DNA of 64,000 bases, taken from positions 1-64,000 of IMG/VR virus record IMGVR_UViG_3300012956_000016; one strand, 5' to 3'. This document shows positions 1 to 64,000 of the stretch, piece after piece. Numbering within the stretch: the stretch's first letter is position 1; each line of letters opens with the position of its first letter. The translations under genes were made by a program, and so were the position numbers. This stretch comes from a virus. Lineage: Duplodnaviria > Caudoviricetes. Under the pieces are notes generated by a model, which saw only the letters and a list, made by a program, of their open reading frames with translations, did not search any database and was not told where the DNA came from.

Positions 1-2
1 AT

Positions 3-488
3 ACAAGTGTTTATAACAGTAGTGTAACCATAACATGTCCTCTATTACAAATCACAGTACCCGGCTTCAACAGCCCGGTAAACTTTCCTGATACTGTAAT
101 ACAACCCGGTTTTAACTTAAACCTTACAGCTTGTGATCTTGAATTACAAGTAGCTCAATGTGGTACTATTTACAATGATTTACCTGATGGTATCTACATT
201 ATCAAATACAGTGTACAACCACGAGATATTGTATATGTAGAGTATAATCATTTAAGAATTACTAAAGCTCTTTGGAAGTTACAAGCTTTGTATTGCGATC
301 TTGATTTAGCAACTTGTGAACCAGGAGCTGACAAAAGAAAAAAAATGGCAATGTTAAGAGATATAGAATCATACTTAAAAGCTGCTAAAGCAAAAGTAGA
401 GTTCTGTCACGAACCTTCAAAAGGTATGGAACTTTATAACTATGCTGTTAAGTTACTCGATAAAATGAACTGCAAATCCTGTCATTAA
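3..488 (+). CDS. 5'-truncated virion-module protein (open from the window edge; the listed 288..488 ORF is only its C-terminus)
   Basis: Frame 3 is open from base 3 (TSVYNSSVTITCP...DLPDGIYIIKYSV...) to TAA at 486-488; lies in the structural operon. Confidence 0.6.
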   Translation, partial: TSVYNSSVTITCPLLQITVPGFNSPVNFPDTVIQPGFNLNLTACDLELQVAQCGTIYNDLPDGIYIIKYSVQPRDIVYVEYNHLRITKALWKLQALYCDLDLATCEPGADKRKKMAMLRDIESYLKAAKAKVEFCHEPSKGMELYNYAVKLLDKMNCKSCH

Positions 489-507
489 CCAATAAACCAA
501 CAAGACC

Positions 508-726
508 ATGAAATGTCCTAATTGTAACAACACCTTATCATGCGGGTGTCAAAAAAGAGTAGCATCAAATGGTGCTCAAGTATGTACAAGTTGTATAGCT
601 TCTTATGAAGTAAAAATTCATAAACCAAAAGCTGATACAAATCAAACACATGTTGATATCCCAAGACAACATCAAAACACTGCCCCTACAATAAACAGTG
701 TAACTGTAAACTTAGGAGGTTTGTAA
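508..726 (+). CDS. Small Cys-rich protein (CxxC...CxC...CxxC), possible Zn-binding or virion accessory protein
   Basis: MKCPNCNNTLSCGCQK...CTSC; A/C-rich leader; stop overlaps the next start (TAATG). Confidence 0.6.
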   Translation: MKCPNCNNTLSCGCQKRVASNGAQVCTSCIASYEVKIHKPKADTNQTHVDIPRQHQNTAPTINSVTVNLGGL

Positions 727-1049
727 TGCTTATAGATCCCTTAAACATATTCCAAGATATAAAAGAAACAATCTTATTGGAGTATGTTAATGTGAAAGTA
801 GTATGTGCTTTTGGTAGCAGAGTCTCCGGAGTTAGTACTGGTCAAAAATGGGACTTTGATGTATTAGTAGTTTATGAAGGACAGAAACTTCTACCACATG
901 AACTGCTACTATTCTTAAGATCTAAGTTTGATCAAAGAATAGATGAAAATGGAAAAAATGTAAAGGTAGATGTTTGGACACTATCTGAAGATAAATTTGA
1001 AGATTTTAAAAACAACACAAAAAACGTAGTAGATGTCTGTATGTTATAA
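726..1049 (+). CDS. Minimal nucleotidyltransferase (Pol beta superfamily, MNT-like)
   Basis: hhFGS-x10-DxDhhh signature (VCAFGSRVSGVSTGQKWDFDVLVV) plus a third acidic residue in KVDVW; 107 aa. Confidence 0.75.
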   Translation: MLIDPLNIFQDIKETILLEYVNVKVVCAFGSRVSGVSTGQKWDFDVLVVYEGQKLLPHELLLFLRSKFDQRIDENGKNVKVDVWTLSEDKFEDFKNNTKNVVDVCML

Positions 1050-3537
1050 CTTAATATCTTGTACTGGGAATGACCCAGATATTCTTGGGGTAACAGATTC
1101 TATACTATCTGGCCACATAGATGATTTAGTATCTATCAATGGTGATAATACAAAGAAATACTATGTGCGAGCTACTCATCAGTTAATAGCTCCAGAGATT
1201 GATAATACATCTTTTTTATGTATAGGTAGTCCTGTGATTCAGTATGAGATCTCATCTATTTTATACAATGGTGTAGAACAAGTACTTTCTCCTCAGATTT
1301 ATAACTTAAATATAAGTAATATAGTACCTTTAACATGTTCAGGTATATCTTGTACTAACGGTATTTGTCCTATAGGTATTACTAATTATGAAAACTTATC
1401 TACCTTTTTAAATACGGTATTTACACTTTACGGTATACCATTACAAGCTAACCCTATTTATTTACCTTCAACAACGGGTGGATATGGGGGAGTTGTTATT
1501 AATGCTAGTAATAATGATGAATTTACTATAGAGATAAAAAGAACATCAGGACCATTAAGTCCTATGACTTATACTTACGGTATTGATAATATTGGTAATG
1601 GGTTTTATACAGTTAATGGTGCTTATACAGCATATTCAGGAGTTAAAACAGATTTTTGTTTAGGGACTGACCATGCTATTAGTTCAGTTACAGTTGAAAA
1701 CATATGTGAGGTAGTTGTTCCATGCGGATGTCCTGATGGATATACTCTTAGTGATGATGGTACAGAATGTACTTTATTTGAAAGTGTATCTGCTACTCAA
1801 AACCCTACTACTTATACTGCAGCTTTAGGTACATTTGCTGTAGGTTATTATGGATCTGAAGCTGGTCAATTTTATGAAGATATTAGTGCTAAACCATGGC
1901 CTATAGTTGCAACTAATGGTCCTTGTCCTATAATTGCGGGAACATGTAGTATTTTAAATGATGCTACTATAACTCCTTTATTAGTAACGAATCTTGTTGC
2001 TAATACTATATGGGGAGGAGTTACACCTACAACTGATTATAGAATTAGAGTTGCTGGTATATGGACTACTGCCGCCCCTTCTCCCGTTAATGAATGGATT
2101 GGATTTACTTACTGTGTAACTCTTACAACTACCAAAACATACTACATCGCTTTTGCTGTAGATGATTTTGCTAAGTTTTATCTTGATGGTAACTTAATGA
2201 TTGATCACTCAGGAGTAGGTTGGTCATTTAGAACATGGAAAATTATTCCGTTAACTTTAAATGCCGGTACTCATATTATTGATGGTCGTGTATTAAACTC
2301 TGGTGGATCAGCAACTTTTGCTTTTGAAATATATGATGCTACATTGGCTCAATTATTAGCAGTAAATGCTGTTGGTGATATTGATCCATATATTGTATTT
2401 AGTACTAAAGATTATATTGGACAAACATGGCAAACTGGTGAAGTATCTGGGTATACTTGTCCAAACGGGTATTCTTTAAATACTTGCGATGGTTTAGTAT
2501 GTAGTCGTACACTTACTGTACCATCTACTCCATGTTGTTATTTACTTAGAGATTGTAAAACAGGAACACTTATAGTTACTGATACAGACTTATCTTCTTA
2601 TGTAGGTCAGACAATTATTATTGAAGAGTTTGAAGGATGTTTTGCGGTAGAAGTATCTGTTACAGAATGTATACAACCACAACCAGTTACAGTAGGTGAT
2701 GCTTTCATTAGCTGTGATCAATGTGCACCTTGTTATACACTTACTAACTGTAGAGATACTGACTTGACTATAAAAGTAACTAATGACTTACTTACAAGCA
2801 TAGGTCAGATAGTTCTTGTTAATGGTGACTGTTGGACAGTTACTGAACAAGCTCCTGATTGTGTAGGTGCTTTACCTGTAATCATTACAGCTACATATGA
2901 TGATTGTTATTCATGTTTACCTAAGTGTTATATCTTAACTAAGTGTGATGATCCTAGTTATAGTGTTACTGTAACTACAGATCTTTCTCAATATGTAGGA
3001 CAAGTTGTACACCTTGAAAACTGTGGTACAACTTGCTGGTTAGTAGAGGAAACAATCTTATGTGAAGACTGTTTAGATGTCGTAGTATCTGAGTCTTTTA
3101 GAGACTGTGATACATGTGCACCATTACCACCAGAACTACCAGAAATCGAGTTACACCCACGTAAGGTAAAACCAGGATACGATACACCTGGATGTGATCC
3201 TGAATATACAGAAAAAGTAAACTGCAAATACTCGGATTATCTCTATAACGAAGTTATGAGTAAACGTCATGGAGTAACTATTTGCTGTCAAGAAGAAGCT
3301 CTTAAGTGGGAGATAAAAAAGAACTTACTTGATCTTAAAACTATTTACGATCCAAACATGTGTAAGTCTACACTTAATAAATGTTGTCCACCTAGTTGTG
3401 TTGAAAGTTTATTATATGTATTCCAAGCAGTAGCCTGTCCTGCACCTACTGATGTAGTATCTGTTTTTGATGCCCCAGTTGATTGTCCAGAACCAGGTCC
3501 ATTTATAAGAAGCATATTAACAGTCCAACCTAAATAA
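1033..3537 (+). CDS. Cys-rich tail appendage / receptor-binding protein with a PA14-like domain and C-Y-x-L-x-x-C repeats
   Basis: PA14-like segment YYIAFAVDDFAKFYLDG...LTLNAGTHIID; three tandem ~64-aa Cys repeats at 2533-3117; position in tail module. Confidence 0.6.
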   Translation: MSVCYNLISCTGNDPDILGVTDSILSGHIDDLVSINGDNTKKYYVRATHQLIAPEIDNTSFLCIGSPVIQYEISSILYNGVEQVLSPQIYNLNISNIVPLTCSGISCTNGICPIGITNYENLSTFLNTVFTLYGIPLQANPIYLPSTTGGYGGVVINASNNDEFTIEIKRTSGPLSPMTYTYGIDNIGNGFYTVNGAYTAYSGVKTDFCLGTDHAISSVTVENICEVVVPCGCPDGYTLSDDGTECTLFESVSATQNPTTYTAALGTFAVGYYGSEAGQFYEDISAKPWPIVATNGPCPIIAGTCSILNDATITPLLVTNLVANTIWGGVTPTTDYRIRVAGIWTTAAPSPVNEWIGFTYCVTLTTTKTYYIAFAVDDFAKFYLDGNLMIDHSGVGWSFRTWKIIPLTLNAGTHIIDGRVLNSGGSATFAFEIYDATLAQLLAVNAVGDIDPYIVFSTKDYIGQTWQTGEVSGYTCPNGYSLNTCDGLVCSRTLTVPSTPCCYLLRDCKTGTLIVTDTDLSSYVGQTIIIEEFEGCFAVEVSVTECIQPQPVTVGDAFISCDQCAPCYTLTNCRDTDLTIKVTNDLLTSIGQIVLVNGDCWTVTEQAPDCVGALPVIITATYDDCYSCLPKCYILTKCDDPSYSVTVTTDLSQYVGQVVHLENCGTTCWLVEETILCEDCLDVVVSESFRDCDTCAPLPPELPEIELHPRKVKPGYDTPGCDPEYTEKVNCKYSDYLYNEVMSKRHGVTICCQEEALKWEIKKNLLDLKTIYDPNMCKSTLNKCCPPSCVESLLYVFQAVACPAPTDVVSVFDAPVDCPEPGPFIRSILTVQPK
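2533..3117 (+). repeat. Three tandem ~64-aa Cys-rich protein repeats
   Basis: CYLLRDC...DLSSYVGQ...CDQC / CYTLTNC...DLLTSIGQ...CYSC / CYILTKC...DLSQYVGQ...CDTC. Confidence 0.8.
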
Positions 3538-3609
3538 GTTTGGCTATGATGAAAAATATTTGTATATTAACCGGTAATAACGTAAGTTTAAGCCACAATA
3601 AATAAGAAC

Positions 3610-5127
3610 ATGAAACCATTAAATACACCAAACGAAGGCTGTGATCCAGTATCATCTAACTGTGTTATCTGGCAAGGACCAGATATCCCGTGTTTAAAGC
3701 TATGTAAAGGTGATAGTGTTTCTTCAGTAGTACATAAAATGGCCACAGAACTATGTGACATCATGACTACTTTAGATATTTCTAGTTATGATCTTTCATG
3801 TTTTAACTTAAAGTTATGTCCTCCGGAAACATTCACTGAGTTGATCCAGTTCATAATGGAAAGAATCTGTAAGCTTGAAGGCTGTACAGGTTGTAAACCA
3901 GACTGTGATAATAACTCAGTTCCTCCTGTTACACCTACTTCTGCAGCTGGTTGTCCAGACTGTATAGTTGATGTAGCATCTTGCTTCTATTTCACAAACC
4001 AACTTGGTGATCAGATCACAACTATGCAGTTGTCTGATTATGTACATGCTATTGGTAACAAAATTTGTGGTATTATTGATGGTACAGTTACAATCAATGC
4101 TACCCTTGCTAACCAAGGTGCACGTATTAAAGCTTTAGAAGAAGAACCAGCTCCAGTAATTTTACTTCCTAGTATTGTTCCTTCTTGTGTTTTACCACCA
4201 GAAGCTGCTGAAATAGATGTTGTATTGCAAGCTTTAGAAACTCAGTTCTGTCAATTAAGAGGATCTACAGGATATCCTGATCAAATCTTCTTTGCTATTG
4301 ATAAACAACCTGCAGGATTAACTCAAGCTAATGCATTAAGCTTTGTTGGAACCATGGGTTCTATTCCAGGTTGGAACAGTGTTGTAAATAACTTAGCCGA
4401 TTCATTCACTAATATGTGGTTGACTATCGACGATATTAGAAAAGCTGTGCAAACTATTAAACTTAACTGCTGCCCATCAGGATGTGATGGAGTACTTATC
4501 AATCTTAGTGGATATTCAGTTGATGCTAATAGTATCAAGTTATATATAACAGGTACCATTCCTTCTGGATTCTTACCTTGCTCTGGTAATACTTTATTTA
4601 CTATTACTGATGCATTAGGAAACTCATTCCAGTATCCAATCGATCTTCCGGTATACATGAATAACCCAGGTGGTGTTACTATTAATTTAGTTTCAACTCC
4701 AGTTAATGGATCAAGTAACTTAACAGTGACTGCCAGTCCATGTTTAACTAACAACACAACTAATGCTACATGTCAATCAGCTCTTAACTTATATATTGTC
4801 AACCAAAACAACTGTCCTGTTGTGACATTAACTCAAGGTTTAACAAGTATTAATTACGGTATAGCATTAACAATAGCTAATACAACATACACTGTAGAGT
4901 TATGGAATAACACAAACAGCACATTATTACAAACAGCTGTACATAGTGTTGTATCTCCTGCTGCTATATCTGGTACGTTTACCGGATTAACAGGTGGTAC
5001 ATCTTATAATGTAAGAGTAAAATTAATGATAGGTACTATAGAATCTGTATGTCCTTTCGCTGCAATAAGTACTCTTCCTGCATTGTGTCCTGCTCCAACT
5101 AGTGTAACATCAAACTTAGAATACTAA
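3610..5127 (+). CDS. Cys-rich tail fibre-like protein with coiled coil and C-terminal FN3-like domain
   Basis: N-terminal C-x5-CVIWQGPDI motif; coiled coil (NQGARIKALEE); FN3-like YTVELW...FTGLTGGTSYNVRVK. Confidence 0.55.
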   Translation: MKPLNTPNEGCDPVSSNCVIWQGPDIPCLKLCKGDSVSSVVHKMATELCDIMTTLDISSYDLSCFNLKLCPPETFTELIQFIMERICKLEGCTGCKPDCDNNSVPPVTPTSAAGCPDCIVDVASCFYFTNQLGDQITTMQLSDYVHAIGNKICGIIDGTVTINATLANQGARIKALEEEPAPVILLPSIVPSCVLPPEAAEIDVVLQALETQFCQLRGSTGYPDQIFFAIDKQPAGLTQANALSFVGTMGSIPGWNSVVNNLADSFTNMWLTIDDIRKAVQTIKLNCCPSGCDGVLINLSGYSVDANSIKLYITGTIPSGFLPCSGNTLFTITDALGNSFQYPIDLPVYMNNPGGVTINLVSTPVNGSSNLTVTASPCLTNNTTNATCQSALNLYIVNQNNCPVVTLTQGLTSINYGIALTIANTTYTVELWNNTNSTLLQTAVHSVVSPAAISGTFTGLTGGTSYNVRVKLMIGTIESVCPFAAISTLPALCPAPTSVTSNLEY

Positions 5128-5131
5128 TATC

Positions 5132-5668
5132 ATGAACTGTAAAAGCTGTAATAAATGTAAAAAAGACTGTGGTTGTCCTCAAGGGTTTACCACAGCTAAT
5201 GTATGTGCAACATCTTTACCGGTTTGTGCTAACCCTGATCCTTGTACAGAGACTTTCAATGCAGCATGTATAGTATACATGGGCGATGATATTGTAGATG
5301 TTGGTATTAAAAAAGGTGATCGTATGGATTTGATCATACAAAAACTAGCTTTAATAGCAGTTAACCCGGGATGTGGTTTACCTACATCAGCTTGTAATGC
5401 TGTAGTAGGATTAGCAACAACATCTATTAGTAGTAGTATAATCAACTTAAGTTGGTTACTTGTTATCGGTGCTCTTAACTACTCTGTAGAATACAGACAA
5501 GTATCTTCTTTAACATGGTTAGTAAACCCAACATTAGGTCCTACTGCTACAAGTGATTATATCACTGGCTTAGCAGCAGCAACCGAATACTATATTAGAG
5601 TAAATGCTATCTGCTCAGTAGGTAACTGTTACTCATTAACGATCAAAGTAAAAACCAAATCAGTATAA
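5132..5668 (+). CDS. Small Cys-rich FN3-like tail accessory protein
   Basis: Shares CIVYMGDDI..GIKKGD motif with 3610..5127; FN3-like YSVEYR...ITGLAAATEYYIRVNAIC. Confidence 0.55.
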   Translation: MNCKSCNKCKKDCGCPQGFTTANVCATSLPVCANPDPCTETFNAACIVYMGDDIVDVGIKKGDRMDLIIQKLALIAVNPGCGLPTSACNAVVGLATTSISSSIINLSWLLVIGALNYSVEYRQVSSLTWLVNPTLGPTATSDYITGLAAATEYYIRVNAICSVGNCYSLTIKVKTKSV

Positions 5669-5687
5669 ATCTTAAAAACAAATCACA

Positions 5688-6878
5688 ATGGCAGCAATAC
5701 CCGCATCAATCACCGTAAACTTTACCAGCAACTATGCCGGCCCCCACAGAATCTGTTGGAGAGTTGGTGGTTCTGGTCCTTATAACTGTACAACAATCGT
5801 ATCATGTCCTGGAGGAGGTAACCCTTGTACAGGTGTTATTACTTTTACAGTAGATAATGAAACATGTGATCCTGTAGTTTTTGACGGATACGTTCAAGCT
5901 GCATGTGAAGCAGAAGGATCTTTAAGTGGTCAAGTACCATTTACAAACACATTTACACCTAATCCAGCATGTAAAGGTTACACATTAACTTGTGAATCAG
6001 TAAGTATATCAGCCGTTACTGTAACTAATGCAGGTACTGGATATGACCCATTAACTCCTCCAGTTGTAAGTATTGCTACTGGACCAGGTGTTGGTGCAAC
6101 AGCTACAGCTGAAGTAGGTGATGATGGTATATTAACTCAAACTATTACTAATGGTGGAGCTGGTTATGTAGATGGAACTTATATATCAGTTCCTGCTGTT
6201 AATATTACAGGTACAGGATCAGGTGCTAATTATGACGTAGTTGTTTTAGGTGGTATAATTACATCAATTACTCTTACAGATCCTATCTTTGCAGCTATAA
6301 ATGCTGGTACAGGTTATGCTGTAAGTGACACATTTGAATTTAACAATGCGTTATTAGGTGGTGCTGGTAGCGGTGTTATCATAACAGTGGATAGTCTAAA
6401 TACAGGAATGATCACTTTTATTAATATAACTACTGCAGGTTCTGGTTATATTGCAATACCATCTGTTACAGTTCCAGCGCCAGGTGTTGGAGTTCAGGCT
6501 TTATTAACAGCAGTACTTGCTAATTGTGCAACTTACAATGCAGGTGCTAACTGTGACTCAACTTCTAAACCTAATATTAACTTAGCTTTAAATGAAGCAA
6601 CTATTGTATGTGCTCCAACTACACCACCACCTCCAGAAAATCCTCTTGATGGTATGACTATTGTACAAGATGCTTGTTGCTATGATTGTACTAGTTATAC
6701 TGTAGAAGTAACTAGTGGTCATTCGAGATTAATTTATACAGACTGTACAACAAGAAATCAAGTCAAAACTACTGTAACTGGTCCTTATACTGGTACTATA
6801 TGTATGGTTACAGGCTCACTTTTAGTACAGTTTATTGATGGTACAACCGCTGTAGTTACTACAGGTTTATCTTGTTAA
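5688..6878 (+). CDS. Tail fibre/spike-like protein with (I/V)xxxGxGY repeats
   Basis: VTNAGTGY, ITNGGAGY, INAGTGY and ITTAGSGY repeats; Cys-rich termini. Confidence 0.5.
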   Translation: MAAIPASITVNFTSNYAGPHRICWRVGGSGPYNCTTIVSCPGGGNPCTGVITFTVDNETCDPVVFDGYVQAACEAEGSLSGQVPFTNTFTPNPACKGYTLTCESVSISAVTVTNAGTGYDPLTPPVVSIATGPGVGATATAEVGDDGILTQTITNGGAGYVDGTYISVPAVNITGTGSGANYDVVVLGGIITSITLTDPIFAAINAGTGYAVSDTFEFNNALLGGAGSGVIITVDSLNTGMITFINITTAGSGYIAIPSVTVPAPGVGVQALLTAVLANCATYNAGANCDSTSKPNINLALNEATIVCAPTTPPPPENPLDGMTIVQDACCYDCTSYTVEVTSGHSRLIYTDCTTRNQVKTTVTGPYTGTICMVTGSLLVQFIDGTTAVVTTGLSC

Positions 6879-6923
6879 GATATAAAGTCACGATTTGTTG
6901 GTTTCTTCGTGACTGACAGGTGG

Positions 6924-6960
6924 ATATCCTGGGGCGAAAGCTCCGGGATATTTGCTTTCT
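6924..6960 (+). terminator. Rho-independent terminator with GAAA tetraloop, preceded by a second hairpin at 6886-6914
   Basis: ATATCCTGGGGC-GAAA-GCTCCGGGATAT followed by TTGCTTTCT, after the tail-fibre genes. Confidence 0.75.
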
Positions 6961-6980
6961 AAACATTAAAAGTTTATTTT

Positions 6981-7008
6981 TAAACTTTAAATATTTTCTG
7001 TATATTAG
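6981..7008 (+). promoter_or_regulatory. Candidate phage promoter TAAACTTnnAATATTTnnnnTATATTAG
   Basis: 22/28 identical to 17951-17978; both are intergenic and 6-9 nt upstream of an ATG. Confidence 0.55.
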
Positions 7009-7014
7009 AGGTGT

Positions 7015-7617
7015 ATGAATCCAACAAACTCGTTCAAAAAACCAGATCTTAATGCACCAAGGTTTAGACCTGATGTTTTAAGTCTACTAAATAGAAAGCT
7101 CTTTGATAAATTTATAGCTGAATACCCGGAATATAAAGGGATGGACTGTGAAGATTTTAAAAAGATCATCAATACTTTCAACAGGAACTTATCTCAAACA
7201 GCTATCTCTGATAGAGATGGTGTAGAACTTCCAGAAAGTATGGGGTTTATCTTTATAGGAAGTTGCCAACCTCCGCGAAGAAAAGCTAATAACATAAACT
7301 ATGGTTTATCTATAAAACATAACACTACAGTACTCAACAGAAACTTAGGATCAGATAGTTTTCTTGCTAAGATTTTTTATACAAACTGTAGTACTAAATA
7401 TAGGTTTCAACACCGAGAAGTATGGCAGTTCGTAGCTAGTAAAGAGTTTGCAAAGAATACATCCATTGCTTATAAAGAAGATTGGAAGAAGTATATACAG
7501 GTTGAGAACAATCTTAAAATATCCAAACTTTACAGAAAAAATGGAACAAAAGACTGGGCTGTACGTATTAGAGATGATAAACCGGCTGAAGACTATAACG
7601 AATTTGAATTAGACTAA
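7015..7617 (+). CDS. HU/IHF-like DNA-binding protein
   Basis: Helix-helix followed by RDGVELPESMGFIFIG beta pattern; IHF-like genes are typical of the crAss-like structural module. Confidence 0.55.
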   Translation: MNPTNSFKKPDLNAPRFRPDVLSLLNRKLFDKFIAEYPEYKGMDCEDFKKIINTFNRNLSQTAISDRDGVELPESMGFIFIGSCQPPRRKANNINYGLSIKHNTTVLNRNLGSDSFLAKIFYTNCSTKYRFQHREVWQFVASKEFAKNTSIAYKEDWKKYIQVENNLKISKLYRKNGTKDWAVRIRDDKPAEDYNEFELD

Positions 7618-7621
7618 AACC

Positions 7622-8290
7622 ATGACAACAATAGGAGAATCTATATCACGCGTAAGAAACACTGTTAAGGCAGTTAAGGAAGATGCTTTCTTGACTGATC
7701 GCTTTGTTTATAGCTTGATTATGAAATACGCAAAGGTCTATATTCGTAGACAAGATAATGAGAACAAGATCATGAGGTTTCAAAGCCTCTTTGAAGTTGT
7801 TCCTTGTGTTGAGCTTATTGAAGTAGATAGGATTGAAGCATGTTGTACTGACATTAAAACGGGATGTACATTCATGAGAACTAAGAATAAACTTCCTCAA
7901 GTAATGGAAGGGACTTATGGTCCATTATTTCGTACGATTAGTTCTATTGATTCATCGATTGAAGTAAGAAAGACTTATCCAAGTACTTATGCTTCTATGA
8001 CTCGATTACCAAGTTTTAAATACAACACTAACAAGTACTACTGGTACCTTGATGGATATCTCTACTTCCCGAATATTGAATGGGAAACAGTTCGTGTAGA
8101 AGGTCTTTGGGAAGATGATATATCATTCTTAAAGTGTGGAACTGATGAGTGTAAATTAAGACAAGACAACCCGACACATATACCTGAATATCTTTTTGCA
8201 GAGATAGAAGCTATGGTTATTAAAGACTTAAGTTTCCAAATGCAAGTACCTTTTGAAAAAGGTGATGATAGTCAAAACCAATTAAGATAA
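7622..8290 (+). CDS. Tail ring / adaptor protein (crAss-like)
   Basis: Size, helical N-terminus (ISRVRNTVKAVKEDAFLTDRF), YYWYLDGYLYF beta segment, position upstream of the muzzle-like gene. Confidence 0.5.
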   Translation: MTTIGESISRVRNTVKAVKEDAFLTDRFVYSLIMKYAKVYIRRQDNENKIMRFQSLFEVVPCVELIEVDRIEACCTDIKTGCTFMRTKNKLPQVMEGTYGPLFRTISSIDSSIEVRKTYPSTYASMTRLPSFKYNTNKYYWYLDGYLYFPNIEWETVRVEGLWEDDISFLKCGTDECKLRQDNPTHIPEYLFAEIEAMVIKDLSFQMQVPFEKGDDSQNQLR

Positions 8291-8796
8291 TGGAAGCTAC
8301 TGTAGATACTAAAATATGTAGTAGATGTAAAAAAGACTTACCTTTGTCAAAGGAGTTTTTTCATGTATCTAAATTTTTAGCTGATGGGTTTAACAGTCAC
8401 TGTAAAGACTGTAGAAAAGGTACTTATTATAAAAGAAGAGAACCAGTACAAGATCTAAAAAGATTATTAACTGAAAGGTTCTCCGATTTAAAAACTAGAA
8501 CTAAAAAGAAAAGAGTAAAATATGATATAGCTTTAGATTTTGATGTGGAATACCTACTAGAACTATGGGTAGAACAATCCGGAAGATGCGCTATATCAGG
8601 TATAAAGATGACTTCTCTTTTATATGAAGGTCATATAAAAACTAATGTAAGTATTGACAGAGTAGATTCTAACAAAGGTTATAGTAAAAGTAATATACAA
8701 CTTGTATGTAGTATAGTTAACAAGATGAAACTAGACATGACTAAAGAAGAACTAATGTTTTACTGTAAAGAAATATTAAGAAACAATGAGCTATAA
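8290..8796 (+). CDS. Free-standing HNH homing endonuclease with N-terminal Zn ribbon
   Basis: CSRC...CKDC Zn finger; GRCAISG...SIDRVDSNKGYSKSNIQLVCSIVNKMK HNH-type core. Confidence 0.8.
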   Translation: MEATVDTKICSRCKKDLPLSKEFFHVSKFLADGFNSHCKDCRKGTYYKRREPVQDLKRLLTERFSDLKTRTKKKRVKYDIALDFDVEYLLELWVEQSGRCAISGIKMTSLLYEGHIKTNVSIDRVDSNKGYSKSNIQLVCSIVNKMKLDMTKEELMFYCKEILRNNEL

Positions 8797-9760
8797 TTAT
8801 ACAGTCCGTTACCGAACCTTTGATCAACTTCTTGATGATGTAAGAGTTGATTTCCAGAACTTTCAACTGGAGAACATGATCGAACCTCAACAAATGATCA
8901 AGGTTGCTAAGCGTGTTACTTATGACCTAGGGTTAAGAGTATTCATGACTAAAGAAGCTGTGCTTGAAGTTAATCATGGTAAAGTAAAACTACCAGATGA
9001 TTTCTTTTCTTTGAACTTCGCATTTATATGTGATGAACAAACATATCGTTCACCTGTTATATCAGGAACACATGTTGAAGAGAGACCAATCAATCCCGTT
9101 AAGTATCAATGTGCTCCTCCAGAAGTAATAGATGTTTGTAATAATCCATCTGTTATTGAAACTCCTTTATCGTGTGAACCATGTGAAGAACCTTTTGATG
9201 CATGTACAACTAAACCTTGTGTTAAGTTGAACTGTAAAGGTGAAAAGTTCGAACTAATCGAGATCACACGTACGGAGACAAAAACTTACAAACGAATGAT
9301 ACCATTAACTATTGAAGCTAATGGTATAACTGTAGACTGTGACTGTCCTAACGTTCAATGGAAATGTCCTAGTTCTGCATTCATTAGAGATAACTACTTA
9401 TACACAAGTTTTGATTGTGGTAAAGTTTACATTAACTACCAAGGTGCTCTTGAAAATGAGGATGGTCAGTTATTAGTAGTGGATCATGATTTATTAAACG
9501 AGTACTACGAGTACGCTATTAAAGAACGTATCTTAGAAAACTTACTTTTCAATGATGAACCGGTAGATAAAAAGTTACAGTTAGTTCAACAAAAGCTAAG
9601 ACTAGCAAGAATAAATGCTTTGTCATTAGTAAATACTCCTAACTTTGCTGAGTTTAAAGCTATATGGGAATTAAACCGTAAAGCTCAGTACTCAAAATAT
9701 TATGATATGTTCAAGAGTTACCAAGACTTAGGTTTTGGTTATGGATTTAATAGATACTAA
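8786..9760 (+). CDS. Tail ring / tubular (adaptor) protein with Cys-rich insertion
   Basis: Helical N- and C-termini around a beta core (GKVYINYQG...EYYEYAIKERIL); directly precedes the large tail protein. Confidence 0.5.
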   Translation: MSYNYTVRYRTFDQLLDDVRVDFQNFQLENMIEPQQMIKVAKRVTYDLGLRVFMTKEAVLEVNHGKVKLPDDFFSLNFAFICDEQTYRSPVISGTHVEERPINPVKYQCAPPEVIDVCNNPSVIETPLSCEPCEEPFDACTTKPCVKLNCKGEKFELIEITRTETKTYKRMIPLTIEANGITVDCDCPNVQWKCPSSAFIRDNYLYTSFDCGKVYINYQGALENEDGQLLVVDHDLLNEYYEYAIKERILENLLFNDEPVDKKLQLVQQKLRLARINALSLVNTPNFAEFKAIWELNRKAQYSKYYDMFKSYQDLGFGYGFNRY

Positions 9761-9762
9761 CA

Positions 9763-12700
9763 ATGGCTGGACAGAACACAAGTAGTCAAGGAACTAAAAC
9801 CTTTGACAAAGAAGTAGTAACAGATATAAATGATTTTCATTTACCTACTAACTCATGGGGGTATGCTCGTAATGCTATAAACAATAGTGTTACTGGTGAC
9901 CTTGGTAAGTTAGGTAATGAACCTTCTAATCGTGACTGTATCAAAGCTCCTTATAAGATCATAGGTATGATCCATATTGAATCAGACAGATGGGTTATCT
10001 TTTCAACTGATAGCACTAACTCTGAGATCGGAGAGTTTATAGAAAGTAAATGTAGTTATACAACTATCGTAAATGATCCTTGTTTAAACTTCAATCAAAC
10101 AAACCTTATCAAAGGTGAATCTCGTGCAACGAGTGATTGTACTTTTGATATCTATTGGGCTGATGGGTTAAATCCAGATCGTGTAATGGACATTAATAAT
10201 GTTCCTTGGGTACAAAACTGTCTTGATGAAAACGGTAATGGGCCTGGTAATCCTACATATCCTGTAGGTTGTATTACCTGTACAGATACTACAGCTCTTA
10301 ACTGTAACCTTATACGTTTAGCTAGATTTGTAGATCAACCTTGTTTACGTGTACAAAGAGGTGCAAACAATGGTACTTTACCTAATGGTTCATACTTTGT
10401 TGTTGCCGCTTATGTAATCAAAGGATTAAAACTTACAGACTATTCTGTACCAAGTAACAGTCAATCGCTTTTCTATCACGAAAATACAGCCGGATCTTTA
10501 GATATCATAGTAGATTCTATGGATACAACATTTGATGAGTTTGAGTTGGTGTTAGTATCAACTGTTAATCAACAAACTGTTGCAAGAAAAGTAGGTATTT
10601 ACTCAACACACCAAAAGAGAATAACCATCGATATAGTAAGTCAAGCATGGGAATCAGTTCCTATCGAGCTTATTCCTATCAGAAACCCTATTATAGATAA
10701 GTCGGATGCTATGTACAAAGTAGGTGAATACTTACTTCGCGTAGGACCTACTACAAAATTTGACTTCAACTATCAACCATTTGCTAACCAAATAGTAACT
10801 AAGTGGCAATCGGTGGAGTATCCTGCAGATTATTATCGTCAAGGTGGTAATGTTACAGGTTATATGCGAGATGAAGTATATCCTTTCTTCATTAGATGGG
10901 TATATGATACAGGAGATAAATCTGCTTCATACCATATTCCAGGTAGAGCACCTCTTCCAAGTGACTTAGTATTAACTGCAACTGATGCTTTAGCAGAAGA
11001 AATAGCAGGAGGTTTTAACTATAACTGGGTTGTTAATAACACAGCAATCCCGGGAACTATATTTCCTGCGAATACTATAGCACAAGATGGTGTTGGTGTA
11101 TTACTTCAAGAAGGATACATGGGTTATTGGGAATCATCAGAAAGATATCCGGATAACAGATCCGACATATGGGACGCTAACGTAGCAGTTCCTCCTTATC
11201 CAGGTACATTACCTGCAGATTACAACTTATGTGGTAACCAAATAAGACATCATAGATTTCCAGATAACGGTTTAACCAGTAATACTCAACATTTTATCTC
11301 AGTTGGTGGTATCAAAAAGATCCGTGTTATGGGTGTTTCTTTTGAAAACATTCAACCTCCTGTAGATAATGCCGGTAACCCTATTACAAATATAGTAGGT
11401 TATGAAATATTAAGAGGATCAAGACAAGGTAATCGTACAGTTGTGGCAAAAGGTATGATCAACAACATGTTCTTATATACTATCGACGGTGGTGTAACAT
11501 CAAGAACTGGTGCATATCCTAACTATCCTTACAATGACTTAAGACCAGATCCATTCTTATCTCAAGTTCCCACATCTATTCCGATGTGTGATATATTTGG
11601 TAATAGTGGTGGACCTTTAGTTTCATCACCTATTACAAACTATTCACAAAACTTATTTACTTTTCATTCGCCTGAAACTAGTTTTACTGATCCTTATCTT
11701 AATGCTAAAGAATTAAAAGTTTATGGTACTATCTATGGTTCTGCTATAGGTAAGTATGAATATTCTGAGAAACATCCTCAACATAAAATGGTTACTAATG
11801 TAGCATTTATTGTATCAGCTTTAGCTGGTCTTGGATTAGCTGCTATGGCTATGACCGGTAATACGAGAATTACAGATACTGGTTCAAGAAAAGCTACAAT
11901 ACCTTGTACTATATGTGGTACAACAACTCCTTTACCAGCATTCTCTGGTAACATTGCTATTGATATTGCTCGTGGTATTGCTGATTTAGCAAGAGCTGCT
12001 TTAAGAATAAGTGGTGCTGAAGCTGCTACATTAGCAGGACCAGGTTCATCAGTACCAGGTTTTCCAGGTACTGAGATTAGTAGTGAGTTCTTTATGAAAG
12101 TTGTAAGTGATATCGGTTCTATTTTACCGGTAGCAGATACTGATGGTATTAAATATGAAGCAGAAGATACCCCCTTTAAAAAAACAGGAGGGGTTGGTGC
12201 CGTACTAGCTATTGGAGCTTTAAACCCTACCTTTGCTTATTATTTTGCTGAGGGTACAGATGTTACTTTAAGGTTAATCAAAGCAATGTTAAGATACAGA
12301 CAGTTTGCTATTAAGTATAACTCTCACTGTTTATATGATGGGTTTGTAACTAATAATGCAGGTCAAAGAAGAAGAACTATTGATGAATCTAATTACATAG
12401 GTCCTCAACTTACAGACTTTGGTTCTAATATTCGTATTAATAACATTAACCGTAGTAGAACGGTTGCTTTAAATGTAACCGCTACTTTAAACAATCCCTC
12501 TGTTCTTGATAATAGTAAGGTATTACTTTCAGATGTTGTACCATTTATTACTAACGATGATCCTACTAAATTCACTGTTGCTACTACAGCTGCTTCACAC
12601 TATGTTGCGATTAAGCAAAGATTAAGAAATCAGTATGGTCAAATAGATTCTATATTACAAGAGGTAATCCCTGCTTGTGTTTTTGAACGTACTGCTACTA

Positions 12701-14706
12701 ATACATTAACATCTGTTACAGGTATTAACACTGTATTATTTGGCGGTGATACTTACATAGGTCGATTTACTGAAAAAAATACAATGCCTTTCTTTTATGA
12801 TTGGTTATATGATCAACCTGATGGAACAGGTTTTGATTATAATAAGTTTAAGAATGTTCCTAATCCAACATACTGGGCTAATACTGAAGAATTTGAAACT
12901 CAAAGTTTTACTTCAGGTATGCAACTTTCTTGGACTCCTCCAGCACCACCAACTATTCCTAACTGGGAAACTTATCTACCATCAGGTAGATATTGTCTTG
13001 ATGCTTTCCAATGTCCTGGTTTTGAGTTTAGTGTAAAAAATGGTTACTTCTATTTGTTTAACTCTGGTATACGTGACTTTTTTGTAGAGTCTGAAATTAA
13101 TATAGATCTACGTGATTGGGGAGAAAGAGATGCTGAACAACATTACGATCCTTACCGATATACTAATGAAAAACAGTTGTTTGATACAGCTATTATTCGT
13201 TCTGGTAACTACTATAAATACGACTTTTCATTAAGTATATCTAAGTCTTTCTTTAACTACATCTCTTGGGGTAATACTCAAGACAGATACTATGATCCTT
13301 TGATTGCTGAAACATGTTATGTTTATGATCCTAATAGAGTGATCTATTCATTACCTGCAGTATTCGAAAGCAAGCGTGACAACTGGTTGTTCTTCTTACC
13401 TAATAACTATAAAGATTTCTTATCGCGAGTAACAACTGTTAAGTCAGTTAACAAGAATGGTGCACTTATCATGTTCGATAAAGAAAGTCCGGTACAGTTT
13501 TATGGTGTTGATCAGTTAGAAACTGATACAGGAACTAAGATTACTATAGGAGATGGTGGGTTATTCTCACAACCTCTTCAGAACCTTATGAACTCTGACA
13601 AGTCTTATGAGTATGGATCTTGTCAAAATAGATTAAGTGCTATTAATACTCCTATGGGTTTATTCTGGATTAGTCAAAACCAAGGTAAGATCTTCCGTTT
13701 AATGAATGGAGTTAAAGAAATATCAATGACTGATAACAAATGGTGGTTTGCAACATACTTACCATACAAAATAACTGATGATTTCCCTGACTTTAAGTTG
13801 TTGGATAATCCAGTTATTGGTGTAGGATGTCAATCTATCTATGATAACGAGAACAGTCTTGTGTATTTCTGTAAGAAAGATTTCACTCTTAAGAAAAACT
13901 TAGTTGATACTGTAGTATATATTGACAATGATGACTTTTTAGTTAATGGATTACTTCCTATTAAACTAGGTGATTCTCGTTATTTTGATGATGCATCATG
14001 GACAATGTCTTATGATCCTAAAACAGAAGGATGGATTGGATGGCATGATTGGCACCCTAACTTATTAATACCAGGAAAGAACACTTTCATGAGTGTATTA
14101 GACAATGGTATTTGGCAACATAACTTAAGATGTGACAGTTACTGTAACTTCTATGGTGTTGATTATCCATTTGAAGTTGAGTATTTATTACACACAGTAC
14201 AAACTATTAACACTCTTCGTAGTATCGAGTATATTATGGAAGTATATAAATACGATGTAAACTGTCATGATAGATTCCATGTGTTAGATTTTAATTTCGA
14301 TGAAGCTGTTATTTATAACACTGAACAAGTATCAGGTTTATTAAGACTTAACATCAGCCCTAAGAATGATGTTGGTTTATTGTTACAGTACCCACGTATA
14401 AACCTTAACAGTATTGACATTCTTTTTTCAAAAGAGGAGAACAAATACAGGTTTAATCAGTTCTGGGACATTACTGCAGATCGTGGAGAATACAATGCCG
14501 CAGCTCAGCGTATGATCTGGAACACATCTCCTAATGGATATATCAAAACTCTTAATCCTAATAACCTTAGTTATAATAAAGACTTCACACAACGTAAGAA
14601 ATTCAGACATTATACAACATCTGTGTTACTTAGAAAACGAGTATCTGGGGATAGAAAAATGTTAGTGATGATTACAGATAACAAAAACCTTTATTCACCT
14701 AGATAA
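9763..14706 (+). CDS. Large tail nozzle / muzzle (tail stabilisation) protein
   Basis: 1647 aa, beta-rich; conserved-looking blocks YMRDEVYPFFIRW, IRHHRFP, GYEILRG, LFGGDTYIGRF; located after ring genes and before cargo genes as in crAss-like phages. Confidence 0.65.
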   Translation: MAGQNTSSQGTKTFDKEVVTDINDFHLPTNSWGYARNAINNSVTGDLGKLGNEPSNRDCIKAPYKIIGMIHIESDRWVIFSTDSTNSEIGEFIESKCSYTTIVNDPCLNFNQTNLIKGESRATSDCTFDIYWADGLNPDRVMDINNVPWVQNCLDENGNGPGNPTYPVGCITCTDTTALNCNLIRLARFVDQPCLRVQRGANNGTLPNGSYFVVAAYVIKGLKLTDYSVPSNSQSLFYHENTAGSLDIIVDSMDTTFDEFELVLVSTVNQQTVARKVGIYSTHQKRITIDIVSQAWESVPIELIPIRNPIIDKSDAMYKVGEYLLRVGPTTKFDFNYQPFANQIVTKWQSVEYPADYYRQGGNVTGYMRDEVYPFFIRWVYDTGDKSASYHIPGRAPLPSDLVLTATDALAEEIAGGFNYNWVVNNTAIPGTIFPANTIAQDGVGVLLQEGYMGYWESSERYPDNRSDIWDANVAVPPYPGTLPADYNLCGNQIRHHRFPDNGLTSNTQHFISVGGIKKIRVMGVSFENIQPPVDNAGNPITNIVGYEILRGSRQGNRTVVAKGMINNMFLYTIDGGVTSRTGAYPNYPYNDLRPDPFLSQVPTSIPMCDIFGNSGGPLVSSPITNYSQNLFTFHSPETSFTDPYLNAKELKVYGTIYGSAIGKYEYSEKHPQHKMVTNVAFIVSALAGLGLAAMAMTGNTRITDTGSRKATIPCTICGTTTPLPAFSGNIAIDIARGIADLARAALRISGAEAATLAGPGSSVPGFPGTEISSEFFMKVVSDIGSILPVADTDGIKYEAEDTPFKKTGGVGAVLAIGALNPTFAYYFAEGTDVTLRLIKAMLRYRQFAIKYNSHCLYDGFVTNNAGQRRRTIDESNYIGPQLTDFGSNIRINNINRSRTVALNVTATLNNPSVLDNSKVLLSDVVPFITNDDPTKFTVATTAASHYVAIKQRLRNQYGQIDSILQEVIPACVFERTATNTLTSVTGINTVLFGGDTYIGRFTEKNTMPFFYDWLYDQPDGTGFDYNKFKNVPNPTYWANTEEFETQSFTSGMQLSWTPPAPPTIPNWETYLPSGRYCLDAFQCPGFEFSVKNGYFYLFNSGIRDFFVESEINIDLRDWGERDAEQHYDPYRYTNEKQLFDTAIIRSGNYYKYDFSLSISKSFFNYISWGNTQDRYYDPLIAETCYVYDPNRVIYSLPAVFESKRDNWLFFLPNNYKDFLSRVTTVKSVNKNGALIMFDKESPVQFYGVDQLETDTGTKITIGDGGLFSQPLQNLMNSDKSYEYGSCQNRLSAINTPMGLFWISQNQGKIFRLMNGVKEISMTDNKWWFATYLPYKITDDFPDFKLLDNPVIGVGCQSIYDNENSLVYFCKKDFTLKKNLVDTVVYIDNDDFLVNGLLPIKLGDSRYFDDASWTMSYDPKTEGWIGWHDWHPNLLIPGKNTFMSVLDNGIWQHNLRCDSYCNFYGVDYPFEVEYLLHTVQTINTLRSIEYIMEVYKYDVNCHDRFHVLDFNFDEAVIYNTEQVSGLLRLNISPKNDVGLLLQYPRINLNSIDILFSKEENKYRFNQFWDITADRGEYNAAAQRMIWNTSPNGYIKTLNPNNLSYNKDFTQRKKFRHYTTSVLLRKRVSGDRKMLVMITDNKNLYSPR

Positions 14707-14707
14707 C

Positions 14708-15928
14708 ATGGATGCAACTAAAGCTATACAAATATTAAAAGATGGTCAGGTTTACGGTAAACCACTTTCTGAGAAACAAAGAGAATTTTTTGCTAACTTA
14801 GCAGGGACGGATTCAGAGGGTAACTCCTTAGATGAAGACATCGAAGAAAATGAAGAGTTAAAATACGGAGGAACAATGAAAAGAATCGAAATACCTGAAG
14901 GCCCTCTCTACTATATGTTCGCATTAGGTGGAGAAAACAATGGCATCTTTAAACAAGATATTAGCTTTGATAATACCAAGCTAGGTAAGGATTTACATAA
15001 GTTTATCAAACAGGTAAACATAGTTAAGTATGGTGGTGACGATATTCCTCCTACAGCTGATACTAATAACATAGTTGAGCATAAACAACAAGTGTTTCAA
15101 AACTTCTTGCAGAAGAATACTATGAATGCTTTAGCTGAAACAGAAGCTACTAATCTTATGATGGCACACGATCTTATGAAACAGTTTGGTGGTGTACCTA
15201 AATTTGCATTAGGTGGAGAAGACTATGACCAACCTATTGGGCCAGAAACTCCTTTGGAACATGCATTAAGATTACAAAAAGAAAAAGAGAAGATGTTGTT
15301 TCCTCAACCTACACAAATGAACAACGTTGTAGGAACAAGTAACACCGAAGGTAAAGATACATATCAGTGGAGTTCCAATCCATTCGATCAAAAAACTCCT
15401 AGTAATCCTTACCAAGTAAGTAACACTACTATGAATGGTACACCAGCTCCGATGGTAACACCTTCTACTACATCCGTAATGGATAAGTTAACACCTGATG
15501 CTACAAGAATGGATGCTAACCCTAACACTCAAGCTAGTCAAAGAAATTCTGGTGTTAACTATACACAGTCAACTACTAGTAATGTACCTTATGGACAGCT
15601 TGCTGCTCAAGGTATCATGACAGGAATGGAAGGTATTACTCATATGTTGAATATGGGTGAATATAAAAAACAAGAAGAAGAGTATAGAAAAAGACTTAAT
15701 GCTGATGCAGTCTTTACACCGGTAACTGGATCTAACAATCGCGGCACGTACGATGTAAACTCAGGAGCATTTAGACCCGATCAAATGGTACCTCAACAGT
15801 TCAAAGGTAATTCTTATGGAGCAAGAGGTTCTAATTGGCAATATAAAGAAGGTGGTGAGTATGAAATGCCTGATGATGAAATACAAGATCTTATTAAGCA
15901 AGGTTACAAAATAGACTTTTTAGACTAA
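14708..15928 (+). CDS. Virion cargo protein with repeated (Y/F)x0-2GG motifs
   Basis: KYGG x2, FALGG x2, QFGG, YKEGG; low complexity, Q/N/T-rich. Confidence 0.5.
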   Translation: MDATKAIQILKDGQVYGKPLSEKQREFFANLAGTDSEGNSLDEDIEENEELKYGGTMKRIEIPEGPLYYMFALGGENNGIFKQDISFDNTKLGKDLHKFIKQVNIVKYGGDDIPPTADTNNIVEHKQQVFQNFLQKNTMNALAETEATNLMMAHDLMKQFGGVPKFALGGEDYDQPIGPETPLEHALRLQKEKEKMLFPQPTQMNNVVGTSNTEGKDTYQWSSNPFDQKTPSNPYQVSNTTMNGTPAPMVTPSTTSVMDKLTPDATRMDANPNTQASQRNSGVNYTQSTTSNVPYGQLAAQGIMTGMEGITHMLNMGEYKKQEEEYRKRLNADAVFTPVTGSNNRGTYDVNSGAFRPDQMVPQQFKGNSYGARGSNWQYKEGGEYEMPDDEIQDLIKQGYKIDFLD

Positions 15929-15933
15929 ATAAC

Positions 15934-17922
15934 ATGAGAAAAGTAAAAATAACAAAACTACCTCAAGCAGGTATGGGTATGGAAACAAAAAACTCAGGAT
16001 TTTTTCCATGGCCTGTTAAGATAGGTACTCAGATAGCTGAACCTGATATTGAAGTCAATAAGACTTTAAAACCAGTTGATAAAAAGTTAGCTAACCTTGA
16101 AGCTGAAAAGGGTGAGACTCTAGTAACAGATCTTAATAGAGATGGTATTACAGAACATTATACTGTCGGTGGTAAACGTCACTCGGAAGGTGGTACACCT
16201 TTGAGTTTACCTGAGAACTCTTTTGTCTTTTCAAGAGATAATAAGATGAAGATCAAAGACGAAACTATTCTTAATGGGTTTGGTACTAACAAAAGTAGTA
16301 CTCCAGCAGACATTGCTAAGAAGTATGATATCAATACTTTCAGACAAGTACTTGCTGATCCTAATTCTGATAAGCTTCAAAGAAAAACAGCTGAGCAAAT
16401 GATCGCGAATTACAACATGAAGTTGGCAAAGTTATCTTTGGCACAAGAATCTATGAAAGGTTTCCCTAATGGTATACCTGAAATAGCTATGCCATATGTT
16501 ATGGCTACTCAAATGGATCCTTCTCAAATGTTAGGGACACAAGGAATGCAAGCAGATCCTTCTCAAAATACTATGAAGTATGGTGGACCATTAAGTAAGT
16601 ATGCATTCGGAAATGAAACTCCAGGAGAAGGAGATGGTATTGATCCATGGTTTAGTCAAACCAATAAAGGTAAAACAACTCCTACTCAACAAAATTCTGA
16701 TGCTCCTTTCACTGCAGCTGATTACGATAAGTTCTTTAAAGAAAAAGGTATCGACACTGATAAGATGTCTGGTAAACAAGCTCAGTTAGAACTATACAAA
16801 AAAGCTGATCCTTATCATAAAGCTTTAATGTGGGGTACTTATGGTGATACAAGTAAAGGTGCAACGGGTAGTAAATTTGAAAAGTATTCTCCTTTACCTA
16901 ACGAAAACTACGCTGATTATAAAAAGCGTATGAGTGCTAAATATACACCAGAACAACTTAACAAAGAACTTAACACATACGTTCCTAATTTTGCTGATGG
17001 TAAAAATGGTGTACGTACTGCTTTCTTATTCAATGAACCTGCTTCACCTGAAGCTCCTGTTGCTCCTGCTCCAGTAGTTCCTGGTCAACCACCAGTTGTT
17101 CCTGCTGCAGCATATGTTCCACCAGCTCAACCGCACTTGACTCCTGGTCCAGATAATAGTAAACCTGATCAATGGTGGTTACAAGATGTTATTAAAACAT
17201 CAGGTGCTGCTATGGATATGTTCCGTGTTAATAAATACGAACCATGGCAAGCAACTCCCGGAGTTGATTATGTTGATCCTACTTTCTATGACCCGAACCG
17301 TGAGATCGCGGGAATGAATGAGCAGATGAGAATCGGCACTGCCGGTGCACAAATCTTTACAGGTCCTCAAGCTTACAATGCTCGCTTTGCTCAAATACAA
17401 GGACAAGGTGCTAAAGGTATTGCTGATACTATGAGTAGAATCAACAACTTAAACGTAGGTGTTGCTAACCAAACTGAAGGAGTTAATACAGACATCTATA
17501 ACCAACATTCTAATACAATGGCTGGTTTAGCTACTCAACTTTATGATAAACATACAATAGTTAATCAACAGTTTGATAACTCGATCAACATGGCTCGTCA
17601 GAACCTAAGATCAAGTTTCATAGATGCTATTACAAATAAGAACGAAACAGCAAGTTTAAACGAGATGTTTCCTCAGTTTAACATCAATCCTATCGAAGGT
17701 GGTAGAGTACATTACACTGGTAAAGAAAGACCACTTAATGCTAACTACCAAGCTCAAGATGATGTGATGAAACGTGCTCAGGAATTTATGAACCAACATC
17801 CAGGACTGGAATGGAAGGATGCTTTAAAAGCTGCCGGCGGTCCAGGATTTGGTGGAACTGAACAGGATGATGCTATTGAACAGTACAGAAAATTACTTGC
17901 TGCTCAGAGAACTCAACCATAA
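15934..17922 (+). CDS. Virion cargo / ejection protein with GGKRHSEGG motif
   Basis: NLEAEKGE...GGKRHSEGG...SFVFS block; Pro/Ala linker; N/Q-rich helical C-terminus. Confidence 0.55.
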   Translation: MRKVKITKLPQAGMGMETKNSGFFPWPVKIGTQIAEPDIEVNKTLKPVDKKLANLEAEKGETLVTDLNRDGITEHYTVGGKRHSEGGTPLSLPENSFVFSRDNKMKIKDETILNGFGTNKSSTPADIAKKYDINTFRQVLADPNSDKLQRKTAEQMIANYNMKLAKLSLAQESMKGFPNGIPEIAMPYVMATQMDPSQMLGTQGMQADPSQNTMKYGGPLSKYAFGNETPGEGDGIDPWFSQTNKGKTTPTQQNSDAPFTAADYDKFFKEKGIDTDKMSGKQAQLELYKKADPYHKALMWGTYGDTSKGATGSKFEKYSPLPNENYADYKKRMSAKYTPEQLNKELNTYVPNFADGKNGVRTAFLFNEPASPEAPVAPAPVVPGQPPVVPAAAYVPPAQPHLTPGPDNSKPDQWWLQDVIKTSGAAMDMFRVNKYEPWQATPGVDYVDPTFYDPNREIAGMNEQMRIGTAGAQIFTGPQAYNARFAQIQGQGAKGIADTMSRINNLNVGVANQTEGVNTDIYNQHSNTMAGLATQLYDKHTIVNQQFDNSINMARQNLRSSFIDAITNKNETASLNEMFPQFNINPIEGGRVHYTGKERPLNANYQAQDDVMKRAQEFMNQHPGLEWKDALKAAGGPGFGGTEQDDAIEQYRKLLAAQRTQP

Positions 17923-17950
17923 ACTTTAAAAGTTTACGACTTAAGAGTTT

Positions 17951-17978
17951 TAAACTTCCAATATTTATCATATATTAG
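17951..17978 (+). promoter_or_regulatory. Second copy of the candidate phage promoter motif
   Basis: TAAACTTCCAATATTTATCATATATTAG in the 17923-17987 intergenic region. Confidence 0.55.
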
Positions 17979-17987
17979 TACCATACT

Positions 17988-20945
17988 ATGGCAACATACA
18001 TTCCCGGGATAACCGATTACATACCACAAATTCAACCATTTAAGCCAGACTATAACTTTTATGGTAATATCTTACAGACTAAACAAGGTCAGTTTGATGC
18101 TGGACATAAACAACTAAGTAGTGTATACAGTACATTACTTAACTCTCCAATGTCAAGAGATCAAAATCTTGCGAGGAGAGATGCTTTCTTTAAGGGTATA
18201 GACCAAGATATCAAGAAGATGTCTGGTATGGATTTATCTCTTGAAGAGAATGTCAATGCAGCTAACAAAGTATTTACTTCATTCTACAACGACAAACACA
18301 TGGTTAATGACATGGTCAAAACCAAGAAGTGGATGAACGAGTTAGATAGAGGTAACAACTTCCGTAACTGTGTGGATCCTGTTAAGTGTGGAGGTCAATT
18401 CTGGGAAGCTGGATTACAAGCTCTACAATACAAACATGATGATTTCCGTAAAGCTAGCGATGAACAAGCTTTACAAATGGATATGGGACGATATGTTCCT
18501 TACCAAAACTTTACTGATGAAGCTTTTAAAGCGGCCAAAGATATGGGCTTTGCAATAAAGACAGATACAGTACATGGAGGTTATATTGTTACTACTAAAA
18601 ACGGTCAACAATTAACTCCTCAACTAAACGATTTCTTTATGGCTAAGTTTGGAGATGATCCTAAGATGATGGATGTTTTCAAGACCCAAGCTTACGTTCA
18701 ACGTAAAGGATATATTAACTCCCGTGCTGCGTTGCTGGGAGATGAAAGCCTAGCCGAAAATGAGTATATTAATACTGTTATTAATACTATACCGCAACAA
18801 CAAAAAGCAGCACAAAAAGCTGCCAACGATACACACGAATCAGTGAGTAATCAACTTAAAGTTGCTGAGTCTTTAATTAAAGAAAAAGGAGTATCTCCTA
18901 ATGACGAAGTAGCAAAAGCCTTTGCTGATCTTCAAGAACAATATGGAATAACCACAGCCAACAAAGCTGTACAAGATAAAGCTACAAGCACAGTTGAAAC
19001 TGCTAGTAATATTAAAGATCCTTTGTTATACAAAGATAGAATCGATGATATAGTTGCTTATGCTATGTTACAAAGACACTCTAAAGTAACAGCTGAGAAC
19101 TATGCTATGAAAGATACAGGAGTTGATATCAAAGCAGATCCTTATGGGTTAGCTACTCATCAGTCTAATCTTAGCTTGAGAAATTCAATGCAAGAGAAAG
19201 CTGCTGACTTCGATTACTGGACCAAGAAAGAATCTATCAAACAATCATACGATGAGAAGAAAAGATTGGCCGACGAAGAGAAGATGAAACGTATGTTAGG
19301 TTTAGATGAAAAGCCTATTTATGATCCTAATACACCCGGTGCTGCAACTGACCAAACTCGTAATACATTAATCGAGAATGCTGGTGCACGTAACGAGTTA
19401 TATGGTCAACATAACATTGACCAAAGATCCTTCTTAAAAGATATGGCTGGTTCAATGAAAGCTGCTTACGATGCCGCAGGTCAATCTGATGTTCCAAATG
19501 GTGCAGCTAAACAAAAGCTTATCTTAGAAACAGCACAAAATGTATTTAAAAATACAGGAGTAGATCCTGGTAAATTATTCAATGATGAAACATATGCTGG
19601 AGAGTTTAATAAAGTAAGTTCCTTAGATATGTCATCTGCAAGAAGTAGTTATGAAAAAGCTATGACTTCAGTGAATCCTAATGCTAAAGGTGTTGGTGCT
19701 TTGAATAGTTTCTGGTCTCAATCATTCTGGAATGATAAAGCTCCAATGACTGAGAAGATTAAAGTAAGAGAAAAGCTTATCCAGGCTTTCGATAAACAAT
19801 ACTTAACAAACTCTATTGAGACTAAAAGTCAAGCAATGGGTGAGTATATAGCAAAAGGTGATGTTACTTCAGCGAATATGGTTGAAAGTTTAACAGATAA
19901 AGCTGGTAGAAAACTTTCAAGAGAAGAGTTCGCTAAGAACTATGCAACTAAAAATGCTCAAAGATATCAAGCTGATCAAGCTCCTAACTTAGGTATGCAA
20001 TCAGCTAGTACATATAGTGGTGCAAACTTAACTCAATCAGAACCTAAATCTGGTTTTCAAAAAGCTTATATCGATGCGTTTAATAACTTCGATAAGATTG
20101 ATGAAAGCTATTCAACTAAATATCAAACAACTGCTAAAGCTTACAATGGCTTAGCAATGTTAGGTGGTAGAGGTGGTGCTGATGCAACTGCTGGCTACTG
20201 GTATAAGTTTGACCCTGCTGCACAAGATCATAATGGTACAACAAATGGTTATAGTATCTTTAGAAACTATGACCAATTAAAAGCTGGAGATAATGTAAAC
20301 TTAAACGTAAAGTTTGGTGATGCAGCAACTGTTGGTAATAACGAAGATGCAAAACGAATCCTTGATGTATTAGAAGCTGATAGTAAAAAGTTTTATAAAC
20401 CAACAGAAGATAAACGTCCTGTTGTAAGTTATCGTGCACAAAACATCGCGGGAGGTGATCCTAACATGATGGCTGTGCATTTTAAAATACCTGAAACTTG
20501 GTTAGCTCAATACACTAAGAAAAATGGTGTACTTGCTGACATTGATAAAGAAGAAGCTTTAAAAGGTATCACTTTATTTATACCAAAAGATAAAGCTACT
20601 AATCAATACTACCAAGATAATCAAAAGGATGATTATGATCGTATCCTTGACCTTGATGGTCAAATTACTGTTGATGCGTATCCTGATGCAGGTAAGATGA
20701 GTATTAAAAAAGTAGGTAACAAATACATTGCTAGTGGACATTATAATGATGTAACTACTGATAACAAAATAGTACCTACTCCGTATTATAAAGAGTTTCC
20801 TGAACAGATAGGTTTGAAACCGGGTATGATTGTAGATGGTTTAAATAACGATCTTAAACAATATTCTTTAGAGTTACAAAACTTTAAAACTACTTATAAT
20901 GCTAAGAATGGTATCAAAGATCCTTCACAACTTTTAAGCCAATAA
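17988..20945 (+). CDS. Large virion cargo / ejection protein
   Basis: 985 aa, helical and hydrophilic; first gene of the giant-gene block. Confidence 0.5.
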   Translation: MATYIPGITDYIPQIQPFKPDYNFYGNILQTKQGQFDAGHKQLSSVYSTLLNSPMSRDQNLARRDAFFKGIDQDIKKMSGMDLSLEENVNAANKVFTSFYNDKHMVNDMVKTKKWMNELDRGNNFRNCVDPVKCGGQFWEAGLQALQYKHDDFRKASDEQALQMDMGRYVPYQNFTDEAFKAAKDMGFAIKTDTVHGGYIVTTKNGQQLTPQLNDFFMAKFGDDPKMMDVFKTQAYVQRKGYINSRAALLGDESLAENEYINTVINTIPQQQKAAQKAANDTHESVSNQLKVAESLIKEKGVSPNDEVAKAFADLQEQYGITTANKAVQDKATSTVETASNIKDPLLYKDRIDDIVAYAMLQRHSKVTAENYAMKDTGVDIKADPYGLATHQSNLSLRNSMQEKAADFDYWTKKESIKQSYDEKKRLADEEKMKRMLGLDEKPIYDPNTPGAATDQTRNTLIENAGARNELYGQHNIDQRSFLKDMAGSMKAAYDAAGQSDVPNGAAKQKLILETAQNVFKNTGVDPGKLFNDETYAGEFNKVSSLDMSSARSSYEKAMTSVNPNAKGVGALNSFWSQSFWNDKAPMTEKIKVREKLIQAFDKQYLTNSIETKSQAMGEYIAKGDVTSANMVESLTDKAGRKLSREEFAKNYATKNAQRYQADQAPNLGMQSASTYSGANLTQSEPKSGFQKAYIDAFNNFDKIDESYSTKYQTTAKAYNGLAMLGGRGGADATAGYWYKFDPAAQDHNGTTNGYSIFRNYDQLKAGDNVNLNVKFGDAATVGNNEDAKRILDVLEADSKKFYKPTEDKRPVVSYRAQNIAGGDPNMMAVHFKIPETWLAQYTKKNGVLADIDKEEALKGITLFIPKDKATNQYYQDNQKDDYDRILDLDGQITVDAYPDAGKMSIKKVGNKYIASGHYNDVTTDNKIVPTPYYKEFPEQIGLKPGMIVDGLNNDLKQYSLELQNFKTTYNAKNGIKDPSQLLSQ

Positions 20946-20946
20946 T

Positions 20947-23900
20947 ATGCCAGATCCTAATACTCCTATAACTCCACTTATAGGTAATACTGTAAATCCA
21001 TTAACATTAGAAAACTCTGACTACAAAGTACCAGAGTTACCTAATACACCTATATATAAAGGTCCAGATACAAGTGTTAGTAAACAAGATATTGATAACA
21101 TCAAGAATCAACCTAAGACTGTTTTTGGAGATAAGATTAAAGGTCTTGTTAAAAAAATGGATGATGCTCCTAAATGGGCGGCTGATTTAACTCCTTATGG
21201 AAAGGTAGTTAGTTACGATGCTGATTATACTGGAGCTAACTTCCAAAGATATTATAGCCACTCTAAGTTTCAACAACTTGGATTCTCTCCTTTCCGCGAT
21301 AACGAAACTCTCTATAACCAAAAAGGAAACTGGACAGACGAAGCAGGAAGAATGTTAAGAGGTTGGAGTAGTTTGTTTGCTACCGGTGCCATGGATGGTG
21401 TTAAATCCTGGGCTGATAATCCTTTTGATCCTGAACCAGATAATGAGACAGCTCGTGATATGGAAAGAAAGATGTCAAGAATGACATCAAGTAAAGAAGG
21501 ATTTGGTGCTGGTGTTGTAAACTTTGGTGCTAACACTGCATATTCAATGGGATTAGTTACTGAGTTTATAGCTGAGAGTGCTGCACTTGCTGCTGCTACT
21601 GCTATTACATTTGGTGCTGATGCTCCAGTTACTGCAAGTGTTGAAGCGGCTAGAGCTGCTACCCTTGCTAATAAGTTAGGTAACATGGGTAAGATGGTGT
21701 CTAATACATACAAGACACTTACTTCTCTTAAAGATTTAAACACTGCAAAGAACTTCTTCAAATCAGTTAATGCTGGTGAGACTTTAGGTAAAGCTATGAA
21801 GTTCATCAATCCTCTTGAACAAACAACTGCTTTTATTAAAGAGACTAACAAAGCATTAAAATCAGGAGAACAAGTTTATAATATGGCTAAAGCTGCCAAA
21901 GGATTTGGAGCTTTTATCAACGATATCAGACAAACCCAAATGGTTATGTCTGAAGCTAACTTAGAAGGAGGCAGCGTAGAGAACGATATGGTTAAGCAAT
22001 TAACCGATGACTTCTATAGAATCAATGGTCGTATGCCTAATACAAGTGAGGCTTATGATATCAATAATACTGCAGGTATTGCTGGTAACAAAACCATAGC
22101 TTGGAACATGCCTGCTTTATATCTTAGTAATAAGATCGTGTTTGAGAATGCTTTCAAAGGTTATAAACCTATGAGAATATTAGCTGCTGAAAACTCAGAA
22201 GGTCTTGCCGGTAAACTTGTTTTCAATCAATCATGGAAAAAAGCTGGAGTTAATCCTTGGTCTGTTGTAGAAGATGGGTGGAAGAATAACTTAAAAAGTT
22301 TAACCAAAGCTTCAACATGGGCTCCTAAAAACTTAGCAAAGAACTTGCTTGTTAATGGTATTGGTTATACTAGTAAGAACTTAACTGAAGCTTTACAAGA
22401 ACAGTATCAAGAAGCTGTATCCGGTTCAATGAACCAATACTATACAAAGATTTATCAAGATCCTTCTAAAGCAGGTTCTGATGAAATGGGGTCTATCTTC
22501 ACTGATAACTTATCTAAACAGTTTACTACAATGCAAGGGTTTGAAACTTTTGCTAGTGGTTTCTTTATGGGTGGTGTATTACAAGGTCCTCAAAAATTAG
22601 TATTTGAAAAGGTTCCTCAAAAGATCTTTCAAATGAAAAGTCCTGAACAATATGCTGAAAGAAAAAAACAAACACAAGAATGGACTGATAAAGTAGTTGA
22701 GTCATTAAATGAAGTAACTAAAGATCCTGCTGCATATTTTAATACTGCTTCTGAGAACATGGTTGTTCAACGTAGTAGCAACACAAGTATGCGTGAAGCT
22801 AATGAAAACAATGATGAGAAATCATTCCGCGATATAGCTGATGAGTCTACTTTTAATCACTTACACACTGTTATTAACTCAGGTAAGTATGATCTTATAT
22901 TAGGTCACTTAAGAGATATGAAACAGTTGTCTCCTGAAGAACTTCAGGATGCTTTTGGGCCAGTGCCTACTAAACAAGATCCTCAAACTTATTATAATAA
23001 CAAAGTTGATAGCTTAATAAGAAGAGCTGAAGATATTAAAAAAAGAAGTGATGCTGTAAACGAACAGTTTATGAATCCTTTTAATCCTTACAAGTATAGT
23101 AAGACTACAGAGAACGAAGCATACATAGGTGAGTTCATAAGATACAAAGCTTATGAAGATGCTAAAAAAGCAGCTGTTTATTCTCAACATACCTTCGATA
23201 GAACATTAAGTCGCATGAAGGATATTATAACTGATGTTACTAATGATATTCCTATTTCCAAAGCCAACTCAACTGACTTCACTTTACTATTTGATAGTAA
23301 GGCTCTTGACAATGAGATCAATGCATTAGACTTAGAAGTAAAAGCTTTCACTGGTGGTGGAAATGCTCAACAAAGACAACAAGCTAAATTATCTCAAGAT
23401 AAGAAAGAAGCTCTTGAAGAGTTACGTAGTAACATTAATCACTACCGTTCTGGATTAAAAGATAATACCAGCAAGAATAAATCTGACGAAAGAAACAGAG
23501 CAACTACTGTTCAGAAAGGATCTAAAGTAAGAAATGTTAAAGATGGTTCTGAAGGTGTTGTAGAAAAGGTAGTTGGTAAATATGCTATCTTAAAAGACGG
23601 TACAAAAGTTAATAGAAAGTATTTAGAAAACAAAAACAAGAAAGTTCAACCAGATCATCATTTGGATGAAGCTCTTGATATGTTTTACAGTTCATATAAG
23701 AACTACTTATCTACGATTGCTAACATATCGAAAGATCATATCTTCGAAGATAAAGTAAACGACTCATTCGCTAAGCTTAAAGATTACTATGGATTAGAGC
23801 ATGACTCTGATGGATTAGCAAACAGTATTAACTTATTACATAACCCAAGTTCTTTCATAGATTACTCTAAGCAAATGGAAGAAGTACGTAGATCTCTTTA

Positions 23901-25641
23901 TGAGAAACGTACTGAACATACCAAAAAAGCTTTAGAAGAATATATGAAGATTAAAGATCAAAACGAGTTGCTTAATAAGTTACTTGAAGATGGTGTTTAT
24001 ATTCATCCTGATGATGTAAAACCTTTACTTGATACTAAGATCATTCCGGAAAAACTTTTTGATGTTATCAACTACGAAGAGTTACAACCTTCATCTGAGA
24101 AATATCAAAAAGGTTTAGAGTCTATCACACAATGGATAGAAGCAACTAGTGTTCCTGTTGAAGAAGAAACTCCTACAGCTGAACCTGTTACTCCAGAAGG
24201 ACCTGTTGATGTTGTTCCTATTAGTGAGATCACTAAAATAACTAACACAACTCCTTTGTCTGATATGCCATCTGATTTAGTTGATGACTTAATCGAAGCA
24301 TTTCGTGCAGAGAATCGTAGTAGAGTATCTAATGGTGAAGACTTAATAGGTAACTACAAACCAGATAATGATAATTATACTGTTAGAAGTTTACCTGGAT
24401 TCAAAAGTTATGTTACAGTATTCAGTAAACCTAGAGCTATCATAGCTGAGTTTAACACACGTACTGGTAGAACTGTTGATCAAGTTGTTCCTGAAGTTAA
24501 AAAAGAAGAGCCTAAAGTAGCTCAAGTATCTTTGATCATAACAAATGATATGAAACAACAGTTATATGATCTTGGTTATTCTAAAGAAGATGTAAACAAA
24601 TTACGTCCTGCAGAAGCTAATCATCTCATCTCTGGTAACATAACTAAACCAGTAAAAGCATTAACTCCTGAAGAGGATATCGAAAGAAGAAGGCAGAAAG
24701 AATTAGAAGGATATTACGGTTATGGTAATGTAGTAAAAAGATTATTAAGTGAACATAAACCTACATTGGCTTTATCGCAATTATATTTTACAGGAGATAA
24801 TGATATAGAGATTACAGTAGATGGTAAAAAATATAAGATTGTTAAAGACGGTAAATACTTAGCAAAAAATGTTATAGATGAATCTGGTAATATTGTTGCT
24901 AAGTTTACTGTAACTAATGGTACAAGTGATGTTATAGAAGATCGTGGATTAATGAATAAAAAAACTTTTTATGATTTCATATCTCGTATAGAAAATGATA
25001 TACCATCAGAATATCGACAAAAACTTATAGATGAAATCAATACTAAATATGATGCAGAAATAGCTGCTTTAAAACAAGATCCTAAAGCTCTTAAAACTAT
25101 TGAAGATATATTCAAAGATGCAACGACTCTTGAAGAGATTGAACAAGCCGAGGAAGAAGTACTAGCTACTTTAGCTAATCCAGAAGCTCGTAGAAAAATC
25201 AACCTTACTAATGAGTTCTTAGTGAACTTGATAGAAACTCGTAAAAGAGAACTTCTTACTGCGTTTACTTACGAAGAAATCGTACCAGGGAACGTATTAG
25301 TAATGTCAGATAATTCTAAAATGTTAGTGGTAGAAAAATCGGATACTGAGTTAAAATTGCGTAAATTTGGTGACGAGGGAGACAACTTTACTATAGTTAA
25401 AAAAGATGTTGTTCCTACAACAATCAAGTACAAGTACAAAGAAGGTATGGAAGATTTAAACATAAATAAACCAGTTACTCCAGAGGAGAAAGAGATTTCA
25501 AATCAGAGTGTGCAAAACTTCACTGAGTTCAATGAAGATGATGATGCTGCTTCTGTAGATGAAGATATGAAGAAAGCTTCTTCTATGTCGAAAGAAGATC
25601 GTAATGATGACTTAACTAATATTCTAGGCTGTAAAAAATAA
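20947..25641 (+). CDS. Giant virion ejection protein with hydrophobic helices and KOW/SH3-like inserts
   Basis: 1564 aa; Ala-rich hydrophobic stretch near 21550-21660; VQKGSKVRN...GVVEKV and IVPGNVLVM...LVVEK beta modules. Confidence 0.5.
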   Translation: MPDPNTPITPLIGNTVNPLTLENSDYKVPELPNTPIYKGPDTSVSKQDIDNIKNQPKTVFGDKIKGLVKKMDDAPKWAADLTPYGKVVSYDADYTGANFQRYYSHSKFQQLGFSPFRDNETLYNQKGNWTDEAGRMLRGWSSLFATGAMDGVKSWADNPFDPEPDNETARDMERKMSRMTSSKEGFGAGVVNFGANTAYSMGLVTEFIAESAALAAATAITFGADAPVTASVEAARAATLANKLGNMGKMVSNTYKTLTSLKDLNTAKNFFKSVNAGETLGKAMKFINPLEQTTAFIKETNKALKSGEQVYNMAKAAKGFGAFINDIRQTQMVMSEANLEGGSVENDMVKQLTDDFYRINGRMPNTSEAYDINNTAGIAGNKTIAWNMPALYLSNKIVFENAFKGYKPMRILAAENSEGLAGKLVFNQSWKKAGVNPWSVVEDGWKNNLKSLTKASTWAPKNLAKNLLVNGIGYTSKNLTEALQEQYQEAVSGSMNQYYTKIYQDPSKAGSDEMGSIFTDNLSKQFTTMQGFETFASGFFMGGVLQGPQKLVFEKVPQKIFQMKSPEQYAERKKQTQEWTDKVVESLNEVTKDPAAYFNTASENMVVQRSSNTSMREANENNDEKSFRDIADESTFNHLHTVINSGKYDLILGHLRDMKQLSPEELQDAFGPVPTKQDPQTYYNNKVDSLIRRAEDIKKRSDAVNEQFMNPFNPYKYSKTTENEAYIGEFIRYKAYEDAKKAAVYSQHTFDRTLSRMKDIITDVTNDIPISKANSTDFTLLFDSKALDNEINALDLEVKAFTGGGNAQQRQQAKLSQDKKEALEELRSNINHYRSGLKDNTSKNKSDERNRATTVQKGSKVRNVKDGSEGVVEKVVGKYAILKDGTKVNRKYLENKNKKVQPDHHLDEALDMFYSSYKNYLSTIANISKDHIFEDKVNDSFAKLKDYYGLEHDSDGLANSINLLHNPSSFIDYSKQMEEVRRSLYEKRTEHTKKALEEYMKIKDQNELLNKLLEDGVYIHPDDVKPLLDTKIIPEKLFDVINYEELQPSSEKYQKGLESITQWIEATSVPVEEETPTAEPVTPEGPVDVVPISEITKITNTTPLSDMPSDLVDDLIEAFRAENRSRVSNGEDLIGNYKPDNDNYTVRSLPGFKSYVTVFSKPRAIIAEFNTRTGRTVDQVVPEVKKEEPKVAQVSLIITNDMKQQLYDLGYSKEDVNKLRPAEANHLISGNITKPVKALTPEEDIERRRQKELEGYYGYGNVVKRLLSEHKPTLALSQLYFTGDNDIEITVDGKKYKIVKDGKYLAKNVIDESGNIVAKFTVTNGTSDVIEDRGLMNKKTFYDFISRIENDIPSEYRQKLIDEINTKYDAEIAALKQDPKALKTIEDIFKDATTLEEIEQAEEEVLATLANPEARRKINLTNEFLVNLIETRKRELLTAFTYEEIVPGNVLVMSDNSKMLVVEKSDTELKLRKFGDEGDNFTIVKKDVVPTTIKYKYKEGMEDLNINKPVTPEEKEISNQSVQNFTEFNEDDDAASVDEDMKKASSMSKEDRNDDLTNILGCKK

Positions 25642-28600
25642 TGAACTGTGCATTAAACATTGAGCAACAACGTGCTCTATTTAGAAAAGTATATGGTGAC
25701 CTGAACGATTTAAAATCTTCAGGTCAACCTTTTTTAGTTAAAGATTATATACAATCAGTGTATAACTTGATCTATACAAAGACTGGTGACCATGCCATGG
25801 CCTTAGATTATTCTCGATTGGTTCCTCATTACATCATGCGTAGTATGATAAAGGATGAAGATCTTATGGATCATTTATTGAGTAATGGTTTCGACTTAGG
25901 AGCTATTAACTCTTTGAAAAGAAAGTTCACACAACAGATTGAAAATGTTGAACAATATATAGGTAACAACAATGAAGCTCTTAAAGATCTTAAGAACTTA
26001 CAAGAGCAAGTAATACAAAATGGTGCTAAGCTAGAACCTAATCCATTACGTGCTACTGGAGTTAAACCAACAGCTTCACAAGAGTTTCGTGCTATTCCTC
26101 CAACAGCATTAGCTGACCGTGGACAAGAAGCTCTTTCTATGAAAGAAGGTGATCCTAATTTCAACGTACCTAATCCTGATGTTGCTTTCTACTACAAGGT
26201 TAAGAGAAAACTTATCGAGATGATATCTGAACCAGGTGCAGACTTCGATAGTAGAAACGTAAACTTCCCAGGATTTGGTAAGATCTTTTTAACTATCATG
26301 CCTTCAAGTAAGATACCAGAAGATCAGTTATATCCAGGAACACCAGTTAATTCTGATGCTCACAAGAAAGGTTTATCTATGGTTATCACTGATGACTATG
26401 GAATACCTATGAAGTTTAACAATGATCTTGAGCTTGACTTTGGTAGAGGTAAGATGGCTTACTACCACATTAGAAAAACAGAAGGATTAGTTGATGGAGA
26501 AAATATCAACTTAGCTGCTGAAGATTATAATGCTGCTGATGCTTTAGTAAGACAGTCTGGTATTACTAAGGATGAAGCTATTGCTGTTATCAAACAACAA
26601 ATCAAGTTTATAAACGACTTACGCGAGTACATAAATAAAGATACTGAGAACAACACTATCCGTGCTCATATAAACGGTGGTTCTATGGGATATGCTTTTA
26701 ACGATTATGTTAAAATCAAAAACCCATTAGCTTCTGTAAACTTTACCGGCGATAGTTTTGATCCTTTCCAAGCGAGAGAAGATAATGTTCAAAGAGGTTT
26801 AGTAAAAGGATTTACCTACTTCTATACCAAAGGAATGTTAGACACTCCTGTAGAAGTAAAGCTTAGTGAATTAAACACTGAGATGAAAGACAAGTTGGTT
26901 ACTTTATTCTCGGATAACTTATTTGAGAAAGATCCTTCAGGAAATGTCTTTTCATTATCTCCTGCAGATAGACAAGCTTTCATCGACAACTATATTAAAA
27001 CTGGTCCTGATACTATTCAGCTTATTCCTAACAATGATAACAAGACGTATGCTGTTATGATTAAAGGAGAGAAAATAGATATGTCTGACCCAGTATTAGC
27101 AAGACAAACAATCTCTGATTACTTTAACAGTGTAGCACCTACTAAATCAGTAGCTGCTAATCGTATACCAAGTGGTGCTACGATTGTTAGAGATACTGAT
27201 CCTGATTATCTTTCTAAGATAAAACAAGGAGACTATGTAGAGATGTTGGTAGATGGTAAAACTAAGTTCCGATTAGTAGAAGGAAAGAAGTTACACATCA
27301 ACAACAAATCTCTTAATAAAAACTTTGATGATGTTACCTTTGATAAAACTTCTGAAGGAGCTACTTACATTGTAAGAAATGTTACTCCTTATAACGAGTT
27401 TATCAAAAATAACTTTCACATCGATTATCAACTTAATGCTGAGAACAAATTATTGAAGCTTAATGCTTATATAACTTTTGCACCACTTGATAGCGAAATA
27501 GAAAAGATCTATCCTACAAACACTGAGATAGAAAAAGCTGAGACAACTGCTCCTGTAAATAATACAACTAGTACAGGTCCTGCTGATGTTACAGCTATCG
27601 ACGATTTGTTAGGAGATGTATTTAATAATCCAGAGTTTAATAAACTGTTGGATCAAAAAGATAAGAGTTTAGAAGCTACTAAACAACAAGTACAGGAAGC
27701 GAAAGAATGGTACTCTAATCATCTATTAAGTAAACACTTTCCTTTCCATACTTTATTCAACGTAATTAATACTAGAACACCAGATGCTGTAGCCTCTTGG
27801 ACTATGCATGGTGTTACTTTATATAAAGGTGCTGACTATAGTGATTTATATCACGAAGCTTGGCATGGTTTCTCTCAAGCATTCTTACCAAAAGAAGAGA
27901 GATCAAACTTATACAACGAAAGTAAAAAGTTAAAAGGATCTTTTACTGATTACAAAGGTAACTCTGTAAAGTTCTCTGAAGCAAATGATCTTCAGATAGA
28001 AGAGTTCCTTGCAGAAGATTTCCGTACTTACATGCTTAATGGTAAGTCAAGAACAGGATCTCCAGTTCGTAACAGTATCTTCCGTAGAATACTTAACTTC
28101 TTAAGAGAGCTATTTGGTAATAGCTCTGTAATAGATATTAACAACAATGATCAAGCGGTTAGAACTATTCATGAGTTATACGAAAAACTTCGTGTAGGTA
28201 ACTTAAATGAAATGTCTTTCAATGCTGAGAACCGTAACTTCGATATCTTGTACAAAGGTATGGTTGCTATCAACCCAGAAGAACAACAAAAAAGTCTTAA
28301 CTACGAGAACTCTAAATTAATGGTTGATACTATCGACTCATTGCTCTCTGAGTTTATCGACAGAGCTAACTTAGGTTTACTTGATAAAGAAAAACTTCGT
28401 GCTGCTGAGCTTACTAATAAAGCTAAGATTAACATCATTACTCCTACTGAGAGAGAAGAACTTAAAGGTTTACAATCTCGTCAAAGTTATAAGTATACTT
28501 CTAGCTTACTTAAAAGCTCTGAAGGTTTAAGACGTGCATACAAGTATGCTCAAACAAGACTTGCTACTATCAAGAACAATATGGATGAAGCAGTTAAAAC

Positions 28601-31600
28601 TGCAGATGAAGTAGGAAAGCAACGATTAGAAAACAACATCGGTCTTCTTGATTATGTTTTAAGAAACTTTGGTAATGTTGATGAGTTAACTGACAACAAA
28701 GAAGGTCAAGGTATGATCTCTTATCATCAGTTAAAATCTAAGTACATCTCTGATGAAGAGCGTGAAGCTTTCTTAGATAACAACGAACAAAACCAAAACG
28801 AAGAAGATAAATACTCTAAAGGTAAAGAAGGATATGATCGTGGTGGTAATGAGTCTTCATTAGAAGACCAAGCTAGTACCGAAGTTCTTTACATGATTAG
28901 ATCTTTACATAAAACTAATTTAAACGGTGAAGTAGTTTTAAATAAATTAGGTGTTCCTGAGCTTGCTGGTTTTGAACAAGTATGGACTCGTCTTGCACGT
29001 ATATTACAAAACACTTTGAACATAGATGATATGTATCAAAAGTTAGTAGTAGAGTCTAGTACATTTCCACCAGCAAAACAGTTACTAAACAAACTTGGTC
29101 CAGTAAGAACTGAAAGTTCAAGTGAGTTCGCTATGTGGACAAACTTCTGGCAAGCATTCAATAAGACTCGTATTCCTTTAATCCAAATGACTCTTGAGAA
29201 AACTACTCTTGATGACAATGGATCGAAAACAAGTCCTAGCTATTCAGTACGTATTGGTGAAGCATCTGCTGATTACAAGAAAGTTGGCCAACGATGGGAG
29301 AATTACTTTAAGACTTCCTATGACAACCCGTATATCAAAACAGATAGCTTTGGTTCAAACTTCCTGGATGTTAAAAAGGTCCTTGATGATTTTCCTCAAA
29401 ACACTTTAGATGGAAGAGAGTTCGAGTTCTTTAACGCGATAGGAATGAGACTGTCAGATAAGGATGAGATCCATGATGGTATTCGTAAACAAAGTATAGG
29501 TAAAGCACGATCTATTCGTAGTGCTTTATACTCTATAAATCAAAGAGGTAATATCACAGTTGACAGTGTAGGGTCTATTGTAAAAGAATACCCTGCACTT
29601 ACTATCGGTGAGATTACTTATCCTAAGATCCCAGGAGAGAAAAGAAACTATAACAAGCTTCAAGAATTAGAAGCAAGATACTCTGATGACTTTTCTAACT
29701 TCATGGTTACAAATGCTGAGGGTAATAGTCAGTTCGAGCATTCACTTAATAACTCTTTAACTGTTATTACAAATACAGTAAACAGAGTTAACAGTTATGA
29801 TGAGTTGATACAGATTCCTTATATGTCTTACTTAGACATTAATCGTAATCCTTTTGCTAAGGCTTCTATCTGGCTTAACTCTATCTTTGATATGAGTAAA
29901 CCTGGTCGTCCTAAGAGAAGACAATCAGATGATCCTAAGTCAGAGTTTGTGAATATCAATCTTCAAAACTTATCTGGTGTTGCCATGTTAGAAAATGGTA
30001 ACTCTACAGATGAAGGTGTTGCTTCTGCGAAAGCTGATGAGTTCACTAAGATGATTTTGGATTTCCACTTAGCTGTAGTTAATGGTACACCAGAGTTAAT
30101 GCGACATGCTGATAAAGGAACTTCGTTTTCTTTATGGTTAAGTAATGTCAATACTAAGTCTGAGACTAAACGATTATATATAGACACTTCTTCTTTCGTT
30201 ACAGTTAACGATCGTACACCAGGATATGTTGAAGCATTCCAACTTATATCTCCTTACATAGGAGCAGAGTTAGAACGTATAAAAGAAATGAAAAGATTAT
30301 CTGTTGAAGGAGTTAACAACTTTGATTTTAACTATCTTGAGAGAGGTAAAGACTTTGTTATTTTTGATGACGTGTTATCTCGTAAAACTAAGAAGAGATT
30401 ATTAAACTTACCTTATCCTCTTACAGAATATATGAGAGGAGGATCTTTAGAAGATGCAAGTCTTATCTCAGATATGTTTAATGATTTCACAAACTACTTT
30501 GAAACACAAGTAAGTGATGTTGATACACAGTTATCTAAAGCTAAGTTTGTTGCTGATAGTTTAATCAGCCAGGTAAAAGCAGAAGCTACTAAGAAAAACA
30601 TTAAAGGTGTGAATGAGATATCAGCATACAAAGCTGCTATATCTTCTTTCGTGTTTAACAGTTGGATCCATAACATTGAATCTATTGCTTTTATATATGG
30701 TGACTTAGCTCAGTACAACATGGCTAAAGAAGAGTTTCATAAACGTAATGCTGGTATGGCTTCTACCGGGGATATATTCCGTACAGATAGAAGTGCCATC
30801 GATTATGCTAACAAAGTACTTGGACAAAAATATGCTGATTCTCTAAACATTCCTATTACACCATTCGATGGAACATTTAGTTCTGCAGTAATGGGAGATA
30901 ACGAGATAGGATCAAAATACTACGAACAGTATCTTAAAGCTATTGGAGATCCTAAAGCTGCTGAGGCATATGCTGAAGGTAAGATGACTGAAGGTGATGC
31001 ACAAGGTTGGATTACTTTTGACTCATACCGACACATGTTAAACCTTGAAGGTAAGTGGAGTAAGAAACAAGAAGCTTTATATCAAAAAATAGTTTCTGGT
31101 GCAGAAGTTAGTAATGAAGATACTAAAGAGTTCTTCCCTACTAAAAAGGTGCAATACTTTGGTCCACTTGATACTAATGGTTTACCTATCACAGCTTTCC
31201 ATAAGTTCTCTTTATTCCCTTTAATACCAACAGTTATCAAAGGAACTAATCTTGAGAACTTACACAAGAAGATGATGATGGAAGGCGTTAACTATGGTCT
31301 CTTCAAATCAGGATCTAAAGTAGGAACAATAACTAAAGCAGGTAAGACAGATAAGTTTTACTCTGATCAAAATACACGTACGTTATCAGAAGAACCATTT
31401 ACAAAGAACCGTATCTTCTTAGAGTTTTTAAAGGATCAGTTAGAAATAGCTCCTAAGTTTAAAAACAAAGTTATCTTCTCAACTCAGTTAAGAAAGTTAA
31501 TTGAAGATGGTTTAATGGAAGGTGGAGTACCTACTGATTACAAACAAGAAAGATCTATCTCAGATAGAAGAGCTGAATGGGCAAGACTTAACGAAGCCGA

Positions 31601-34600
31601 AAGATTAAAAACTTCTCCTCGTTATAAACTCATGAAAGCTTATGAACATAATGTTCGTACTCTTACAGATGTAAGAAAGAAAGAGCTTTTACATGAAGCT
31701 GGTTGGAAGATGGAAAACGGTAAGCCAACGGGTAGTATTGAGAAGTTATTAGAGTTTGTATCAAAAGAATTAGCTAGACAAGATCTTGCGGATCATGAGT
31801 TAGACTTTATACAAGTTGGTTCTGATGGTAAGATTAAGCATGACTTATCTATGTCGTTAAGTGCTGATAAAATCGAAAGATTATTAAATGCATTAGTGAC
31901 TCGTAGATTAGTAAGACAAAAAGTTAATGGTGAAGGTCTTATCCAAGTATCTGGTGCCGGCTTTGAAAACATGACTGCTTACACTAATCCTGAAGCAAAA
32001 GATTTAGCTAAATGGGGTACGAATGACTTGCCAACTTATCACCAAGGTGTAGATGGAAAGACTACTGCTATGAAAGTTAAGATAGCTATACAAGGACAGT
32101 TCGAGAAGTTACTTAATCTTGATGATGTAAAAAACTATGCGTACGATAATAGTGTGGATAGACTTACAGCTCTTAACCATCTTATCAAAGATAATGATTG
32201 GTTGAACAGAGATAACAATCGTAGAGCAGTTACTATGGTTGGTGTTCGTATTCCGGTACAAGGTCTTAACTCTATGGAGTTCATGGAAGTGTATGAGTTC
32301 TTACCTAAAGCTGCAGGTAACATTATTGTTCCACCAGCTGAGATCGTTGCTAAGTCTGGATCCGATTTCGATATTGATAAGTTGACAGTTATGATGCCAA
32401 CTTTCAAGATGATGGATAAGAAATTAGAAGTAGCAAGACAGTACTCTCCAAGTGAAATAAAAGATCTTTATGAGAAAGCTAAGAAAGCTAAAGTTGAAAA
32501 AGCTTTATTAAAAGACTTTGATGGTAACTTAATACATACAGATTCAAGACGTAAAGTTCGTGATGAAAGTGGTGAGTGGGTTGAAAGAACCTTCGATCCT
32601 TATTTATACAACGATATGTTAAGAAAGATCTTTGGTGTAGATATGGAGAACCTTGATGAGGAACTTGTAAGTGAGATCTTATCTGAAGAAAAGATGCCAA
32701 CTTTCGAAGAGTTCTCTGATAAGATAAATGGTTCAAAAGCTGTAGAGAATGATTTAATCTGGAACATCCGTCAAATCTTAGAGTTGCCTGAAAACTTCTC
32801 TAACTTAATCAGACCTAATGGTACAGATATTGTTGAACCTTTAGCTCGTGAGTTACAAGATCAAGTTATGGAATACAACCCTAAGAAACGTGTATTTGCT
32901 AACGAAGAAAAATCAAAACAAGTATCAGGAACAAGAGTTCTTGAGCTTAACTATAACTTATACAAACACAGTTCTAATAACATCGGTAAACAAACTTTAG
33001 GTTTGGGTGCTGTTGATAATACATACAACGTAGTGTTTAACCGTATTGGAGCAAGGATGAATCCAAGCTTTATGTCTGGTCGTGGTAAAAGTAAGTATGA
33101 AAAACGTTTAACACTTCTTCTACCACATAATACAATCGATGTAGAAGATAAGAAAGCTATATCACTTTCTCATATATTAGATGCTGAGAATAATAATAAG
33201 ATCTCCGATGTTATCTCTCAGCTTATGAATGGTTGGGTGGATATCGCAAAGGATGCCTGGATCTTTAATATCCAAGGTAATAAAGAGATTGCACCTAGTT
33301 TGTTGTTTATGATACAAGCTGGTGTTCCTTTCAAGACAGCTGTATACTTAGTATCTCAGCCTCTTGTACGTGAATACATCCGACAACAAAAACTGGCCAA
33401 AAGTACATTCGCTGATCCTTTAGGTAAAGCAGCAGCTAATCCTGCATTCTTTAGAAGTAAAGCCCGTGAAGTTATTTTGGAAAGTCCTCGTTATGGATTT
33501 GACTTAGTTGCTTCTCAAATGAAACAAGGTACTTTTGAAAGAGCTTTATATGATAGAACTCTTGAACTTACTGCTGCTAACAAATCAGCATTTAATCAAG
33601 ACAGTTTAAAAGCTGTTATCAAAAGCTACTCAGAGACTACTAAGAAAGGTGAGTTACATCAAACTACTGATGCTGAAAGAGCTACCTTCTTACACTTCCT
33701 TGAGATTGAGAATATGACCAAGGCTGTACGTGATATCAAGATGAAAATGAACTTTGATACTTCTAAGTCAGCTACTTTGTTTGATGCACAAAACAGACAG
33801 TTAATGGTAGAAGATCTTAAGAACGATGGAAGGATTCCTGATAACATTGTAAATGATATCTTGGAGAACTCTCCTATAGGTAGTTTTTATATTCAACCGT
33901 TCCAGTTAGAGATCTGGAAAGACTTGTTTAAACTAAGAAACCATCCGGTATTGAACCAATACTTAATGGACAAGTTCAAAGCAGGTAACCAAGATGATGT
34001 AACTAACACATACGGTGACTCTGAAAAGTTTGCTAATGAGTTCAGAAATGATTTCATGAGTTTCATCTTCCAAAATAAAGTAAGAGAGTTTGACTTAGAT
34101 GCTCCTTCTTACAAAGGATTAACTTTAAATACAGAGATACCAGTTAAAACTGTGGCTAGCTTAGTGTTTGGTGCCATTGTAAAACAAGACACAGTAAGTC
34201 CTATCTTATATGTAGATAAAGAACAACTTAAAAAAGACTTTGTTAACAAAAACTTTTCAACTGAGTCTTACATAAAAAGAGGTCTTGCAACTGTTGCTCC
34301 TAATGCATTCCCTTATTCAAGAGATTACTACAAGTTTGTGTTCGAACGTGAATACTTACGTGCTTTATATCCTATTGATAAGTTGGTTCAGTCTGAAGAC
34401 TTCCAAGATAAATACGAGCATAACTTAAGTAATAGAAAGAATCTTAAAGAAGGTGAGAGTGATCAAACTTTTGCTAAGAGAATGAAAGGTGTTACTTACG
34501 AAGAGATGCTTAGAGATATGGCCCTGGATAATACTTTCAATGGTTGGAAGATCTTCAAAAGTAATAACACTTACGCGGATCAGTTCTTACGTATACGTGA

Positions 34601-35729
34601 GAAGTATCCTGAGTTAGCTAATGATTTCTCTATTATCAAAAGCTTGTCTTTATCTACTAGTAAGACAGGTTACAAAAACTTAAAGCTTAACGATACTATA
34701 TTAGATGCTGAAAAGATTGAAGTGTTAAACGAAAACTTAACAGCTTTAGCTAACCCTAATAATAAGAAAGTTGAGGACCCTCTTGAAAATGAAAGAATAA
34801 GTCAGTTCTTTGGTAGATTTACTACCTATGCTTTCTTACAGTCAGGTTTAAACACTAAGAGTTCTTTCTCTTTAGTGAGACTTGTTCCACAAGATGGCTT
34901 CATACGTATGATGGAAGAACCTGTTAAAGACTATATCCAAAATCTTAACCCGGTTACCATGCAGAAGTATTACGAAAGATTCGTTAATCAAAATAACGTT
35001 ATGAATCGTATGAACCGTGTTAGGTATAAAGATTATGCTATGGATAAAGTAGACTTATCAAAAGACCAAAAAGGAACAGTTGTTAGCGATGCTAAGTTAG
35101 AAGAGGCTAGTACTTTAAATCCTGAAGCTTATTTATTTAGTAAAGATTATGCCGGAAACAACTTATATGATGCTGAGGATCTTAACATGGTTACTGCGAA
35201 AAAACTTGTAGCAGATAACCCTAATACAGTATTCGTATATAACGGAGCAACTGAATCAAGTTTAAACCCAACTAAATACGACTTCAGTATACACAGTGCT
35301 GCAGAAACTATGGGTAACACATTTGGTATTCCTACTAGAAAAAACTACGGTAACATCAATAACTCTTTCAGTGACATATTAACTGAAGCTGGTGTACATA
35401 TGATCGACCCTAAAAACAAGGAGTTGATTGATAATAACATAGCTGCTTTAATAGAACTTAGAAACCAGGGAGCTGAGATAGCTTTCAGTGTTGCTGGTTA
35501 TGGTCAGTATATGATTGGGGCCAATGATTCTAATGGATTAAATCCTGACCTTGTTAAGGCAAAAGCTCCTAAAACTTTCTTATATTTGTCTGAGCAGTTA
35601 TTCAGAAACTTTGGTTATAAAAACCGTAATTATGCTGATACTGGTACCGGCCGTAAAGTCATTCAGTCTACACAAGAAGTGAGTGATGATATGGTAAGAG
35701 ATATGTTAAACCATTGTTTTAATTTTTAA
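25641..35729 (+). CDS. Virion-packaged single-polypeptide double-psi-beta-barrel RNA polymerase, fused to a zincin-like domain
   Basis: RIPVQG (32247) and GSDFDIDK (DFDID at 32364-32378) match the crAss/phi14:2-type RNAP active site; EGDAQGWI block; HEAWH (27852-27866) followed by EEFLAE. Confidence 0.9.
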   Translation: MNCALNIEQQRALFRKVYGDLNDLKSSGQPFLVKDYIQSVYNLIYTKTGDHAMALDYSRLVPHYIMRSMIKDEDLMDHLLSNGFDLGAINSLKRKFTQQIENVEQYIGNNNEALKDLKNLQEQVIQNGAKLEPNPLRATGVKPTASQEFRAIPPTALADRGQEALSMKEGDPNFNVPNPDVAFYYKVKRKLIEMISEPGADFDSRNVNFPGFGKIFLTIMPSSKIPEDQLYPGTPVNSDAHKKGLSMVITDDYGIPMKFNNDLELDFGRGKMAYYHIRKTEGLVDGENINLAAEDYNAADALVRQSGITKDEAIAVIKQQIKFINDLREYINKDTENNTIRAHINGGSMGYAFNDYVKIKNPLASVNFTGDSFDPFQAREDNVQRGLVKGFTYFYTKGMLDTPVEVKLSELNTEMKDKLVTLFSDNLFEKDPSGNVFSLSPADRQAFIDNYIKTGPDTIQLIPNNDNKTYAVMIKGEKIDMSDPVLARQTISDYFNSVAPTKSVAANRIPSGATIVRDTDPDYLSKIKQGDYVEMLVDGKTKFRLVEGKKLHINNKSLNKNFDDVTFDKTSEGATYIVRNVTPYNEFIKNNFHIDYQLNAENKLLKLNAYITFAPLDSEIEKIYPTNTEIEKAETTAPVNNTTSTGPADVTAIDDLLGDVFNNPEFNKLLDQKDKSLEATKQQVQEAKEWYSNHLLSKHFPFHTLFNVINTRTPDAVASWTMHGVTLYKGADYSDLYHEAWHGFSQAFLPKEERSNLYNESKKLKGSFTDYKGNSVKFSEANDLQIEEFLAEDFRTYMLNGKSRTGSPVRNSIFRRILNFLRELFGNSSVIDINNNDQAVRTIHELYEKLRVGNLNEMSFNAENRNFDILYKGMVAINPEEQQKSLNYENSKLMVDTIDSLLSEFIDRANLGLLDKEKLRAAELTNKAKINIITPTEREELKGLQSRQSYKYTSSLLKSSEGLRRAYKYAQTRLATIKNNMDEAVKTADEVGKQRLENNIGLLDYVLRNFGNVDELTDNKEGQGMISYHQLKSKYISDEEREAFLDNNEQNQNEEDKYSKGKEGYDRGGNESSLEDQASTEVLYMIRSLHKTNLNGEVVLNKLGVPELAGFEQVWTRLARILQNTLNIDDMYQKLVVESSTFPPAKQLLNKLGPVRTESSSEFAMWTNFWQAFNKTRIPLIQMTLEKTTLDDNGSKTSPSYSVRIGEASADYKKVGQRWENYFKTSYDNPYIKTDSFGSNFLDVKKVLDDFPQNTLDGREFEFFNAIGMRLSDKDEIHDGIRKQSIGKARSIRSALYSINQRGNITVDSVGSIVKEYPALTIGEITYPKIPGEKRNYNKLQELEARYSDDFSNFMVTNAEGNSQFEHSLNNSLTVITNTVNRVNSYDELIQIPYMSYLDINRNPFAKASIWLNSIFDMSKPGRPKRRQSDDPKSEFVNINLQNLSGVAMLENGNSTDEGVASAKADEFTKMILDFHLAVVNGTPELMRHADKGTSFSLWLSNVNTKSETKRLYIDTSSFVTVNDRTPGYVEAFQLISPYIGAELERIKEMKRLSVEGVNNFDFNYLERGKDFVIFDDVLSRKTKKRLLNLPYPLTEYMRGGSLEDASLISDMFNDFTNYFETQVSDVDTQLSKAKFVADSLISQVKAEATKKNIKGVNEISAYKAAISSFVFNSWIHNIESIAFIYGDLAQYNMAKEEFHKRNAGMASTGDIFRTDRSAIDYANKVLGQKYADSLNIPITPFDGTFSSAVMGDNEIGSKYYEQYLKAIGDPKAAEAYAEGKMTEGDAQGWITFDSYRHMLNLEGKWSKKQEALYQKIVSGAEVSNEDTKEFFPTKKVQYFGPLDTNGLPITAFHKFSLFPLIPTVIKGTNLENLHKKMMMEGVNYGLFKSGSKVGTITKAGKTDKFYSDQNTRTLSEEPFTKNRIFLEFLKDQLEIAPKFKNKVIFSTQLRKLIEDGLMEGGVPTDYKQERSISDRRAEWARLNEAERLKTSPRYKLMKAYEHNVRTLTDVRKKELLHEAGWKMENGKPTGSIEKLLEFVSKELARQDLADHELDFIQVGSDGKIKHDLSMSLSADKIERLLNALVTRRLVRQKVNGEGLIQVSGAGFENMTAYTNPEAKDLAKWGTNDLPTYHQGVDGKTTAMKVKIAIQGQFEKLLNLDDVKNYAYDNSVDRLTALNHLIKDNDWLNRDNNRRAVTMVGVRIPVQGLNSMEFMEVYEFLPKAAGNIIVPPAEIVAKSGSDFDIDKLTVMMPTFKMMDKKLEVARQYSPSEIKDLYEKAKKAKVEKALLKDFDGNLIHTDSRRKVRDESGEWVERTFDPYLYNDMLRKIFGVDMENLDEELVSEILSEEKMPTFEEFSDKINGSKAVENDLIWNIRQILELPENFSNLIRPNGTDIVEPLARELQDQVMEYNPKKRVFANEEKSKQVSGTRVLELNYNLYKHSSNNIGKQTLGLGAVDNTYNVVFNRIGARMNPSFMSGRGKSKYEKRLTLLLPHNTIDVEDKKAISLSHILDAENNNKISDVISQLMNGWVDIAKDAWIFNIQGNKEIAPSLLFMIQAGVPFKTAVYLVSQPLVREYIRQQKLAKSTFADPLGKAAANPAFFRSKAREVILESPRYGFDLVASQMKQGTFERALYDRTLELTAANKSAFNQDSLKAVIKSYSETTKKGELHQTTDAERATFLHFLEIENMTKAVRDIKMKMNFDTSKSATLFDAQNRQLMVEDLKNDGRIPDNIVNDILENSPIGSFYIQPFQLEIWKDLFKLRNHPVLNQYLMDKFKAGNQDDVTNTYGDSEKFANEFRNDFMSFIFQNKVREFDLDAPSYKGLTLNTEIPVKTVASLVFGAIVKQDTVSPILYVDKEQLKKDFVNKNFSTESYIKRGLATVAPNAFPYSRDYYKFVFEREYLRALYPIDKLVQSEDFQDKYEHNLSNRKNLKEGESDQTFAKRMKGVTYEEMLRDMALDNTFNGWKIFKSNNTYADQFLRIREKYPELANDFSIIKSLSLSTSKTGYKNLKLNDTILDAEKIEVLNENLTALANPNNKKVEDPLENERISQFFGRFTTYAFLQSGLNTKSSFSLVRLVPQDGFIRMMEEPVKDYIQNLNPVTMQKYYERFVNQNNVMNRMNRVRYKDYAMDKVDLSKDQKGTVVSDAKLEEASTLNPEAYLFSKDYAGNNLYDAEDLNMVTAKKLVADNPNTVFVYNGATESSLNPTKYDFSIHSAAETMGNTFGIPTRKNYGNINNSFSDILTEAGVHMIDPKNKELIDNNIAALIELRNQGAEIAFSVAGYGQYMIGANDSNGLNPDLVKAKAPKTFLYLSEQLFRNFGYKNRNYADTGTGRKVIQSTQEVSDDMVRDMLNHCFNF

Positions 35730-35731
35730 AG

Positions 35732-38700
35732 ATGAACATTTGTCCAAATACTAATACACCTGAGTGGAAAGCTTTAGAACACGCTGTAGGAAGATATGAA
35801 GCCATGAGAGACTTCATGGAACATAATGGTGAGATAAGAACACCAGAAGAAGTGATTCAAAAGATTGAAGCTCGTAATGATGAATATGCTGATATCGTAG
35901 CCCAAAGAGAAGCTGAGGAAGACAAGATTAAAAACCTTGATCCTTTACAAGCTTTTAAACAAGCTTTGAAAATAGTAAAGAAAGAACTTAGCACAAGAGA
36001 GCGAGCTTCCATTAACAGTAGAGTAAGATCTATTAACCAAAAACTTGGGACTTCTTTCTACATCAAGTTTAAACCTGTAGGTCAAGCTGACTTATGGACC
36101 TGGGAAATAATGGATATGGCTGCGGGTGGTAGAACAGCTCAGCTTACTGCATTCTTTAGAGATGAATCTTTAAATGATATAGCAGAACAAATTATGGGTT
36201 CAGAAGATATGACAGTAGTATCTACTGATCAAGCTCGTTCTGTTGAGATTGCAACTAAGTTATGTGAAGAATTAAAAGCTCAGTTTGGTATAGACTACAA
36301 TGTAGTTACTGCTGAACAAGCTACTGAGATAACCAAAGATGCTATTAATCCATGGAATGGTGAGAGTGCTTTCTTTATAGGAGATACTGTTTACTTTGTT
36401 GGTAGTAACTTAACTACTGGTAAAGTATTACATGAATACGGACATCCTTTGTTACGTAGTATCTCAAGATCAAACCCAGTATTATTTGGTAACTTATTTC
36501 AAAAGTTAGCTGGTCAATCAGAAGGACAGTTTATTATCAATCAAGTAAAGCAGCTTTATCCAGAGATCAGTGAAGATGATAACTTCTTCAAAGAAGAATG
36601 TCTTGTAAGATCGTTTGCTAAAGATGCTGAGAATAAACTAACAGGTCAAACTAGCTCGGAAGGATTTGCTAAGTTTTTAAAAGACTTCTTATATGCAATT
36701 AAACAGATGCTGCGAAAAGTATTTGGTCAAGGTATAGATGTTTCTAATTTAGACTCTTCTACAACCATTGATGAGCTAGCTGATATGTTAATCAAAGGTA
36801 AGAAGTTTGTTATCACAACAGAACAAGTATCTGATACAGATATTGCTGCTTACGTACGTGATCAACAAAGTTACATCGATGACTTAATGAAAGTAGATCC
36901 TAGTGAACTACAGGCCCTCACTAACCGTGGTTTTGATATTGCTTCAAAACATATAGATGTTGTTCTTAAAAATAAGAACTATTCTGAAATGGTAAACATC
37001 TTAGCTGATGAGTTCAACCGCGGTGACTTACAAGAGATCCGTAAAAACTTATCTGCTTATAAAACAGAACTACACGATAAGACTGAGAAGCTTGGTAAAG
37101 ATATAGATTATACTAAGAACCAAGTATCTTCATTAGTTAATACATTATTCCGTCTTGATACCATGGCTGAAAAGATAAGACTTCATATGGAGGATATATC
37201 TAAACAGCCTGATAACATTGACAACTTACATAAAGCTTATTACTATGATTACTTGCTTAAGTATTGGACACAGTTCATACATGAAGCAAAACAAAACATA
37301 GATAAACACGATATACATTCTGACTCAGGTGTTGCAAGATTAGTATCAAGTATTGATAGATCTTTTACGAGATCTAAAAAACTTACTACAGACATGTACC
37401 GCGAAGGTGTTAAAGATATTTTATACCAAGAGCTTAAACCAATGTCAGAAACTATCGATAGTAAATACAACAACATTATCAAAGGTCTTAAAGAAAAGAA
37501 TGCTCCTCAAAGCATCATATCTAAATGGACCAAAGAATACGAAGCTTTAAAACTATCTCCTGAAAAGATCGAGAAGTTATTACGAGGTGAACTTGGTGAT
37601 GCCGGTGCCTTCAACAGTTTCTTCGAAGGTTATCTCTACAGCAATGATCCTGTTATCGGAGGATTTGCTTTATATGTTAAGAACCAAATGAATGATGTAT
37701 TAGTTAAAGCTCAAGCTAACTATAATAACTTTGCTAATAAGATGGCTCCTCTATTAAAAGAGGTAGGATATAATCCTACAAACATTGGAGAGCTTGGTAA
37801 GAAAGTAGGATTTATTGATACTATTGGACGTAGAGATGAAGAAGGTAACTTAGTAGAGAAAAAAGTATGGACTCTATTAAACCCATTCAAGAGCTACCGT
37901 TTCAAACAAGATGAAACAAGACATAACATCGAACTTGCACAAAGAAAGTTTTCTGATACAAACTCAGAAGAAGATCGTCAAGCAGTTATGAACTTGATAG
38001 CTGAGAATAAGAAACATTTACGTGATTTCTTTAACCAGGAATATGTACCAGAGTTTTATGAAAGACAAGCCCTATTAGAAGTAGATGAAATAGGAAAAGA
38101 AGCTAGTTATGAAAGAGACAGGATATTTGAACAGATGCGTTTATTATCTGAGCCGGCAACATCTGAAATGGATGTATTTGGTATCTCAGAACAGATCGAT
38201 GAATTATGGAGAGAGTATAGACAACTACATTCCTTACTTGATCTTAATGGTGATAAAAAAACTGGTAAAGAAGCTGATATAGCTCAACGTCTTCGTCAGT
38301 ATCGCGAAGAGTCTCGCAAGTTCTATGAGTTCAAAGAACGTACAGGTGTTTTTCAAAATGCATTGTTATCTTTCGAACAAGAACTTGTAGATAAAGGATA
38401 CAGCAAAGACAGTCAAGAGTTTGATGTATTAAGAAGTGAGTGGTTGAAGAAGAACACAAGGATAGTAATCAAAGAAGAGTTTTACGAAAGACGTAATGAC
38501 ATCTTTGATCGTATCCAACAAATTACTTCGAAATTACCAGACACTGAGAAAAAGAAAGTAGACTTTACAGAAGCATGGCAAGATATCTTGGATGCTGTCT
38601 CTGGTTTCAGAGATGATGATGGTCAGCCTATTGGTAGTGATATGAGTGAAGGTCGTATTGAAGTAGTTAAGAAAAGACAAGAAGAAATAAATAAAGCTCA

Positions 38701-41440
38701 AGAAAACTTTGCTGGTATATCAGGTCTTACTCCTGCAGAAAGTATGGTGATCTCAGATCTTTTTGATATTATCAAATCAGGTAATAAACTATCAAAAGAA
38801 GATAAAGAAACCTTTACTACTTTAATGAAGAAAAAAGATGAGTTAGGTCTTAACAAATTTGAAAAGACTGAGTTGTTTAGTTTGTTCGCTGAGCTTAAAG
38901 AGTTGCAACGTAAAGAAGCAACTGATTACTACTTAGATATTGCTAATAACTACTTAGCTAAACTTAACACTGATAAGCTTGAAGATCTTACCGGTTCAAG
39001 AGTATTGACTAAAGCTAGTTCTGACTTCTTACTTAAAGAAGATGTTATCAAAGATTTATCTCAACAAAGTCCTGAGTTCGAAGCTTGGTTTAATAAGAAC
39101 CATATCCGCAAGAACTACTATAACAAAATAACTCAACGTAACGAAGACAAGTGGGAACGATTATACATTTGGAATGTTATCCGTCCTAATGACTCTAAGT
39201 TCTTAGAGAAAACTGATATCAAAGATAGTAATGGTCAACACGTAGAAGAATACACTGGTTTACCAACTATGAAATATTATGCTCGTTTGGTTAAGCCTGA
39301 ATACAGAAACCAAAGAATCGTTGGGGTAACTGTAGATAACCGTGGACAATGGTTACCTAAGACTGTTGCTCAAGGGGCTCTTGATGAAAGATATCGTAAT
39401 GAAGCATATCATGATCTTCAAACTAAAGACCCTAAGATGTTTAATATCTTGGTTAACTTAACTGAACAACATCTTAAGAGTCAAGAGGGACTTGGTAGTA
39501 GGAGTAAGTTGTATCTCGATATGCCAAGATTTAGAAAATCTAGTTTAGAGATGATACAAACTCAAAACATAGCAGCTGAGAAAATGGGTACATTAACTCT
39601 ATATGCTAAAAGAGTTAAAGAGTTTTTCAAGAGTGCTAAGGATGACAGTGAATCTGGGTTTAACTACAAAGATGAGTTTAACTTAGTTCGTGCTGATATG
39701 TTTGATGATGAGATAAGCACCATTCCTATTGCAGGTCTATATGACATTGATCTTGATGAGGTATCAACTGATATCACAGAGAGTATGATGAGATATATGT
39801 TATCTGCAGAAAGACAAAAGAAACTAGTTGAGATCAATCCTGTTGCACAAGCATTGAAAAATGTGGTAAATGATCCTAATAACAAGATCAAGCAAATGGA
39901 TCGAGTTAATCAGTTCAACTTTATCAACAGAGGTATTGTTACTTATCTTAATAAGAAAGGTAAATATGTTCGTCAAACTGCAGTTAATAACTTCATCGAA
40001 AGAGAGTTCGAAGGTCAAACCCAAACAGGTTTTGCTAAGGACACTCCTTGGATTAATAACACAGCTAGTTTATTATTCAAACGTGCTTCATTTGGTTTCT
40101 TCGCATTGAACATTCCTTCAGCTTTAAAGAATACCATGAGTGCTAAGTTCCAGGGAATGATTGAAGCAGCTGCTGGTGAACATATGACAATGAAGTCTTA
40201 TACCAAAGGTGAAGCTTGGGCCTTTCAAACTATGGGAACTATGAGTTTCGAAGTATATGAGAAAGCATCTAAGAGTCACAACTTACAGTTAGTGGATGTA
40301 TTTGATCCGGTTCAAGGTAGATTTGAAGAGAAATTTGGAGAGTCTATGTCAAGAAGTGTTGCTAAAGATACTGCTAACTTATCGTGGTTATATAACTTCC
40401 GTAAGTGGACAGAGTTACAAGCAAGTATGCAAACCTTTGCTGGTATACTTTATCATAAAAAAGTAAAACAAAACGGTAAAGAAATTAGCTACATGGATGC
40501 TTGGGAAACTAAAGATGGTAAGATACAACTTAAAGAAGGTATAGATCCTACCTGGGGTATTACATATAATGCTGAAGGTGAGATACAAGTAGGTGCTGAA
40601 TTTAAAAAAGCAAAGAATCAGATCCAGCAAATCATGAATAACTTGAATGGTGCTTACTCTAAGTTTGATCAACCAGAAGCTCAACGTTATGTAGGTTTCA
40701 GGTTCTTATCTTTCTTACGTCGTTACTTTACAACTATGGCCGTAAATCGCTGGGGATTCTCTGGTACTGCAGCTCATCCTATGGCAAGATTAAACCCAGG
40801 TATGGGAGATACTTCTGAAGGATGGTATGTTACTACTCTTAAAACTATGACAAGAACTGTAGCTACAGGCGGTAAATATTTAGGGTATATGACTCCTCAA
40901 GAGAAAAGAGCTTTCATCAAAGTTGTAACTGAGGTAGGAAGTCTTATCTTAATCAATGCTTTAATGGCTCCATTGTTTGGATGGGATCCAGATGATGAAG
41001 ACAAATATGCTAAGTTACGCGAGAAGTCAGGACCATTACCTTTCCCATTTGTATCAGCAAATGAACCTGAGTTTAAGTTAAATGGTTTCATGGAGAACCA
41101 TGCTCTTATGTTAATGATGAATATCCGTGCAGAAAACGAGCAGTTCATTCCTTTCCCTAATATGGGTATGGATGATTACTCTGGTATGTTGGATATGAAG
41201 TCTGTAGCTTTTGGTCCTACACTTGATACATATAAACAAGTATTCGAAGATGCTTTGAACATGGCTCAAGAGAAAGATGCTGCTTACTACAAACGTAGAG
41301 TTGGTCCATACGAATGGCAACAACAAGAGGCTGCTAAGATCTGGGCACATATGGCTAAGACAATCGGTTTAACAGGAGGATCAATAGATCCAGCAACAGC
41401 TGTTAAGAATTTCCAATCAGTACAAGCAAGAGCTAAATAA
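35732..41440 (+). CDS. Giant virion protein with zincin-like HExxH domain and long helical C-terminal region
   Basis: HEYGH at 36431-36445 with downstream EE at 36593; 1902 aa; follows the RNAP gene. Confidence 0.65.
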   Translation: MNICPNTNTPEWKALEHAVGRYEAMRDFMEHNGEIRTPEEVIQKIEARNDEYADIVAQREAEEDKIKNLDPLQAFKQALKIVKKELSTRERASINSRVRSINQKLGTSFYIKFKPVGQADLWTWEIMDMAAGGRTAQLTAFFRDESLNDIAEQIMGSEDMTVVSTDQARSVEIATKLCEELKAQFGIDYNVVTAEQATEITKDAINPWNGESAFFIGDTVYFVGSNLTTGKVLHEYGHPLLRSISRSNPVLFGNLFQKLAGQSEGQFIINQVKQLYPEISEDDNFFKEECLVRSFAKDAENKLTGQTSSEGFAKFLKDFLYAIKQMLRKVFGQGIDVSNLDSSTTIDELADMLIKGKKFVITTEQVSDTDIAAYVRDQQSYIDDLMKVDPSELQALTNRGFDIASKHIDVVLKNKNYSEMVNILADEFNRGDLQEIRKNLSAYKTELHDKTEKLGKDIDYTKNQVSSLVNTLFRLDTMAEKIRLHMEDISKQPDNIDNLHKAYYYDYLLKYWTQFIHEAKQNIDKHDIHSDSGVARLVSSIDRSFTRSKKLTTDMYREGVKDILYQELKPMSETIDSKYNNIIKGLKEKNAPQSIISKWTKEYEALKLSPEKIEKLLRGELGDAGAFNSFFEGYLYSNDPVIGGFALYVKNQMNDVLVKAQANYNNFANKMAPLLKEVGYNPTNIGELGKKVGFIDTIGRRDEEGNLVEKKVWTLLNPFKSYRFKQDETRHNIELAQRKFSDTNSEEDRQAVMNLIAENKKHLRDFFNQEYVPEFYERQALLEVDEIGKEASYERDRIFEQMRLLSEPATSEMDVFGISEQIDELWREYRQLHSLLDLNGDKKTGKEADIAQRLRQYREESRKFYEFKERTGVFQNALLSFEQELVDKGYSKDSQEFDVLRSEWLKKNTRIVIKEEFYERRNDIFDRIQQITSKLPDTEKKKVDFTEAWQDILDAVSGFRDDDGQPIGSDMSEGRIEVVKKRQEEINKAQENFAGISGLTPAESMVISDLFDIIKSGNKLSKEDKETFTTLMKKKDELGLNKFEKTELFSLFAELKELQRKEATDYYLDIANNYLAKLNTDKLEDLTGSRVLTKASSDFLLKEDVIKDLSQQSPEFEAWFNKNHIRKNYYNKITQRNEDKWERLYIWNVIRPNDSKFLEKTDIKDSNGQHVEEYTGLPTMKYYARLVKPEYRNQRIVGVTVDNRGQWLPKTVAQGALDERYRNEAYHDLQTKDPKMFNILVNLTEQHLKSQEGLGSRSKLYLDMPRFRKSSLEMIQTQNIAAEKMGTLTLYAKRVKEFFKSAKDDSESGFNYKDEFNLVRADMFDDEISTIPIAGLYDIDLDEVSTDITESMMRYMLSAERQKKLVEINPVAQALKNVVNDPNNKIKQMDRVNQFNFINRGIVTYLNKKGKYVRQTAVNNFIEREFEGQTQTGFAKDTPWINNTASLLFKRASFGFFALNIPSALKNTMSAKFQGMIEAAAGEHMTMKSYTKGEAWAFQTMGTMSFEVYEKASKSHNLQLVDVFDPVQGRFEEKFGESMSRSVAKDTANLSWLYNFRKWTELQASMQTFAGILYHKKVKQNGKEISYMDAWETKDGKIQLKEGIDPTWGITYNAEGEIQVGAEFKKAKNQIQQIMNNLNGAYSKFDQPEAQRYVGFRFLSFLRRYFTTMAVNRWGFSGTAAHPMARLNPGMGDTSEGWYVTTLKTMTRTVATGGKYLGYMTPQEKRAFIKVVTEVGSLILINALMAPLFGWDPDDEDKYAKLREKSGPLPFPFVSANEPEFKLNGFMENHALMLMMNIRAENEQFIPFPNMGMDDYSGMLDMKSVAFGPTLDTYKQVFEDALNMAQEKDAAYYKRRVGPYEWQQQEAAKIWAHMAKTIGLTGGSIDPATAVKNFQSVQARAK

Positions 41441-42099
41441 TGAAAGTATTAGTATTAGTGCTTAGTCACTTAGAAGATGGTTATGAACCATTTATAGACT
41501 TACAAAAACAAACCTGGGATAGTATACCTGTCCCGGGTGTTGAAACATTCTTCTACTACGGAGGTAAAACCCGACCAGGTAAAACCAATGAGTGGGGAAT
41601 AGATTGTGACTCCTCTATCGAGAATAGCTATAATAAGATGATTCTGGCCTTTAAGGAAGCACTTAAGTTAAACTGGGATTATATCTTCAGAACAAATTCA
41701 ACAAGCTATGTGGTCAAATCTGAGCTTCTTAAGATGCATGAAGAGTTACCAGATACAAACATAATAGCTGGTCAACTAGGACCTTATCCTTATTGCTTTA
41801 AAAAGACTGGTCATGTACAAGGATTTTCTATGATGATCTCCCGAGATGTTGTAGAGAAGCTGGTTGCTAATTATCCTGAAGCTGATGGTATCGATGCCCC
41901 GGTTATGAGTAGAATACTCTTCGATAAGGAAAAGGTTAATATGAACAATGATCATTATCCTCATGGAGTAGAGGAACCAAGTGATGTAGATTTAACTAAT
42001 CCTACACATCTTTACCGCGTAAACAAACATGTAGATCTTCAAGGTAGATACTTATTGTTGGAACAGATACATAAATCTGTTACTCAAACATCTCTCTAG
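41440..42099 (+). CDS. GT-A fold glycosyltransferase (GT31/galactosyltransferase-like)
   Basis: KVLVLVLS...QTW...FFYYGG...KMILAFK...DYIFRTNSTSY...GFSMMISRDVV pattern. Confidence 0.55.
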   Translation: MKVLVLVLSHLEDGYEPFIDLQKQTWDSIPVPGVETFFYYGGKTRPGKTNEWGIDCDSSIENSYNKMILAFKEALKLNWDYIFRTNSTSYVVKSELLKMHEELPDTNIIAGQLGPYPYCFKKTGHVQGFSMMISRDVVEKLVANYPEADGIDAPVMSRILFDKEKVNMNNDHYPHGVEEPSDVDLTNPTHLYRVNKHVDLQGRYLLLEQIHKSVTQTSL

Positions 42100-42105
42100 C
42101 CGACG

Positions 42106-42135
42106 AAAAAAAAGGGGGACTTAAAGTCCCTCCTT
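42106..42135 (-). terminator. Terminator at the convergence of the two genome arms (probably bidirectional)
   Basis: Minus strand AAGGAGGGACT-TTA-AGTCCCCCTTTTTTT; plus strand ends in CCTTATT. Confidence 0.8.
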
Positions 42136-42303
42136 ATTAAAAGTTGGTAAGTCCTCGAGTCTACCCTCGATTTCCGTTAACTCAGAAACATTGATCTTAA
42201 AAGTCTTATTACTTCCCTCATAATGGGAAGCTAAAACATAAGTTTGATCTATACTGAGATAGCTCAGATAAATTTTCGTACCATTATAAACTGCTGTCTT
42301 CAT
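42121..42303 (-). CDS. Hypothetical protein (60 aa)
   Basis: Start overlaps the upstream stop (TAATG); its own stop lies in the terminator loop. Confidence 0.55.
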   Translation of the reverse strand: MKTAVYNGTKIYLSYLSIDQTYVLASHYEGSNKTFKINVSELTEIEGRLEDLPTFNKEGL

Positions 42304-42557
42304 TAGTTAATCTTTTTAAGTCCTTCAATCACAATATGTATTTCCTTTTTCAAGTCTGTAGGTAACGAGTCAAACTCTTCTTTAGGAAGAAGAGATAAAG
42401 TAAGTTCCTTATTGACATAAAGAACTGTAGTACATCCTGAACAAACTGTGATATCTCCCTCAATAGGGATAGCACCAGAACCATCTATAGCTAATGCCAT
42501 ATCAAGAATCTTCTTACAATTTGGACAAGAACAAGGTACTGTTTTTACACTGTTCAT
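42303..42557 (-). CDS. Small Zn-finger protein
   Basis: CPNC...CSGC pairs; translationally coupled on both sides. Confidence 0.6.
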   Translation of the reverse strand: MNSVKTVPCSCPNCKKILDMALAIDGSGAIPIEGDITVCSGCTTVLYVNKELTLSLLPKEEFDSLPTDLKKEIHIVIEGLKKIN

Positions 42558-42940
42558 TAGCTTTGTATAATGGGATGAATATTTGGTTTCGAATAATTAG
42601 GTCCCTTTAAAATCTTACCATCCTCACGAAAGATAGGATTTCCATCTTCACCTAACTTACTCATGTTACTTCTTTGTATTTCGGAAAACACCTCTTCAAT
42701 CTTGTGTTGTAGTCCATGTTTCAGGATCGTACCGCATAAAATATAAAGCTGATCGCCTAGCGCATCGGCAACTTCAACTAAATCCCCCTTCTCACAGGCT
42801 TCTAAATATTCGTCATTCTCTTCTTTCATAAGAGCATATCGAAGTGAGCTTTCTTCCGGGTTTAATAACTGAGGTGTTGTTCCGTCTACAATGTTGAACT
42901 TCTTATGAAATTCAGCAACATCACTTAACTGTTTAATCAT
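42557..42940 (-). CDS. MazG-like all-alpha NTP pyrophosphohydrolase (dUTPase-like, PRA-PH/DR2231 type)
   Basis: VAEFHKKF...LMKEENDEYLEA...EVADALGDQLYI...EIQRSNMSKL...DGKILKGPNY. Confidence 0.85.
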   Translation of the reverse strand: MIKQLSDVAEFHKKFNIVDGTTPQLLNPEESSLRYALMKEENDEYLEACEKGDLVEVADALGDQLYILCGTILKHGLQHKIEEVFSEIQRSNMSKLGEDGNPIFREDGKILKGPNYSKPNIHPIIQS

Positions 42941-42964
42941 GTATTTGAGTTTAGGTTAGAATGT

Positions 42965-43003
42965 AAAAATAAGAAGACTTAGTATATTTACCAAGTCTTC
43001 TTA
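42965..43003 (-). terminator. Rho-independent terminator
   Basis: 11-bp inverted repeat TAAGAAGACTT/AAGTCTTCTTA followed by a T-run on the minus strand. Confidence 0.65.
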
Positions 43004-43010
43004 CTATTTT

Positions 43011-43661
43011 TTATTTACCAGCTCCGTTGATATTAACGGCACCAATAGAGGCAGCTTGTGCACGTTGTACACCTGCAGCACGTTCAGCATCTAATGCGTT
43101 TTTCCACATGTCAACTTGTTGAACTAAGAACTCATTTTTACTTTGTAAAGTTTCCAACTCAGCTTTTGCTTTGGCTTCTTTAGTTTCGTTTTGTGAGTTC
43201 AATAAAGCTGTAGCATTATCATGCTCTTTTTTCATCGCTCCAGTTGCTGCAGCTACTGCAGAACTTACTTCAGATTTGATATCGCGATTTACTTTATCAG
43301 CATCAGCTTCTAATTTTGAGTAATCAGCTTTATCAACAGCCACTAATCCTTGACGGTCTAAGATTCCATCAACAACTTTTCTTTCGTTAGCTTTTAACTC
43401 AACTTCTAACTCAACTGTTTTTTGACGACGTTTCTCAGAGAACTCAGTATCAAGTTCTTTGATTTTGTCTTCACGTTGAGCGATGATAGCTTGAGCTTCT
43501 TCAGCTTTGTTTGCTAAATCTTCAACTTTACCCATTGCAGCTCCTAAAGCTGTAATTGATTTTTTGATTTCTGCTGCTGCTGCTCCGATGATTACTTCAG
43601 ATGCTGCTGTACCTTTTTTAGGTGCTGACTTTGGAGACTCCGCTCCTTTTGTTTCTGCCAT
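43011..43661 (-). CDS. Ala/Glu/Lys-rich coiled-coil protein
   Basis: Nearly all-helical heptad composition; last gene of the vWA/AAA unit. Confidence 0.7.
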   Translation of the reverse strand: MAETKGAESPKSAPKKGTAASEVIIGAAAAEIKKSITALGAAMGKVEDLANKAEEAQAIIAQREDKIKELDTEFSEKRRQKTVELEVELKANERKVVDGILDRQGLVAVDKADYSKLEADADKVNRDIKSEVSSAVAAATGAMKKEHDNATALLNSQNETKEAKAKAELETLQSKNEFLVQQVDMWKNALDAERAAGVQRAQAASIGAVNINGAGK

Positions 43662-43701
43662 TTTGTTTTGGTTTTTAGGTTATTTATTTATGAATTGTTT
43701 G

Positions 43702-44250
43702 TTACTTAACAGTATACTTGATACCTTTAACAATGAACCAGTTGATTCCACGAGGATCAACTAATCTTGTACGAGTATCGTAGTCTTTACTACCATCTTT
43801 AGCCTCTTCCATATCGATGAAACTTACACGACCTAAGTTATTAAGTTCACCATTATGACGACCAACCATAGTACGAGCTTCCCCAACTAAGGCACTTTTA
43901 ACTGCTTTCTTAACTGCATTTTCAACTGCTTTCGGAGTTGAACCTTCATATGCAGTCATGATTTCTTTAACCACATCAGCTTCTTTAACTTGTTTGTTAA
44001 AGTCTACTGTGATAGCCATACCTGAACTAGCTAAGAACTTAGCTGATGCTTCAGTTTTATTTAAGGTTACTTCTTTCAAGTGTTGACTTGCAGAGTGTAA
44101 CTGACCTTCATAATAGTTTTTATCTACTACGATGTATGCACCAGCATCGTTTTTTAACTGGATCTTACCGTCTTGGAATTTTTCCACGGTGTAAAACTGA
44201 GTTTCAGAAAGGACCTCGCCTTTTTTGATTTTTTTGAATGATGTTGCCAT
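43702..44250 (-). CDS. Hypothetical protein (start re-called to 44250)
   Basis: MATSFKK start follows the upstream TAA (TAACATG); the track's longer start lies inside the upstream gene. Confidence 0.65.
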   Translation of the reverse strand: MATSFKKIKKGEVLSETQFYTVEKFQDGKIQLKNDAGAYIVVDKNYYEGQLHSASQHLKEVTLNKTEASAKFLASSGMAITVDFNKQVKEADVVKEIMTAYEGSTPKAVENAVKKAVKSALVGEARTMVGRHNGELNNLGRVSFIDMEEAKDGSKDYDTRTRLVDPRGINWFIVKGIKYTVK

Positions 44251-44251
44251 G

Positions 44252-45697
44252 TTAAAAATAGGTTTTTTGTTCTCCATCTTTGTTAAAAGATGAAAGTGAG
44301 TTATTATAGATAGCGATGTATTTACCTTTGTTAGCAATACATAAACGTTTAAGCTCTTCGTTTGCTTGTCTTAATGAGATAGCATTTGTTTTATATTCAA
44401 AACCATCTGTACCAACACTGTCATTACCATCATTGATGGCAAGGATTTCAGGTTGATCTTTAGACAAGTCAATGTCAAGATTACAAAGTTTATGACGAAC
44501 ATTGATTTCGTAGTTGATAAAGTTAACCATATCTCCTAACTCCGTTCCTCCACCACTTGGTCGTGTAGAAAAAGAAGCCCAGAACTCAAGAGCTGTCTTA
44601 CGATCATATATATGCTTGAATTTCATGTAACTAGTGTCACTTAAAAAGTAACTGAAAAAGATTTCAGCTTCCTCTTTCATAGCATATTTAAGACGATCAA
44701 TAAGTAAAGCTACTACCCATTCTTGTTTGTCTTGTTCGTTCATACTTCCAGAGTAATCAAGTAACATGATGATCTTTTGTTTGTGTTCTGTACGATCTAC
44801 AGGAACTCTTACAATTAGATCTTTTGTTAAAAGCTTGGTAGGAAAGTTTGGCATAAGTCGTTGGTACAACTCGACATTGTTCATTTGAGAGTAATCTCTC
44901 ATCATACGGTGAGCTGTGATATGGGAGTTAGCTACTACTTTTTCTTCAACTTCTTTCTGGATTTTAAATTCAGAACCAAAGTTTTTGATCATAGCGATCT
45001 TATTAAGGATCTCAAACTTACGACTTTTACCGAACATGTTTTCATCAAGTAACTCATTGTATATAGGGTCACCATACACTTCAGAGTTAACATTGATTTC
45101 TTCAGATCTTTCTAAATCTTTAGGAGTCATTTTTCCTTTAGGTCCTCCTGCTTTACGTTCCAATTCTTTGAAAACAAATAATGCTTTCTCAAGTGGAGAC
45201 ATACCAGGTACAAATCTATCCCAAAGATCATTATACATCTGCTGTTTAGCTGCGATCATCTCTATCTCCTTCTCATTTAATGCACTAAGATCATCATACT
45301 TAGGATCAAAATAGTCTTTTTCTTCTAGCATTTTATAGTAAAAGAAGCGTGACATTTCTTTAATCAAATCTCTGTTATCCTTAGTATCTGCATTCCAATC
45401 AAGTTTGGATGAGATATCAGTACTTTTAGGAGTAAAATAACTCGGGTGGTTTTTAATAACCAAGTCCTTATCATCATCTTCTCCTACTGTACTAAATCCT
45501 CCAAAATTACCCCAGCTAAAGTTACCTCCGTAGTAGTCTTCATAGTAGTCATCATAACCACCATATCCACCACCGTATCCGTAACCATAGTTTCCACCTC
45601 CATAACGACCATTACCACCACCATTCTTTCCACCTTTTCCTGTGTAGGTTGTAGTTCTGTGACTATCAAATCCTACATTCTTAGAATGATAGCCCAT
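44252..45697 (-). CDS. vWA-domain protein (ViaA/CoxE-like) with Gly/Tyr-rich N-terminal low-complexity region (start re-called to 45697)
   Basis: IIMLLDYSGSM MIDAS; SGGGTE; AINDG; adjacent to a MoxR-type ATPase. Confidence 0.75.
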   Translation of the reverse strand: MGYHSKNVGFDSHRTTTYTGKGGKNGGGNGRYGGGNYGYGYGGGYGGYDDYYEDYYGGNFSWGNFGGFSTVGEDDDKDLVIKNHPSYFTPKSTDISSKLDWNADTKDNRDLIKEMSRFFYYKMLEEKDYFDPKYDDLSALNEKEIEMIAAKQQMYNDLWDRFVPGMSPLEKALFVFKELERKAGGPKGKMTPKDLERSEEINVNSEVYGDPIYNELLDENMFGKSRKFEILNKIAMIKNFGSEFKIQKEVEEKVVANSHITAHRMMRDYSQMNNVELYQRLMPNFPTKLLTKDLIVRVPVDRTEHKQKIIMLLDYSGSMNEQDKQEWVVALLIDRLKYAMKEEAEIFFSYFLSDTSYMKFKHIYDRKTALEFWASFSTRPSGGGTELGDMVNFINYEINVRHKLCNLDIDLSKDQPEILAINDGNDSVGTDGFEYKTNAISLRQANEELKRLCIANKGKYIAIYNNSLSSFNKDGEQKTYF

Positions 45698-46886
45698 CAG
45701 GTTGACTAATTTGTGGTTCTTCAACAGGACCATCATTAATAGGACTTCCACCGAAACTTTCTGCTGCATCGCTGATATTAACTAAAAGATCCAAGGTTTT
45801 CTTGTTCTTCTCGTAGATAAGAGTGAATTTTTTGATAGCATCTGTTGTAGTAGAAATAAGAGAATCGTCAGCTTTAATAGCTTTCAAAGCTGTGATCTCA
45901 ATATATAAGCTTTTGTTTAACTTAGCAGCTTCTTGTAAGCCAGTAGTTAAGTTCATATCAGCAGTATCAAACTTGCGAATGATGTCTAACATATGAGCAG
46001 TTTTCTTCTTGATCTCCAAGATACTGTTAAACTTAGTGATAGAAGTTTTTAACAAATCAGGTTTACCACTGAAGTCAGCAATAAAGTTTAATGCTTCAGG
46101 ACCTGACTCTGCAATGATAGAAGCTGCAGTTAATGCGATACGAGGACTGATAGTTGTACCACCAGTATGGTATGCTTCTAATAAGTAAGTTAACATAGGA
46201 TCTGCTCCACCAAACTTAGCCATGAAAAGCTTCTCGTAGTTATGACGAGTATGTTCTTTCCAAACAACTTTTAACTCTAAAGGAAAACGTTCCATTAAAG
46301 CTTTCAATGAATTGTTCTTAGAGAACTCTTCACGAGTTTTGTTAGTACAACAAATAATGTTTTTTGTTTTGATTGGGTATACTTGTCCTCCATTTCTGAA
46401 AACACCTGAGCTCAAGATATCTTTTAGTTGTTCCAAGATATAATCTGGAGCATCAAATAACTCTTCAAAGATAACGTATTCAAAGTTCATGAATGAATTA
46501 TCAACTAAGTATTCTATTTTACCAGTAGCATTGAAAGTTAAGATATCTAAACCACCGAATAAACGATCAGTTGTCATACCTGAACCCATAGTAATTACAT
46601 AAGGACTGATACCTTTAACACCAAGGTAATCTAAAGCATACTCTGATTTACCATATCCACCTGGTCCATAAAGAATAACATTTTTCTCTGTGTTGAAAGA
46701 AACGTCAAGTACTTTCTTTACATCATCCATGAATACATAAGCATCCAAAGGATTAGGCTTTTCTAAATCACCTAACTCATCAGTAGATTTTACTGATGCA
46801 TTTACATTTTGTTCTCCGGCAGTTTCGCCAGTTGTGTTCTCGTTGTTTACAGTAGACCCTGCTACTGTTGTGTTCTCTTCGTTCAT
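45681..46886 (-). CDS. MoxR/RavA-like AAA+ ATPase
   Basis: Walker A GPGGYGKS, Walker B VIFEE, sensor-1 CCTN, LMERFPL arginine finger. Confidence 0.8.
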   Translation of the reverse strand: MNEENTTVAGSTVNNENTTGETAGEQNVNASVKSTDELGDLEKPNPLDAYVFMDDVKKVLDVSFNTEKNVILYGPGGYGKSEYALDYLGVKGISPYVITMGSGMTTDRLFGGLDILTFNATGKIEYLVDNSFMNFEYVIFEELFDAPDYILEQLKDILSSGVFRNGGQVYPIKTKNIICCTNKTREEFSKNNSLKALMERFPLELKVVWKEHTRHNYEKLFMAKFGGADPMLTYLLEAYHTGGTTISPRIALTAASIIAESGPEALNFIADFSGKPDLLKTSITKFNSILEIKKKTAHMLDIIRKFDTADMNLTTGLQEAAKLNKSLYIEITALKAIKADDSLISTTTDAIKKFTLIYEKNKKTLDLLVNISDAAESFGGSPINDGPVEEPQISQPDGLSF

Positions 46887-46906
46887 ATTAATTTAAGGGT
46901 ATTGTG

Positions 46907-47851
46907 TTATAATAAAGTCTCCATACTCTTGTAAGCTCCTATTAATTCTTCGTCTCCTGAAGCAAATGCAGCAGCTGATTTAGCAGCAAAAGCAGATTTA
47001 CTTGAACGAACATAGGTACTAGCCTCAACAATATTAGATACTTTACTAGCATTTGTAAAATCAATACATACACCACCTGTCATTTCAGATAGTTGTTTGT
47101 ACCAAGGTGTGCTATGGATTCTTAAAGTATCGTATTGTATGCCCATCTTAGCAGCTGTTTTAGCTTCTTCTTTCCAATCGATTTGAGCATTTTGTACTTT
47201 ACCAGCAAGACTATAACCTACTTTATGTGGATTATCATCTCCGATAAATAATACTGATTTGATACCATCTCTCCAGTCAGTTTCTTCGTTAATCTTTTTG
47301 ATAACAAGTTCATAGAACTCATCTCCATCTCCACCAGAAGTGTTTTTAGCATGTTGTATGAATTTTACCAAATCGTTCTGGTTATCAGTTAACTCGATAG
47401 TTTGGTAAGCTTTACCAAATACTTTAGATGATTCCATATCACAGTAATCACCGAAAGCTACTATCTTAACTTTTAAGTTAGGAACGTTCTTAAATAAGTT
47501 AACCACTACTTCTTGTACATGCTTTCTTACAGCTGCGATGTATGATCCCATACTTCCTGTAGTATCAAATGCGATAACATAGTCAGTTGTTTTAGTTGTA
47601 ATATCTTCAACTTTTGTAGAGCTAGTTTTAGTAGCAGTTGTTGCTACAACCTTTGTAGGTACAACTTTCTTAGCAGCCTTTTTAGGTGTCACTTTTTTTG
47701 CAGTTGCTTTTTTAGTAGAAGGAGTTTCTTCTGAGAAAGCTTTCAAGAATCCAGCTTCAGTTTTGTAGCCATATTTTAGCAACATTTTTGCTTTACGTTC
47801 TTTGTTAGCCCTTTTATAGGACTGAAGAACAGTTGGTGTGGTCTTTGCCAT
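46907..47851 (-). CDS. vWA-domain protein with Lys/Ala/Thr-rich N-terminal tail (start re-called to 47851)
   Basis: YVIAFDTTGSMG MIDAS, FGDYCD, GGDGDEFYE, LFIGDD. Confidence 0.8.
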   Translation of the reverse strand: MAKTTPTVLQSYKRANKERKAKMLLKYGYKTEAGFLKAFSEETPSTKKATAKKVTPKKAAKKVVPTKVVATTATKTSSTKVEDITTKTTDYVIAFDTTGSMGSYIAAVRKHVQEVVVNLFKNVPNLKVKIVAFGDYCDMESSKVFGKAYQTIELTDNQNDLVKFIQHAKNTSGGDGDEFYELVIKKINEETDWRDGIKSVLFIGDDNPHKVGYSLAGKVQNAQIDWKEEAKTAAKMGIQYDTLRIHSTPWYKQLSEMTGGVCIDFTNASKVSNIVEASTYVRSSKSAFAAKSAAAFASGDEELIGAYKSMETLL

Positions 47852-47879
47852 TTTAAATAAGTTTGAGATATTCATAGAT

Positions 47880-47940
47880 AAACTAAAGGCCAGGATTACT
47901 CCCAGCCTATAGTGTATAGACAAGTGAGTTTCACTTATCT
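47880..47940 (-). terminator. Tandem hairpins; the second (47887-47908, GUAA loop) is followed by a T-rich tract
   Basis: Minus strand AGATAAGTGA-AAC-TCACTTGTCT, then AGGCTGGGA-GTAA-TCCTGGCCT-TTAGTTT. Confidence 0.55.
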
Positions 47941-47976
47941 ACTTAATGTACAAAATTTTGAGTAACTTTTTGAATA

Positions 47977-48264
47977 CTACGATAATACCGCAGCATCTGA
48001 TTCTTCAATCGGTGTAGGAGAAATAGCATCAGTTGAAGCTTTCACTTCTTCTTCTTTTACATCGTTATCCAACACGATTACATACTCAGGTTCTTTTTTG
48101 GCTTTAGGTTTTGCTTTGCTTAAACCGAAGGTCATCATCGCATCTTTGATTTCTGACTCTTTCACACCGAAGATAACTGCTACCATCTCGTGTGTATTTC
48201 CTAAACCTTTAAGTTTAGCTAATTCGCTTTTTTTAAGCACTACTTGTCTTGCTGTTGTTGACAT
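47977..48264 (-). CDS. Small protein, possible HTH-like
   Basis: THEMVAVIFGVKESEIKDAM helix-turn-helix-like pattern; acidic tail. Confidence 0.55.
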   Translation of the reverse strand: MSTTARQVVLKKSELAKLKGLGNTHEMVAVIFGVKESEIKDAMMTFGLSKAKPKAKKEPEYVIVLDNDVKEEEVKASTDAISPTPIEESDAAVLS

Positions 48265-48276
48265 ATATATTTGGAT

Positions 48277-48543
48277 TTATTTTGGGTTAAAAGTTTTATC
48301 AGCTGTTACATAAGCTTGATACATTGCGCGAAATTCATTACCTGTGGCTTGTGTAACTACATGTTTACCATCAGGTGTTTGGACTACAAACATAACTGTT
48401 GTTTGTCCACCGAGGGTACCTTTCTCAAGAATACCCATAGTAAAGTGATTAACATCTATCACATTTTCTATACTTAATCCTTTAATTAGAGGAATACCAT
48501 CACTGGCATCTTCTAAACTTTGTATTTTTATACTTACTGACAT
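48277..48543 (-). CDS. Hypothetical protein (88 aa)
   Basis: Coupled to the polymerase stop (TAATG); plausible beta-rich sequence. Confidence 0.6.
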   Translation of the reverse strand: MSVSIKIQSLEDASDGIPLIKGLSIENVIDVNHFTMGILEKGTLGGQTTVMFVVQTPDGKHVVTQATGNEFRAMYQAYVTADKTFNPK

Positions 48544-50498
48544 TAGTCAAAGTTTAGTGATAACTGAGCACCACTTGGTCCCAGTGTTATGTTGTTGATT
48601 TCTTTATAAATCTCTTGTAGATAAAAGGAGTCTTCTACATTATAGTCTTCCCATGCCTTTTTTTCATACTTGTTAAAGACTGTTTGCAACCATTGTCCAG
48701 CTTGATTCTGTATCTGCCTACCATCTTCTTTATGAGTCTTAACAATCTTCTTACCCTTATCACTTATGTAGTATCTAATAGTATCTTGAAGTTCTGTTTT
48801 AACTAGACCTTGGCTTCCTATACTCAACTCTTCAAATTTCCAGTCGTGACCTTTAATCCTGGACACACCACAGTAATCGTAAATATTACGATTATTAACT
48901 ATGTATGTTTCAGGAAGAATATCATTAACAAAGTAGTTGAATATTGCTTTAGAAACGATTAAGAAACTCTTGTTCTTATGTAAGTGAGTTGGTTTATAGT
49001 TTTGAAGATCTTCCCACTCAAATCTACCTTTACACTTAGTCTTACCGTCGCTGTAAACTGATATATAGTTGTTAATATCCCAGATGAACATCTTACTATA
49101 CTCAGCATATTCAAGAGTAAGTTTTGTCTTAGCTTCCCAATTCTTACAGATCTGATAGTATTTCTCTACATCGCTTCGTCGAATCCTCATCGTAATACCA
49201 TCGGTATTAGTTTGTAATAACTGAGAATCAGGAAGAGTTAATAGAAACTCTTCAGCTAGCATTGTGATCAGTAACTGACCATTGATAGTTGTCTGCATTG
49301 TGTACTGAGGATCATATAACCAAGAGTATTCACTATTAGAGTTACCATAAGTTGCATTAGCAGCTTCTTTAAACCCTTCGATAATAGCTATATCTCCTAA
49401 CTTACCCTTAGCTTTTTCTGCAAGACGAACTCCTACAATATCGTTCTTATAAGTCTGGAAAAACACTGGACCTAAATGGGCAGGATACATTCCATTTTGT
49501 ACAGCAATACTAGGATATAGTGAAGCAACATCACAGTCTATTATTATAAACTCAAGATCACTTTTATATATACCAGCTACTGACTGATGAACACCTCCGG
49601 ATCCGTATTCAAATTCGTAACTCATGAACCTTTGAGTATGCTTAAAACTACCCTTGGTATTATACACTGTGGTATCGAGTATAGTATCAAGAAGAGAGTT
49701 AAACTCTTTACTCTTAAAGGCTACATAAGGAAAAACAATATCTTTTAATACTATACTTTCCCTACGAGTTCTTCCTTGTTTTACTTCCCATGGGCTTTGA
49801 CCTGTTTTATCACAGTATAGCTTTAGTAGTAACTCACTTCCTATCTTAGTATTGGAATAGTTATAACAGGACATGTCATACTTGTTACCAATAGTCTTAC
49901 GGAGATTTATTTGTTTCTTACATAAATGCAAGATCCTTTTGGTTGAGCTAACATCATTCCTACAATAGGACTCGATGTCATCAACCTCTGTTTGTGTTTT
50001 AATTTCTGTTGTATGGTGGATAGGCATCTCTTGCAAGTTAGGCCAATCCATAGCATACTGGATCCATTTCAATGATGCTGACTTATTCACATTATCCCAA
50101 TGATTAGTTTTGAAGATATCAACCTGTCCGATTGATAACTTCCTCTCAGGAAACATAGCCCATTCTTTGGCTCTACTTCTCCTAATAACCTCTTGTGATT
50201 GTGCATAAATAGCACGAGCAGCTTCATCAGCTGTCATAGAAATAAGTAGAGCTTTGTTATTCAGAATATACTGTGTTATCTGACTATCAAAGTTTAGTCC
50301 ATTAAAAGATATATGAAGCTCTTTTAGCTTTTGATTTCGTTCTAGGAAATCGATAAACTTTTCTATATCGTTTCTCAGAGTATGAACGACAAATACTAAA
50401 GTAGTATTGTCGTCCTCTCTAAAGTCTTCGAATACAGCTAAGAAACAGTTACTAAGAGTTTCATAATCATGTACCCAATGTGTTTTCGGTATCTCCAT
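48543..50498 (-). CDS. Family B DNA polymerase with 3'-5' exonuclease domain
   Basis: ExoI HDYET, ExoII SFNGLNFD, ExoIII YCRNDV; motif A DCDVASLYPS, motif B KEAANATYG, motif C NTDG. Confidence 0.92.
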   Translation of the reverse strand: MEIPKTHWVHDYETLSNCFLAVFEDFREDDNTTLVFVVHTLRNDIEKFIDFLERNQKLKELHISFNGLNFDSQITQYILNNKALLISMTADEAARAIYAQSQEVIRRSRAKEWAMFPERKLSIGQVDIFKTNHWDNVNKSASLKWIQYAMDWPNLQEMPIHHTTEIKTQTEVDDIESYCRNDVSSTKRILHLCKKQINLRKTIGNKYDMSCYNYSNTKIGSELLLKLYCDKTGQSPWEVKQGRTRRESIVLKDIVFPYVAFKSKEFNSLLDTILDTTVYNTKGSFKHTQRFMSYEFEYGSGGVHQSVAGIYKSDLEFIIIDCDVASLYPSIAVQNGMYPAHLGPVFFQTYKNDIVGVRLAEKAKGKLGDIAIIEGFKEAANATYGNSNSEYSWLYDPQYTMQTTINGQLLITMLAEEFLLTLPDSQLLQTNTDGITMRIRRSDVEKYYQICKNWEAKTKLTLEYAEYSKMFIWDINNYISVYSDGKTKCKGRFEWEDLQNYKPTHLHKNKSFLIVSKAIFNYFVNDILPETYIVNNRNIYDYCGVSRIKGHDWKFEELSIGSQGLVKTELQDTIRYYISDKGKKIVKTHKEDGRQIQNQAGQWLQTVFNKYEKKAWEDYNVEDSFYLQEIYKEINNITLGPSGAQLSLNFD

Positions 50499-51036
50499 CA
50501 GTTTTCTTTATACCCCAGAAATATAGGTCATTAGACTCCATGTTTACTTTGAACTGGTATTCAGAAAAGATATTATCTACATCAACAGCTCCCCTGATAT
50601 TTTCGATATTAAGGTTTTTATAGTAGTTGGGCCAGATGTAGTTTGTATATGGTGATAGATCAGGAGTTCCTGACTTACTTGTACCATGTTCTTCTCTTCC
50701 TTCAGTTGCACATGTAAATAGAAACAAGCCTCCTGGCTTTAACATATTTACGATATTTTGTAAACTCTCCACGTAATGTTTATCGTGTTCAAAACACTCT
50801 GTTGAGATAATGGTATCGTACTGAATCTCTGGGTTGAACATATGGGTTTTTGTTACCACATCTACGTTCTCTCCTGAACCAAGATCAATACCAAGGTAGT
50901 GACAGTCTGTAAAATAAGACCTATTGTTACCGTTAATATCGAGTGATCCTACATCAAGTACTGTCTTGTTCTTAAAATGATCGGGGTATAATGTCAAAAC
51001 GCTGGTACAGAAATCTTGTTGTTCTTTATGTGCCAT
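50467..51036 (-). CDS. Class I SAM-dependent methyltransferase
   Basis: VLDVGS motif I, YLGIDL motif II, YDTIISTECFEHD, LKPGGLF. Confidence 0.85.
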   Translation of the reverse strand: MAHKEQQDFCTSVLTLYPDHFKNKTVLDVGSLDINGNNRSYFTDCHYLGIDLGSGENVDVVTKTHMFNPEIQYDTIISTECFEHDKHYVESLQNIVNMLKPGGLFLFTCATEGREEHGTSKSGTPDLSPYTNYIWPNYYKNLNIENIRGAVDVDNIFSEYQFKVNMESNDLYFWGIKKTDGDTENTLGT

Positions 51037-51050
51037 GGTTTCTAAAAATT

Positions 51051-51082
51051 AAAAAAGGGGAAAGCATACGCAATCCCCTCTT
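51051..51082 (-). terminator. Rho-independent terminator
   Basis: AAGAGGGGA...TCCCCTTTTTT on the minus strand. Confidence 0.7.
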
Positions 51083-51096
51083 ATAGGTTAGTAATA

Positions 51097-51528
51097 TTAG
51101 TCTTTACTTATTAGTTCGATCTTAGGTCCTTCGGTCGGAGCTACAATACTAGGTATTGCATCCGTATATTGTTTATAGTCGTAGCTATCTGCATTCTCGC
51201 ATAAAGCTTTGATCATTTCTTCTACTTCTGTTTTTTCATAGATAATAAACTCCATGAATGTTTGCATGAACTTACGTTCTTCTCTGTAATGTTTCTTATT
51301 CGGTCTCCCTTTTCCACCACCTACTAATTGTAGGTCACCATTGTCATCTAACTTTGGTATCATGTGAAAAGTATCTCTCGCTGTTTTAGAAAACAAAACT
51401 AATGATTTTGTTTCAGGGTCATAGACTCCTTCTGCATATGCACAATCAATACTGATCGGCATAAGTCTAAATGTTTTTTGTGACTGCCACGCACCGGTGA
51501 TTAGTCTCATTGTTTTTTGTGTTGACAT
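51097..51528 (-). CDS. Hypothetical protein
   Basis: 143-aa ORF with AAACCAACTCAAC leader, followed by a terminator. Confidence 0.65.
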   Translation of the reverse strand: MSTQKTMRLITGAWQSQKTFRLMPISIDCAYAEGVYDPETKSLVLFSKTARDTFHMIPKLDDNGDLQLVGGGKGRPNKKHYREERKFMQTFMEFIIYEKTEVEEMIKALCENADSYDYKQYTDAIPSIVAPTEGPKIELISKD

Positions 51529-51555
51529 GTTGAGTTGGTTTTTTGATTAGACAAA

Positions 51556-52122
51556 TTAACGTAAAACCTTGGTAACATCCAAGTCTTTAACATTCATTTT
51601 TAAAGTTTCTCTTTCGAGATCTGGTGGATTACATAGTTCTCCAACCGACTTTAATGTCTCAATCGTTTCTCCTACAAGATCTGCGTAAATACCGTAGTAC
51701 TTCTCAGGATGTAAAAAGCTTTCAACATAAGCGTAGCTGGAGTTGTTAACACCAGTGAAATTTTTGATTTTGTTTTTGGTACCGTAACTTAGTTTCGAGT
51801 ATTTACCGTCTATAAAGTGGTTCCAATCTTGTTTATATAGTGAAAAATCAAACACATATATACCTTGGTTATCTTCTACCTGTTTAAAATCATGGAAGAG
51901 AGAGTTACCAAAGAGTTTATTTTTTTCAAACATTCTGAACTCTTCGTCCGAACGTAGATGATATAAGCAAATAAGTTTAGCATCTTCTGGTTTATAAAAC
52001 CCATCCCAAGAAGAAAATACTTCTATAGGTGTGACACTTGATCCTCGCTTAATATCAAGAACAGGATACATAAATATCCTACTCTTCTGTACATAGTCTT
52101 TATGCAATGACGTTATCTTCAT
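51556..52122 (-). CDS. Hypothetical protein (start re-called to 52122)
   Basis: MKITSL start lies just after the upstream stop at 52133. Confidence 0.6.
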   Translation of the reverse strand: MKITSLHKDYVQKSRIFMYPVLDIKRGSSVTPIEVFSSWDGFYKPEDAKLICLYHLRSDEEFRMFEKNKLFGNSLFHDFKQVEDNQGIYVFDFSLYKQDWNHFIDGKYSKLSYGTKNKIKNFTGVNNSSYAYVESFLHPEKYYGIYADLVGETIETLKSVGELCNPPDLERETLKMNVKDLDVTKVLR

Positions 52123-52132
52123 AATGGTCTGA

Positions 52133-53134
52133 TTATAAATATACTTTACCTCGAGCAAAGTCGTATGGTAAGTTATAATCTCGGTTCTCGTAATGGTACA
52201 AACCTTGTCTGAGACTGTTGTTCAGTCTTCCTAACCATTCTAACATCGTTGATTTACTAACTTCAAACGCGTACACTTGTTGGTTATTATCTATAACAAT
52301 AAAGTTGAACTTAATAACCCATGAATCGTTAATAAACTCTTTGAAGAAGTCAAGGACTAATCTAAGGTATACAGCTGCCTGCATCCAGTAATTAAAGACC
52401 TCAACAGTATCTTTAAAATCTACTATTGATCTGTTGGTTGTTTTAAGATCGTTTATGTATATACGTTTGTTATCCGCATCAACTACGATGTTATCTATAA
52501 TACCTTTCAATCCAAAAGGGAATGCTTTTTCAAGCTCCATACTTAAGGACATCTCATTATAGATTTTAAAAGTATCGGTTTGTTCTTTACCTCTACCGAG
52601 TAACTCAGCTATCTGCTTGTTGCCCAAAAGTAAATCTTTACTTCTTAAACAATATTCCAATGTCTCTGCATCGACAATATTCTTGTCTCCCTTCATTTTC
52701 AAGAACTCGAAGTAGGAGATGTTTTGTTCTATAAGAACCTTATCCAGTCTTTGTTCATCAGTCTTTAAACTCTGGTGAAGATTGATCTCTTTAAGGAACT
52801 CGATTATGTCCGTTTCGTAATCAGCAAGGCTTTGCTTGTCAGACTCTAATGTATACAGACTAAACATTTTGTCAACTATTAGTTTGTTGTTACCTTCTGG
52901 TAACTTAGTTGGCGACACTACAAAGTAGTCGTTGAAGTGATTTTCTTCTAACATAAGGCAATGAATCACTTTACCTTGTACTAGATGACTATCCATCCGG
53001 TCTTCTCTTTGTAATAATACATAGTGGTTATAAAAGGAACCTGGAGAATACATCAGTCTCTTTAAGCTTGAGTAACTAAAATATAGTTTCTTAGCGTAGA
53101 AACTTTCTTCCATCATGTGTGTTAGATCTTCCAT
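52133..53134 (-). CDS. PD-(D/E)XK exonuclease (RecE/DUF3799-like)
   Basis: FSYSSLK, GKVIH, LKGIIDNI, INDLKTT, QAAVY. Confidence 0.85.
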   Translation of the reverse strand: MEDLTHMMEESFYAKKLYFSYSSLKRLMYSPGSFYNHYVLLQREDRMDSHLVQGKVIHCLMLEENHFNDYFVVSPTKLPEGNNKLIVDKMFSLYTLESDKQSLADYETDIIEFLKEINLHQSLKTDEQRLDKVLIEQNISYFEFLKMKGDKNIVDAETLEYCLRSKDLLLGNKQIAELLGRGKEQTDTFKIYNEMSLSMELEKAFPFGLKGIIDNIVVDADNKRIYINDLKTTNRSIVDFKDTVEVFNYWMQAAVYLRLVLDFFKEFINDSWVIKFNFIVIDNNQQVYAFEVSKSTMLEWLGRLNNSLRQGLYHYENRDYNLPYDFARGKVYL

Positions 53135-54321
53135 TAAAGGTTAAAATTTGGTTCCCCTAAAGGTACAACTTTTTCAGATAATTCCTCAACAGTTTGCTTA
53201 ACAAATCCTGCTGTTATCTCTTCTGGCGGGTTCTGCTCATCATCTTCTTTCAATGCATCAAGCACTGCTTGTGAGAAGCTTATTTGTTCACAAAATAGAT
53301 GAGTATACCTTAAAGTTGCTGTCATCTCATCTCTAACAAAAGGAAGTATCAAGTTCAAGTTAGCCCTGGTTAATAACTTCTTTTTTAACAAAGAGTCGAT
53401 GATGTCATTAAGGTTAAGATGTAAGATCGGTACACCAAAGTAAGTAAGCATGGATTTAAAGTTCACATGATCTTTGTTCTTAACGTTATAGATCTTATTA
53501 CCAAACTCTCGGATAAGTAACATGATATAAACAGCTGATTCTCTATAGTCTACGTTAGCCATAAAAGCCATCGCTACTTTATGATTCTCTACATCGGGAC
53601 TATTAAAAGAATCCTTGATAGTTTCGTAGATCTCTTGATCCATTATAACTCCAGTATTTAACCCGATTAAAATATCATCTTGACCAAAGTACTTACTATT
53701 AGGAGCTGTAATCTCTTTCAGTATATCATAAGAAGCTTCATCTTTAACCTGAATGAAATGACTATCATAACCAACAGGGTTACTATTTTCATCTAAAGGG
53801 ATGTTAATCATAACACCAAAAGGAGTAGTATTCGAAGTTAAATCTTCAAATATATCATCAGATACACTAACATATTGGAAGTTCTCATTAACATCTTTCA
53901 TGTCATGTTTTAACTGAAGAGTACGAGGATCTCCTAAAGGGAACATGTCCTCAACAAATTTGCTAAAAGTATCCCAAGATATTCTTGCATCACGTTTTAG
54001 TACAAACAAATCTTTATAAGACTCTGGTCCCATAATGACTACATTTGCTCTGATCTTGAATTTAACAGGAGCTACTTTATGTTTACTGCAGTATTCTTTT
54101 AGTTTAAATCGTGGGATGTTACACCCTGGAAAGAAATAGATCTTATCGTTTGCTTTAGGCTCGTATTTTTTGTCTTTAAAAAGACTTTGGTTTACCTGAA
54201 TATAAAGATTATCATCAGGATTTTTGCTCACATCATAAGTGTTGAACTCATAAGTAAACTTTGGACCATGTGGAGTAGTTTCCACACCAGTAATATGTAT
54301 CGTTTTTTTAAATTGATCCAT
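53134..54321 (-). CDS. Protein with possible BRCT-like N-terminal region and a helical domain paralogous to 56788..57231
   Basis: IYFFPG...RFKLKEY...ANVVIMG BRCT-like pattern; SPDVENHKVAM...SAVYIMLL shared motif. Confidence 0.55.
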   Translation of the reverse strand: MDQFKKTIHITGVETTPHGPKFTYEFNTYDVSKNPDDNLYIQVNQSLFKDKKYEPKANDKIYFFPGCNIPRFKLKEYCSKHKVAPVKFKIRANVVIMGPESYKDLFVLKRDARISWDTFSKFVEDMFPLGDPRTLQLKHDMKDVNENFQYVSVSDDIFEDLTSNTTPFGVMINIPLDENSNPVGYDSHFIQVKDEASYDILKEITAPNSKYFGQDDILIGLNTGVIMDQEIYETIKDSFNSPDVENHKVAMAFMANVDYRESAVYIMLLIREFGNKIYNVKNKDHVNFKSMLTYFGVPILHLNLNDIIDSLLKKKLLTRANLNLILPFVRDEMTATLRYTHLFCEQISFSQAVLDALKEDDEQNPPEEITAGFVKQTVEELSEKVVPLGEPNFNL

Positions 54322-54326
54322 AACAG

Positions 54327-54357
54327 TAAAATAAAGAGGGAACCGAAGTCCCCTCTT
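54327..54357 (-). terminator. Rho-independent terminator with C-UUCG-G tetraloop
   Basis: AAGAGGGGAC-TTCG-GTTCCCTCTTT-ATTTT on the minus strand. Confidence 0.8.
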
Positions 54358-54362
54358 AGTTA

Positions 54363-55553
54363 TTATTTAACAGACATTTTCATAACCTCTGCATTGGTCA
54401 TCATCTTTTGGAACTTTTGAGTGTTCGCGTTGTAGATCTTTTTAACAAGTAAGTACATGATATCATTCGAGAAGATCTCAGGATCAGTACAGAATCTGAT
54501 TAAACGTTTAGACATATCATCAGTTACCGGATGATTTTCTGTGTAGTTGATAGTGTAGTTGATTAAACGAGTAGCTAATGTGCTCGCAATATCAGCTCTG
54601 AACTTATCACCACGTCCAATAGAGTTTCTCAACTCACCAACAATGTAAGCTTCATTCTCATGAAGTAACATATCTCTTGGGCTTGTCAACTTATCTAACT
54701 TGTTATTGATAAACAAGGTAAACATAGTTGCAAAGTTAGGACCTACACTTCCTTCTCCGATCATTTGGATTAAACCCAACTGAGCATCAAAGTCAGGGAT
54801 AGAACTGATAGAGTTAAAGAAAGTCATTACACTTCTCGGATTCACATCGCGTGTAATAACTTCTGGATGTAATAACAAAAAGTTAATACATCTACTATCT
54901 ACTCCTACTTTCTCAGCCCAACGAGCCCATACTTCTACATTAAACTTAAATCTAACACTTGCAAAACGAGTTTTTTGTGCTGGATCTAATGCAGTTACAG
55001 AATAGTTACCATCATCAGGATTAGTTGTAAGAATGATATGCCAATCAGGAGGTAATTTCCAAGACATATACTGTTGAGTTTCTATCAAGGTCATGGTTGC
55101 TTGCATGAACCTTGCATCAGCTCTGGTGTAATCATCTAATAATAAGATACCACCTTTAGTTCTACCTTGAATGAACTCTGGAGCAGCATGTGACATTCGT
55201 CTTTCACCTGTAGGGTTATAACCATTTGTGATATGCTGAGGAATACTATTCTCAGTAACCCACATATAGTTTGTTCCGTTTGTAACTTCATACTCTTTTA
55301 AAGGAAATCCTACTAAGTCACCAAGTTCTTCGATTTGTGCAAGATTAATCCTGCAAATATCTAAACCTAATTCTTTAGCAAGTTGCTCTACGGCAGAAGT
55401 TTTACCTATCCCGGCTTCTCCTTCTATATTTACACATACAGGTACTGCACCTTTAGCTTGTAATGCTCTGTTATTGTTTACAATATGTATTAAAAACTCT
55501 TTTAATTCTTCAGCATGTAATTCTACTTGTACTTTTGCTTCTTTAGTCGCCAT
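54363..55553 (-). CDS. MoxR-like AAA+ ATPase
   Basis: Walker A GEAGIGKT, DLVGFP, Walker B LLLDD, TTN, AQKTRF, NPRS. Confidence 0.85.
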   Translation of the reverse strand: MATKEAKVQVELHAEELKEFLIHIVNNNRALQAKGAVPVCVNIEGEAGIGKTSAVEQLAKELGLDICRINLAQIEELGDLVGFPLKEYEVTNGTNYMWVTENSIPQHITNGYNPTGERRMSHAAPEFIQGRTKGGILLLDDYTRADARFMQATMTLIETQQYMSWKLPPDWHIILTTNPDDGNYSVTALDPAQKTRFASVRFKFNVEVWARWAEKVGVDSRCINFLLLHPEVITRDVNPRSVMTFFNSISSIPDFDAQLGLIQMIGEGSVGPNFATMFTLFINNKLDKLTSPRDMLLHENEAYIVGELRNSIGRGDKFRADIASTLATRLINYTINYTENHPVTDDMSKRLIRFCTDPEIFSNDIMYLLVKKIYNANTQKFQKMMTNAEVMKMSVK

Positions 55554-55562
55554 GTTTTAATG

Positions 55563-56801
55563 TTAATTTAGTTTTATCTGGAAGCCCTCCAGTTCGGGAT
55601 TTTCTCTTGATTGTGATGACATAACCCATAATACAGGTCCTCGGCATTTATCAGGTGCCGGTGCTTCCCCATCAGTAAGATAGATGAGACAGTTATACTT
55701 ATTATGATTTTCGTCATAGTAATCGGTAACAGGATGGAAGCTTGTACCTCCACGACCGTGGATCTCAAAGTCAAGCTTTGGATCAAACTTACCGATATAA
55801 CTAATAGAACTATCACACTGTATAATAGTTACTTCAGTACCTGTTCTATGAATATGGGTGATTTCACTTAAGAACTCAACTAATTCATTAGTGCTTACAG
55901 ATCCTGATGTATCTACTGCAACAAGTATTCTTCTTTTAGGTTTTATCTTAAGACCTGGATTCTCTTCAAATCTTACGTTAAGTTTCTTACGAGACTTTTT
56001 AGTAAAGACATTGTTAGAACCTCCAGCAAATCTTCTTAAGAAAGCTCTCCAGTTAAACTTAGGTTCTTCAAGCTCTTCAATTCGCTTAAGAATTTCAGCT
56101 AGTTCTCCTGGTACAGTTCCTCTACTTTTTACTACTTGATCTGCTACAGCTTTGATAACATGTTCTGCTTGTGCTTTAACTAACTTCTGAGTTGCCTCAT
56201 CCATATCTTTAAAGTCTTTCCAAGTAGAGTGATCAGGAGCTTGGGTAGGATCAACAGTTCCTCCTGGACCTTGTAAGTCAACCATTACTGGTTTTCCTCC
56301 TTGTCCAGGTTGACCCATACCTTGCATAGCTTGAAGCATTGCATTTAAGTTAGGACAGTTACCTTTCTGTTTACCTTGCTGAAGCTTCTCGTAGTAATAA
56401 AGAGTACCTTTCTTTGGTTCGAGTTTTAACTCGGGGTAGGAAGAAGGTAATTGGGGTCCTGGTGGTAAATACTTAGGATCAATGTACTGATTTATCTCTA
56501 TATCCATGGCAATGTTTGCAATATCATGGTCGCTTAGGTGATTAAAGTCAGTAACATGAAAGAAAGCAATATGTAATAACTCATGCTTCAGTAACCCTCT
56601 ATGTTGTAATGGTCCAAGACTATTCCAAAACTCCTCGTTAATATCCAACTGATAGTTAATACCATTAGAAGATACTCCGGCAGTAGGAACTCTTGAACTC
56701 CATACTTTGTTCAACATAATGAGGAACAAACCATAGAAAGGTTCTGCAAGCATAAGGTCTTTTGAAGCTTTCGCTAAAGCCTCTGATTTATTTGGTAGCA
56801 T
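55563..56801 (-). CDS. DUF2201-type metallopeptidase-vWA protein
   Basis: LKHELLH HExxH with DIEINQ; C-terminal AVDTSGS MIDAS, GRGGT, YLTDG. Confidence 0.85.
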   Translation of the reverse strand: MLPNKSEALAKASKDLMLAEPFYGLFLIMLNKVWSSRVPTAGVSSNGINYQLDINEEFWNSLGPLQHRGLLKHELLHIAFFHVTDFNHLSDHDIANIAMDIEINQYIDPKYLPPGPQLPSSYPELKLEPKKGTLYYYEKLQQGKQKGNCPNLNAMLQAMQGMGQPGQGGKPVMVDLQGPGGTVDPTQAPDHSTWKDFKDMDEATQKLVKAQAEHVIKAVADQVVKSRGTVPGELAEILKRIEELEEPKFNWRAFLRRFAGGSNNVFTKKSRKKLNVRFEENPGLKIKPKRRILVAVDTSGSVSTNELVEFLSEITHIHRTGTEVTIIQCDSSISYIGKFDPKLDFEIHGRGGTSFHPVTDYYDENHNKYNCLIYLTDGEAPAPDKCRGPVLWVMSSQSRENPELEGFQIKLN

Positions 56802-57231
56802 TTGCTCCTTCTTTTACGTTTAACTTGATTTCGATACCTTCAACAAAGTCGTACCCCATGTCTTTAACAGACTTGAATACATACTCTCCGAAGTAATCCA
56901 GAAAGAACTGGATATCTTTCTCAGGAGCCTTTTGTGCACCTAAGATTTTTAGGATCTGTTTGTACTGACAAACTTTGTCAGGATCAGCTCCTATAGTTTT
57001 TAAGAACTTGTAAGCTTCTGGAGCTTGTTTCTTCCAGGTTTCCCCGTTCGGTTTACAGATCTTTTTAAGTAATAAGATATAAACTAAACTAGCTTTTCTA
57101 TTACAGTTTTCTATAACAGCAAGTGCTACATTTACATTCTCTTGATCTGTTGAATCAAGCATACCTCTTACATTAGCAAATGTGCTTGCATCAAGCACCA
57201 ATTTTTCTGATTCTTTTACTTCGTTTTCCAT
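56788..57231 (-). CDS. Helical protein paralogous to part of 53134..54321 (start re-called to 57231)
   Basis: STDQENVNVAL...SLVYILLL motif; overlaps the vWA start. Confidence 0.6.
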   Translation of the reverse strand: MENEVKESEKLVLDASTFANVRGMLDSTDQENVNVALAVIENCNRKASLVYILLLKKICKPNGETWKKQAPEAYKFLKTIGADPDKVCQYKQILKILGAQKAPEKDIQFFLDYFGEYVFKSVKDMGYDFVEGIEIKLNVKEGANATK

Positions 57232-57260
57232 ATGATTTTTTAGTTTTTCCGGGAATATCC

Positions 57261-57707
57261 CTAATGATATAATGATTTTGAGAGGTCGTAGATCCACATA
57301 GCATCAGCTTCGTTATCATCCTCTGTTGTTAACCCAAGTTTATCTTGGGCTGCTTTAACCATTGCTGGTTTGCCGGCGTTTCCTTTACCGGTTGCATGAA
57401 CTTTAATCTCTTTAGCAGAGAAAGCTCTGTACTCAATTTTATGTTCTTCACAGAAGATCTTCAGTACACCATGTAGTTCAGCTTGAACTATTAATGCACT
57501 CTTATGATGACCAGCTGTTCTTTCAAAAGTTATGAGTTCTATATTTTCAAGTTTTACTATCTCAGATAGTTTACTCTTGAACCTAATCAATCTCATACCT
57601 GATGATTCATCTTTCTTAATGGAGAAGTCCCATGCACCATGTGCTGTTTCAGTGCACCATCCGCAATGGGTTGCTACATCAAGAGAAAGAATGTTGAGTT
57701 TGCTCAT
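57261..57707 (-). CDS. RuvC-like Holliday junction resolvase
   Basis: ILSLDVAT (D), ITFE (E), IKVHATGKGNAGK, DNEADA (D..D). Confidence 0.8.
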   Translation of the reverse strand: MSKLNILSLDVATHCGWCTETAHGAWDFSIKKDESSGMRLIRFKSKLSEIVKLENIELITFERTAGHHKSALIVQAELHGVLKIFCEEHKIEYRAFSAKEIKVHATGKGNAGKPAMVKAAQDKLGLTTEDDNEADAMWIYDLSKSLYH

Positions 57708-58702
57708 GTTGTTGTATTAAGTGTTGCTTTTAAAAGAGGTGTTATACCTTCTCTAACTTTGTACAATCCGTGTTTTTCTCCAGCATCAGATAAATCTTTA
57801 GCCATAGTAAATAACACAGGTGGTAAGTTATATTTTTCTTTGTACTTAGCCATACATTTTATACCAGCTTCATCATTATCAAACAATACACAAGTACCTT
57901 TATACTTAGGTAACAAGTACTGCATGATATGATCTGGTATTAAAACATTCTCACTATCTGGAGCTATTGCTTCAGCATTTTTAAATCCTAGTTTCTTAAA
58001 GAACATAAGATCTTTTAGTGAGCTACATATTACTAAGTACGGTACTTTCATAGTAAGTTGATCAAGACCTTGGACATAGTCACGGACTTTGATAAACTTA
58101 TTATCTTTAACATAAGGTTGATATATCTTATAAAGAGTTCCATCTTTTCGAAAGAACCCGTAGATATTTCTACCATTAATGACAAGTTCTTGTTCAACTC
58201 CTTCTATCTCCTTCGTCATTGTATATGATGAAAGTGGAAACACAAAGTGTTCCTCAAGAAGAGCTGATCCAATATAGAACCTATTCCAAAATTTTTGATC
58301 ATGTACCATCCAAGAACGTTTCTCAAACTTCGATACTTTGTACCTTGTTTGAACCTTAAACTCTCTTAAGCTATAATCTTCTTTATTGCCTGAAAGAGTG
58401 TATTGGTTATAATCCTGAATGATCTTATGAGCACTTTCGCCTCGGGAAGTAAGCTTAAACATATGTTGTATTAAAGTAACACCATCTCCAGCATATCCAG
58501 AAGAAAAACATTTAAACCGATAAGAAGCTACAGGTTTACTGTAATATATACATAATGAAGGTACCTTGTCATCAGACTTAAACACAGACTTGATTTTCTC
58601 ATCTTGTCCAGTAAGCTTTACAGGTAACTTTAGATAGTACTCGAATACCCATTCCCTAGGGATCTCATCGAGTGATGATACTAATAATTTTGTTCGTAAC
58701 AT
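57704..58702 (-). CDS. DNA primase (TOPRIM, crAss-like)
   Basis: FKCFSSG, ICSSLKD, LFDNDEAG, KDLSD. Confidence 0.8.
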   Translation of the reverse strand: MLRTKLLVSSLDEIPREWVFEYYLKLPVKLTGQDEKIKSVFKSDDKVPSLCIYYSKPVASYRFKCFSSGYAGDGVTLIQHMFKLTSRGESAHKIIQDYNQYTLSGNKEDYSLREFKVQTRYKVSKFEKRSWMVHDQKFWNRFYIGSALLEEHFVFPLSSYTMTKEIEGVEQELVINGRNIYGFFRKDGTLYKIYQPYVKDNKFIKVRDYVQGLDQLTMKVPYLVICSSLKDLMFFKKLGFKNAEAIAPDSENVLIPDHIMQYLLPKYKGTCVLFDNDEAGIKCMAKYKEKYNLPPVLFTMAKDLSDAGEKHGLYKVREGITPLLKATLNTTT

Positions 58703-58713
58703 AAATTTAAGGA

Positions 58714-58743
58714 TAAAAAGAGGGAAGATTACTCCTCCCTCTT
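58714..58743 (-). terminator. Rho-independent terminator with GUAA tetraloop
   Basis: AAGAGGGAGGA-GTAA-TCTTCCCTCTT-TTT on the minus strand. Confidence 0.75.
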
Positions 58744-58756
58744 AGATAGTTTGTTA

Positions 58757-59455
58757 TTAAAGCTGAAAACTATTGTCTTCAGGTTTTGATGTTCCAGCAG
58801 GATCTGCTGATTCTCCACTGCTAAAGTTACTAACAGCCTCACCCTTGATAGGAATGATGTGTTCTGCAGGACTAAAGATAGCAAGCTTAGAAGCTTTTGT
58901 ACCTTCTAATTCGTATGGTTGACTTACCTTTGTGAACTTAGGTAAGAACAACTCGTACGCTTTGTACTGTTGCTTGTTCATGTACTCTTTACCAGAGATA
59001 CAAAAATCCATATAGATATCTTTGAATGGTTGAGTGTTGTTGAACGCTTCAAATAAAGACTCAATAGTAGAGTGTTTATTATCTTCATCATCAAACCATT
59101 TAATAGCTACAGGACCTAATCCTTCACATAATCTTTTTAAGTCTTTCAACATTTCTGTATCGCGACTGATAGGAACATGTGTTTTTGTTTCGCCGTCTTT
59201 GTAAGCCCATTGGCTTAACTTTACTTTACCAACTTGTCCTAAGTGGCGACCTTGTGACTGATCTGCAGGATTAATCCAGAAACCTTCGAAACCATCTCCC
59301 ATAGGTTTAGTTTCTAAGTTAAGGATAACCTCATATCCACCCATTACTAAAGTAAATGGTTTTAAAGTTACGCTTGTGATTTTACAAGTTACGTTACCTG
59401 GTTCAATAGTTTTAGAACCCTTACTTGCTGTTGTTACATTTTTTGTACCGATCAT
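58757..59455 (-). CDS. Putative single-stranded DNA-binding protein
   Basis: IEPGNVTCKITSV OB-like start, acidic tail, directly follows the Sak4-like ATPase. Confidence 0.45.
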   Translation of the reverse strand: MIGTKNVTTASKGSKTIEPGNVTCKITSVTLKPFTLVMGGYEVILNLETKPMGDGFEGFWINPADQSQGRHLGQVGKVKLSQWAYKDGETKTHVPISRDTEMLKDLKRLCEGLGPVAIKWFDDEDNKHSTIESLFEAFNNTQPFKDIYMDFCISGKEYMNKQQYKAYELFLPKFTKVSQPYELEGTKASKLAIFSPAEHIIPIKGEAVSNFSSGESADPAGTSKPEDNSFQL

Positions 59456-59466
59456 ACCTTTGTTTT

Positions 59467-60273
59467 TTATTTTGTGATTTTGTCAATGAATACTTGATCC
59501 CAGTGAGTTACAACTTTACCTTCTATCATTTCTGATATAACGATTTCTGCATTTCTTAAGTGGTCTGGTCTTGCTCCACAAGATACTTCATCTGTGGTTT
59601 TAAAACTTAAGATATTTTGAGTACCTTTTCTGTAAAGGTAACCTATTGCATCTGATTGCGCACTCGTAGTTCTCTTGATCTTCCCTGTTAAGTCGAGGTC
59701 AAGTGAGCTGAACTCAGCACCTGCTTTCTCTAATAACACATCTTTAACGTGACATGATAGTATGATCTTTGGTGCTAATGTTTTGATGTAGTCTATCATC
59801 TTAGAAAATGCTTCTCTAAGATATAAATATCCTCCACCATTTGGTAATCCCACAATACTACCGTAAATTGCTTTACCAGAGTCTACTGTATAGTTACCTT
59901 GAGCATCTTTTTTAAACCAGTTCTTACCCATTGATGTACGGGAATAAAGGTTCTCTGCAAACGGTATACACATTTCTTCTAAAGCAGTTCCAGTATCTAT
60001 GACGATTCCATCATAAGGTCTTCCGGCTTTTTTGATTTCTTCTCCAATAGCTTTCAATTCTTGAACACTACTAGCTTGCATTTTTAATGCACTTACAAAC
60101 CTGGATCCATTTTCTAAATCCAGAATCAACCAATTAGGGAGTTCCGCAAATAATGTTGTTTTACCTACCTTCGGTTTAGAGAAGATGATCAACATATCCG
60201 GGCTCACTGATGTGGGTGCTATTTTTTGTGTCGGTAAAACGACTTTGTTTTCTTCTTTTACTATTTCAGACAT
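59467..60273 (-). CDS. AAA_24 / Sak4-like ATPase recombinase (start re-called to 60273)
   Basis: SKPKVGKTT Walker A, LDLENG, IVIDT, ILSCHVK, DAIGYL. Confidence 0.8.
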   Translation of the reverse strand: MSEIVKEENKVVLPTQKIAPTSVSPDMLIIFSKPKVGKTTLFAELPNWLILDLENGSRFVSALKMQASSVQELKAIGEEIKKAGRPYDGIVIDTGTALEEMCIPFAENLYSRTSMGKNWFKKDAQGNYTVDSGKAIYGSIVGLPNGGGYLYLREAFSKMIDYIKTLAPKIILSCHVKDVLLEKAGAEFSSLDLDLTGKIKRTTSAQSDAIGYLYRKGTQNILSFKTTDEVSCGARPDHLRNAEIVISEMIEGKVVTHWDQVFIDKITK

Positions 60274-60854
60274 TAGGAGCTTATTAATTCGTTTAACCAC
60301 TGTTTCTGACTGCAAGGTTTCTTCAACATAATTGCAGCATAATCTCGTATCGTCATATCCCTAATAGGTAAATCCAAACTTTCATTACTAAGTATAAACT
60401 CAGGAGCTTGTTCATTTTTACCAACATTGGTAGTCGATATTAGAGTCTCTTTCTTTTCTTCTTTAAGTTCTTCCTTTTTTTGCTGTGGTGTTATAACTTC
60501 TAATTCACTTATAGGAATTAGATACCTCCTTGTACTAGTATTCTCACCTTCTTTATCAGTATTTACATACTCTTCTTCATAGTGAGGATTCCATCTCCAT
60601 CTGTACAGAGCTCTTTCTTCATACTTTAAAAGATTATCACGATGAGCAAACTCAAAATAGATATCTTGACCCATATTCATCTCACTAGTAAATACTCCAA
60701 CACATGATTCGTTGGGATTATTAGGTAAAGGAAAATCAGTCTTAAGTAAAAAGTATGCATTAGATACTCCTAATGTGTTAAATGTCGGCTGATGATATTC
60801 ACGAGCCTTTTTCAATCGTTCCCTTTTAAGTTCAGGAGTTACTTGTTGTTCCAT
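60273..60854 (-). CDS. Hypothetical protein
   Basis: 193-aa ORF coupled between the helicase and ATPase genes. Confidence 0.65.
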   Translation of the reverse strand: MEQQVTPELKRERLKKAREYHQPTFNTLGVSNAYFLLKTDFPLPNNPNESCVGVFTSEMNMGQDIYFEFAHRDNLLKYEERALYRWRWNPHYEEEYVNTDKEGENTSTRRYLIPISELEVITPQQKKEELKEEKKETLISTTNVGKNEQAPEFILSNESLDLPIRDMTIRDYAAIMLKKPCSQKQWLNELISS

Positions 60855-60855
60855 G

Positions 60856-61851
60856 TTATGATGCTTTTATTCTTCTTTCTTGAGTAGGCGGTGGTGTATG
60901 CATTTCAGATACACTCATCGTTTCGAACTCCGTTTTAAAGAAACTCATTCTTGTATCACCATTTCTACATTTTAAGAAGTGCCAAACCATAGTTCTTTCA
61001 TCTTCTATAATGTAACGGTCTGGACCGTAGAACTTAATCTTCTGTTTACCGGGTCTGTTTAATCCTATTACCATGTCAGCATGTTGTAGCAATGCATCTC
61101 CACCAAAGATATCAGATTCAAGAATATAGTTACTATATCTTCCGTCTTCTTGTCTTTCTGGGTTATCTACATTTCTATTTAACTGACTTAGTATGATAAA
61201 CATAATCGGATACTTTCGTTTTAACGCTGTAATAGCTTTACCTAAGTTGTAAAGCATTTCAGTATTATCTTTCTCTGTCTTTTGATCCCTTTGTAATAAT
61301 AGAGAATGGTCAAGAGTAACCATTGTGTTGATGTATGTCTTAACACCTTTATCATCTGTTGTTGCATGGGCTTCCATGTAATCCGAGATAATCTTTTTAA
61401 AGCCTTCAACTGTAGGAGCATCTTCAACTATATCAATAGGAAATTGAACTCTTCCTTTTGCATAGTTATGGCATCTTTCAATATCGGCAGTGGATATAAT
61501 TCCATCAGCACTACAAAGTTGTTTGTAGGTTTTTCCTACAACGTTTGAGTACTCTCTAATCGCAGATACTTCTCCTCTCATTTCTAGTTGAAACTCAAGA
61601 ACTCGCATAGTTATTCCCGGATTCAAAGGGAACAAGTTACGAACTATCATATCTTTGATCAGTGTTTTACCTGAACCAGGTCTTCCTGCTATAACAATCA
61701 TGCTATGCCAATCAAGTCCTCCGGTTCCAGCATCATCTAATTTAAGCCATGGAGTTTTTATACTCTTAATATAGCCTAATCTCCTTTTTTCCAGGTATTG
61801 TAAAGCTAGTTGAAAAGCTTCGTTTTGTTTCTTCCACGCTGGTTTTAACAT
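60856..61851 (-). CDS. dnaB: DnaB-like (SF4) replicative helicase, motor domain only
   Basis: AGRPGSGKT, FQLEM, TLDH, LSQLNR, QHADMVI, KCRNG. Confidence 0.88.
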   Translation of the reverse strand: MLKPAWKKQNEAFQLALQYLEKRRLGYIKSIKTPWLKLDDAGTGGLDWHSMIVIAGRPGSGKTLIKDMIVRNLFPLNPGITMRVLEFQLEMRGEVSAIREYSNVVGKTYKQLCSADGIISTADIERCHNYAKGRVQFPIDIVEDAPTVEGFKKIISDYMEAHATTDDKGVKTYINTMVTLDHSLLLQRDQKTEKDNTEMLYNLGKAITALKRKYPIMFIILSQLNRNVDNPERQEDGRYSNYILESDIFGGDALLQHADMVIGLNRPGKQKIKFYGPDRYIIEDERTMVWHFLKCRNGDTRMSFFKTEFETMSVSEMHTPPPTQERRIKAS

Positions 61852-61876
61852 AGGTGATTTTTTAAAAGTAGGGTAA

Positions 61877-61884
61877 CAAATATA
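61877..61884 (-). promoter_or_regulatory. Bacteroidota sigma70-type -7 element TATATTTG
   Basis: Exact TAnnTTTG match in the intergenic region upstream of dnaB; no -33 TTTG found at the expected spacing. Confidence 0.5.
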
Positions 61885-61899
61885 GGAAAATATTCCATA

Positions 61900-62517
61900 C
61901 TATACTACTTTTTCTTTAAAGTGGTTAGGTGTATTATCATCCCCACCAGATTCAATATTTGCACAGTAATCGGCTAGTTCCGAATGAACACTGTGATCTT
62001 TCTCCATCTTCTTGATGAAGTACTGAGATGTTCGCATGTACATAAACCTTGGAGATTTAAGTTCATACTCATCTACATACATAGCTGTTGCTTTTAGGAT
62101 CGTATCCCAGTCATAGCTATAGTTCTCAAAGAACCACTTAAAGTTAACTTCGAGATTCTTCACATCTGAGCGAGCTCTCTTACCACTAGGGAGCTTCTCA
62201 TTTGGAAAGATCTCCAAATACTCTTTAATTTTATGACCGTATTCACTACCCATAAGCTGAGTTACAGTCTTTTTCTTCTGGACTTTGAAGAAGGATTCTA
62301 ACTGAGATACTAATTCACTAGCTTTAGCAGTCAGTTTGTTGTCTCCGTCAATCCAGTTGTCTGATAATAGTACCCGGTGATCCTGGTGGATGTTAATACC
62401 AATAGGAGATATACCTTGGGTCATACTCAGAAGTAGGAAAAACTGATTAGGAGATAGGCCGTGAACAACGATAAGGTTGAACATCTCTATCATTTCGGAG
62501 TCTTTCTTGCCGGCCAT
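61900..62517 (-). CDS. Putative replication initiator / helicase loader
   Basis: N-terminal winged-helix-like part, then YLEIFP..KLPSG helical domain; directly upstream of dnaB. Confidence 0.45.
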   Translation of the reverse strand: MAGKKDSEMIEMFNLIVVHGLSPNQFFLLLSMTQGISPIGINIHQDHRVLLSDNWIDGDNKLTAKASELVSQLESFFKVQKKKTVTQLMGSEYGHKIKEYLEIFPNEKLPSGKRARSDVKNLEVNFKWFFENYSYDWDTILKATAMYVDEYELKSPRFMYMRTSQYFIKKMEKDHSVHSELADYCANIESGGDDNTPNHFKEKVV

Positions 62518-62529
62518 ATGTTAATTTAT

Positions 62530-62560
62530 TTTGTGTTTTAGCTTTTTTTTCGTATCTTTT
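62530..62560 (+). promoter_or_regulatory. Candidate Bacteroidota-type promoter (TTTG-N19-TATCTTTT)
   Basis: -33 TTTG and a near-consensus -7 element at 19-nt spacing in the divergent intergenic region. Confidence 0.4.
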
Positions 62561-62564
62561 ACTC

Positions 62565-62843
62565 ATGAAAGCACTCAAAGAATTTGGTCAAGGTTTCTTA
62601 AAAGCCATGAATAATGAATTATTAGGACATAGTCTTAAGAAATGGCTTGCTGTTGGTATATTTTGGCTTATAGTAGAATCTGTTTTAAGATTTGGTACTT
62701 CTACTAATTTAGAGGGAGTTCTTGTGATATTATCAGGATTAATCTTAACTTTGATGGGACTTAATGTGGCGGATAAAAAAGTTAATAATATACCTACTCC
62801 ACCTAAAGAAGAAAAAGAAAACGTAGATAACCCACCAGTATGA
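62565..62843 (+). CDS. Holin-like membrane protein (2 TM)
   Basis: Two hydrophobic segments and a charged C-terminus; 92 aa. Confidence 0.55.
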   Translation: MKALKEFGQGFLKAMNNELLGHSLKKWLAVGIFWLIVESVLRFGTSTNLEGVLVILSGLILTLMGLNVADKKVNNIPTPPKEEKENVDNPPV

Positions 62844-63166
62844 CAGCAAAACAACTCATAGCATTCGGATCATTACTATTAATAATCTTAGGACTTGGTC
62901 TTTATATCATATTCAGAAAACCTGCAGATACTGTAGACACTTCGAAGTTAGATGCTTATAAAGATTCTCTTAACATCCTTTGGAAAAAGATTGATTCTAA
63001 AGACTCTGCTATAGCAAAACGCGATAGAAAGATCGATAGCTTAGACAATGTAGATAAAACAAATAACTATTACTACCATGAAACCATACAATATATTAAC
63101 AATCCTCATACTTCTATTAGGAGTTTGGACTCAATCGTTCGCTCAATCGCCATCCCACACAAGTAA
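62840..63166 (+). CDS. i-spanin-like protein (N-terminal TM plus coiled coil)
   Basis: LIAFGSLLLIILGLGLYIIF, then DSLNILWKKIDSKDSAI..IDSL heptads. Confidence 0.5.
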   Translation: MTAKQLIAFGSLLLIILGLGLYIIFRKPADTVDTSKLDAYKDSLNILWKKIDSKDSAIAKRDRKIDSLDNVDKTNNYYYHETIQYINNPHTSIRSLDSIVRSIAIPHK

Positions 63167-63503
63167 GCCTTTAACTATCGTTCCTGATAGTCAAACGTGT
63201 TACAACAAATCAGAGATGCAAGCGATTGCATCAAAACTTGTTTATGGTGTTAAGCTAGAAAAGCAGCATGTGACTGATAGTACACGTATAGATGTCTTAA
63301 AGAAAGACATCATCGACTATAAAGAGAAAGATGTTTACTACAAAAATGCTATAAAGATCTACGACTTTTCAATAGCCGAACAAAAGCGTATTACCGATAA
63401 GACCATAAACAAACTTACTCGTAATATCAAGTGGTTAAAAGTTGGTTGGGTATCAACAGCTGTGTTTTTAGCTGGCACTACCACGTACTTCCTTATGAAG
63501 TAA
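63078..63503 (+). CDS. Second spanin-like / secreted coiled-coil protein with C-terminal hydrophobic anchor
   Basis: Signal peptide ending SFA|Q, coiled coil, C-terminal VGWVSTAVFLAGTTTYFL; overlaps the upstream gene out of frame. Confidence 0.45.
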   Translation: MKPYNILTILILLLGVWTQSFAQSPSHTSKPLTIVPDSQTCYNKSEMQAIASKLVYGVKLEKQHVTDSTRIDVLKKDIIDYKEKDVYYKNAIKIYDFSIAEQKRITDKTINKLTRNIKWLKVGWVSTAVFLAGTTTYFLMK

Positions 63504-63995
63504 TACATCTATTACTGGTAAAGCTACGCGATACACTTTCCCATCTACTTTACAATAGTACATCATACTTTCAGGAAATAACGTGTTAAGTGTATCAGTA
63601 TTTATACTAATATACTTATTACTAATATTATAGAAAAATATGTAGTCTGAATGCCAGAACTTATTATAGTCCTTCATAAGATTAATAACCTTAACAGGAC
63701 TCTTTTGGTTCAAGACATCAGCTAAAGGTCTAAAGAACAAATTCTGTAACTTCAAAGTACCGTTACCATCACCTAGATGTAATAATCTATTTCCATCTAA
63801 AAGGTTTTTCATTGACATAGGATAATCTTCAAAAGTTTTACACCTTCTCAGTGCTTTAGTTATTTCAACTGAAGCAGCTCCTGGTATATCGAGTATATTA
63901 TCTTGATGTAATGTGTTACAAAACAAAGGAGATGTATAACCCACAAAGATTTCACCATCGTTGTCATAAATAAGATGTGTTGTTATTTCTATCAT
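63468..63995 (-). CDS. Hypothetical protein
   Basis: 175-aa ORF converging on the lysis cassette; the start is at the window edge and may extend further. Confidence 0.5.
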   Translation of the reverse strand: MIEITTHLIYDNDGEIFVGYTSPLFCNTLHQDNILDIPGAASVEITKALRRCKTFEDYPMSMKNLLDGNRLLHLGDGNGTLKLQNLFFRPLADVLNQKSPVKVINLMKDYNKFWHSDYIFFYNISNKYISINTDTLNTLFPESMMYYCKVDGKVYRVALPVIDVLLHKEVRGSAS

Positions 63996-64000
63996 AAGCT

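Follow-up and report, generated by a model that had tools for sequence, protein, structure and literature searches.

Five closely spaced genes encoding a MoxR-class ATPase, two vWA proteins, a 182-aa protein and a 216-aa Ala/Lys/Glu-rich protein lie together in the window, i.e., the whole stretch of 64,000 nucleotides analyzed here, which comes from an uncultured crAss-like phage contig of 83.9 kb. crAss-like phages rank with the most abundant viruses of the gut and the environment and, to our knowledge, most genes of their replication modules have no assigned function. The initial annotation interpreted the five genes as a self-contained remodelling unit. Do they form a single machine or does this locus bring together parts that exist independently of each other?

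Gene Layout and Boundaries of the Region

All five ORFs were found on the minus strand where the initial annotation had placed them, as were the upstream tandem hairpins and the downstream terminator that it had described. The spacing is indeed tight or overlapping, with intervals of +20, −17, +1 and +40 nt from the first to the last gene. The tandem RNA hairpins of the vWA1 leader (47882..47942, minus strand; hairpin 1 at about 47942-47916 and hairpin 2 at about 47913-47882, with a core at 47908-47887) have an MFE of −35 kcal/mol (z = −5.3), and 0/200 shuffled sequences fold equally well. Tandem hairpins also precede the same gene slot in a related locus, L017, where hairpin 1 is almost identical in sequence and hairpin 2 has diverged yet still pairs. 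Hairpin 2 was scored as terminator-like in the terminator listing. The TACATTAA motif, noted initially beside the hairpins, was not retained as a signal: the window contains 6 copies vs. 7.1 expected, and the motif is missing from the L017 leader. At the other end, the intrinsic terminator located 3′ of the coiled-coil gene (42968..43005, minus strand) consists of a 17-bp stem followed by a T-run (−20.6 kcal/mol, z = −5.5). The five genes are probably read as one message in this phage, and their close spacing within common hairpin and terminator boundaries is one argument for the less likely reading of the region as one machine.

vWA1 and the 182-aa Tandem-Barrel Protein

vWA1 (46907..47851, minus strand) most likely starts at the ATG located at 47851, 3′ of the hairpins, which gives a protein of 314 aa. 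It carries a DTTGS MIDAS motif, matches Pfam VWA_4 at 4e-6 (26.9 bits, slightly below the 27-bit cut-off) and shares 58.7% identity with its crAss001 orthologue, gp52. The Lys-rich stretch initially described as a tail does exist but is a Lys/Thr/Ala-rich linker that joins a conserved N-terminal motif to the vWA domain. Alignment revealed two non-orthologous vWA forms (type 1a and type 1b) behind this common N-terminal motif. Two relatives, L017 and L054, carry the non-orthologous vWA1 form in place of that of the window, a swap that argues against one machine made of five dedicated parts.

The 182-aa protein (43702..44250, minus strand) is the orthologue of crAss001 gp51 (24.5% identity over the full length, 7e-6), to which it is connected by intermediates from L012-L014 (30-46% identity). 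Its family includes 1,128 representative clusters at 50% identity. The AF2 model (pLDDT 90.3) consists of two small beta-barrels, one Tudor/SH3-like (residues 1-57) and the other WYL/Sm-like (residues 63-180), whose best fold matches have Z scores of 6.3-7.5, all < 8 and thus in the range of common arrangements. With VIA-align, residues 63-177 gave Z scores of 6.7 for CapW, 6.6 for BrxR and 6.3 for PafBC, the informative level being Z 8. The Atlas lead from this protein to WYL_2 has a score of 0.80, and Pfam WYL gave no match in 24 members of the family.

In 22 of 33 IMG/VR loci, the gene immediately upstream of the 182-aa gene encodes a vWA protein. Since the 11 others have a 182-aa gene without an upstream vWA gene, this pairing is not obligatory. 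The same arrangement was found in L012-L016, L018, L128-L131 and crAss001 (gp52/gp51), and the upstream vWA proteins fall into four non-orthologous groups (type 1a, type 1b, vWA2 and Ro60-vWA). The crAss001 pair has the same order and position as its counterparts in the window, lying where the replication module ends and running convergently to the virion RNA polymerase block. However, gp52 and gp51 are adjacent in crAss001, whereas their equivalents are separated in the window by the 2.66 kb of the ATPase-vWA2 cassette, so that the immediate upstream neighbor of the 182-aa gene is vWA2. About 21 IMG/VR loci carry vWA1 and the 182-aa gene without the ATPase-vWA2 pair. A full-text literature search retrieved no paper discussing crAss001 gp52 or gp51, which are listed as vWA-like and hypothetical, respectively.

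vWA1 is most likely a binding partner of the 182-aa protein, as suggested by adjacency and gene fusions. In P0443, a full-length vWA1 (35% identity, 3e-55) is fused to the 182-aa protein (33%, 2e-24), although this sequence, the sole member of its cluster, comes from a contig of only 2.9 kb and may owe its fusion to a lost-stop artefact; in the P0467 cluster, VWA_4 (36.8 bits) is fused to two copies of the 182-aa domain. Because of their genome context, of the basic linker and of the WYL/Tudor-like folds, these two proteins probably have DNA or a nucleoprotein complex as their target, within a replication/recombination module. The fusions of the 182-aa domain with VWA_4 include eukaryote- or giant-virus-like contigs.

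The MoxR-Class ATPase and vWA2

The ATPase (401 aa; 45681..46886, minus strand) has bpMoxR as its best-scoring Pfam model (PF20030; 40.2 bits for a cut-off of 27, 2.5e-10) and also matches AAA_5 (38.3 bits for a cut-off of 22). The combination PF20030+PF07728 is precomputed on nearly all of the 120 ATPase homologues listed, and RavA is the closest protein of solved structure (3e-6). The conserved residues of its five motifs (Walker A GPGGYGKS, Walker B VIFEE, sensor 1 CCTN, Arg finger MERF and sensor 2 SPR) are invariant among 28 homologues, and the enzyme is predicted from these motifs to be catalytically intact. At least 805 homologous clusters were found.

vWA2 (44252..45697, minus strand) likely starts at Met25 of its ORF, at 45697 (481 aa), the ORF being open back to 45769. 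It comprises a disordered Gly/Tyr/Ser-rich N-terminus of about 70 aa, a helical middle domain and a C-terminal domain that Foldseek assigned to the vWA fold. Thus the Gly/Tyr-rich stretch reported initially is present but corresponds to the first ~70 residues and not to a tail. Its composition is shared by all members of the family alignment (G+Y+S = 34-60% in 24/24), and the AF2 model has a pLDDT < 50 over residues 1-72. The helical domain had no match in a Foldseek search against the PDB. The MIDAS (DYSGSM...GGGT...NDGND in the window) is complete, with the columns D-x-S-G-S, GG-x-T and D-G-x-D invariant among 24 homologues. The best Pfam match is a weak one to VWA_CoxE, in 20 of the 24 members.

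These two genes travel together: vWA2 is directly 3′ of the ATPase gene in 66 of 69 IMG/VR loci. Within 5 kb of the ATPase, vWA1 or the 182-aa gene is present in only one of the 69 loci, that of the closest relative of the window, and 65 of the 66 complete pairs have neither nearby. The pair is also carried by three non-crAss phages with complete genomes of 114 kb (G002), 65 kb (G003) and 135 kb (G005), in which the 182-aa gene, the crAss marker g1902 and the DUF2201 protein are all absent. In the crAss-like genome G001, the pair is at a different locus. Since the pair recurs alone both in IMG/VR loci and in unrelated complete genomes, the ATPase-vWA2 module is autonomous, which is difficult to reconcile with a five-gene machine. 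A single cassette match was found among 185,579 cellular species genomes and none to the ATPase-vWA2 family among 50,697 GenBank phages. Identities across lineages are 43-65%, and no third gene is conserved beside the pair over the 69 loci, except for an unrelated family of ~160 aa in 32 of them. In one locus, L118, homing-endonuclease-type inserts interrupt Walker A and immediately follow the INDGQ motif. Overall, ATPase-vWA2 is a mobile cassette found almost solely in uncultured virulent phages, and these data support the coupling of the MoxR-class ATPase with vWA2 as its cognate vWA adaptor, as far as can be judged from sequences.

Comparison with Known MoxR-vWA Systems

Like RavA-ViaA, CbbQ-CbbO, CoxD-CoxE and NorQ-NorD, the window associates an AAA_5/MoxR-class ATPase with a neighboring gene whose vWA product carries a complete MIDAS. 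If the module works as RavA-ViaA, CbbQ-CbbO and CoxD-CoxE do, vWA2 would be held by the ATPase ring and would contact an acidic residue of a client through its MIDAS site, the bound client then being remodelled at the expense of ATP. However, the ATPase differs from RavA by the lack of a LARA domain; the RavA equivalog NF010054 scores 25.5 bits for a cut-off of 681 and aligns to the AAA core only (residues 69-221). vWA2 differs from the adaptors of the known MoxR/vWA pairs by its Gly/Tyr-rich disordered N-terminus and its helical domain.

Viral precedents include the group 2.2 MoxR + peptidase-vWA of jumbo phages and, in Acidianus two-tailed virus, p618/p892 (PMC7824862). The resemblance holds at the gene-pair level, as a virus-encoded MoxR + vWA pair. 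Unlike the peptidase-vWA type of jumbo phages, vWA2 has no DUF2201 match, and HExxH is absent from all 24 members. The window actually encodes a second, resident pair of this latter type (54363-56801; MoxR + DUF2201 peptidase-vWA, N4 gp24/gp25 type), in which a DUF2201_N zincin is fused to a DUF2201 vWA, with matches to DUF2201 (9e-18) and DUF2201_N (3e-14) and a HELLH motif at residue 73. CobS/CobT-like pairs of marine phages also associate a MoxR-like ATPase with a C-terminal vWA protein, and the ATPase weakly matches phrog_249 ('porphyrin biosynthesis', 1.8e-5), although its match to phrog_19600, an unannotated ATPase family, is better (1e-7). A CobS-CobT identity was rejected, as no match to NCBIfam CobS/CobT or Pfam CobT was obtained at E ≤ 0.1. 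The bpMoxR match recalls the MoxR-vWA-beta-propeller conflict systems (PF20030; PMC7159879), but these are from multicellular bacteria whereas the genes studied here are in a phage context. The third component of such systems, with a beta-propeller and effector domains, has no Pfam counterpart in the five proteins or their flanks, and the 182-aa protein is modelled as two small barrels instead.

Nearest Relatives and Proposed Insertion History

Among the eight nearest relatives sampled (L017, L018, L019, L054 and L128-L131), five (L128, L129, L018, L130 and L131; 62-70% identity for the 182-aa protein) lack the ATPase-vWA2 pair. These five share the pol-to-g1902 gene order, showing that the cassette is accessory within this sub-lineage. 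L019 has the order ATPase-vWA2-182aa-coiled coil, vWA1 being missing. The five-gene neighborhood as a whole is not conserved: over the ~110 loci examined, the full set in the same order was found in L017 alone. The lack of co-occurrence in other genomes, which the initial annotation named as an observation that would refute the unit, is thus largely what was seen. In the ATPase tree, the sequence from the window groups with those of L017 and L054 (100/97), and L019 is sister to this clade (83/80).

The last gene of the region (43011..43661, minus strand) encodes a 216-aa protein that matches phrog_9325 (1.2e-18). This protein is Ala/Lys/Glu-rich, proline-free over residues 21-205 and has a heptad signal peaking at about 20-70; its composition makes a helical, coiled-coil structure probable. 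Homologues were found in L017 (53%), L019 (43%) and L131 (49%), the latter being a locus devoid of the ATPase pair. Conversely, in L054, which has the ATPase, a GIY-YIG ORF takes the place of the coiled-coil gene. This gene is therefore an optional accessory, and its dissociation from the ATPase in both directions is another argument against a single five-gene machine.

Taken as a whole, this distribution makes it rather probable that the region combines, in nested fashion, two independent vWA modules with one optional gene, and that the cassette entered the sub-lineage once, between the genes of the first module. The outer module would be the older, crAss-wide vWA1/tandem-barrel pair, and the inner module, the MoxR ATPase + vWA2 cassette, would have landed exactly between the two partners. 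L018 is nearer to the window than L019 in its flanking genes and yet lacks the cassette; therefore, a single insertion also requires loss or lateral exchange. The retention of ATPase-vWA2-182aa without vWA1 in L019 may indicate that the inserted pair and the 182-aa protein are functionally linked at this locus. vWA2 may even have taken over the role of vWA1 in this lineage, in which case the parts would be less independent.

Possible Functions

An extension of this composite model, which we propose tentatively, is that the 182-aa protein is a dedicated and previously undescribed vWA/MIDAS partner and that a strictly viral MoxR motor, whose adaptor has a prion-like Gly/Tyr region, was captured into the outer pair, providing a motor to a nucleoprotein module of the replication block that otherwise has none in crAss-like phages. 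The 1,128 clusters of the 182-aa family, its proximity to four vWA kinds, one of them a phage Ro60, and its fusions to VWA_4 speak for the partner role.

Two other roles of the cassette appear unlikely, to a similar degree. It could be a counter-defence or host-takeover module, whose client would be a host defence or stress complex. Its patchy and mobile spread over unrelated phages, its confinement to virulent phage contigs, the allele swaps and homing endonucleases that make the locus a mosaic, and the origin of bpMoxR in conflict systems (PMC7159879) are consistent with this role. However, identities of 43-65% across lineages are unlike those of fast-evolving anti-defence genes, no beta-propeller (WD40-type) or effector Pfam domain was found in the five proteins or the flanks, and PADLOC gave no match for any of the five proteins, leaving the anti-defence role proposed initially without support from this search. 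The cassette could also encode a virion assembly chaperone, its position in an early/replication module being incidental. Viral MoxR-vWA pairs have been linked to tail or virion assembly (PMC7159879; PMC7824862, citing Scheele 2011), and a widespread and conserved pair fits a morphogenetic helper. Nevertheless, in every locus inspected the pair has small early-type, replication or nucleotide-metabolism genes as neighbors and is encoded on the other strand from the structural module. Furthermore, accessory presence within a sub-lineage otherwise sharing the pol-to-g1902 order is unexpected for an assembly factor, and a MoxR + peptidase-vWA pair of the kind proposed for assembly is already resident in this phage.

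Even less likely is a single machine in which a MoxR motor could take either vWA1 or vWA2 as its adaptor, the 182-aa protein and the coiled coil serving as client or scaffold. In its favor, L017 keeps the order of all five genes, the cassette lies exactly between partner genes, L019 retains it beside the 182-aa and coiled-coil genes, and the single ATPase clade at this locus implies that the arrangement has persisted for a while. Against it, the full set is present in only one of ~110 loci, and ATPase-vWA2 and vWA1 + 182-aa each occur apart, the latter without the cassette in most relatives. What stands of the initial proposal is a MoxR ATPase with its cognate vWA2 and a plausible co-transcription, not a self-contained unit with two adaptors and dedicated clients.

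Read as a nested composite, the apparent five-gene system resolves into testable units. One is a vWA/tandem-barrel pair extending from crAss001 to environmental relatives, which is open to study as gp52/gp51 in the cultivable crAss001. The other is a large virus-confined MoxR-vWA family with a Gly/Tyr-rich disordered adaptor, which comprises hundreds of clusters and had so far no representative in the GenBank phage records searched.

The locus and its genomic setting

The initial annotation had described the five minus-strand genes at 43011-47940 (vWA1, a MoxR-class ATPase, vWA2, a 182-aa protein and a coiled coil) as one hairpin-bounded unit, a self-contained chaperone or anti-defence machine with two alternative adaptors. 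Our analysis retrieved all five ORFs, tightly spaced or overlapping (+20, -17, +1 and +40 nt), and revealed not a conserved five-gene system but a lineage-specific juxtaposition of two gene pairs, which few loci combine. The terminator (z = -5.5) and the upstream tandem hairpins (z = -5.3) were also recovered, and the hairpins precede the same slot in the relative L017. TACATTAA, the short motif beside these hairpins, occurs at chance frequency in the window (6 observed versus 7.1 expected), and its reading as a promoter or operator was rejected, since it is not enriched and its sequence is not conserved in L017. A sigma-70 promoter scan gave no excess of sites (26 versus 27.2 in shuffled sequence).

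The IMG/VR record (83.9 kb, completeness estimate 70%), of which the window is the initial 64 kb, belongs to a crAss-like phage. Its GC content is about 35% in the window and its organization is bipartite: the plus strand carries long structural and virion RNA polymerase genes up to about 42 kb, and a minus-strand block of replication type follows. As in Bacteroides phage crAss001, whose gp52 shares 58.7% identity with vWA1, the locus closes the replication module and is convergent with the giant polymerase block. A PRA-PH/MazG-like pyrophosphohydrolase gene (1e-14) lies 3' of the terminator (42557-42940, minus strand); this position after the locus is kept in L017, L019, L020 and L128, and the gene is two small genes farther in L130.

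The ATPase scores above the Pfam cut-offs for both bpMoxR and AAA_5, RavA is its nearest solved relative, and the residues of Walker A, Walker B, sensor 1, the arginine finger and sensor 2 do not vary among 28 homologues. vWA1, with DTTGS, matches VWA_4 slightly below the Pfam cut-off. The sequence of vWA2, with DYSGS, is too divergent for any Pfam match above cut-offs; this protein has a complete and invariant MIDAS, and its C-terminal part is predicted by AlphaFold2 to adopt a vWA fold. The low-complexity stretches of both vWA proteins, taken for tails, are actually N-terminal. A reading of the two proteins as a paralogous pair of adaptors was rejected (probability 1% and E 0.05 by hhalign), and PADLOC gave no meaningful match in favour of a defence or anti-defence role.

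ATPase and vWA2 are an autonomous gene pair

Scanning IMG/VR with a profile of the ATPase family identified 69 loci, 66 of which carry vWA2 directly after the ATPase gene; vWA2 was undetected in L064 and in L102 and L108, the last two having too little sequence past the ATPase. A vWA1 or 182-aa gene is present within 5 kb of the pair in only one of these 69 loci, L054, which shares a contig with L020 and is the closest IMG/VR relative of the window. We also searched five whole records carrying the pair for the 182-aa gene, the crAss marker g1902 and the DUF2201 protein. The 182-aa gene is absent from G001 (94 kb, 79% complete), G002 (114 kb, 99% complete), G003 (65 kb, 100% complete) and G005 (135 kb, 100% complete), and lies 4.4 kb downstream of the pair in G004 (136 kb, 100% complete). 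Both g1902 and the DUF2201 protein are found in G001, where the pair is at a different locus, and are absent from G002 to G005. ATPase and vWA2 are thus an autonomous gene pair.

This pair is a MoxR-vWA pair of an already known kind, and its family, absent from the family libraries and literature searched, is strictly viral, with an adaptor that has a Gly/Tyr-rich N-terminus. The family includes at least 805 ATPase clusters and at least 321 vWA2 clusters. No homologue of either protein was found by tblastn in cultured phages (50,697 GenBank phage records), and the search of 185,579 species genomes gave a single cellular match, in a metagenome-assembled genome of the candidate phyla radiation, where the contig concerned is 21 kb long. 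A disordered Gly/Tyr/Ser-rich N-terminus characterizes the vWA2 family (24 of 24 members), and a WxW motif occurs in 21 of these 24. Membership tests rejected the ternary beta-propeller, RavA-ViaA and CobS-CobT systems, as well as the DUF2201 type, which is encoded separately at 54363-56801. Full-text searches for literature on crAss vWA or MoxR genes returned nothing relevant.

This separate pair (54363-56801, minus strand), about 8 kb away, associates an AAA_5 ATPase (phrog_1297, 7e-33) with a DUF2201_N zincin/DUF2201 vWA protein (phrog_1314, 2e-60; HELLH at residue 73), and this phage therefore encodes two MoxR ATPases and three vWA proteins. The DUF2201 protein of the crAss-like G001 is 56% identical to the one encoded here.

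A protein of about 160 aa (N-terminus ...IFTFDHGQKKL...), devoid of Pfam match, recurs in 32 of the 69 loci (for example L060:4218-4619) and its gene immediately precedes that of the ATPase in the inspected loci L060, L007 and L008; this protein is a possible third, lineage-specific partner of the pair. In L118 (IMGVR_UViG_3300034022_000267, 4683-9351), the ATPase homologue is split within Walker A by about 950 bp that include a 204-aa GIY-YIG-like ORF, and the vWA2 homologue is split just past the invariant INDGQ by about 1 kb that includes a 221-aa LAGLIDADG-like ORF, both ORFs being assigned by motif alone. These inserts look like endonuclease-bearing introns within the two most conserved motifs. 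Comparable gaps of about 1 kb are present in vWA2 of L086, L091 and L117.

vWA1 and the 182-aa protein, a probable older pair

The crAss001 gene gp51 directly follows gp52, and its product aligns with the 182-aa protein from end to end. The 182-aa profile retrieved 33 IMG/VR loci; in 21 of these a vWA1-type gene lies upstream of the 182-aa gene, directly adjacent in 20. The ATPase pair was found in L020 only, where it lies in between, and vWA2 is therefore the gene adjoining the 182-aa gene. In L052 (4341-6501), a phage-encoded Ro60 orthologue with a vWA domain (TROVE 8e-45, vWA_Ro60 1.6e-50) lies directly upstream of a 30%-identical 182-aa homologue; this brings to four the kinds of vWA protein beside this family. 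Altogether, 22 of the 33 loci have an adjacent upstream vWA gene. vWA1 itself exists as two non-orthologous vWA forms behind one common N-terminal motif, a candidate HeH/SAP-like motif read by eye from the sequence pattern and not detected by Pfam. The closest relatives of the window have the other form.

The 182-aa family is large (1,128 clusters retrieved by profile from 1.84 billion representative proteins) and includes fusions: in P0443, a full-length vWA1 is fused with the 182-aa protein, and P0467, a three-member cluster, combines a VWA_4 domain with two copies of the 182-aa domain. Tandem-duplicated forms were found on eukaryote-like contigs, and two tandem copies behind Lys-rich N-termini are present in P0445, P0450, P0415, P0433, P0466 and L126. 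Since tandem forms occur on short transcript-sized contigs or beside a Ras/EF-hand (Miro-like) gene, the domain may also exist in eukaryotes or giant viruses. The invariant acidic residues of the 182-aa protein include E16, D146 and D165. In its AlphaFold2 model (pLDDT 90), a Tudor/SH3-like barrel at the N-terminus precedes a WYL/Sm-like one at the C-terminus. No structural match of this model reaches Z 8, Foldseek returned nothing at E <= 1e-3, and profile and sequence searches found no related solved structure.

Assembly of a mosaic locus

The eight nearest sampled relatives were ranked by the identity of their 182-aa protein to that of the window. The first two, L017 (74%; vWA1b, the second vWA1 form, then ATPase, vWA2, 182-aa and coiled-coil genes) and L020/L054 (73%; same order, with a GIY-YIG endonuclease gene filling the coiled-coil slot), carry both pairs. 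L128 (70%), L129 (69%), L018 (65%) and L130 (63%) have only vWA and 182-aa genes, to which L131 (62%) adds a coiled coil, and L019 (54%) has ATPase, vWA2, 182-aa and coiled-coil genes without vWA1. In the tree, the ATPases of this locus group together in a single clade (100/97) whose sister is L019 (83/80), the remainder being stand-alone pairs. In the simplest history, the ATPase pair inserted a single time between the two partner genes, and losses or exchanges came later.

The coiled-coil gene (a phrog_9325 match) varies in presence independently of the ATPase pair. A pattern scan found no close relative in IMG/VR, and GenBank gave only weak matches (about 30% identity), all from four records of Vibrio phages. 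The record inspected was that of BUCT194 (Schitoviridae; L053, NC_070848.1 4160-12600), where the homologue adjoins TerD/TerB genes and is two genes from a DUF2828/DUF7788 protein. GIY-YIG genes in or near the locus of close relatives (L054:4354-5076 and L017:1408-1950) agree with the mosaic make-up of this region.

Proposed roles of the two pairs

The direct observations are the conservation of both gene pairs, the intact motifs at catalytic and metal sites, the fusions and the mobility. In MoxR-vWA systems, an ATPase ring and a vWA MIDAS adaptor remodel a client (PMC7159879; PMC7824862); by analogy, the ATPase ring would use vWA2 as MIDAS adaptor for client remodelling. In relatives, the vWA1 and 182-aa genes adjoin an AAA_24 ATPase gene and have helicase- and primase-like genes nearby, as read from their sequences only. 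Genomic context and folds suggest that vWA1 would bind the tandem-barrel protein and that both would act on DNA or on a nucleoprotein complex in the replication/recombination block.
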